A stretch of DNA of 36,980 nt from Neophaeotheca triangularis (lineage: Eukaryota), in contig BAAIJX010000018.1 in the NCBI GenBank assembly GCA_054600435.1, positions 372,001 through 408,980 of the forward strand, read 5' to 3'. Under the pieces are notes generated by a model. The model had not been told where the DNA came from. It made no database searches and saw only the letters and a list, made by a program, of their open reading frames with translations. Shown here in pieces: positions 1-36,980 of this stretch. Numbering within the stretch: position 1 is the stretch's first letter; each line of letters starts with the position of its first letter. The translations under genes were made by a program, and so were the position numbers.

Positions 1-1078
1 GCAGTATGATCAAGCTGGCCACGACAAAACCACTGGTGGCGAGCTGATCCTGTCCTTGGTAATCGAAAGTCTGGTTCAAGCCAATGCTTGCTTGTTTCCT
101 GCCGACAGCGGTTCCTGTTGAACTCAAAACATCGCAAACCTTCTCGATGGTAGAGTTTCGGCACTTAGATGCGGTTTTTGAACCGCCAATGCTGCTGCTT
201 TCGGCGCCTAATGCACGATAGAAAGCGTTCTCGGCATGAAAAATTGCCCTTTTCCTGGCCACGGAGGAGAGCCGGACGGTGTCTTGCTTGTGCTTCCATT
301 GAGTGTAGTGACTGTGACATAGTGAAGTTTATTGCTCGTTGCCGCCGAGAAAGAGTGTCGGAAGCCATGCGAAAGGACTGTTTACCGGCGATTTCTTCCA
401 GTGCATGCCCCTTGCAATTGATCTGCGGGAATTTTCCACTCGTATGCCCGTCAGCCGCCCGGTATAACCTGCTCCCGGCGCATGTCTTCTGCACTTTTGA
501 AGCACCGTCGGTGGCGATACCGCTGCGATGCTGGAAATTGTCTCGGTTTGCGGCTCCCAGTCTCAAGCCATGCAGCGCCCACACTTGCACCAGGGACAAC
601 TTGCATGGATATCTTTGGCGCCTAGTAAGGGGTATCCGCGGCCACCATTGTTTCAGACCACGTCGAACCACGGTACAGAAGCCACAAAGAAGTGCAGATG
701 TCGGGATCGAACGGCTGTCATTTCCAGACTTCTGGCTTCTCTCGTCCATTCTCTAGCGCGCGACGGGATGCAGCCAATCATCCAAAGGCTCACGTCTCGA
801 CCTCCACTTCACGTCATGGCACCGATCAGCATCTTCGGCATCCACAATGTCAAAGTATGGGTCGTGATAATTCTCCGGCGCGTATTCGTAGGTAAGGTAG
901 TGGCAACTGAGCCAGGAGGCCGTCATCAACGTAACTCGCAAAGACCCGCCGCGGAACCACACACGAGAGTGATTCTTCTCGCCACCGGGATTCATCTGGT
1001 CAATCTTGGGAATCAAACCACAGCTCCATTATCCCTCCCAACCAGTACATTGGACACACTAGAAGCCCCAAAGCAACA

Positions 1079-2251
1079 ATGGCGACGACCCAAACCCAGG
1101 CTTACGTCGCCCGACCCGCAACGACCGGCACCACACTCGAAACCGTACACCTCGCAGCCCCGGGCCCACACGAACTCCTAGTAGACATTGCAGCCGCGAG
1201 TGTCTGCCACACGGACGTGCGCGCCGCTCAAGGGACCTTCCACCTCGGGGCACCTTTGATCCTCGGCCACGAGGGCGCCGGTATCGTGCGCTCGACGGGC
1301 AGCGCGGTCAGCTATGTCCAACCTGGCGATCGGGTAGTGTTATCGTATGCCAGCTGCGGCATGTGTAGACGCTGTGTCGGGGGCAAGAACGCTTATTGCG
1401 ATGAGCTGATGCCGGTTGGGTTTGGTGGGAGGCGGTATGCGGGGTTGGGGAGTGTGAAGGGGGAGGGAGAAGTTGTTGTCAGGGATGAGAAGGGTGAGTT
1501 GATTAATGGGCTGTTTTTTGGGCAGAGCAGCATGTCCCGTGTTGCGCTCGTACATGAGAGTGCATGTGTGAAAGTTGGAGCGGCGACTACGAAGGAGGAG
1601 TTGAAGTTGTTTGCAAGCTTGGGCTGTGGGATTCAGACTGGTGCTGGTGCCATTCTGAACATTGCTAAACCCGAGCCGGGGAGTGGTGTAGCGATTTTTG
1701 GTGCTGGCGCAGTGGGGTTATCAGCACTTCTCGCAGCGGCTCTGTTCTCGCCCGCCACGCTCGTGTTGATCGACAATTCTGCTGCTAAGTTGGCCATGAT
1801 ACCAAAAGAGATCCTCAGCAAAGCCACCCACGTAGTAAACCCCAACGATCTACCTACGGAGAATCCCAACGCCTTGGCTGAGCATTTGCAAGCTCTTTCC
1901 CCCGACGGCAAGGGTCTGGATGTCTGTTTAGACTGCGTAGGCCATGAGTCGATATTGGTGACCGGCCACGCCGCCCTTGCCAAGATGGGCACTCTCATCA
2001 CCATTGGGGGAAACTCGGAAGCAAAAGCTAGCTTCAAGGTTGAGCATCATCTGGTCAAGGGGATCACTTATAGGGGAACGCACCAAGGCGATAGCGTGAG
2101 TAGGGTGATGATACCGCAGATAATCGAGCTGTGGAGACGAGGCGTCTTTCCTTTTGAGAAGATGCTGGCAATTTATGGGTTTGAGGAGCTGGAGAAGGCG
2201 CTGGAGGAGACACACGCCGGGAAAGTGATCAAGCCGGTATTGGTGATGTAG
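1079..2251 (+). CDS. Zinc-dependent medium-chain alcohol dehydrogenase (aryl/benzyl alcohol dehydrogenase-like), 390 aa, intronless
   Basis: Catalytic Zn motifs VCHTD and LGHEGAG, structural Zn motif CGMCRRC...AYC, LGCGIQTG, and Rossmann GAGAVG motif. Confidence 0.93.
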   Translation: MATTQTQAYVARPATTGTTLETVHLAAPGPHELLVDIAAASVCHTDVRAAQGTFHLGAPLILGHEGAGIVRSTGSAVSYVQPGDRVVLSYASCGMCRRCVGGKNAYCDELMPVGFGGRRYAGLGSVKGEGEVVVRDEKGELINGLFFGQSSMSRVALVHESACVKVGAATTKEELKLFASLGCGIQTGAGAILNIAKPEPGSGVAIFGAGAVGLSALLAAALFSPATLVLIDNSAAKLAMIPKEILSKATHVVNPNDLPTENPNALAEHLQALSPDGKGLDVCLDCVGHESILVTGHAALAKMGTLITIGGNSEAKASFKVEHHLVKGITYRGTHQGDSVSRVMIPQIIELWRRGVFPFEKMLAIYGFEELEKALEETHAGKVIKPVLVM

Positions 2252-2836
2252 CGATGGTAAGCGAACAATAGTTGAGAACAAAATACATGGATGGGGACCG
2301 CAATAATGAAAGGAGTGGTGGCGGGGACGGACAGACGTGGAGGAACAAGGTCACCATTGACAACCTGACGCCCACCTGAAGAATCTGTGATAGCTACCCA
2401 CCTTCGATGGTTCGAAGCAGGTGGAGTCAGCACTCCAAACACAGGGCGCGCGGCCATGAGATCATTTGATGATAGAAGTAATACAAACGATGAAGTATCA
2501 AACGGCTCCGGGAACCTTCTCCTTGTTGGCCAGTGAACACAGACTGCGCGGGAAGGAAACCCACGTCCGGAGAAGAGCAACGACAGGCCGCACCAACGAG
2601 CAAAAGATCGAGAACGCTAGATCGGGGAAGTCCACTGACGGGTGCAATTTTGATCTCCTGTAATGATGCCCTACCCCTTGATATGATTGTCCATCTTCGA
2701 TGTATGCTATAAGCTCGGTTTCCATCTCTCTTCAGCGAAATCAATCATCCATGCGCCTACTACGCCACATCGCTTCCCCTTTTTCTACTCCCTGCTCACC
2801 TATCTCACTGGGCAGAAAGAAGAATCAACAACCCCT

Positions 2837-4373
2837 CTAAGAGATCTGCTCCTCAGCCTTGTGCTTCGGCCTCTCGACCATCTCGCCCTCCTTCGGCACC
2901 TTCGGAACCTTACCGCCCTTAGGCATTTCAGCCTTGCCTTTCGTCTTCAGCGACGTCGAGTCTTTGGGCAATTCCTTGGTGTAGGGCAAGAACTCGGGTT
3001 GGCCGGGAATGTACTTGCGCAGCACTTGGGGCACCTCGATGCCGTCTTCGCGCTGGTAGTTTTCGAGAACACAGCAGAGGGCGCGCTCGGTAGCGCAAAG
3101 GGTGGAGTTGAGAGCGTGGACGTAGGATTTCTGGAACGAGGCGTCGGTTTGTTTCTTTTGGCCGTAGCTAAGAGGGAATCAGTGTTAGTTAGGTCTGGAT
3201 TCGGCACGAAGGTGCGACAGGGACTTACCGGATCTCCAACTCCCTGGTTTGGTAGTCTGTGCAGTTTGAGCACGACACCAGCTCTTTGTACTCGCCCTGA
3301 AAGGGGAACCACGCTTCGAGATCGTACTTCTTGGCGGCGGCGTTGTTCAGCGCTCCCGAAACGATCGCCACAACCCGGTAAGGCAGACCCAAGCTCTTGT
3401 AAAACTCCTCAGAAGTGTCGATCATGGAGTCGAAATGTTGCCATGAGTCTTCGGGTTTGCAGAAAACGAACTGCTCAATCTTCTCGAACTGGTGAACGCG
3501 GAAGACACCCCATGCGTCTTTACCGTGGGAACCAGCCTCTTTGCGGAAACAGGTGGAGTAGCCGGCGTACTTGATCGGGAGCTCGCTGTTGTGCAGCCAC
3601 TCGCCCTCGTGCAGCGCTGAAATGGGTTGCTCCGAGGTCGCGATGAGGTACTTGTCCGTGGCTGGGTCGTTGTCCCTCTCAGTGACCTTGTAAAGCTCCT
3701 CATCGAACTGCTCGAGCTGCGCGGTCTTGGCCATGGCTTCGCGGAGCATGAAGAAGGGGGGCTGGTTGGGCGTGTACCCCTTGTTGAAGAGGAATTCGAG
3801 ACCGTAATTCACCAGCGCAAGGTTCAAGAAGAGACCGTACCCTGTTAAGCAGTAACCGCGGTGGCCGACAATCTTGACACCACGGTCGGGGTCGTAGCCA
3901 TCCAAGCGTGTGAGAACTTCGTGGTGGGAGAGGCAGTCCTTCTTCTCGGTCTTTGTGCCCTCGGGAGCCCAGTCGCGGATCATGGAGTTGTTGTCCTCGT
4001 TGTCGCTGATGGGAACAGACTCGTGAACGTAGTTGCCAATGCTCTTTGCCTTCTTCAACAGTGCTATCTGCTTGCTCTGCGCCTCCTCTTCCATAGCCTT
4101 CTTCTCCTTCGCCAAATCATCCTTTTGCTTCAGCAGCTCCTTGAATTCCTCAGGGTCACCCTTGTTCTTCTTGTTCTGCTTCATTGCGTCCTGGACCTTG
4201 TTGATCTTTGCGCCCATTTCTGTGCCTGCCGCATACTGTGTCTTTCTGTGGTCCTCGAACATGGCAATCACCTCATCGACCACTTCTTCGGGGGCATGTC
4301 TTCTTCTTTGCGACTCCTTGATCTTTTCCGGGTTGCCTCCTCGGTCCTTGATGAAGTCGTTGATGTCGAGCAT
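2837..4373 (-). CDS. SES1: Cytosolic seryl-tRNA synthetase; exons 4373-3229 and 3167-2837
   Basis: MLDIN start, YLIATSEQP, CFRKEAGSHG, FRVHQFEK, ELVSCSNCTDYQ. A 61-nt GTAAG..CTAAC..TAG intron (3228-3168) restores motif 3 VHALNSTLCATERALCC. Confidence 0.97.
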
Positions 4374-4949
4374 TTTGGCGGGTTTGACGACTTTTGCGGT
4401 GCAAACGCGAGTATGCGTAGCCGTTTGGGAGGTTAATGTCTCTGCCGAATGAGGTCAAAAGTCAAGTCGTATATTTATTTGCCTTTCTCTGACTGTTTGG
4501 AGTTTCAGACACCGCCCGCAAAGTCGCATGCCCCTCAAAATCGCGTGCCCCGCGTCTCAGGTACCACCTGGTTCCATTGGCTAATGCGTTCTCGACGCTA
4601 GTGCTGGGACGCCAAGAGTAAGATTGGCGGGCATTCTCATGTAGTACTTAGTATGCTTCAGCAAGGGGGAGGGAAGAACACGGCAAACGTTAGCAGACAG
4701 TCATCAAGCAGTGGCGTTGAAATCATCTCGAGCACGCGTTATTCTTCAGTAGCTTTCATACAGCAACGCTATGCTAGAGTACACTATGATACAACTCCTG
4801 CTCCTTCGCCAATGTACTAGTATAGTAGAGCGGAGTAGATTCCTTGCAAACAACATGCAAGAAGCTCAAAGTACTTTTACAAAAAGCCTATGGGGGTATA
4901 ACACGGTAACAAGGGAATGGACAGTCCAAAGCGTAGCCGTGTAGCTAGC

Positions 4950-6831
4950 TTAGAACATGCCGCCGCCCATGCCGCCCATACCACCCATGCCACCCATGCC
5001 ACCACCGGGCATGCCACCACCTGGTGGGCCCTTCTCCTCAGGTGCCTCGACAATGGCAACCTCAGTGGTACCGAGGAGGGAGGCAACACCGGAAGCGTCC
5101 ATCAGGCCCGTGCGCACAACCTTGAAGGGGTCCAGAATACCGGCAGCGATCATGTCAATGTACTCGCCCTTTTGGCTGTCGAAACCGCGGTTGAAGTCCT
5201 TGCCATAGTCGTCCATGAGCTTGCCAACGACGACACTGCCCTCAGCACCTGCGTTCTCGACAATGGTCCTTGCGGGGCGGGTGATGGCCGACTTGACAAT
5301 AGACACACCGAGCTGCTGGTCAAAGTTGGCGGGCTTCAAGTCGTTGAGGGCGTTTGCGGCGGCCTTGAGGAGAGCGGTACCGCCACCGGGAAGGATACCC
5401 TCCTCGACGGCGGCGCGAGTGGCGTTCAGAGCATCGACCATACGGTCCTTCTTCTCTCCGACCTCAACCTCTGAGCTGCCACCAACCTTGATGACGGCAA
5501 CACCGCCAGAAAGCTTGGCGAGACGCTCCTGCAGCTTCTCCTTCTCGTAATCGCTAGTAGTGGGGTCGGACATGACACCACGGATCTGTTCGCAGCGCTG
5601 GGCCACAGCGTCCTTGGAGCCCTCGCCGTTGAGGACGACAGTGTCCTCCTTGGTGATGGTGATGGAGCCAGTGGAGCCGAGCATGTCGGCGGTAGCCTTC
5701 TCAAGCTTGATGTCGAGCTCGTCCGTGAAAACAGTACCGTTAGTAAGGACAGCGAGGTCGCCAAGGATGCTCTTGCGGTTGTCACCAAAGCCGGGTGCCT
5801 TGACGGCGGCGACATTCAGCTGGCCACGGAGCTTGTTGAGAATGCAGACGGCAAGAGCCTCGCCCTCAATGTCCTCAGCGATGATGACAAGAGGACGGCG
5901 GAGCTGCTGCGAAGCCTCGAGCGCGGGCACAATGTCCTGGACGGCAGAGATCTTCTTCTCAGAGAGCAGGATGAGAGGCTTCTCCATCTCAACCTTCTGG
6001 GCCTTGGTGTCTGTGATGAAGTAGGGCGAGATGAAACCACGGTCGAACTTCATACCCTCAGTGACCTCCAGCTCGTCCTCAATGGTCTTGCCCTCCTTGA
6101 CGGTGATAACACCTTCCTTGCCGACTTTCTCCATTGCCTGCGAAAGAAGCTTGCCGATGTGGGTGTCGCCGTTGGCAGAGATGGTGGCGACTTGGCTAAT
6201 CTCCTCGCTTGTGGTAATGTCCCTCTTGTTCTGTTGCAGGTAGTTGACGACGGCCTCAACGGCGGCCTGGGTGCCTCTGCGAAGGTCCATGGGGTTGCAG
6301 CCGGCGGCGACATTCTTGACGGTCTCGGAGAAGATGGCGCGAGCAAGGACAGTAGCAGTGGTAGTACCGTCGCCGGCAACCTCGTTGGTCTTGCCGGCAA
6401 CGTCCTGAAGCAGGCGGGCTCCCAAGTTCTCGAACTTGTCTTGCAGAGATACAGCCCTGGCAACGGTGACACCGTCTGACACGTTGTCAGTATGTAAGAC
6501 TTGTATTTCCATGCCGTCTCTTTTTATGTACCCTTTGTGATCTTTGGCGAGCCATAGCTGGACTCAATCAGGACATTCCTGCCCTTGGGACCCAGAGTGG
6601 TGGCTACAGCTCTTGCGAGCGTGTCAACACCCTGGAGAAGTGCAGCTCGTCCCTCAACGCCGAACTTGAGATCCTGTAGAGCTAAATGTCAACACGTTGT
6701 CCGGGAAGAGCGCTCATTGCTCATTTGGTTCCTACCTTGTGAGCAAATCGTTGCTGGATCAATGAGCCGGGTCTCGCGCGCTGCGAAGTGCGGATGGCAG
6801 CCCTGGGGGCGGTAGCGAATGCGCGCTGCAT
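4950..6831 (-). CDS. HSP60: Mitochondrial chaperonin Hsp60; exons 6831-6736, 6673-6532, 6475-4950
   Basis: Arg-rich presequence [10 protein letters not shown]...[37 protein letters not shown]-terminal GGM repeats. Two GT-AG introns (6735-6674, 6531-6476) join the frames. Confidence 0.98.
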
Positions 6832-8649
6832 CTTGACAAAGGCTATAGTACAACGAAAGAGATGATTGGAAAGGGAAGGGATGAGGTTTTGAGATGTCGT
6901 AAAGGGAGAAGATGGAAACGTCTCGAAGGGAGATGGAAGAAGTTCGAGATGCACCCTCGGACGGTCGGCTTACTTTCTTGCCCCGGTCAGATCTGGGCCG
7001 GAGCGCCAAGAAAAAGAAGAGCTAGTCCGCTTGGGGATACCGACCGCCGACCTCACCTCTCCTTTACTTCACCCCAAGCTTACCTCAACATCTGGCATTC
7101 CTCACTTTCCAATTACAATCTGATTGCGATGAGCAATGTAGTGCTCGATGCTAAGCTCTGAAAGCCGCTCCTCCCACAAAGAAGTGCATTGACAAGCATT
7201 CAGCAAGCCTGCACATAGCTGCTCAGAGCTGCGAACAAGGGATACCCTAAAGAACGGAAGTATGCAAGAATGGAGGAAGCAATCGAGCCACAAAGCAAGC
7301 AAGTGCCGTGGCCTTCGGCCTAGGAGAACAAAAGAGCGGTCCCAGCAATACCTCTGCATCAGCTGAATAGGTAGGATCAATGTACAACTACGAAGTGTGT
7401 TGCATTCTCTCCAAGTTTAACGGGTCACGGCTACCGTCCCCTTTCCCGCTACGTTCTTTGCACTCTTCTTGGAGAACGAAGCGTCATGTTATGAACGGTG
7501 ACCCGGAGCACATCGCCTACTAGGGACCTCCCCACCCCTGCATCCAGATGAGGGTCTTGGGGCGATCGCTGTCATCTTTGGACAACACGTTAATCTGGCC
7601 TCCGGACTAGTCTCGTGATATTTGACTGTCTCGAATGCCCGGCCGACGCTGGTCGCGGCTCATACTCTGATCCAGCAACGAGGTTTTCTTTGAACCGGTC
7701 GACGCTGAGCATGTCTCAGACCAGGGGCTTTGCAGAGCTTCGTGGCTGTCTCGCAATTTTTTTGACATTATCTTCATGGCTAGCACTGGCAGATAACGGT
7801 CCTGCACCAAGAGCTCCTAGCTTTTCATCTCGCAAACGACAGCTTGCAAGGACAAGAAACCGATGCCTCATCATGTACCTTGTCTGCAGTCCGCCCCTGC
7901 AGCCTGAACCGATGGCGACTAAATTGGCCTGATGTGCGTGGAGGTCGACCGACGTGCCTCCATCTTGCAACCTTCAGAGTGCGCTCCAGTAGCGGCGCTG
8001 TCAGCCTTCAGGACCGATAGAGACCAAGAGACTTTCGCGCGTCGATCAAGCTGTCAGAAAAAACGCTGCAATTTATACAAAACAGCCCACCCTTTATACT
8101 TCCGCCTCTGCATTGCAAAATGGCCGCCGCGCTCAAGCTTTGAACGCCGACCATGGCATTGCTCGTGTCGATCACTCTCGTAACGGTACTACGGTCCGCT
8201 GACCGATCAATCCTATAAAGCAGCGCGGTCAACAACAGGCTATTAGCACGAAAGTACGCGAGTTGAGAAGCTGGACAAGTGCAAGAGAAGTTGTTCTTCG
8301 CTGAGTGTCGACTCGCTTGCGTGTCTTGGCATTCACTTTCGGGACGCTAGCGCCGAACAGGCTTGACATACCTTCGGCTTTCTATCGCGTACCGCTGCCT
8401 GGCCCATCTACACATTGCAACCCACCCACCGCACTGACTTCGAACAGACAGCACCCAATATCGCAACCTTCCACGCGCACTTTAAGTCCACTGCCACAGG
8501 CCTACAAAGCTTGGGTGGACCCCAGTCGGCGGTCCAAACGGCCACCATCAACCGTCTTTCCCAGTTCTTTACCTTGACACCTCCGCCTCGTCTTTTTCCA
8601 CTATCTAGCGTGACCAACACCTTCTCCGACCGTCTCTCCTTTCCTAGAA

Positions 8650-11103
8650 ATGGCGACCGACCAACTGTACCTCGAGTCCGCCAATTTGGCTCTAAACAAC
8701 TCTTCGACGCCACGTACCGAACACTCTGTTGCCTCGGAGTCCCATCAGCAACGGGTCCGCAAAGAGGCCGCAGAAAGCCTTCTATTGCTTCAAGGATCAC
8801 AGCAAGTCGATGGGAACGCTGCTGACAGCCTCCTGTTGCTTCCATCAACAAAGAAGTCATTCACCGAGCCCGAACTGGCGGCTGACAGTCTCATTGACCG
8901 TCTCCCTACCTCGAGACTGTTGAAACTCAACAAGAGCGCCGTTGATTTACATTCAGATGAGTCTCAAGATGAATATCCCATATCGAAGCTTGCTTCTGCA
9001 GCGTCGCAAACGGAGCTCGATTGGAAGCGTGAAATCAAGGCCTGGAGGAAGACGGAGTTGTTTCGGGCTTCTAATGGCAGCCTTGTCGAAACTGCCCATC
9101 AGGTAACGGCAAGGAATTGCGAGGACGATGGCTGGGAAGTGGTGGAGCCGTGGTACGAATGCCAGATACGTGAACGTGTCGGAAACGCCTACAGGACCTT
9201 GTCCCGCAAGCACATTGACAGCGAGGCCCAGCTCAAGGAAGAGCAAGACCGCCTCAAGGGCGACTTTAAGAGAGGAGAGCGCTCATCACTACCTGAGTCT
9301 GCTCTGCACAATGTGCAGCGGGACATGGCAGACATGCTGCGCGCATACCACGACAACAATGCCGAAGATCTCGACAAAATTGGCTTTTTGCCGGCACGTG
9401 AGTTCGAGGAGGTTATCGTCCGCGTGCGACCTAGCAACCCACGTCCTGCGGGTATCTACGATCGAGATGAGGTGGCGTATTTCGAGTCTCAGCAACACGC
9501 CATCCTCTGCGCACGAAGAAAGGGCAAAGATCTTGACAGTGCCACTTTTGACGCTGCGGCTGTGCTGACCTACGGCTTCGGCTATGAGCAGCGCTGGCAG
9601 ACGGCTGAAGACAACCTGCGAAAACTCGGCCGTGTTTTCGATAAAGAACATCCAAGCGCTTGGCTTCACAGGAATTTGGACGGTGTTGCCGGGTGGAAGA
9701 AGGATGTTTGGCGTCCCGGAAGACCATCCGAAGCCGCTGCACGGAAGGCGCGCGAAGAGCAGGACTGGGCAGGAAAGGCTGCGTCAAGAGCAAAGCGGCA
9801 TTCAGGAGAGCGGAGTGAGGACGACGTCGAGTCTGTTTGCAGGCACTCCACGCGCAGGAGAAGTAGTACGCATCACTCGTTCGAGAAACCCGCAACGCCG
9901 GGCAAGCCAACGGGGATTTTGTACCCTGAGAAGCCGTCCAGCGACGCAGCACTCACCAGTGAGAAAGCTCACAAGCGTCAAGAGTCGCCGTCTAGCACAG
10001 CACCAATCAACGAAGAAGCCCGCGAGCGCATGAAGGCGCAATCTGACGCCAACCTTTTGGTTGCCGAAAAGTTGATGTCCGAATCCTCCATTCGTGGGAC
10101 CATCTTGCGTAATCCTATAACGCCGCCCAAGGGGACGTACCCGGAGTCTTATATCAGGCGCTTTGCTGGCCCGATCGTGTCTTTCGACATCGCACTGGCT
10201 TCCGTCCCTGTCTCCTTTTTGCGAAACGCAGCTGAGCAGGACCTCTCGAGCGCATCGACGTGGGAAAGCTCAGACCCAACCATTTCTGTTGCGTCTGACC
10301 TCCGCTCTTCGAGAGGTCGCGGCCGTGTAAGGGGACGGCCGACGCTCACTCCTAAGAAGTCTGGCCCGAAGGTGTCTACCCCACAGACGCCAGCGGCAGA
10401 GTATCTTGACACAGAAACGACGGAAACGAGGCCCGCGATCCCGAAAATCCCTGTGGGTAAAGGCGTCCGCGGAAAGAACGGCAAAACGGAAGAAGCTGGG
10501 CAAGATCCATACAGAAAGACCAGGTCTTCACGGAGACAAGAAGAGACCTCGACGGGCAAGTCAACGTCCGCCGAAGACGCTCTCAGCAGGCGAGAAGTCG
10601 GCGACACGTTATTCCCTGCTGCCTTGGGTGTACCAGGACGTAGTCTTGATACTTTTGCCGGGACGGCTGCTCTCGATACGTTGCTAGCGGGAAGCGCTGA
10701 TGCGGTATCTCGCAAGTCCTCCGAAGCCACAAACCCTGCGAAGCAGCCTCCTAAGCGCAGAACTTCCGGCGAAGTAATCTCGACCGTAGAGCCAGGGGTC
10801 GGTCAGCGAACGTCTCGTCGAGTTTCCGAGAGAAAAGCAACGCTGGAGATGCCAAAGCTCGATGCGACGGGAGCTCCAATCTCGCAAAGCTCGAAGGCAT
10901 CGGGGGAAACGCCGATGCAGGCAACGAACTCTCGCAAACGCAAGACAACAACAGAGCCTGAGACTGCTCAGAGCATAACGGCTAGCAAGAAACAGGAGAC
11001 GTCTACGCCGGGTACCATTCCTCCAGTCAGTAAGGATATGAAGACACTAGCGCCCTCTACGAAATCTCCGGTCGTACTTCCGACGGCTATGGCTGGGGCA
11101 TAG
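8650..11103 (+). CDS. Hypothetical protein, 817 aa. N-terminal half looks ordered/helical; C-terminal half is Ser/Thr/Lys/Arg-rich. Reading frame continues after the TAG to 11589
   Basis: 2.4-kb uninterrupted ORF preceded by a pyrimidine-rich leader; basic motifs (RGRGRVRGRP, RKRK). No family recognised. Confidence 0.75.
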   Translation: MATDQLYLESANLALNNSSTPRTEHSVASESHQQRVRKEAAESLLLLQGSQQVDGNAADSLLLLPSTKKSFTEPELAADSLIDRLPTSRLLKLNKSAVDLHSDESQDEYPISKLASAASQTELDWKREIKAWRKTELFRASNGSLVETAHQVTARNCEDDGWEVVEPWYECQIRERVGNAYRTLSRKHIDSEAQLKEEQDRLKGDFKRGERSSLPESALHNVQRDMADMLRAYHDNNAEDLDKIGFLPAREFEEVIVRVRPSNPRPAGIYDRDEVAYFESQQHAILCARRKGKDLDSATFDAAAVLTYGFGYEQRWQTAEDNLRKLGRVFDKEHPSAWLHRNLDGVAGWKKDVWRPGRPSEAAARKAREEQDWAGKAASRAKRHSGERSEDDVESVCRHSTRRRSSTHHSFEKPATPGKPTGILYPEKPSSDAALTSEKAHKRQESPSSTAPINEEARERMKAQSDANLLVAEKLMSESSIRGTILRNPITPPKGTYPESYIRRFAGPIVSFDIALASVPVSFLRNAAEQDLSSASTWESSDPTISVASDLRSSRGRGRVRGRPTLTPKKSGPKVSTPQTPAAEYLDTETTETRPAIPKIPVGKGVRGKNGKTEEAGQDPYRKTRSSRRQEETSTGKSTSAEDALSRREVGDTLFPAALGVPGRSLDTFAGTAALDTLLAGSADAVSRKSSEATNPAKQPPKRRTSGEVISTVEPGVGQRTSRRVSERKATLEMPKLDATGAPISQSSKASGETPMQATNSRKRKTTTEPETAQSITASKKQETSTPGTIPPVSKDMKTLAPSTKSPVVLPTAMAGA

Positions 11104-12119
11104 CATGCCACACCTCCCTTGGAAGCACGTCGAGGTGGTAGTCTCATCACGAAGCTGCCTATCCATAGCAAGAAGCTTCAGGACGCCGCTGCTCGGGCTT
11201 CGCCTCGCAGAAGCTCGAGGGTCAAATCCTCGACTCGGAAGGTCCTGGGTGCAGGACAGCAAACGCACGAGAAATCTGTCACTGGGGCGACGCCTTCCGA
11301 GCCAGCTGAAAGTTCCAAATCGAGCAGACCATTCAGCTCGCGATCCGCCGCCGTTGAAATCTCCGGATTCGGATCGGGATCCACTACGGAAGAGCCAACA
11401 CACGAGAAAATCCCCACCGGCCTGAAACTGAGGTTCCAGGCAGGGGAGAATTCAACAGAGGATGCAAGTAGACCGGCCAATTTCGAAAGAATCCCAAAGG
11501 GACTGAAGCTAAAGTTCGGTGCCGGTGACCAGAGCAAAAGCAGCCGAGGAATCGCAGGTGGAAGGAGCGACGGACCCCCCATAGTCTAATTCGCGCTGGG
11601 ACGGGAGGACACGTCGGCGATCTCAAGTAGCGCGGAAGACATAAAAACCCTATTCTGGCTCTTCGGAATCGACAGTGGGCCCTTGCAAGGGCCTCTTGTA
11701 AGACGTCGAGCTCCATCATGCCGTCAACTACCACGGGAAGTTGAGCCTCGCGTATGAAACAAGCGGTCGAGCCGCGCCTCGAGTGACCTTGAACAAGGGC
11801 AAGGAAGATTCGTTGACGGGAAACGGAGTGAAGCGAATGAAGTTTGGGTATCGCATGGATAGGGATGAACTGGCGCTCAGGAATGAATTGCGCGTTTAGG
11901 TGCGGAACATGTCATACTGCAAGATGGACACAAGGAGGATTCATTTGCGCTAGAAAGAATGGTTTCAAGGCAAGGAGTAGGCTGAAGATGGAGGACAGAG
12001 GAATTACTCTCTTGAGGTGATAAGCACTAGCATTTTTCATCCTCGCATCCGGCTAGAAGTGCAGAAGTACACAAAATATTATTCCCGCCTTCCCTCCCAC
12101 CTCTCCACTCGCAATCCAC

Positions 12120-13395
12120 CTACGAAGCCAAAGCAACACCTCCATCAGCTGTAGCAGTAAGCTCTGGCGGCGGAGTGAAGAGGCAATAAATCGGCGCCAC
12201 CATAGCCTCGCCATCGAAAAGCGCAAAATTCTGCACCGGCTGCTCCCTCTTGCCCAACACATTAATGACATCCTCGGCCAACCTGCCACCGACAAAAGCC
12301 GCCGTGGGAACAATCTCGGCATCGATCATTTGGATGAAAGAGCGCAAGAAATCGCCCTGCACCGAGCCGTCTGGGAGGGACAGCTGACGCGCGTGCTCGA
12401 GTACCATGCTGCTGAAAGCTGCTAGGTCTTGAGCGTTGTGGGATGGGATGCGGAGGAAGGTTCGCTGGAACTCGAAGAGGGCGCGGAGGCAGGGGAGGAG
12501 GGCGGGGACTTGTTTGATTTTGCGGGCGTTGTGGCGGATCGAGGGTTCGAGGGGCGACGAGTTGGCCAGGAGTAAGGGGCAGTAGTTTTCGCGCTTGGTG
12601 ACGATTTCGGTCGTTTTGCCGTCAGATTCTTTTTTCGTGGTGACGGAGATGATGGAGCGGGTTGGGGTTTCGGGTTTAGGGGCTGTGGGGATGTTGGAGC
12701 GGTCGCGTTGGATGATGTAGTCGTGGGTCACGAGGTCGGCGAAGATGAAGCCGTAGAAGCCGTGGACGCTCGCGGCGTAGAAAGGGCGGCCCGCGAAGCG
12801 CGCGGCGGTGTTGATGGTGCTGAGGGTGGTGAAGTCGTGGTCGCAGCAGATGACTACGTCGTATTGGGTGTAGTAGGATGGATCGGTGAGGGCGAGGAGG
12901 TTGGGGAGGCTGCCGCCGGGCTGAATGCTAACGCGTGGGTTAAGCTCGGAGAGGCGTGGGATGGCAGCTTGGGCACGCTGGGTTGGGGAGTTAACACGGG
13001 AGGGTCAAGCGTGGTGATGGTAGTGAACTTACAGGAATGCCGAGGTCTTCTTCCCGCACAAAGTATTGGCACTCGAGGTCTTCGTCTTGCACTGGCTCTT
13101 CGTCGATGATGGTGAGTGAGCTAATACCGGCCAGGACTAGGTTCTTGGCGATCTCTGTGCCCAAGGCGCGCAGGGAGATTAGGAGGATGTTGGCCGAACG
13201 GATGCGCTCTTGGGCTTGAGCTCCCCACAGGCGAATTTGACGGTCATAGAGAGCAATCTCGTCAGCGCTGAGGCCTTGGGCAGTAGTGGTTGTGCCGTCT
13301 TCGGTCGTTCCAGTAGTGACGGAGGTGGTTCCGTTGCCGTTTGCCACTGGGGCTGTAGTGGTAGGGGGGTTGGTGGAGTCCATGCCGGTGGCCAT
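12120..13395 (-). CDS. AOS1: SUMO-activating enzyme E1 subunit Aos1/Rad31 (ThiF family); exons 13395-13033 and 12977-12120
   Basis: LSADEIALYDRQIRLWG and EIAKNLVLAGI. A 55-nt intron (13032-12978) gives RAQAAIPRLSELNPRV, then HGFYGFIFADL and VGGRLAEDVINVLG. Confidence 0.9.
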
Positions 13396-14207
13396 GATCG
13401 GTACAGGGTCGAATGAGACTGACTTGAGTATAGAGGATACTTCAAGTCGGGTTCGAGGAGGTGTGAGTTATGCTGCCTCGCGTGAAACTCGGTGGTGCAG
13501 TCCAGTCGCGTCAGAATTGCCAGCCGAATCTAAGCCGGGGTCAGTATGGCTGTCATTGCAACGCGAGTGACGCTTACCTACTTTATCACTAAATACTTGG
13601 CCAATGGCGCAATGCCTGTTGTGAAGACAACGTGTGTTTAGATACAGCAAAAGTGACAGTCACTTTTGGTTGGTATCTGGTGAAGCTGAGGGAAGTCGCG
13701 GCTGGTCAGCCAGTCAGAAGTGAAGTTTCCGAGAAGTTGTTGTTGTTCCCGTTCTGCCGATCGGAACAGTTGCGCCGCTAGTACTAAGGTAGCGCGGTAG
13801 TGCCTAAAAGGTAAGGTGGTAGGTCGAGTTAAGGTAGCGGAGTCTCGGCACGGTCCGCCACCGGAGCCGAGCTTGGCAGGCGTCAGTAGTCAGCGGGACT
13901 TGAACTGCGTGCGGCACCCACCTCACCCACCTGCACCTGGTGAACCTCGATCCTATCCAGGTGCTACCTCGATCCTACCACCTACTACCTACCCAGTATT
14001 CTAACTTGCTACTACCCCCTACCTATGACTGACAACCTACTACTAAACTCAAACCTGATCTTCTACCACTTGCTAACACTTACTGCTTACGTGCCTAACC
14101 TGACGAGCTATCCCGACAAAAGCACGGTGGTGTGTCGAGAGTCCAGACTGCATTTCACCCCTACAACACCTCATCACGTGCTGCTTTTTGAGACCAATGC
14201 TCTGAGC

Positions 14208-16274
14208 ATGCCACCACCGCCGCCTTTCAGAAGAAACGTGACCACTTCCACTAACTCGGCCTACGATGATGCCCTCCGTGAATTGAACGCCGATGACACA
14301 CGAGCCAATAATTCGTCGACCCGCCGTCCTACACCTCGATCTGGTAGAAGTGCGTTCCACAACCCCCCTCCTCATACCGACCGTCATACCGCCCGCCTTC
14401 GCCGAGCACGACTCCGTCTAGCTCTTCAAGGTACCCAAGACTTGGCCAACGAAAGTATCAACGACTTACGAGAGCCGAACATGTCACGTCCACGCTTCAC
14501 CACTGCCGCCACTCGGCGCCGGCAACGCTCTTCCAGCAACGAAGGCGACGAGCCCACGGAATCTGCCGTAGCTCGACCAGACGCACATCGTAGACCGAAG
14601 CGTCGCAGACTCGATCATGACGTCCTTCCCGTTCCCAAATCTCCCATCAAATACGGACATTACGGGCAGGTCGAGCCTGGAAAGCTGCAGCTTCAGTTGA
14701 TCAGCTGCGATGGAGGCGAGCATAGGGATTCAAGAGCTCCGGCAATGTCCCTTGGACCAGACAATATCCTCTGTACAGACAAAAGTGTCTACTGCTCGGA
14801 AAGAGAGAGCGCGACAATCATCTTAAGGCATGCGGATGATACTCCTTTTACACTCGAGAAGCTGCACATTGTAGGTCCAGAGCACGGCTTCACGGCACCG
14901 GTGCGCGAAGGTCTGGTCCACGTCGCGATGTCTTTTGAGGATCTCCAGCCGCACATCGACCCTCCAATCTGGGCTCGCCGGTCGGGTGTCAACAACCCAC
15001 CGTATCGTCCCGAGCGAACTCGACAAACCCCACAGGACACGGCCGAACACTCAGGTTCTCTCGAGCGTCGACGCCAGATCCGTGAAACAATGGCAGAACA
15101 AGAAGCCATGATTGATGACGACCTTACAGAATCAGAAGGCCTCACGTTGTCAGACGCGTTGCGTGATCCAGTGGTTAGTGCAGCTCTCAACCACAGTTCT
15201 CGACGTAGCTCGCCAGACGTACAAGAGACGGCCATCGACCTACACCGTGCAGCCGAGTTCGCTGAAGGCAGGCCCGAAAGAAGGCGTAGGGTAGAGCGGG
15301 ACTACTACGGAGATGACTTCGGCTTCGGCAGACGCTCGCCATCTCAGCATTGCGATATAATACCCAACCACTCAGCAACCTCATCCTCCAGCTTCGGCCC
15401 TTTCACGCGCGACCAGCCAACACAGAACCACCTCAATCATCCATCAATTACAATAACCTCCTCAGGCCGCTCCATCATCTTCAACCCACGCGACCGTACC
15501 ACCCGTCCAGAGCCCTACACAGCCTACTCTCGTGACAGCGATTCAGAGGATGAAGACACAAGCGTAGAGGAGAACAGCTCGCAAGAAGTCCTTGACTACC
15601 GCCTCCAACGGCTCCGCCAAATGCGCCGCCACTACAACACCGATGTTTACAACGACCCCACCTCCCGCTGGTCCCTCGGCGGCCTCACTTTCGATGCCCA
15701 AGGCAATCCAGTACGCCCCGGCGACGACGAAGGCCCAGTATGGACACAAACACAGCAAGGGCCCTGGCGCCGCCAAACCTACGGCCACGGCCGCCCAACC
15801 CAAGCCCGCATGGACCGCCTCGATAACCTCATGGCCCGCAGCCGCATCCGCAGCGAAGAAACCGCCAACGATTACGACTCTCCCCCTGCCGAACCTCGTT
15901 CTCCTCCCGAACCTGAACCAATCCCTAACCGCTACTGGGAGGAAGACTTCGGCAACGCCCCCGCCTCGCGCGCCGCGCACGTCGGTCTCCATCCGTTCCA
16001 CCCCGATAACAGCAACACTACCCACAACAACCAGAGCAAAACCGATCCTTCCCCTACCCACGGTCGCGAGAACACGGGTGATGACAAAGTCACTTGCACC
16101 CGCTTTCGTATCGAGAGGGGTAAACACCGCGTCGCTATTGGCTTTGAACCGGCGATCAGCGGGAGGTTCATTATGCTTAAGCTCTGGGCTGGCAAGGGGA
16201 ATGTGGATGTTCAGGGGGTTGTTGCTAGGGGCTTTGGTGGGCCGAGGTTTTTTGAGAGTAAGGGTTTTGTTTGA
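14208..16274 (+). CDS. Fungal hypothetical protein, about 688 aa from ATG 14208 (ORF open from 14025). Two beta-rich segments flank a long disordered insert; NLS-like RRPKRRR
   Basis: Long ORF. Ordered blocks YGHYGQVEPGKLQLQLISCDGG...EGLVHVAM and TRFRIERGKHRVAIGFEPAISGRFIMLKLW...RGFGGPRFF. Start codon choice is inferred. Confidence 0.8.
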   Translation: MPPPPPFRRNVTTSTNSAYDDALRELNADDTRANNSSTRRPTPRSGRSAFHNPPPHTDRHTARLRRARLRLALQGTQDLANESINDLREPNMSRPRFTTAATRRRQRSSSNEGDEPTESAVARPDAHRRPKRRRLDHDVLPVPKSPIKYGHYGQVEPGKLQLQLISCDGGEHRDSRAPAMSLGPDNILCTDKSVYCSERESATIILRHADDTPFTLEKLHIVGPEHGFTAPVREGLVHVAMSFEDLQPHIDPPIWARRSGVNNPPYRPERTRQTPQDTAEHSGSLERRRQIRETMAEQEAMIDDDLTESEGLTLSDALRDPVVSAALNHSSRRSSPDVQETAIDLHRAAEFAEGRPERRRRVERDYYGDDFGFGRRSPSQHCDIIPNHSATSSSSFGPFTRDQPTQNHLNHPSITITSSGRSIIFNPRDRTTRPEPYTAYSRDSDSEDEDTSVEENSSQEVLDYRLQRLRQMRRHYNTDVYNDPTSRWSLGGLTFDAQGNPVRPGDDEGPVWTQTQQGPWRRQTYGHGRPTQARMDRLDNLMARSRIRSEETANDYDSPPAEPRSPPEPEPIPNRYWEEDFGNAPASRAAHVGLHPFHPDNSNTTHNNQSKTDPSPTHGRENTGDDKVTCTRFRIERGKHRVAIGFEPAISGRFIMLKLWAGKGNVDVQGVVARGFGGPRFFESKGFV

Positions 16275-16837
16275 GGGGGTCAAGTTTGTGGTAGAGAGGG
16301 AGCTGGGGGTCTAGGGTCTATAGATTCGGCCGGGACGTTGGAGATGTGGGTTGTGGGTTAGGGTTGCGATGAAACATGGGCGGGACGTGAGCGATTGTAG
16401 TCGCTGGCTTGTTGCTGGCGATACGATGGAATGAAATCACCAAACTCGATGATACCCACCTAATTACCCACAGTCACATGCTCCACTCTTCTCGTAACAT
16501 GCTTGGCTCAAAACAATGTACCTTTACCTGGAATTTTCACTCATGGTTCAAAAGATTCTGTTCTGACATGCCTCGCCCAGTTGATGCCCGGTCGCTATTA
16601 CCGTATGTTTCTAAGTTGGTTTCAACCGCTTCGAAACAGTCTTGGAGAGCAGATGGATCGGTAGGGCTTAGATCTGTCACGTGTACGAAGTAGCATACTA
16701 GCCAGTGCGAGCAACTATAGCCCAGCGAGAGCTCGGTGCTGCTGGACTCTCTTTATTTAGATCAGGTACTTCCCGAAACTCTTCCCACACAAGGTATTGA
16801 TAGTCCCCTACCTACCGATGGCCATCGCACTCACTCA

Positions 16838-18012
16838 TCACTCCATTCCTCCTATCCATTCCGCGACCTCCTCCGCAATGATCTCGCTATCCCTAATGCA
16901 AAAGCTGTGCGGCACTCCGCACCGATCAATCTTCATAACGGGGCCAGCGACACCACCACCACGACCGACCCCAGCCCTCGCAGCAATAACCCCATCCCTA
17001 GTCCCTTCACTAACCCAATGATCCCGCTCGCCCCAATAGAAAAACAGCCTCGCCCCCTTGCCCTCCGCCACCTCTGCCACCTCCTTGGCCAAAACCCCAT
17101 CCCCAGGCCCCCACACTTCCTCCCCCCATCCATCCTCCCGCACAACTCTCATCTCGTCCGCAGCCATGTGTAGAGCTTGCCGCACGCCGGTGGGGCATTG
17201 CAGGAACGCTGTTGTGGTTGCTGCTGCGGACGGGGGGAAGGAGGTGAGCTTTGCAACTAATTGCTGCAGGAGTGGGGTGGGGAGGAGGAGGGTTAGGAGT
17301 TTGGCTAGGAGAGAGAGGAGGTATGGGAAGTGGGGAAGTGTGAGGAAGGGCTGTTTTGCACGGGGGCGGGGTGTTAGAGAAGGGTTTTTTGGAGGGCGTG
17401 GTGGGGGTTGGGGAAGAGAACGACGGGTTGGGTGGGGTTTTGGCGGGGGGGGGGTGGGAAATGGACTCTGATTTGGGTGAATAGGGAGTGCTGGGATTTT
17501 TCTTCACTTACGCTTAGTTTCCTGCCTGAAGGGGAGAGCGCTATGTCTACGATTGTGGGGAAGAGGGCTATGGTTGCTGTGATGTTGCAGGTTGAGTTTG
17601 ATTTGAGTGCCTCGCGTTTCAGCTTGTTGAGAACTTCCAGCGCGATGTAGGCGCCAATGGAGTGGCCTATCAGAATGACTTCTACTGGTTGATTTGCGTC
17701 GGCTTGGGTGGCTTGCATGGTTTTGGCGGTGGCCAAGACGGAGGTTTTGGTTTTGGCGATTACTTCTGAGAGGTTGTAAGGTGGTTTGTCGGTACCGGGG
17801 GCGGGTTGCGGCTGGAACTGGAAGCCTGGGAGGCTTTTGCCGTGGATGTGGTAGGTTGGGCCATTCTTGCGCTGGTTCAGTAACTTGTCGAGGTGATTCA
17901 GAAAGTCGATGTAGTAGGCGATGAGGCCTGGGTTCCCGGGGATGAAGTATATGAGGCGAGGAGGAATACTGGGAGACGAGAGTTTGACGTCGATGACATC
18001 TGGTAAAGACAT
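16838..18012 (-). CDS. Lipid droplet-associated alpha/beta hydrolase (LDAH/YPR147C-like); exons 18012-17512 and 17350-16838
   Basis: FIPGNPGL, nucleophile GHSIG, LFPT, WGERDHWV (Asp), VPHSFC (His). A 161-nt GTAAGT..CTAAC..CAG intron joins the frames and gives a hydrophobic segment PFLTLPHFPYLLSLLAKLL. Confidence 0.88.
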
Positions 18013-18349
18013 TATGTTTTGTTCCGTGTACGTTCTCCAATAGCGACTAAGTTATGTTGGAGGTCTAGTGGGAAGTGAAGAAGTGAAGTGCTGTCAAGCT
18101 TGGTTTTGTGGGTCAAAGCCAGCCGAATGCGGGCAAGCTTCGACCGAGATATCAATGGGACGGTTCAAAATTGAAAGCAGAGACAGAATACCGTCGGCTA
18201 ATCTGTGTGTATCTATTTCAGGGATGTAATCGGGTGTTTGAAAGGCAGCACTTCTGGCATTAATCCTCAAGCAGTCGGAGCACCTTCGTTGGAGCAATGC
18301 CACTCAAAGCAGCATCGCAAGCGAAGCGAAGCCGGATGCAGCTGAGTCT

Positions 18350-18820
18350 CTACTCTCCATCCCCATCACCCTTCTCGCCGTCAGTTGGCGACTCCACCAC
18401 AGCATCGGCGGCCTTCTTCCTTCCTTTTCCCTTCGCCTTCGCCTTCTTTTTGGGGGTCTCGCCGTCGTCCAAAGCCTCCTCCTCGTTCGCAGCCTTCTCA
18501 GGGGACTTGCGCTTGCTCGACTTCTTCTTCGGCGTAGTGGCTGAAGATGTGAACTTAGCAAGCGTGCCCTGATAGAAGCTGAAGTGAAGTGAATCCTTAC
18601 CGTCGTCACCATCCTCGGCTGGGTTGAGCTCCCTGAGTTTCTTCTTGAGGTTGCCCCAAGAGTTCGATGCCGTCTTCTGCGTGTTGAAGCCCCCGATCTT
18701 GGTGAACTTCTGGATATCGATGTCGGGTGGCCCATTCTTCAAAGACTGCGACATGGCGACGAGCATCTTCACCTCTTTCTCGTTGAACTTCACCTCGGGG
18801 ACGGCTTCGGTGTCCGACAT
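18350..18820 (-). CDS. Small probable nuclear protein: helical (Myb-like?) N-terminus plus Lys-rich tail; probable 60-nt intron 18600-18541
   Basis: ATG after a pyrimidine-rich leader; IDIQKF...TASNSWGNLKKKL followed by TPKKKSSKRK / TPKKKAKAKGKGRKK; GTAAGG...TTCAG intron signals. Confidence 0.75.
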   Translation of the reverse strand: MSDTEAVPEVKFNEKEVKMLVAMSQSLKNGPPDIDIQKFTKIGGFNTQKTASNSWGNLKKKLRELNPAEDGDDGKDSLHFSFYQGTLAKFTSSATTPKKKSSKRKSPEKAANEEEALDDGETPKKKAKAKGKGRKKAADAVVESPTDGEKGDGDGE

Positions 18821-20111
18821 TGTCTATGAATGGTATGAGTTGCAGTGCTTAGGTGTATCCGAAGAAGCACTGAAACTTACTGCTTTGTATATGGGTGGTG
18901 TTGGTGTAAGAGTATTTGTTGTTGGTGTAGAAAAGTGGCAGAGGTTAGAGGTTGAGTTAGATGTAGGTCGGTTTGGAGGAGGGGGAAATCGGGAGCAGGT
19001 GGGTGGTGAAAAAGTAAGAAGAGGAGAGGAAACGGAGAGAGAGCGAGGGACAGTTTTGTAGACAGGCAAGCGGGCACGTGTAGGCAGCAGCACAGGACAC
19101 GTAGATGCGGCACAACCCGGTGTCATAGGGTTCTGGGAAATTCCGGCGCCGGCAGGGTGAGTCTCTTGCTGACTTCACTTTGGGCATTTGGGTCCCTTGG
19201 AGAGGATAAGGTCTCGGGCAATCGCCGGCAGGGTGGGTGTCTCGTCGACTTCACCTTCGGCGTTTAGCTTTCTTTGTGACGGAGAGGTCTCCGTTGTGCC
19301 GGGTACTAATATTAATATCCTTGCCAGTGCGATGAGGCGCATATATATCGGAGCTGAAAGATACTGTATAGTTGGACACTTGATATAGTACTGCGCGAGG
19401 TTTTCTCATTGGGTTCTGTAGACTCAAGAGTGACGACCTCTTTCCTCCTGTTCCATGGCTTGACACTGGCGCAGGTGAACATCCTCGTCCAATCTCTTAC
19501 ACTGACGTGCATCCCAATGTATTATACTGCCCTGTAGCTTAGAGCACCACTAGACCGAGACAAGCTCTGCGTCGCTTTGTTTGGAGGCTATGCTTTAAGA
19601 CTGCTTTCTCTTTTCCCTCGGAGCGAAGGCACGCTTCCACGTATGAACTGCTTCTAGTTACCTTGACGCGATGCCAAGAGAGCGTGTAACATTTTTGCTA
19701 ACTCTTGCCCTCTCTGCTCAGCATTGTGACGAAAGAGCCATAGCTGTGTATCATCGTCTTTAGAGGATTTAGCAAAGCACGCATTTCCTGATGCTGGGAA
19801 GGATGACCTATCCCCAATGAACATGAAAAAGCAAAAGTACCAATGCAATGAAGGTCCGCAGCTGGTTCTTAGTCATTGCGTGGCATTGAAGTCGTTACAG
19901 AATGCAGCGGTGGGACTCCGGGCGCGCTGATCTTTCATGGGGTCTCGGCGTTCCTTTGAGAGCCATAAGACAAAGTGTGCAGCTTGGGATGCAGTAAGGA
20001 GCCTGACAAATCTTGCTGCTGGCAGTGGTAACGTTGAGAGCCTTAGGCTTAATGGCAGTAGATCCAATGATAGTGATATCCAGGCAAGCGGCGAGCCAGA
20101 CGAGCCAGTTT

Positions 20112-21272
20112 TCAGTCTCGCCAATTGATCAGTACCTCATCCGTTCTGAAGCGTTGCGTGAAAGTGCTGTCCTCAAGGGTGGTCCGGAAACCCATCCTCC
20201 ACGCCAAAAGCCCAGCATGAGCGATCATAATGCCATTGTCGATGCAAAAGCGCTCGTCAGTGGCAAAGACACTACCGCCACGCTCGCTCGCCATCAAACC
20301 CATCATTTGCTGCAAACGCTCATTACATCCAACGCCACCCACGATGAGCACTTGATTCGCTCCAACATGAGCCATGGCTCGTTCGGTGATTTCCACTAAC
20401 ATTGCAAAGACTGTTTCTTGCAGGGTGAAGCATAGATCCTCGCGGGTAACAAGCACTCCAGTCTCGGCATCTTTCCAGGCTTCTCCGCCTTCTAGCTTCG
20501 AAGCATCCAGCTTCTTCGCCATCTCCTCCACCCTGGCCAGAATCCCGGAAAAGCTGACGTCCATACCTTTGACGGCATACGGCAAGTCGAGTAACTTCTC
20601 GCCCTTCTTTGCAAGCTGCTCGATATTATAACCAGGAGCCGGATCGTTTGAGATATTGAGTGCGCGGGCAAAGCGGTCGAGGCAATTGCCCACTGCGATG
20701 TCGAGAGCTTCGCCAAATATTCGGTATCTCTGTGCACTGTATGCTATGACTTGGGTGTTGCCACCGCTTACATACAGTACGACAGGGTTCTCAGCGCCAG
20801 TGATTGCTCGGCCCATTTCAATGTGGCCAACGCAGTGATTCACACCGACAAGCGGCTTGTCCCACAGCGAGCTGAGTGTCCGAGCTGCGACGGCTACAGA
20901 ACCTAGGGGCGCTCCCATACCCGGACCCTTGGTATAGCAAATGCAATCGATCTCGTCCAAGGAGACTTTGGCTTGCTTCATTGCCTGCTTGACAAGGCGG
21001 ACGACCCATCTTCGGTGATGGGCTGCTGTGTCTTTCGGGAGGAATCCAGTGCCTGGTGGAGAGACAAAGGTGTGTCTCAGATTGGAGAGAATTTGTACAG
21101 GCGGTGAGGCAAGCTTTGACTGAGCATGACTGCGTTCATCATCTGAATGAGCGCTGTCGTGGGGAGACGGTGGCGTGGCGGCGCGCTCGCTGGAAGGCGC
21201 TGTAGATGGGTGGAGGATGACACCAACACCTAGCTTGTTGGCAGAGCCTTCGAGACCTATCGCTATCGGCAT
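20112..21272 (-). CDS. KAE1: tRNA N6-adenosine threonylcarbamoyltransferase Kae1 (KEOPS), 386 aa
   Basis: [70 protein letters not shown]. Confidence 0.97.
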
Positions 21273-21704
21273 TTCAAAGGAAAAGAGAGCAGTTTGCAGA
21301 CAAAGAACGGATAGAGCTCGTAGGTGCTTAACAATTGCACAGTCAAGCGAAGAGATGAAGTCAATCTTATCGATACCTAATCTTATTTATCCATCACAGG
21401 TCGGCGTTTGCTACCGCCGGCACTAGTACCATCGCGGGACCGGCCCCCATGTACTTATACGCCAAGCCAAGGTCGGCGTCGGTACGGGCTGCTGCTGCTG
21501 CGTGCCTGCCTCTTCTAGAAGGAAGTGCGACGTTGACCTGACTCTCTGGCTTTCAAGTTGTCTACCTACCTACACCACCAAATCTTTACCACCTCATCTC
21601 GCATATCTGCACATTACCTTCGTCAAATCAAATCACCCTACCCTTTCCAGCTTCTTCTCTCACCTGAGCAATACACGCCAACAGCCCAGGCCGCGACCGC
21701 CATC

Positions 21705-23585
21705 ATGTCGTGGTCCGGCTTCAAGAAGAATGTCGGCCGCGCGACTACGCAGGTCATGATGAAGACAGGTCATGTTGAACGTACTAATGACCGTACCTAC
21801 GAAGTCGAAGAGCGCCGCTACCGCACCCTCGAATCCGCCGCCAACCGCCTACAGAAAGAAGCAAAGGGATATCTGGATAGTCTCCGTGCCATGACGGCCT
21901 CCCAGATGCGTATTGCAGAGACCATTGACGCCTTCTATGGCGAAGCAGGCGCAAACGATGGTGTCAGCAGGAGTTACAAGCAGGCGGTCGAGGACCTTGA
22001 CGCAGAGACGATCAAGGCCCTTGATGGACCCTACAGGTCAGTGAGCCCAAACAATTTCGACACCCCTCTGCTACGCAGTCCAGACGGAGAGTTGGCGACT
22101 ATTGAGGATGAGGCGGAGATTGAGTACGATCTCAACTACGCACCTCGCGCTAGGATGAGGCGGCGCATGCAAAAGGCGGAAATCTACAAGAGGGAAGAAG
22201 GGAACAATGAGCTCATCGACGACGTTTACAGGCAAACCATCCTGGAGCCCATCAACCGCTTCTGCGCTTACTTTCCCGACATCAACGAGTGTAAGTGCAT
22301 GCTTCAATTCCGGTAGTATGGAAAACCACTGACATCTGTTTCCCAGGCATTAAGAAGCGCAATCACAAGATGCTCGACTATGACTCCATGCGTTCGAAAG
22401 TCAAGAGGCTCACAGAAAAGCCTGACAAGGATCCTGGCAAATTGCCGCGGACTGAGAAGGAAACCGAAATGGTAACCGCCAACCAATTTCTTCTTGAACC
22501 CCTTGATGAAGAGGAGGAAGTCGATCTTCGCATGCTCAGCCCCCCAAAACGCAACACCCGCGTGTCATTTGCTCCTGAACCCCTTCCATCGTTTTCTGCT
22601 TCCAAGGCCAAGCCGGCTGCGCTCGACTTGACGTCTGAGGGTACCAAAATTGTCGATAGGGACCTTAGACGCATGAGCGGCAGCCCGCGCATCCTTCAAT
22701 CCTGGGCCAGCTTTCGCTCCCATACTATGAGGCGCTCTTACTCGGCAGCTGCAACTCAACGTAGCGGCTCGCCAATATCCACAACACGCCTGTCCACCTC
22801 ATTTGCCAACGGCGACATCCTCGACTACCAGCCAGGGCCGCTTCGCAGAGTGCCTTCTACGGAAGCGTTCTTGAAGCGGTTGTCAGAGATGCCCACACCT
22901 CCAGAGCTGGCTGAGTTCAGCATGAAAGCGGGTGCGACGCGCAGATGGAGCCTCGTCCCCAGTCTTCCCTCGCACGGCAAGAAGCGCATTTCCATGGCCA
23001 GCTTCACGCCAAGTTTTTTTAGCACCAGGCCCTCCCCTGACACCCATCTGCCTAACAACAAGACTCGCAACGCATCTGGCTTGTCCAAGCGCACTCTTCT
23101 TCGCACTCCCTTTATGAATCCATCTGAGCTTGAGGATTTGATGGCGCCGTTGAGAGAGGACTATATGAAGAATCAGACTGACATGCTCGCGCAGGCCAAA
23201 GAAGCATATGAGCAGCTCAACAAGCAGCTCACTGACGAAATACCACAACTTATCGATCTCCGGTAAGTACATTACATTCTTGAAGGGGCCAGCCTACCTT
23301 GCTAACACACCGCAGTGTACCCTACCTAGACCCGTCATTCGAGGCACTCGTCAAGATCCAACTGCGTTTCTGCGCTGAAGCATACAGCCGGATGGCTCAA
23401 GTCCAACAGTACGTATAGGCCTCGCATCAATTTCATACCACTACGTCCGAGGATCAACGCTAACTTCTGGTTGTAGATACCTTGAAGCCTCGACACGCGA
23501 TCAGTACGCCAACGGTGATCTGGACGCAAGAGTGGAGGACGTTCTCGGACAGATTCGTGAGCTTAGCATTGCTGGAACGGTTTGA
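21705..23585 (+). CDS. RVS161: BAR-domain amphiphysin Rvs161/Hob3; exons 21705-22036, 22232-22290, 22347-22471, 23195-23262, 23316-23408, 23477-23585 (786 nt, 261 aa)
   Basis: MSWSGFKKNVGRATTQVMMKTG, IKKRNHKMLDYD, QLIDLRVPYLDPSFEALVKIQLRFC, IRELSIAGTV. All five introns are GT-AG, and the spliced length matches the ~265-aa family size. Confidence 0.95.
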
Positions 23586-24001
23586 AACTACCCCACCCCG
23601 CGCATACGTGCAGACAGTCGCGAAGAACATGATGTGGGACTGGCACCGGGAAGGCAAGGCGTTGTGGCTGCAAAATGCACATCACGATACATATCACGCA
23701 AGTGCCGCTTGACTGCGGAGGCGGAATGGGCTGCCCCTGAAGAGTCAAGGTTGACGAGAGTTGTAATTATGGTATGAACAACTTCACCACCTGAAAAATC
23801 CGGCCCACACAGCTTCGAGTTTGCTTCGACCGCTTTTACGACCTGCAGATCGAGCGAAAGCCAGCTCATGTCTGCTCGACAGCGGCAAAGTTTGGCGCGG
23901 ACGTGCAAAAGCGTTCAACACTAGACATTGCTAAGACCGTAGCCGCAAAGCCACTTCCTCCCTCGGGCAAAGCTTGCGACCTCAAGTACGTCGCGACCCT
24001 C

Positions 24002-24734
24002 TCACATCGCCACATTCCTCTCCATTGTAGCCGGGAAACTGCTCACCCGCTCATCATACCCCCAAAGACTCATCTCAGCATCCTTCCGCCCCTCCTCCCT
24101 CCCCAGAATCCTATCCCTATTATCCCCACTCGTCCCGCCCTCACTCCACGTACCTCTCCCATTCGCCCCCAACGCATACTGCCTCACCCCAAAAGGCATG
24201 CCTCTCTTCCTACCCTCACCGGGCGTAAACCTAAACCCTTTAGTCCCGCTCGCACTCGCCACGCCTCTGCAGCCGCGACTCCCGCTCCCAGAGGTCTTGG
24301 CAAAAGAGCGGAGAGGTCTGGGCTTTGATGGAGCGGAAGTAAGCGAGAACCCCCCTAACGTGTGCGAGGTTGGCGCCTAGGATGCCACAGTGGATCTCAA
24401 TGAGGCCGAGGCTCGAGGTGCGCACGGCGGCGAAGGCGGTCGCGCTGTGTTTTTTAATGCCCGAGGAGGGGAGGTGGTAGTTGTGGGGGAGGGGGGGGTT
24501 GTTTATATTCTTGGATTCTTGTATCTTTCGGATACTGTTAACCGAGCAAAGTACGCGAGACAGCTCATCCCGTTCACAGTACGCTCGGTCGAGGTTCCCA
24601 GCCATACCCCATACCGGCACTGAAGTCGCGGTCGTCGCGTTTCTGTCAGGCAGGAAATGGAGTTTCCGGGACCTCTCATGCAGACCGCACTGGTTGAGAC
24701 ACGGCAAGATCAATCCAAAGACAGGCCACTTCAC
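24002..24734 (-). pseudogene. Possible degraded fungal integral-membrane (PTH11/rhodopsin-domain-like) gene remnant
   Basis: ATAFAAVR...LIEIHCGILGANLAHVRGVL resembles the last helix (IExxxGIIxAxLPxLR) of PTH11-like proteins. A Ser/Gly-rich tail (AKTSGSGSR...) continues in another frame. No coherent upstream exons found. Confidence 0.3.
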
Positions 24735-25890
24735 TACTCTACTCTACTCTGAGTGAACTCGATGGAGAGCATGCCCCGCTGGTACCAATCGGACCCCACC
24801 ACCATGACAAAGCTCCATAGCCGGAATCCGCTTGTAGCTCGCTAGCTAGGTTGACTGTCCTTTTGTGGTAGATGCCAGGCGCAGTGCATCGGGAAGCTCG
24901 CGCGGTACTCGACTTCCATTCCCCGGTGGAGAACGGTTTTGGTGAGTGAGTGAGTGGCAAGAGCCGCGAGCGGGAGAGCTATAGGTGCGCCGCGCGAGGT
25001 TTTCCGTATCCGACCTCAGCACTGTTTGAGGCGAGGCGCAGCAGCCAGAAGCTATGTGGTACAGCGCCAGCCAGTAGCCCAGCTTATCCACTTTCGTGGT
25101 CTTACTTGTTCGTGCCATGATGAGGTTCAGCGGAGGAGAAGAACGAAGAAGGGAGCAAGATGCATGGGAAATTGTCTTTGAGCTCTTTACAAAAAGACGA
25201 CGGGGAATGAATTAGCCGGTTGGAACAGCAGGATACTGAAGACCTAAACCCTTAAACCTCCCTAGTTCTTCTCGCTTAACCTTTTCCATGAGCCAGAACT
25301 TCCAGCTGCAGAGCGCTTATGGATGGACCGGGGCATAGGCACGTTTCTGCAGTGGTTTCAGCGAAACGGGTAAGGATGTCAACGACGATAAACGCCATAG
25401 CTTTACAATGTAGGAGGTAGATGACCTGGCAAATATATGTGTTTGATATATTACCCATAACCTAGATCAGTTTTGAATGTCTTATGAAAGGAACAAAACT
25501 CGAAATCGAAGTACCATGTTTTGCAGAAGCTGATTCCTTACACTATTGAGCTCCGAGAGAAGGGCCACGAGACGAAGGCTTGAAGTGTCGGTAGATACGA
25601 GTATGACATGCTCGATATTTATGCGAGAAGCCGCTAGAAACCTCACAAAGCCGATTTTTATTTTGGCCCGATCTGGCCTCGGAGCCTCAGGGCTTGAGAG
25701 CTAGAGGCAACTTATTAACGAAAGCACGAGCGGGTCTGAAATGAAGGTAGCCTAGCTCCTCACCCATAGCCTCTGCAAAGCCAAAATCATTCTTCACAGG
25801 TTCCCCAGACACAAATCGTCACGCACTGAGACCAGTGAAACAAAAGGCGTTTCCCCCACTCAACCCGTGATGATTTTTTTAAGAAAAAGC

Positions 25891-28181
25891 CTAAACATCA
25901 CTCCCCCCCTTCTCCCCCACATCCTTCCCCCCAAAAGCCAACCTAGAAACCTCCCCCACAACCCCGCTCCCCCCCTTCTTCCCCTCCCTAACCGACGAAG
26001 GCGTCGAGCTATGACTCGGCGGCACATCCAGCGCGGGGTTCTTGGTGAAAAAATTGCGCGGCCGCAACAGCAGACTGAAAGCTTCGGCGGGCATGAGAGG
26101 GAAGTCTTCCGGTGAAGGGAAGTGCGTGATGCCGAAAGTGTGCCAGAGGACGCAGTCGGTGTTTGCGATGTTCGCGTCGGGGTTGGCGGCGATCCAGGCC
26201 GGGATGCCTTGCGAGGGCTCGCCTGAGGTTTGGGGTACGTGGCGGCCCGCCGGGTGCAGTTGGTCGTCGTCGTCTGGGGTTTGGCGGTTAGTATTTGGTG
26301 GGGGGGAGTTGGTTTGGTTTGAGGGTGAGAACAGGGGAGGGCGTACATTTTGTCACGTGCACGGCGTGTCTGGCGAAGCCCGCGCGTTTCCAGACTAGGC
26401 TGTTTTCTTTGGGGAGGAGGTCGGGGACTTCGCGGCTCACAAGCTTGTAGCTGACGGGCTTCTTGCTGTAGGGGTTGAGCTTGTTGGTGTTGCACATTTC
26501 CCATGTGCGGCTGGTGGATCCGTTGTAGTCGCTCATGGCCGTTCCCATCTTTTCGAAAGCTTTCTTTTTGGCGTAGAAAGCGTTGCCGTAGTAGTTTGTC
26601 TCGCTGCCGACTTCGCCTTCGCCACGTGCGGCATCGACCTCCATGACGGTGTTGTCGGAGCCGTCGATGTTGGGGTCGATGCGCATGCAGAAGAGGTGCT
26701 GGTGGTTATGGGCGTTCACGCCGGGGTACACTTCTGTGCCCCATGGTGCTGCGCTCTCGCCTGGCGCGAGAGCGTAGGTATTCAAGATGCCGGTAAGCTT
26801 GATCTCTAGCTGGATGGTGCCGTCTTGGTGCAGAATCCAGTAGACCTACATGCAGTATGAAGTCAGCAACAACGACCTAATGCAAACGATGGTCGAAAAC
26901 GAAAGAACTCACGCAGTACTCGTAGTTGGCAGCCGTAAATATCTGGCTGATCAGCAGCTTTCGAGCACGGGTGGTTGTGCAAGACTCATCGCGGAAGTCG
27001 GTGTGTTTGAAGAGAATTCCAGCGTCTTCTTCGTGAATGCAGATGGCATTCTTGATAGTTTGAGGATCACCAGCACGATTCACAAAAGCAGCATCGAGAT
27101 AGTGTATTGCACCTGTACATTTATTTTTTAGTTCCGTCCTTTGTGATGATCGATTGAGTCTGAGTGATGTACCTTTACAGTCGCAACCCAGGGCGAGCGA
27201 ATTTGTCATATAACCCCCTCCGTACTCACCCAGGTCAAAGGCGTGCTTCCGCTGATGAGGGTGCCCGGGGTTGCCATAAGGGACAACCATCTCTGCAAGA
27301 GACATTCGCCAGAAGATGGGACGCATGGTTCCCTTGTCATTGAACTTGATGTCCGAGAGGACGATACCTTCTCGGTAGTTGAAGCCGATGTGTAGATTCC
27401 AGTTTTGCCAGCTCAATGTCCTCCCATCGATGGAGAAACTGACACCTTCGGGTTGAGTGATGTTGATGGGCTTGAGATCATTTCTGAAGCCTCCCTCTTG
27501 CTTCTCGATGGCCTCGGCGTGGTAATTGAGAGGGGGTGCGGTGTTCAAAGGCCTTCGTACCTTGGGTACGTCGATGTGTACGATAGTCTGTGTGTCTGCG
27601 TTGAAGATGGGACAAAAGTCGAGCGGGTAGGTGTATTGGCTGTCGTCAGGATGCGGCCGGTAGTACATCAGAGCTTGCTGCAGTCTGACATTCGAGCCGA
27701 ATCGCTCGTCGTAGCCAATCGTCCAAGGATCGCAATAAACCTTGTGCATGTCGGATGCAGGAATGCCAATGATACCGCACTGTTCGATCACTTTTGGGTC
27801 TTTGCGTACCACAGACTCAACTATCTGGAGGTCTTCCATGGTGATTAGGGGTTGTACGCCTTCTGTGAGCTCCCAACGAACGAGTCTGCTCTCATTCAAA
27901 TCAACCAGACCATCGTACACTTTGCTGCCCCGGCCAATGGCGACCACATCGGCCACTCTGTGTGGACGAGGGATGGTCTCAGGGGAAGCCATCCACTTTT
28001 TCATGTCGGCTTTTCTGGGCTCCCATAGTGAAACAGCGTTGAAGAAGAGGCCGCTGTGTTCCTTGCGAACAATGGCCACGGCGGCTTGGATTTCTTCGGT
28101 GGTGAGAGGGTCAAAAGGGTGAGTAGGGACGTCCTTGCCTGTGAGATGCGAAGCCATCTGCTGGAGACGTTCGAGGACCAT
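25891..28181 (-). CDS. Copper amine oxidase (peroxisomal primary amine oxidase); exons 28181-27173, 27112-26913, 26845-26347, 26273-25891
   Basis: HPFDPLT, EMVVPYG, LGCDCKG, TPQ-precursor motif ANYEY, Cu ligands HNHQH and THFPSPEDFP. Three GT-AG introns; N-terminal RLQQMASHL PTS2. Confidence 0.96.
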
Positions 28182-28633
28182 GATTGCCGGGATATACTTT
28201 ATGCGAGATTTGGAGAAGATTGTGGCAACGAGAGATGGGACGGGATGAGATGAGACGGGGGGGAGGAGAAGAAGAGAGTATATAAAGAAGAGTAGAGTAG
28301 GTACGTCTTGGTACGGGGTAGCGATAACGTACGTACAATGTATTTCTCATGCCATTGAGCAATCTTGGACGATATGCATGGATAGGTAGGGTAAGTAATA
28401 TTGAATACGAGACGATACCTGATATGTAAGTATATGCGGAGCTGGTCATACCTTGGCGAGGTGACCAAGTGACTCTTGAGCACTCACGGCGTGGAACAGA
28501 ACGTCGTGTGTTCCGCCGCCTCCACTCGTTATCTTTTTCTTATCTATTCGCCTATAACTCACTAGTCCCTCTGGATTTGGCTTAGTCGCCGCTCAGTCTG
28601 TCGCGCGCCAATAATGACTTCAAGTTTGGCCAC

Positions 28634-28681
28634 CGGTATCGGCAGCGGCATCGGCATCGGCATCGGCATCGGCATCGGCAT
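28634..28681 (+). repeat. Hexanucleotide microsatellite (CGGCAT)x8, first two units imperfect
   Basis: cggtat cggcag followed by six perfect cggcat units, upstream of the amine oxidase gene. Confidence 0.95.
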
Positions 28682-29303
28682 GAATCTGGGAGACGGCATC
28701 GGCCAGACCTCCCAACTTCACTTCCCTTCCCTTCACTTCATCTTGCCTTGGTCTCGTGACTTGTCTTGTTTTCCAGCCAGATATTGTTGTGCTTAGACAA
28801 TGCTGGCATCTTTTGTCACTTGTGTTCATAAAGTGAAGCGGTTGGACCGACGCTATGTATTCTACTCATTGTGCTGGCTTCTTATCTGCCACAAGGCGAC
28901 CATCATGCATTCCCCCTTGTAAGCATAGCATATAAATCGTTGTTGAGGTACAGTCAGGCTGCTCAATACCTACTGAATAGCTTTGAGCAGATATACAGCC
29001 GTTACATGTGTGAGGTTAGGAAGGCTCTCGGGAAACCCGCACCACGCACAAGGACAGTCCGCCGCCGTAGTGCACCGCCTCACCACCCTATCATATTCGG
29101 TGACGGGATATTAGACTTGGAAAACGCCCGTCAACTATGGAAACCATCTTGCTAATACTCTATAATACCCATCAACAAAGGCGTCTGATAGGTCAGTCGG
29201 CACATTCGACACTGAGGACATTCCAGCGCCAAGACATCAAACCTTGAATACTGACTTGACCCCTGCATGGTCTGTTTGGCTTCACTGAGGACATTAGGAC
29301 TAC

Positions 29304-29380
29304 TTATTGTCGTCGTTGCTTCACTGACGATGCTTCCATTGAGAGAGATGGTAATGCCTATTGTCGTCGCTGCTATTGTC
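29304..29380 (+). promoter_or_regulatory. CTATTGTC motif cluster upstream of orphan A
   Basis: Exact copies at 29358 and 29373; TTATTGTC at 29304. Confidence 0.6.
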
Positions 29381-29572
29381 CTCGATCATCTATCCAAGTA
29401 CAAATTTCGTTTACTCTAGCTCTGGAGCTCTACCTTCTTCTCCACCACTCAACAACCTGAGATTACTCTTCACGAATTACCCCTCTTCCTTCGCACTACG
29501 CCCTTTACATTGCAGAAAAAACATCATCGCCCTCTTTCACGCATAACTATATACCGCACCAACAAAGAATCA

Positions 29573-30469
29573 ATGCAGACCAGCTTCGAGCAAAAACACA
29601 CCATCGACCTCGGCCACTGCATTCTCGACCCAAAGCGAAAGCACAGCATCACAGACCCTATTATAACTGGCGAGCCAAAAGCCAAGAGACAGCGCGTCTA
29701 TTATGGGATGTCTGACACCGATCACAACCCCAACGAGCTCTACTTCGAGGCCACGCCCGATATACCCAGCCAACGAATACCGAACGAGCTCGAGTCTCCC
29801 ACCAAAACCGAGCCAGACACCGACATATATGGCTCTGGATACAACGTCGACGAGCCTTACTTCAAAGCCGAGCCAGACATCCCTAGTCAGCGGATCCCAA
29901 ACGAGCTCGAGTCTCCCGCGGAAACCGAGCCCCACGCGGAACCGCAGCAACTCGAGCCCCCACCCCAACAGCCCGAAATCGACGCGCGAGGAAGACCAAT
30001 ACTCTCCGTCCAAACCAGTTTCGGTGACACACCACCACCACCCCTCGAAGTCGTCTATCCACCAGAACCACAAGACGAACCCCGTTGGCGGGGCTGGTAC
30101 TCACCCTTGAGCCCACCCAGCCCCACGGGCCCCCTCTCACCCGAGCTCCCACCAACTCCACCGCCCCGCTCGCCTCCAACTTCTCCCCAATACAACCCAC
30201 TCTCTCCACCCCCGCTCCAGCCATCGCCGCCCCCGCCATACTGGAACCAAGAGCCGGAAACCGCCACCGCCTCTCTCCCACCATCTCCCGGCGGAGATCC
30301 CTGGTGGCCCGCCTCTCCCGGCCACGACCCCCGTGACGACGAGATCGCCGAGCTCAAGCGCAAAGTCGCGTTGCAGAAAGCTGTCATCGGCGCTCTGAGG
30401 GACGAGGTGGCGTTGCAGCATAGACGGGTTATTGTCTTGGAGGCTCGGAGGAGGTTTGAGCCGGAGTGA
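29573..30469 (+). CDS. Orphan A, 298 aa: bipartite NLS, 39-aa internal duplication, Pro/Ser-rich region, C-terminal coiled coil
   Basis: First ATG in the ORF; KRKH-x-PKAKRQR; duplicated PDIPSQRIPNELESP differs only synonymously; EIAELKRKVALQKAVIGALRDEV. Confidence 0.8.
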   Translation: MQTSFEQKHTIDLGHCILDPKRKHSITDPIITGEPKAKRQRVYYGMSDTDHNPNELYFEATPDIPSQRIPNELESPTKTEPDTDIYGSGYNVDEPYFKAEPDIPSQRIPNELESPAETEPHAEPQQLEPPPQQPEIDARGRPILSVQTSFGDTPPPPLEVVYPPEPQDEPRWRGWYSPLSPPSPTGPLSPELPPTPPPRSPPTSPQYNPLSPPPLQPSPPPPYWNQEPETATASLPPSPGGDPWWPASPGHDPRDDEIAELKRKVALQKAVIGALRDEVALQHRRVIVLEARRRFEPE

Positions 30470-30917
30470 GGGAGGGATGGGAAGCGGGGAAAGGGGTCAG
30501 CTGGGTTGGGTTTAGCGAGGTTTTGGGGGGTCGGTATGTTCTCGGCTGTGGTAGTTGATGAACATCTTAGGGGGTATGCTGTTGTTTTTACATCGAGATT
30601 GTCTTGTTGTTTAGCGATTGTGTAGCGTGGTGGGAGCGTTTTCGCTGTGGTATATGGCCGAGAAGATCGGTTGCGTTGCTTCCTTGGTTGCTTCTTAGTT
30701 CATATACCCTATATTGCGATCTAATGGAATTCACTTGCTTGGCTCCCGGCCGGCATCCTTACTAAACTTGCCACCAACGTCACATTGTAGTGGAGCGAAT
30801 CTCACCTGATTAACTCAACGTCTTCCACCATGGCCCCTGACTTTGATGTGGAGTAAAAAAGGGGAGAGTGAATCCAGTTGCTCTTGCCTGGCCTTGTACC
30901 CTCACGGCCTCGAACGT

Positions 30918-31031
30918 CTATTGTCAGTGAGCTCATGTAGCGTCCCCTGGCTATTGTCGCCGGCCTATCCATTGTCGGCACAATACCATTGAGCCAACCC
31001 TCGCCAACCTATTGTTGCGCTTGCCATTGTC
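30918..31031 (+). promoter_or_regulatory. CTATTGTC motif cluster upstream of orphan B
   Basis: Exact copies at 30918 and 30951; variants CCATTGTC at 30969 and 31024, CTATTGTT at 31009. Confidence 0.6.
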
Positions 31032-31123
31032 GTCCTGAACATATAACCAACCAAACCCACCAAGAGACACTCTCTTCCTCTTCCCCCCAAAAGACCACAC
31101 CACAAGCAAACCCCCAACCAACC

Positions 31124-31639
31124 ATGGGCAACATCATAACCACTCTCAGCGGCCGGTCCGCTCCCCTCACGGCCCCGCCCACCCCAACCACGCCCCCAGC
31201 TCCCACCGGCCAGAAGCGCAAACGCCACCCCTCAGAGCCAGAAACCCCAACCGAGAGCCGCCCCAAAAAACGCCCGCGAACCCCAAACTTCCGCCTCCTC
31301 CCTCACGACAAAATCTCCACATTCACGACAACACGCTTCCCGGCCCGCAACCCGCGCACCCTCACCCTCACGCTCCTACCGCGCGATGCTCCGGCCCTCC
31401 ACCGCGCCCCAGTCAATCCCCGCCACTACTGGGCCCCTCGCGACCCCGTGCCGCCGAAGCCGTACCTGCTGGAGAATGTCGAGAATCCGTCGCCGGTGGA
31501 GTCGGAGTGCTCGCCTGCGGAATTGGTGAGGGAGGTTATGGAGGTTAGGAGGAGGGTTGAAGGGGCTAGGGAGGAGTGGGCTAGGGGGTTGCGGACCGCG
31601 GTTGTGAGGAGGTTTGAGCGGTCGCCGCGGTCGAGGTAG
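31124..31639 (+). CDS. Orphan B, 171 aa: MGNIIT start, bipartite NLS, charged C-terminal helix
   Basis: ACCATGG start context after a C/A-rich leader; KRKRHPSEPETPTESRPKKRPR; ELVREVMEVRRRVEGAREEW. Confidence 0.65.
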   Translation: MGNIITTLSGRSAPLTAPPTPTTPPAPTGQKRKRHPSEPETPTESRPKKRPRTPNFRLLPHDKISTFTTTRFPARNPRTLTLTLLPRDAPALHRAPVNPRHYWAPRDPVPPKPYLLENVENPSPVESECSPAELVREVMEVRRRVEGAREEWARGLRTAVVRRFERSPRSR

Positions 31640-32071
31640 TTGCGGCTAGGGCTGGGGAGGGGTTTGTTGGAGTTGAGGGCCGGGGGTACCGGGGGGTTTT
31701 GTTGGGGTGGATATATGGCTTTTTCGATTGGGTTGTTTCGCTGCTGTTGTGTTCGGTGCTTCGTTCTTGGTGAGGTGTTTGTTACTGTTTATCCGTTTCT
31801 TTGTCGTGGGGTGCGCCCTGTTCTTGTCGAGCCTTTGCTGAGCTGCCACTGTGGTATTGTTCGTGCAATTGGAAAAGCCGCCGGGGAGAGACAGTCTGTT
31901 GCTATCAAGATGCAATGGTGCCCGCTCAGCTTTTATGTTGCCACCTGCAGCGGGGAAGCCTTGGAGATGCTAGACTACCCATATTACAGCGCTGAGCAGG
32001 CTTGTCTAGATGTTAGCGTTTGCCTCTTACTATATTCCGGCCAGGGACGCCAGCTATGGATCAGTTGGTAT

Positions 32072-32307
32072 AGATTGTCGATGGCCAGAATGTCATCGTT
32101 GTTATTGGACAACAGGCTGACAGGAGCACGCTCTCTTATTGTAGTGGATGCATCCGGATCGATCAACTCCTATTGTCCCATAGTCGATCCCTTCACTTAG
32201 TGGACACCGATCTTGCTATTGTCGACTCGCATTGACGATTCATGGTCCTATTGTCATCATGATCGTGAGACGACAACGTCCAGACTATTGTCGGATCTGC
32301 TATTGTC
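32072..32307 (+). promoter_or_regulatory. CTATTGTC motif cluster upstream of orphan C
   Basis: Exact copies at 32170, 32216, 32248, 32285 and 32300; AGATTGTC at 32072. Confidence 0.65.
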
Positions 32308-32544
32308 AGTGTCAGATACATACTCGACTCCGCCGTAGTCTCCTTCCACGCTCCTCTTCTCTTACTGCAGAACATACCACAGCACGAATCGTCTTCGCAA
32401 GTCTACCGTACGTTGAACCTTCAACTCTCCGCACATCGCAGCCCAATACCACCTCCAGCACAAGCACTAATGCATCAACCCTCAGAAAATCACCGCAATC
32501 AATTCCAAAACAATACCACCAACCCAACCCAATCAATCAAAATC

Positions 32545-33321
32545 ATGCCCAAAACAACCAAGCGCAGCCGGCCTGCCTCCTCCTCAACCGCCTCAGAGCC
32601 CCAAAAAAAGAAAGCCCGCATCCCTCTCGGCCAGCCCCTGAACCTCACCGACAGCAACTACCACGCCTTCAGCACCAAAGCCAACCCCCCGCCCGCGCCG
32701 AAAGGCCCCAGCACCACCAACACCACCACCCCCTTCCTCGACGGGAGCCCCCCTCCCACTCCCAAACGGAGCCCACGGAAAGCTCCCAGCGGTGTCGAAA
32801 GCACCGAAGCGCACCTCGCTCTCGCCGACCGAGAAGAAGCCTGCCGCCAGCGCGAGCAAGACTGCAACCACCGCGAGAAGATGCAGGAATTGCGCTGGGA
32901 TCTTCTCAACTACACGGGCGAGCGGCAGGATGGCGAGGGGGAGCGTCTCGCGGAGAAGGAGGCGGGGCTGGAGGCGAAGGAAGCGGAGCTGGAGGAGAAG
33001 AATGCGGCCTTGGAGCAATTTTACATCGATCTCGATGCCAGGAATTGGGAGGAGTGGCGGAAGAGGTGGCAGAAGGTGGAGATGAGGGAGGAGGTGGTGG
33101 GGAAGAGGGAGTGGGAGTTTGGGCATGAGGTTTATGCTGAGGAGATGCGGCTGTGGCGGAAGAATCAGCGGGTTAAGGAGAGGCTGGAGCGGGTTTTGGT
33201 CTTGGTGGGGGATACGACTACGGAGTTTGCCATGAATTTGGGCGAGATCAAGAAGTATCAGGATCGTTTGAGGGCGGAGTTTTCTGGAGATTTTGACGAC
33301 GAGGTGCCGGAAGTGAAGTAG
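32545..33321 (+). CDS. Orphan C, 258 aa: N-terminal bipartite NLS, Pro/Thr-rich linker, long Glu/Arg/Lys coiled coil
   Basis: AAAATCATG start context; MPKTTKRSR-x-PQKKKAR; LAEKEAGLEAKEAELEEKNAALEQ heptads. Confidence 0.78.
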   Translation: MPKTTKRSRPASSSTASEPQKKKARIPLGQPLNLTDSNYHAFSTKANPPPAPKGPSTTNTTTPFLDGSPPPTPKRSPRKAPSGVESTEAHLALADREEACRQREQDCNHREKMQELRWDLLNYTGERQDGEGERLAEKEAGLEAKEAELEEKNAALEQFYIDLDARNWEEWRKRWQKVEMREEVVGKREWEFGHEVYAEEMRLWRKNQRVKERLERVLVLVGDTTTEFAMNLGEIKKYQDRLRAEFSGDFDDEVPEVK

Positions 33322-33940
33322 CAAGTGGGAGATGGTGGTCGATAGTCGGTTGGATTTACTTGAGGCGTTCTGGTATCTATTCGTGTCATACTTGAAATCG
33401 TTTATGTCCTTCCTCACTCACCGGTCAAAGTGTCCAGTAAAGGAGTTCAAGAAGGGTAAAAAGAAAGCCTCTAGCAACTTAAGCACTAGAAGGAAAGTAA
33501 ACTCATTCAATGAAGAAATTGGTTTAGCTTTCGTGACAGTTGTACTTAACGTCGGTGAACTGCACGACGCCTCAGTCGCCGATTTGAGGTCGTAACTGAG
33601 GGAGGGGACGGGCGCTACCACGAGGTTTCAAACCCAAGTATTTTGGAGAATGGGAGAGTAGGATCTAGATTAAGTCAGCTGGCGTCCAGATCAAGAAGAT
33701 GGGATTAGAAGGGCGAACATACCGACTGCGCCACCGGGTGGATTTGTTGAAGTGCTTCGCTAGAGGTTCGGTGCATCGTCTGTAGTCGACAGCTCTTCTC
33801 ACCAAAGGGAGTCTTGGCGCAGTTGACGCTTCACCTCCTTTGTCACGTGGTAGCTTCTCTTTCCTCAAACGTTCACCCTCGTCACCTAGATTTCAAGTGA
33901 ATGATCCGCGTCGGTTGCTTGGACGACCAAGCTTCGTTAT

Positions 33941-33995
33941 CGATTGTCAGGTGTCTTGCTGTGGTATCATGGTCGATTGAGCTGCAGCTATTGTC
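33941..33995 (+). promoter_or_regulatory. CTATTGTC motif upstream of orphan D
   Basis: Exact copy at 33988; CGATTGTC at 33941. Confidence 0.45.
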
Positions 33996-34123
33996 GGCAC
34001 CGTGCATCCATCTCGTCAACTTTGGTCTCTCGCTAGCCTTACCTGACAAAACACTGTGGGTGCCCGTCTCCTCCACACCCTCCCTCAAGACTAACAGCCT
34101 CCAAGCGAGCGACCGCGACGATC

Positions 34124-34885
34124 ATGAGCCCCGTCCCGCGCAACCGCAAACGCGCCGCCGTCGTCGACACGAACACTTCCCAAGAACAACACAGATCCCC
34201 CAAACGCGCCCGCCACCCTTCTCTCAACACCACAGCCTTCCTCGACACTTCAATAAGATCATACCATCAGCATCAACAAATCGTCTCGCAACAGAGACTC
34301 CCAGCCCCGCAAAACTCCAGCAATGAGCTCCCACGTACCGCTCACGTCGAACCCCCCTTCAGCCCCGGGCCAACTTACATGCTTGACAATGACACATCCC
34401 GTACCGCTCACGCTGGAATCCCACTCAGCCCCCGACCTACGTACATGCCCAACACCATCATCGAAACGATCGAGAAAGCCGCCGAGAGAAACCTCAACAC
34501 CGCCAGCGACAACGGACCCGTTGAAACCTCATCCCAAGCCAGCAGCGCCTCCGACCAACCCGACGTCTCCGGCGCCTCGATCAACGCGTCCAAGAAAGCC
34601 AAGCCCGCCTCTCCCACCCCCTTACGAACCACGCAAGCCAGCGTCGCGGCCAACACTTTCGACCCCACCTATGCCGAAGACGTGGAAAGAGCCGCTGGAC
34701 AAAAAGTCCAAGAGCTGCGAGCGATGCTGCAAGCGCTGACGAAGCATATTAGCAATTTGGAGGCGAGGAATCGAGAAGCCGAGGCCAAGGTCAAGGTGTT
34801 GGAAGCCGCGATTTTGGAAGCTAGAGTTGAGGCCGGGATGAGGGCGGAGAAGATGAAGGTGGCGGCGGAGTTGCTTGGGGGGTGA
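34124..34885 (+). CDS. Orphan D, 253 aa: N-terminal bipartite NLS, 22-aa internal duplication, C-terminal coiled coil
   Basis: ATCATG start context; RNRKR-x-SPKRAR; RTAHVEPPFSPGPTYM / RTAHAGIPLSPRPTYM; VQELRAMLQALTKHISNLEARNREAEAKVKVLEAAI. Confidence 0.75.
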   Translation: MSPVPRNRKRAAVVDTNTSQEQHRSPKRARHPSLNTTAFLDTSIRSYHQHQQIVSQQRLPAPQNSSNELPRTAHVEPPFSPGPTYMLDNDTSRTAHAGIPLSPRPTYMPNTIIETIEKAAERNLNTASDNGPVETSSQASSASDQPDVSGASINASKKAKPASPTPLRTTQASVAANTFDPTYAEDVERAAGQKVQELRAMLQALTKHISNLEARNREAEAKVKVLEAAILEARVEAGMRAEKMKVAAELLGG

Positions 34886-35604
34886 GGTCGGGAAGGGGGT
34901 TGGTGGCAGGGAGGCAGGGAGGGGAGGCGGTGAGTGTAGTGGAGTGGGCGTGGTGGGTTCGAGGGCGGGCTTCTGGAGTTTCAATTGGTGTTTGTGGCGT
35001 GGCGAAGGGACGGCGCTCAAAAGACGAAACTTGAGTTGTTGCAGCTTTAGCTTCATGGGCATTTTCGGCAGATGGACCATATGCGGCCAGAACATCGTTT
35101 GCGGCATCTTCTCCAACTCTGAGGCTCAAGAAAGAAGGGAAAGGGAGGGGGTCGCTCGGGTTTCACCTAGGTCATGATTAGCGTCACGTTTTCACTCGGC
35201 TTACGAGGCCACCGTGGCGTCGTTCCAGCGAGACTGGTGAAGTTGTTGGTGATGGGGAAAGTAGCGACGGCTGTTGGGAGCAAGACTCAAGCCCGTCTCT
35301 TGATTTTCTCAAACTCGCTGCTATGTCGTATATAAGCTCGCCCTCGCTCAAGGCCCAGAGTTGCTCCTAGTACAAGTTCTCGGTCCCTACGTGGCTCAAC
35401 ACGACGTCAGACGTCCCGTCGCCTTTCTTCCATTTGTAAAGGAACGAGCTTTCTGGCATGGCGTTTGGCTCCTTTCGCAGCTTGCCAAGCGTCACAGCTT
35501 TCCGTCGTACTGCATGTCCGAATATCCAACGCTGAAAGCTCAATTTCACTTCAATCGCTAAATCCCAGCAATACCGCATAACACCAAATCCACTCTTCAA
35601 CCTC

Positions 35605-36234
35605 TCAAGCCTTCTCAAGCGCCTTGGCCAACTCCCTCCCCAAAGTCTCTAATTCCCCAACATCGCCTTTCTGCGGCCCTTGTCTCTCCAAAGCCAATCC
35701 ACTGTCCACCCACTCCTTGGCCTCCTCTTTCCTCCCCATCTCACGCAAGCAAACACCCCTCCTCCACCAGCCCTTGACATTCCCCACCTTCTTGACCTCA
35801 ACCGCCACCTCGGCATCCACAGCCCCTTCAGCCCAGTTCTGCTGCGTCATGTGCACCTGCGCGCGGTTGTTGTACAACGCCGACATCTCCTCTCGCACGA
35901 GGCCGGAAGCTTCCCAGCCGGGACGATCGGCGGCCATTTTGAGCGCGAGGTTGTAGAAGTTCAGGGCTTCCTCGTAAGAACCCTTTTTGTAGGATGCGTT
36001 GCCGGATTCGCGGAGTTTGGTGATTTGGACCGAGCGTTTGGGGTTTACGGGAGCGGGAGGTGTGGGTACTTGGTTGGGGGTCTCGAGGGCGAGGACTTGA
36101 CGGTGGAGTTTGTTGAGTTCTTCGAGTTGAGCTTCGAGGGCTGGGTCGGAGGTGGTGGTTGAGATGGCTTTGGTGGAGGGGTCGATGGTTAGGGGGAGTT
36201 GATGGAAAGTGTCGACAGGGGATTGCGCGGCCAT
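35605..36234 (-). CDS. SEC72: Translocation protein Sec72 (TPR subunit of the Sec63 complex), 209 aa
   Basis: LPLTIDPSTKAI, LEELNKLHR, PPAPVNPKRS, KLRESGN, RPGWEASGLVREE, KGWWRRG TPR pattern. Confidence 0.88.
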   Translation of the reverse strand: MAAQSPVDTFHQLPLTIDPSTKAISTTTSDPALEAQLEELNKLHRQVLALETPNQVPTPPAPVNPKRSVQITKLRESGNASYKKGSYEEALNFYNLALKMAADRPGWEASGLVREEMSALYNNRAQVHMTQQNWAEGAVDAEVAVEVKKVGNVKGWWRRGVCLREMGRKEEAKEWVDSGLALERQGPQKGDVGELETLGRELAKALEKA

Positions 36235-36980
36235 GTTTGTGGTGAGTTATGGGGGTGAGACTTTTTCAATGCGAATGCTGAGCAAAGGTGGAGTTGTATT
36301 TGGATCGGGTTGGAGGTAGCACGCGACGGACGTATCTTGGTCACGAGTGAAATGAGTCCTGCGATCCAGGTGCTCCTTATGGTCTGAGGTAAGTTCTGGC
36401 CTTTGGTCCAGAGAAAGACAGTCTACCTTTTGGTGAAACTTGAAGGAGTATCTCGGTGTGCGTGGTTTCAGATGTATCCCCAGTAATGCCCTCTGTTCCC
36501 ACGCAATGAACAGGTGTAGTCGTCCAAGGCTGGACCCTTGCCGAGCCGATCTCTTCGAGCATCTTATCTGATGTGTTATCGATAAGATATGCGGCGAGAT
36601 ATGCAGGAACAGCCGAGCAAATCCGCCATCTATTTCCGTCGGTCGTCGTTGTGCAAGTACTGAGTTAGTGAACTAGTACTAGGTAGGACTAGGTGGTAGC
36701 ATTAGTGGATACATGTAGACTGTTGTAGTGTTTGACTTGGGTTTTTTTGTCTCGCCAGCAACGAGCCGAGTCCAAACCAGACCAATCCTATTGCAGTATC
36801 GCTTCCAATTCTCCAGTACTCGTCTTGCATGAAACTCACTATTAGATGCTTCCTGCTTCACTACTGCTCCATGTCTGACCTGGCGCAGTTCGAAGCATAG
36901 TCTCCACCAAACACCTGCGCGAGACAACAACAACAACGACGACAAAGCACAAAAACAACTCTTGAACCATGCTGCCCCCC

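Follow-up and report, generated by a model that had tools for sequence, protein, structure and literature searches.

Two conserved, in-frame and stop-free introns in the rvs161/hob3-like N-BAR gene of Neophaeotheca triangularis, a probable exitron pair

The window, by which we mean the whole 36,980-nucleotide stretch of Neophaeotheca triangularis DNA that was analysed, contains a membrane-bending, rvs161/hob3-like N-BAR gene at positions 21705..23585. The gene and all of its features lie on the forward (+) strand, and it runs from ATG to TGA in six exons whose joins were taken from RNA contigs. Exon 1 (21705..22036) encodes H0, helix 1 and the beginning of helix 2, and its last letters read ...LDGPY-AG. 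It is followed by the first of two coding introns, intron 1 (22037..22231; donor GTCAGT, acceptor TTTACAG), which is 195 nt or 65 codons long, in frame and stop-free, and which breaks helix 2 after DGPYR. Exon 2 (22232..22290) and exon 3 (22347..22471) flank the ordinary intron 2 (22291..22346; 56 nt, GTAAGT...CTGAC...CAG, GC 0.45), which contains stops. Exon 3 encodes the end of helix 2, the tip loop KPDKDPGKLPR and the first residues of helix 3, and ends at ...EKETEM. The second coding intron, intron 3, occupies 22472..23194 (723 nt, 241 codons) and has a weak donor, GTAACC. Exon 4 (23195..23262) takes up helix 3 again with AKEAYEQLNKQLTDEIPQLIDL- and is separated from exon 5 (23316..23408) by the ordinary intron 4 (23263..23315; 53 nt, GTAAGT...CTAAC...CAG). 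The likewise ordinary intron 5 (23409..23476; 68 nt, GTACGT...CTAAC...TAG) precedes exon 6 (23477..23585), which includes the TGA stop.

Translation of the fully spliced gene gives 261 aa, and this product is a canonical N-BAR protein of the Rvs161/Hob3 type. The equivalent 261-aa spliced ORF of a relative matches the Pfam BAR domain (PF03114) in one stretch, residues 6-229, with an E value of 1.7e-59, and also matches solved amphiphysin/BIN1 BAR chains (4ATM, 2.4e-23; 1URU, 1.1e-22; 2FIC, 8.7e-21). No second Pfam domain scored above the cutoff, consistent with a BAR-only protein of about 260 aa that has no SH3 domain. In the 567-aa form obtained by reading through both coding introns, the PF03114 match is broken into three stretches (E 5.2e-49).

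An earlier note on this DNA described intron 3 as 723 nt of in-frame, stop-free sequence between ...PRTEKETEM and AKEAYEQLN..., and the translation bears this out, flanks included. The segment begins with GTAACC, ends with ...ACTGAC (23177-23182) followed by ATGCTCGCGCAG, and encodes 241 residues in the exon frame with 0 stops, while the other five frames contain 10, 15, 3, 6 and 9. The chance of about 1e-5 given for such an open frame is arithmetically right for uniform base composition, but the composition-aware figure is about 8e-4: 78 of 100,000 dinucleotide-preserving shuffles were open in the exon frame, a count that leaves aside the further factor of 1 in 3 for a length that is a multiple of 3. 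Calculated from the frequency of stops off frame, the chance is 2.5e-6. Intron 1, which the note had mentioned as a possible addition to the longest isoform, is also open (0 stops in the exon frame), as were 1250 of 20,000 shuffles of it. The long forms of 502 and 567 aa that had been proposed are consistent with the 261-aa spliced product. A Pfam search with the intron 3 insert gave no match, and an ESM Atlas look-up returned ascomycete clusters with scores of 0.85-0.88 and low recognition, an uninformative result.

The weakness that had been noticed in the donor of intron 3 holds in comparison with the rest of the gene. The coding introns begin with GTAACC (intron 3) and GTCAGT (intron 1), compared to GTAAGT, GTAAGT and GTACGT in the ordinary introns. 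Their composition resembles that of exons, with GC3 values of 0.62 in intron 3, 0.66 in intron 1 and 0.63 in the exons, and GC by codon position of 0.57/0.37/0.66 in intron 1 and 0.59/0.38/0.63 in the exons; the GC content of the ordinary introns is 0.45-0.49. The splice signals of both coding introns can be read as codons. In intron 3 the donor GTN reads Val, the branch site CTGAC/CTAAC reads Thr/Ala-Asp/Asn and the acceptor CAG reads Gln, and in intron 1 AG/GTGCGT reads Arg-Cys-Val and TACAG/G reads Tyr-Arg. The branch-site match in the window, ACTGAC (23177..23182), reads Thr-Asp and lies 13 nt upstream of the acceptor AG. A branch site of the form [AG]CT[AG]AC, read T/A-D/N, occurs at the same place in all 14 distinct versions of intron 3 that we collected from the window and its relatives. 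Its CTRAC core lies 13-17 nt upstream of the acceptor, and GT, branch site and AG are conserved in 14/14. The conserved peptide motifs described below overlap the conserved donor, branch and acceptor.

Splicing of this species' gene was examined in four RNA runs from four studies (X1, X2, X3 and X5), which yielded contigs that are 95-100% identical to the window and lack all five introns. The intron 3 joint, 22471 to 23195 at GT..AG, is present in one X1 contig (depth 4) and one X2 contig (depth 8.4), and an X3 contig breaks off at 22472, beyond which it carries 16 letters of exon 4. For intron 1 the joint appears in X1, X2 and X3, with a loose X5 end that goes on into exon 2. L018 and L023, two contigs from a second species, lack the five introns of the genomic locus L010, including a 672-nt intron 3 and a 174-nt intron 1; their identity to L010 is 100% across most exon blocks, 98.6% for exon 4 and 98-99% for the last block and 3' flank. 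Segment 22472-23194 is a real spliceosomal intron, given its GT..AG removal in contigs of two studies and the agreeing loose end in a third. Wherever RNA was seen, the spliced form was dominant. No contig covered the inside of intron 1 or 22473-23193 in the four RNA runs; since assembly into contigs drops minor variants, this does not show that retention fails to occur.

Public gene models present the locus differently. A profile search retrieved 164 proteins at E<=1e-25, and all of the 120 that were listed carry the insert. Among the matches listed are 28 NCBI-sourced long models of 469-617 aa from Dothideomycetidae, in the genera Cladosporium, Hortaea, Friedmanniomyces, Meristemomyces, Oleoguttula, Rachicladosporium, Pseudocercospora, Zymoseptoria, Vermiconidia, Saxophila and Neophaeotheca; intron 1 is also read as exon in 24 of the 28. 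The model of this gene is one of them: GenBank's 567-aa P0008 is 100% identical to the read-through of the window and treats both stretches as exon. The insertion is accordingly not hidden, as had been claimed, since this model and 27 further NCBI-sourced ones read it as exon. Searches with single insert sequences returned three ORF fragments, and the wide distribution emerged with profiles alone. The canonical 261-aa form appeared in no model found by these searches, which were aimed at the insert and in which short models could not rank. Among the 120 listed proteins, none from sources without intron calling lacked intron 2 while retaining intron 3. Long uninterrupted ORFs of 459-518 aa (P0013, P0014, P0041, P0047, P0049, P0056, P0063 and P0115) and the 426-aa P0110 were considered as partly spliced transcripts and rejected, being genomic read-throughs in which intron 2 is open as well.

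Because database matches are ORFs and are biased to open frames, the unbiased sample consists of versions found in DNA. Loci were retrieved via MLDYD[SA]MR and EKETEMV (exon 3) and not via the insert; 562 stretches matched and 27 loci were confirmed. For intron 3, 17 sequences including the window reduce to 14 distinct versions of 567-969 nt, and for intron 1, 20 sequences reduce to 15 distinct versions of 165-246 nt. Every one of these (14/14 and 15/15) is divisible by 3 and has 0 stops, so that the loss of frame in close relatives for which the earlier note had allowed was not observed. Intron 2 of the same loci contains stops, with one exception that is open but out of frame. Locus L015, with two stops in intron 3, was set aside as a contig fold-back, its last 43 nt being the reverse complement of the preceding 43.

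The pattern of substitutions in these versions is that of coding sequence. In four close pairs, the dN/dS of intron 3 is 0.23, 0.28-0.29, 0.31-0.32 and 0.39-0.40, compared to 0.83-1.68 when the alignments of close pairs are read off frame, and differences accumulate at third codon positions (for example, 16/22/46 and 32/32/75). Synonymous divergence in intron 3 (pS 0.28-0.40) is of a similar size to the p-distance that the ordinary intron 2 shows between pairs from these lineages (0.32-0.45). For intron 1, in-frame dN/dS is 0.22-0.45. Intron 3 values are higher in a fifth close pair, L009/L016 (0.59), and in L021/L004 (0.83, saturated), and constraint outside the motifs is therefore weak; between lineages, the central part of intron 3 has an identity of only 23-33%. 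These comparisons show that both stretches are under purifying selection on the encoded peptide in Neophaeothecales, Cladosporiales and Mycosphaerellales. Intron 1 is a second conserved case, one that the earlier note missed beyond a side remark.

Conservation within the insert is concentrated in a few motifs. The S-P-P-K codons (22538..22549) belong to the motif D-L-x-[VI]-P-S-P-P-K-A-L, in which S23 and P25 are invariant and P22, P24 and K26 are present in at least 90% of rows of the alignment of 14 inserts (A3); S-P-P-K is invariant in 25 annotated long forms. Further along, the codons of R88-S-Y-S91 (22733..22744) form a nearly invariant R-x-x-S site, R88 being present in at least 90% of the 14 aligned inserts and S91 likewise. 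The conserved C-terminal helix of the insert, PSELEDLMAPLREDYMKNQTDMLAQ, is encoded at 23120..23194 by the same DNA that provides the branch site and acceptor. P217, E219, L220, M224, P226 and Q241 are invariant in this region of the 14-insert alignment, and its minority counts in the 14 versions (76/60/130) show third positions to be roughly twice as variable as either of the other two. The helix and the basic motifs RRMS, RRSYS, RRVPS, RRWS and KKRIS that had been listed are all found in the window's insert. As kinase-type sites the five basic motifs fared unequally: the R-x-x-S core of RRSYS is nearly invariant, and the other four lie outside the invariant or nearly invariant columns. The closest relative keeps RRWS and KKRIS as they are, has RRSFS in place of RRSYS, lacks the serine of RRMS and has lost RRVPS. 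An RVSF sequence, which we take to be a possible PP1-docking motif, is present solely in the window and the closest relative (P0002) and was dropped. Two AlphaFold models, with mean pLDDT of 48 and 52, were used for secondary structure alone. In keeping with the structure proposed earlier, most of the insert is predicted to lack structure, with a helix at residues 454-498 running into BAR helix 3 (block-mean pLDDT 74-81 in a low-confidence model).

Several explanations could account for a conserved open frame in a spliced segment. Chance, in a long GC-rich intron of one species, has a negligible probability: open frames do arise at about 8e-4 for this composition, but this explanation is already refuted by the 14/14 versions that are open across a range of 567-969 nt, all divisible by 3, with coding-type substitutions. 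It is unlikely, in our assessment, that the two stretches are constitutive introns that are always removed, with no long protein that matters and a frame kept open for another reason, such as selection against truncated, possibly dominant-negative BAR fragments, selection against nonsense-mediated decay on the occasions when a long intron is left unspliced, or composition. The RNA seen, in four runs and in two contigs of the second species, is spliced only, the middle of the insert diverges fast, and in the window alone the open frame of intron 1 is not unusual, given the 1250 of 20,000 shuffles that are open too. However, stop avoidance cannot explain dN/dS values of 0.23-0.40 in frame against 0.83-1.68 off frame, and it leaves the third-position excess unexplained. 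The invariant P-S-P-P-K and P-S-E-L-E sit 20-220 codons from any splice signal, and composition is excluded by the 78 in 100,000 shuffles and the stop-rich other frames.

The opposite explanation, that the inserts are a constitutive part of the protein, would make the 567-aa product the normal one and the spliced contigs rare by-products or artefacts of reverse transcription or assembly. The coding constraint is real, intron 3 is exon in the 28 NCBI-sourced models and intron 1 in 24 of them, and reverse-transcription artefacts that mimic exitrons are on record (PMC8240250). The two junctions of intron 1 have a 6-nt direct repeat, TACAGG, in common, which could in principle favour such artefacts. 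At intron 3, by comparison, the two sides of the junction share just 2 letters. The junctions are exactly GT..AG, with CTRAC 13-17 nt upstream and all signals conserved in 14/14 versions, and the assemblies of independent studies give the spliced form in contigs from which the ordinary introns are likewise missing. Splicing also restores an uninterrupted BAR match, in one Pfam stretch instead of three. We regard a constitutive insertion as quite improbable.

We consider it likely that introns 3 and 1 are a deeply conserved exitron pair of the PTC7-like kind, and that this one gene probably makes the normal protein plus longer versions. Both stretches lie within an annotated coding exon, have canonical signals and an RNA junction, are divisible by 3 and stop-free, and have exon-like composition and splice signals weaker than those of ordinary introns. 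As in PTC7, in-frame, stop-free introns are conserved, here in 14/14 and 15/15 distinct versions. The spliceosome takes out both stretches to leave an mRNA for the canonical 261-aa N-BAR protein. According to this proposal, transcripts with intron 3 retained would in addition be translated into a 502-aa isoform, those with intron 1 retained into one of 326 aa, and those with both into one of 567 aa. Selection on the peptide can act only if retaining transcripts are translated, from which we infer that long isoforms are made. In the low-confidence predicted structures, keeping intron 3 would place about 215 unstructured Ser/Pro/Arg-rich residues just past the distal tip loop, after which the conserved 25-residue helix would take over as the start of helix 3, and keeping intron 1 would place an acidic, aromatic segment of about 58-82 residues within helix 2. 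We speculate that S-P-P-K and R-x-x-S would make the arm a kinase target and that the isoform ratio is regulated. A more far-reaching version of the proposal, which we put forward tentatively and hold to be doubtful, is an ancient, subclass-wide splicing switch on the endocytic scission scaffold. Through such a switch, Rvs161 would alternate between the canonical BAR protein and versions that bear, at the BAR tip, a disordered arm addressable by kinases and, in helix 2, an acidic insert, with splice signals locked in place by doubling as conserved codons.

If the exitron reading is true, the gene would provide a clear and old fungal exitron case besides budding-yeast PTC7, in which two stretches of one essential-pathway gene serve as both intron and protein code across at least three orders. 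The Dothideomycetidae include black yeasts, Cladosporium and major leaf pathogens. For annotation, every public model found in the clade has a BAR domain broken by inserts, compared to the canonical 261-aa protein given by RNA, and the spliced and long forms of the gene should both be recorded. In a literature search with limited coverage of subscription journals, no paper on exitrons in fungi was found, and none linking Rvs161/Hob3 to intron retention in filamentous fungi or in these genera.

The 261-aa spliced product resembles canonical Rvs161/Hob3/amphiphysin N-BAR proteins in its end-to-end Pfam BAR match. Pairing with Rvs167 as a heterodimer and acting in endocytic scission, further marks of the Rvs161/Hob3 type, are putative for this product. 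In those proteins helices 2 and 3 are contiguous, whereas the genomic frame of this clade adds segments between DGPYR and TTVLEP and between EKExEM and AKxAY. The BAR domain of metazoan BIN1/amphiphysin 2 has alternatively spliced cassette exons, a few dozen residues long, a likeness in that alternative splicing alters an amphiphysin-family BAR scaffold; we know of no homology between these exons and the rvs161 inserts. Exitrons, as defined by Marquez et al. 2015 (PMC4484396), are introns inside annotated protein-coding exons of Arabidopsis and human, with canonical splice sites and mixed intron and exon features, that affect domains, disordered regions and modification sites; splicing of those with a size divisible by 3 yields internally deleted proteins. 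The rvs161 stretches share the coding-exon location, canonical sites and divisible-by-3 length. They differ in that the short protein left after splicing is canonical and looks ancestral, the form that keeps the stretches being the lineage-specific one, in that the pair is conserved across three fungal orders, and in that retention and translation, shown for Arabidopsis exitrons, are putative for rvs161. A close fungal parallel is the PTC7 intron of Saccharomyces cerevisiae, where one functional protein is made from the spliced mRNA and another from the unspliced one (Juneau et al. 2009, as summarized in PMC7491326), an arrangement conserved among related species according to the same source. 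Both cases involve a fungal intron that is translatable when retained (presumptively so in rvs161) and conserved among relatives. As described there, the single transmembrane helix encoded by the short PTC7 intron alters where the protein is located, whereas the rvs161 stretches have no predicted membrane helix and both protein isoforms are putative. In further contrast to PTC7, the folded BAR domain of rvs161 is interrupted by two such stretches, of about 58-82 and 189-323 codons.

The rvs161/hob3-like gene runs from an ATG at 21705 to a TGA at 23585 on the plus strand of the window and encodes 261 aa once spliced. Its third intron (22472-23194, plus strand; 723 nt, 5' GTAACC, 3' ACTGAC-ATGCTCGCG-CAG) consists of 241 stop-less codons in the exon frame, flanked by ...PRTEKETEM and AKEAYEQLN..., and the five remaining frames hold 10, 15, 3, 6, and 9 stops. 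Its frame was open in only 78 of 100,000 dinucleotide-preserving shuffles, and a chance open frame is refuted. Intron 1 (22037-22231, plus strand; 195 nt) likewise has no stop in the exon frame, which is unremarkable if judged by itself (equaled in 1250 of 20,000 shuffles). GC3 is 0.62 in intron 3, 0.66 in intron 1, and 0.63 in the exons; overall GC in the gene's ordinary introns is 0.45-0.49. Antisense to intron 3, two stop-to-stop ORFs (minus strand, 22825-23293; 111 and 136 aa) lie within it or extend past its end and probably arise from composition.

Both introns are removed from transcripts. In four public metatranscriptome runs, each from a different study, compared with window positions 21700-23600, all five introns are skipped in contigs 95-100% identical to the window. 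One contig in run X1 and one in X2 join 22471 to 23195 (723 nt skipped, GT..AG), and a contig in X3 breaks off at 22472 and then carries 16 letters equal to the start of exon 4. These junctions bear out the earlier note, which had called intron 3 an intron of 723 nt, open and in frame; the peptide features it listed were all found as well. Intron 1 is skipped in contigs from X1, X2, and X3, and a contig from X5 runs on with exon 2. No contig in the four runs covers the interior of intron 1 or intron 3; as minor variants are lost in contigs, this does not argue against retention. In a second species, transcript contigs L018 and L023 are identical to the genomic locus L010 over most exon blocks (100%), with 98-99% identity for exon 4 and the 3' flank, and lack all five of its introns, of which intron 1 measures 174 nt and intron 3 672 nt. 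The L010 insert, as we term the intron 3 peptide, is similar to that of Cladosporium models. Codon 10 in this Cladosporium-like lineage is followed by an additional 57-nt intron (L010:1824-1880), spliced out in L018 and L023 and absent from the window's gene. L023 is one codon short at the end of exon 3 (L023:640-670; EKEQ-M versus EKEQEM in L018 and L010), and its 3' UTR differs from theirs by about 2%; the missing codon may reflect strain variation at a GAACAAGAA repeat and not an alternative splice site.

As a single-sequence query, the insert recovered only three ORF fragments that run from exon 3 through the insert into exon 4 without a change of frame, the closest with 76% identity over the insert and four in-frame indels. 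A sample independent of the insert being open came from searching metagenome contigs via exon 3 (patterns MLDYD[SA]MR and EKETEMV), which matched 562 stretches, with 27 loci confirmed. Intron 3 is complete in 16 of the 27, giving, with the window, 17 sequences that reduce to 14 distinct versions; each of the 14 is stop-free and a multiple of 3 in length (567-969 nt). Another five loci (L018, L023-L026) are contiguous 261-aa ORFs with zero introns. Contig ends truncate the other six: L014, L017, L019, and L020 are open up to the break, and L027 stops within exon 3. The sixth, L015, was rejected as an exception with two stops, being an assembly fold-back in which the final 43 nt of L015:1227-1312 are the reverse complement of the 43 nt before and create two false stops. 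Complete intron 1 was found in 20 sequences (15 distinct versions), all free of stops, divisible by 3 (165-246 nt), and sharing motifs such as IEWE[ML]N and ELMD[YFI]IYR. Ordinary intron 2 contains stops in the same loci, except in L008, where it is open yet out of frame. Several lineages, Cladosporium-like ones among them, have an intron 2 of about 57-70 nt that stays in frame and stop-free as well (P0013, P0014, P0041, P0047, P0049, P0056, P0063, P0110, and P0115), and therefore ab initio ORF callers yield read-throughs of 426-518 aa; this is probably chance, given so short an intron.

Selection on the peptides was evident in close pairs, for which in-frame dN/dS of intron 3 was 0.23, 0.28-0.29, 0.31-0.32, and 0.39-0.40, with a fifth pair at 0.59-0.60; off-frame values in the same alignments were 0.83-1.68. 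For intron 1, the corresponding ranges were 0.22-0.45 in frame and 0.41-2.55 off frame. Differences in intron 3 pile up at third codon positions (e.g., 16/22/46 and 32/32/75), and its pS of 0.28-0.40 resembles the p-distances of 0.32-0.45 seen for ordinary intron 2 in pairs from the same lineages. In the flanking BAR exons, dN/dS is near 0. Constraint on intron 3 is uneven: the central part of its peptide shows just 23-33% identity across lineages, and distant, saturated pairs reach dN/dS of 0.5-0.8. Judged from these alignments, both stretches have been kept as open, selected coding sequence in three orders, in agreement with the meaningful reading frame proposed for intron 3.

As read from the aligned versions, the splice signals of both stretches are embedded in conserved codons. 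Every one of the 14 distinct versions of intron 3 begins with GTN, always Val (donors GTCAGC in seven, GTGAGC in three, and GTGGGT, GTAATG, GTAACC, and GTCAGT in one each), carries [AG]CT[AG]AC 13-17 nt upstream of its end as Thr/Ala-Asp/Asn, and closes with CAG (Gln). Intron 1 begins AG|GT[GC]NGT (Arg-Cys/Ser-Val) and ends [TC]A[CT]AG|G or TGCAG|G (Tyr/Cys-Arg). That the segments are constitutive exon with artefactual junctions is quite improbable: a 6-nt repeat at the intron 1 junctions would suit such an origin, but the conserved GT/branch/AG signals contradict it, the spliced form recurs in independent studies, and the spliced contigs also lack the ordinary introns. Slightly less improbable, though still unlikely, is that these are constitutive introns whose frame stays open merely to avoid harmful truncated products. 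This would leave unexplained the dN/dS values and the motifs kept far from splice sites; the insert retains D-L-x-[VI]-P-S-P-P-K-A-L, a nearly invariant R-x-x-S, and P-F-F-x-P-S-E-L-E-[DE]-[IL]-M-x-P. In the last 27 codons of intron 3, third positions are about twice as variable as first or second (minority counts 76/60/130), so conservation there does not come from splicing signals alone.

Pfam matches BAR in one stretch in the spliced form versus three in the 567-aa form, and hits to solved amphiphysin and BIN1 BAR chains have E-values of 2e-23 to 9e-21. AlphaFold models of the short and long forms were of low confidence (mean pLDDT 52 and 48, respectively) and were used for secondary structure only. 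The short-form model places helix 2 at about 89-153, followed by a tip loop (KPDKDPxKLPR) and helix 3 from near residue 167; intron 1 would thus fall after R111, within helix 2, and intron 3 after M172, about six residues inside helix 3. In the long-form model, 238-453 is predicted coil (block-mean pLDDT 32-39) and 454-498 a single helix (74-81 over most) linking the insert's last 25 residues with helix 3, in agreement with the earlier note's PSELE helix running into that helix. The end of the intron 1 peptide is likewise predicted to continue into the rest of helix 2. A neighboring ORF on the minus strand (20112-21386), Kae1/OSGEP-like by sequence reading, has GVILH and ILSNLRH separated by a Ser/Pro-rich, in-frame stretch of ~39 residues (about 21087-21209); no GT..AG was seen at the borders of this stretch, and it looks like a plain coding insertion.

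Profile searches returned 164 proteins at E<=1e-25, a set of ORFs biased towards open frames, with the insert in 120 of the 120 listed. The matches listed include 28 models from NCBI, 469-617 aa long and titled 'hypothetical protein', 'BAR domain-containing protein', or 'BAR adaptor protein Hob3'; their genera are Cladosporium, Rachicladosporium, Hortaea, Friedmanniomyces, Meristemomyces, Oleoguttula, Vermiconidia, Saxophila, Pseudocercospora, Zymoseptoria, and Neophaeotheca. The species looked up fall in Neophaeothecales, Cladosporiales, and Mycosphaerellales, all Dothideomycetidae. Intron 1 is read as exon in 24 of these models and spliced out with intron 3 kept in four: three from Hortaea (two complete, one partial) and one from Zymoseptoria tritici. 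The canonical 261-aa product is absent from the models found by these searches, which targeted the insert and so gave short models no chance to rank. The GenBank model P0008, a Neophaeotheca triangularis protein of 567 aa, reads both stretches as exon and equals the window's read-through of introns 1 and 3 at 100% identity; therefore the supposedly 'hidden' isoform is the annotated one. Extra residues at ordinary intron positions in P0007 (Cladosporium fusiforme; FVKTNKKKKNELLPK at the exon 4/5 junction) and P0101 (Vermiconidia calcicola; 20 residues after exon 5) look like gene-model errors.

We infer that some transcripts keep these stretches and are translated, because selection on the peptide could not act otherwise. 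The earlier interpretation stands in part, for the real intron, the frame under selection, and the PSELE helix, and fails on 'hidden'; the regulated retention and phosphorylation that it proposed are speculative. We found no paper on such introns in Rvs161/Hob3 or on fungal exitrons in literature whose coverage excludes most subscription journals. What is notable is their age, their pairing within one BAR domain, and the mismatch between public models and RNA. The rvs161 stretches probably belong to a known class, exitron or translated retained intron; the nearest concepts for introns 1 and 3 are exitrons, or exonic introns (PMC4484396), and the translated retained intron of PTC7 in Saccharomyces cerevisiae (PMC7491326).

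Follow-up and report, generated by a model that had tools for sequence, protein, structure and literature searches.

Four consecutive genes (g1–g4) of Neophaeotheca triangularis are preceded by copies of one short word, CTATTGTC, and the locus raises the question of whether these copies are a shared control element and, if they are, at which level and through what kind of factor they would act. We examined the window, a stretch of 36,980 nt (GCA_054600435.1, contig BAAIJX010000018.1, positions 372,001–408,980 of the forward strand), in which CTATTGTC occurs 11 times when both strands are counted. Dinucleotide shuffles of the window, also counted on both strands, gave a mean of 0.76 copies and a maximum of 4, and none of the 100 shuffles reached 11. 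The initial annotation had put the chance frequency at 0.07 copies per 4.7 kb of one strand, a reasonable figure that corresponds to uniform base composition. The ten exact + strand copies that it had listed were all recovered, and 10 of 10 fall in the regions upstream of g1–g4 (P1–P4, Table 1). The single reverse copy that it had placed near 5295 in HSP60 was confirmed at 5295 on the − strand, within the − strand Cpn60 ORF (4950–6512); apart from this exact copy the element is private, within the window, to the four upstream regions. Mismatch variants had also been noted near the exact copies, and we found five + strand copies with one mismatch in the same four regions and five more, with two mismatches and an ATTGT core, on the + strand in the intergenic DNA among g1–g4. 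The claim that no copy lies inside the coding sequences holds for exact copies but not for the one-mismatch form TTATTGTC, which is found in g1 at 30429. Only three 8-mers are common to all four upstream regions; CTATTGTC ranked first and the remaining two overlap it. With two to five sites in each of the four promoters, the motif is over-represented in the promoter of every member of the putative regulon.

The proposed sense-strand specificity was borne out: the four upstream regions hold 15 exact or one-mismatch sites, every one of which lies on the + strand, and the − strand of the interval 28800–34200 holds four weak matches only (29290, 30979, 32108 and 32509) and no exact one. Exact copies lie 136–375 bp 5′ of four consecutive + strand ORFs, in agreement with the 135–375 bp given earlier: the distances to the ATG are 215 and 200 bp for g1, 206 and 173 bp for g2, 375 to 245 bp for g3 (from the ATG at 32545) and 136 bp for g4. 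An array precedes each gene, g1 included, though g1 has no same-strand gene upstream, and no array was detected 3′ of g4, which fits a location upstream of genes and not one downstream of them. Start-to-start spacings are 54 and 15 bp in P1, 33, 18, 40 and 15 bp in P2, 46, 32, 37 and 15 bp in P3 and 47 bp in P4. The base counts over the 15 sites are C14 T12 A15 T15 T15 G15 T15 C14, the minority bases being T (once) at position 1, C (twice) and G (once) at position 2 and T (once) at position 8; at +1, 13 of the 15 have a purine (G or A). ATTGT is intact throughout (15/15), the 8-mer is perfect in 10 of the 15, and the information summed over the eight positions is ~14.7 bits.

P1–P3 have a common architecture in which the last two copies before the gene make up a direct pair at 15 bp spacing, followed by a TATA-like box and then by a pyrimidine-rich tract, and the 23-nt composite CTATTGTY-N7-CYATTGTC is common to these three promoters. 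Since the TATA-like box and the pyrimidine-rich tract come 3′ of the array, the array is likely to be upstream of the transcription start, which, judging from the sequence, is probably located in the pyrimidine-rich tract, 20–65 bp past the TATA-like box. Each cluster also contains the last ATG upstream of its gene (29354, 30935, 32259 and 33969), and the 152–216 nt beyond it are free of ATG.

Table 1. Sites, putative promoter elements and genes of the locus (positions in the window)
Feature	Position	Strand	Remark
P1 distal site, TTATTGTC	29304..29311	+	one mismatch
P1 proximal direct pair, CTATTGTC-N7-CTATTGTC	29358..29380	+	starts 29358, 29373; 15 bp start to start
P1 TATA-like box, GATCATCTATCCAA	29384..29397	+	putative; 3 bp past pair; aligns with P2 and P3 boxes
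g1	29573..30469	+	298-aa Pro-rich ORF; basic patches; internal 117-bp duplication; helical C-terminus
P2 distal sites	30918..30976	+	CTATTGTC 30918, CTATTGTC 30951, CCATTGTC 30969 (one mismatch)
P2 proximal direct pair, CTATTGTT-N7-CCATTGTC	31009..31031	+	starts 31009, 31024; one mismatch each
P2 TATA-like box, GAACATATAACCAA	31037..31050	+	TATAA at 31042
P2 CT-rich tract	31072-31101		3′ of TATA-like box
g2	31124..31639	+	171-aa ORF; KRKR and KKRPR basic patches
P3 distal sites, CTATTGTC	32170..32255	+	starts 32170, 32216, 32248
P3 proximal direct pair, CTATTGTC-N7-CTATTGTC	32285..32307	+	starts 32285, 32300
P3 TATA-like position, GATACATACTCGA	32315..32327	+	
P3 CT-rich tract	32339-32368		3′ of TATA-like position
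g3	32545..33321	+	258-aa ORF; alternative in-frame ATG 32470
P4 sites	33941..33995	+	CGATTGTC 33941 (one mismatch), CTATTGTC 33988
P4 degenerate partner, CGATTGAG	33974	+	
P4 CT-rich tract	34063-34092		3′ of sites
g4	34124..34885	+	253-aa ORF; N-terminal basic patch

The four genes are adjacent, single-exon and fast-evolving, and their products are putative disordered, nuclear-type, coiled-coil proteins. The structure models of g3 and g4 both have a disordered N-terminal part, together with a single long helix (residues 88–246) in g3 and a long, confidently modelled C-terminal helix (181–252) in g4. Homology searches among candidates of similar length returned self-matches only for g1, g2 and g3, and g3 had no usable match in Atlas; g4 had one full-length relative (34% identity). 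No Pfam family scored above its cut-off for any of g1–g4, paralogy among the four proteins was undetectable by BLASTP (best E 0.04, g3 versus g4), and no tRNA or Rfam match turned up, either in the window or when 33300–33800 was searched by itself.

A tandem repeat or minisatellite was rejected, as none of the four clusters registered as an array in TRF and the spacing is not constant. The raw alignment of P1 and P2 reached a score of 33, where 200 shuffles gave 28 at most; once the motif was masked, five of the six promoter pairs aligned at null level and P2–P3 was marginal, its score being reached by 5 of 300 shuffles. The earlier statement that the flanks differ, and that the copies are not a tandem duplication, stands on the TRF result and on the five masked pairs and has to be qualified for the 23-nt composite in three promoters. 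The motif is the only clearly common part of the promoters, and masking leaves no clear signal of shared descent. We give hardly any credence to the copies of CTATTGTC being functionless, neutral remnants of a promoter or segment duplication. Such an origin would agree with identities in the flanks (14/16 for 29304/29358, 12 nt for 30918/32300 and 11 nt for 30969/33988) and with the C-terminal RRFE of the protein and the 22-nt stretch of DNA that g1 and g2 have in common, but neither the masked promoters nor the four proteins are clearly similar, TRF finds no tandem arrays, and 15 same-orientation copies confined to four promoters are unlikely to arise by drift. Any duplication would have to be old, because the masked promoters and the proteins lack clear similarity, and the 8-mers are nonetheless still exact. 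The restriction to the sense strand would also be explained if the motif worked in RNA, as CUAUUGUC in 5′UTRs, with an RNA-binding protein setting translation or stability. Every copy is indeed on the sense strand, and the gene-nearest copies lie inside the ATG-free 152–216 nt before the start codons; yet, with the last upstream ATGs falling within the clusters, the distal copies (29304; 30918; 32170, 32216 and 32248; 33941) would be placed in leaders with upstream ATGs, and the TATA-like box and CT-rich tract are positioned 3′ of the clusters. A structured RNA element would be recognised by a stable or conserved fold or by an Rfam match, and neither was seen, the folds of the cluster RNAs giving z = 0.94, −0.52, −0.12 and −0.22 against shuffles. 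The 5′UTR-RNA alternative is disfavoured and seems quite improbable to us.

The reading that we prefer, with a probability of roughly 0.55, is a homotypic promoter-proximal array for one factor, most likely of the HMG-box type, that would co-control g1–g4. The copies of CTATTGTC would be DNA-level binding sites for one sequence-specific transcription factor, and each of the four adjacent, single-exon genes would have an array of 2–5 of them in its proximal promoter, all in one orientation; in P1–P3 the 15-bp-spaced direct pair would abut the TATA-like box, and transcription would start in the pyrimidine-rich tract beyond. Because the array comes before the TATA-like box and the probable start tract, it may act from upstream as a module that activates (or represses) g1–g4 jointly.

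The type of factor is suggested by analogy. The yeast a2 HMG protein probably has a CATTGTC site. The initial annotation had likened the ATTGT core to SOX/MATA-type HMG sites, and this comparison was supported by its match to Rox1, F. graminearum MAT1-2-1 and SOX18 DNA as these are given in extracts of the papers cited here. In the Rox1 site, YYYATTGTTCTC, TTGT is essential and a change of T9 to C is tolerated, and the requirements are an A (or T) before TTGT, pyrimidines 5′ and then T, C or A (extract of PMC2763219); the 15 sites conform to this, all having ATTGT and either C (14/15) or T (1/15) at position 8. The core bound by F. graminearum MAT1-2-1 reads ATTGTT, and its PBM core ATTGTT / ATTGTTTAA (extract of PMC4559316), and the T after ATTGT is found here in just one of the 15 sites (31009), the other 14 reading ATTGTC. 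The SOX18 crystal DNA includes CATTGTC (extract of PMC4856986), and the C after TTGT in our sites is thus like that present in SOX18 DNA and tolerated by Rox1. Since ATTGT is invariant and the flanks, with their 5′ pyrimidines as in ROX1, SOX and MAT1-2-1 sites, fit YYATTGTY, an HMG-box protein of SOX/ROX1/MAT1-2-1 type is the most likely candidate. Unlike the sites of these proteins, CTATTGTC keeps strictly to one orientation, which is atypical for HMG sites, prefers C over T at position 8 (14/15) and forms 15-bp-spaced direct pairs beside a TATA-like box.

The site CTATTGAG of Penicillium MAT1-1-1 had been offered as a parallel, which breaks down because the alpha-box site, (T/C)(T/C)ATTGA(G/T/C) in the extract of PMC8022922, has the core A3T4T5G6A7, whereas position 7 here is T in 15/15 sites and A in 0/15. 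It is accordingly very unlikely that the CTATTGTC sites are targets of the alpha-box protein MAT1-1-1, even though the prefix CTATTG is common to them and the Penicillium/Aspergillus site and P4 has one degenerate CGATTGAG at 33974; moreover, the same extract gives 18 target promoters of A. fumigatus MAT1-1-1 with sites on both strands. A further likeness is found in tom1/tomA, itself a small, taxon-restricted nuclear protein gene, where several MAT-factor sites are grouped near the start codon (extract of PMC10512297). According to that extract the tom1 family is, unlike g1–g4, Eurotiomycete-restricted and has a C-terminal NLS and a PPxY motif, and we found no homology between it and g1–g4. 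The initial annotation had proposed a co-regulated regulon with a possible sexual or meiotic role. The oriented arrays might be the response element of a MAT1-2-1-like mating-type or sexual-cycle HMG factor and g1–g4 a lineage-specific, MAT-controlled island, a counterpart of tom1. We regard this as doubtful; if it were true, HMG-driven promoters would have a new, orientation-dependent composite architecture in the 15-bp pair that adjoins the TATA-like box.

With 10 of 15 sites perfect over 8 bp, the word holds more information than is usual for a single HMG-box site, which makes another factor family possible. Somewhat unlikely in our estimation, such DNA-level co-regulation would involve a non-HMG factor (e.g. 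multi-finger C2H2 or Myb-like) or a directional element read together with the TATA-like box. It would suit the unusual exactness of the word with its ~14.7 bits, the strict orientation and the near-fixed distance to the TATA-like box in three promoters, all three of which are atypical of HMG sites, and the titles and abstracts returned by literature searches contained nothing on CTATTGTC as a fungal motif. The invariant ATTGT and the 5′ pyrimidine flank argue against it, as they match the HMG sites documented in the extracts cited, and no other factor family with an ATTGT core was identified.

Homotypic site clusters in co-regulated neighbours are known from the pheromone-response elements of Ustilago and from the cluster-specific sites of fungal metabolite gene clusters. 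The arrays of g1–g4 are similar to these in the multiple copies of one word per promoter and in the adjacency of the genes, and differ from them in that no regulator or enzyme gene is present among g1–g4, whose products are instead putative disordered coiled-coil proteins, three of them with self-matches only. Although homotypic factor-site arrays as such are already known, the CTATTGTC arrays are a solid new cis-element lead. If they are real factor sites, they would give access to a hidden regulon of an airborne ascomycete that has been little studied, and the 8–9-bp word could reveal co-regulated genes genome-wide as well as their regulator. Young or rapidly evolving genes would then have gained or retained a common control element while the rest diverged, and the fixed orientation together with the 15-bp pair would make it simple to test how HMG-type activators depend on orientation and spacing. 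Should the arrays be an ordinary factor-site cluster, their value would be confined to annotation.

The locus was also compared with a relative (~95–99% identical) and with an air-metagenome contig. None of the 20 variants listed falls in the sites, but with 375 more variants outside this list the comparison has no power. A scan of metagenomes for CTATTGTYNNNNYTGCYATTGTC, uninformative about a regulon, returned at least 119 loci, most of them matching by chance or through 15-bp tandem repeats in coding sequence; among the matches listed, none showed blastn or tblastn homology to the window.

Within the window of 36,980 bases, the 8-base word CTATTGTC, which has an ATTGT core, was counted 11 times; 100 dinucleotide-preserving shuffles averaged 0.76 copies and never gave more than 4. 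The initial annotation had placed ten copies on the plus strand, and an exact word count found every one of them at its claimed coordinate. All ten plus-strand copies of the window lay within the regions upstream (promoters 1–4) of four consecutive ORFs, g1–g4, and the remaining copy was located on the minus strand within the Cpn60 ORF (5295). When one mismatch was allowed, five extra plus-strand copies were detected upstream of g1–g4 (29304, 30969, 31009, 31024 and 33941) and one within the g1 coding region (30429). No comparable motif copy was found on the minus strand of the four upstream regions. The base counts for the 15 promoter sites, exact and one-mismatch, were C14 T12 A15 T15 T15 G15 T15 C14 at positions 1–8, and the position after the motif was G or A in 13 of the 15. 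Only three 8-mers were common to all four upstream regions; CTATTGTC was the top one and the other two overlapped it.

Genes g1–g4 with their upstream elements, and the adjoining TPR gene (window coordinates)
Feature	Position	Strand	Structure	Start-to-start spacings of upstream sites	Last upstream ATG	Pyrimidine-rich tract
g1	29573-30469	+	single-exon ORF	54, 15	29354	29477
g2	31124-31639	+	single-exon ORF	33, 18, 40, 15	30935	31072
g3	32545-33321	+	single-exon ORF	46, 32, 37, 15	32259	32339
g4	34124-34885	+	single-exon ORF	47	33969	34063
TPR gene	35605-36234	-				

The clusters showed no tandem repeat, in agreement with the earlier claim that they had not arisen by tandem duplication. After masking of the motif, five of the six promoter pairs aligned no better than shuffles and the promoter 2–promoter 3 pair was marginal, its score being reached by 5 of 300 shuffles; CTATTGTC is therefore the only clearly shared promoter sequence. 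In three promoters the two gene-nearest copies formed a composite, CTATTGTY-N7-CYATTGTC (29358, 31009 and 32285), followed after 3–7 bp by a similar A/T-containing box (GATCATCTATCCAA, GAACATATAACCAA and GATACATACTCGA, the second of which contains TATAA). All four promoters then showed a tract rich in pyrimidines, as is typical of fungal start regions. The last upstream ATG of each gene lay inside the motif cluster and was followed by an ATG-free stretch of 152–216 nt. In promoter 4, CGATTGAG (33974-33981), with an ATTGA core, occupies the position of the pair's upstream member and starts 14 bp ahead of the exact copy at 33988.

We propose that the CTATTGTC arrays would act as promoter-proximal homotypic sites for one DNA-binding factor, and that this shared factor would couple g1–g4. 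Each of the four genes has an array on its 5' side, even g1, which lacks a same-strand upstream neighbour, and no array was found 3' of g4. The arrays therefore belong with the gene that follows them and not with the 3' end of the preceding gene. Since the TATA-like box and CT tract lie 3' of the last site and ATGs fall inside the clusters, most motif copies are probably upstream of the transcription start, which favours action at the DNA level; RNA folding of the four clusters gave no signal (z-scores 0.94 to -0.52). The same orientation of all 15 sites is best explained if the array and the core promoter together make up a fixed module. Strict orientation is atypical of HMG sites and leaves non-HMG families in play as binders of CTATTGTC.

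For an HMG-box factor speaks the core itself, as the initial annotation had suggested. Rox1 binds YYYATTGTTCTC, with TTGT essential and T9 to C tolerated, and S. pombe Mat-Mc and C. albicans Rfg1 are described as binding the same site (PMC2763219). ATTGTT is the preferred site of the F. graminearum MAT1-2-1 HMG domain and TCTTTGTY that of FMF1 (PMC4559316, PMC11708053), and CATTGTC is contained in a SOX18 crystal DNA (PMC4856986). By sequence, CTATTGTC fits the class that these published sites represent. The suggested parallel with the alpha-box protein MAT1-1-1 failed: its site is given as (T/C)(T/C)ATTGA(G/T/C), listed on both strands (PMC8022922), and position 7 was T in 15 of 15 promoter sites versus A in the ATTGA core, so the sites do not conform to this type. 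A parallel in arrangement is offered by tom1: this small nuclear protein gene, taxon-restricted and described as the strongest Penicillium target of MAT1-1-1, has five MAT1-1-1 sites clustered beside its start codon (PMC10512297).

In the protein collection, g1–g4 all appear as annotated proteins of a single 408,980-base contig, and none had a Pfam match above cut-off. A homology search among proteins of similar length returned only self-matches for g1, g2 and g3. An exhaustive HMMER search with g4 found three proteins: a fragment (98% identical), a protein of 2137 aa whose match was split over 10 stretches and which we took as a coiled-coil artefact, and a third protein from a cluster whose 323-aa member aligned over the full length of g4 (34% identity, E 2e-32), with the N-terminal basic patch and C-terminal helix conserved in the alignment. 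In the predicted models, the N-terminus of g3 is disordered and its residues 88-246 form a single long helix; in g4, residues 181-252 form a C-terminal helix modelled with confidence (pLDDT above 90). K/R-rich patches in all four proteins appear to resemble nuclear localisation signals. Similarity among the g1–g4 proteins was not detected (best BLASTP E-value 0.04). The C-termini of g1 and g2 are alike (…ARRRFEPE and …VRRFERS…), and a 22-nt stretch is common to both genes (30438-30459 and 31596-31617, 73% identity), which faintly hints at a common origin that BLASTP misses. g1 also carries an internal 117-bp direct duplication (29724-29940, 75% identity) that encodes a ...PDIPSQRIPNELESP... 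segment twice.

The window represents ordinary fungal chromosome and includes genes for alcohol dehydrogenase, seryl-tRNA synthetase, Cpn60, a lipid-droplet hydrolase, Kae1/TsaD, a BAR-domain protein and copper amine oxidase; g1–g4 sit between the last of these (minus strand) and the TPR gene. A sequencing run from a related strain (X3) showed an in-frame 66-bp deletion in g4 (34376-34441, codons 85-106) that takes out one of the internal ...PTYM... repeat copies, consistent with a coding gene. The same strain has 36 additional bases at 28425/28426, in the spacer that separates g1 from the amine-oxidase gene. Between g3 and g4 lies a dispersed repeat of ~120-175 bp (33448-33622), with contig depth ~7x that of its flanks in both assemblies of the organism and unrelated flanking sequence at its ends; it gave no tRNA and no Rfam match.

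None of the titles and abstracts listed for CTATTGTC or the ATTGTC core treats the word as a fungal motif, and the matches look like primers or text on other subjects. Homotypic clusters of factor sites that have an HMG-type core and lie in neighbouring genes of one orientation are a well-known kind of feature; the unusual points are the strict orientation, the 15-bp pair adjoining a TATA-like box and a cargo made up entirely of orphans. On sequence grounds, the arrays offer a sound and testable lead to putative cis-regulation.

A metagenome pattern scan for the motif gave, among the matches listed, mostly chance or coding-repeat occurrences and none related to the g1–g4 locus. Suggestive, but picked out after the fact, are three related soil-metagenome contigs in which 5-6 CTATTGTY copies form an array in one orientation, 15-bp pairs included (L077, 1220-1400; L108, 300-430; L053, reverse strand). 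Some motif copies were kept between the diverged contig copies. A TATATATA box lay ~50 bp downstream of the array in L077 and L053, and L108 ends short of it. In L077 a 308-aa ORF that has no Pfam match ends ~40 bp before the array starts, and the array of these contigs may be an LTR-like promoter.
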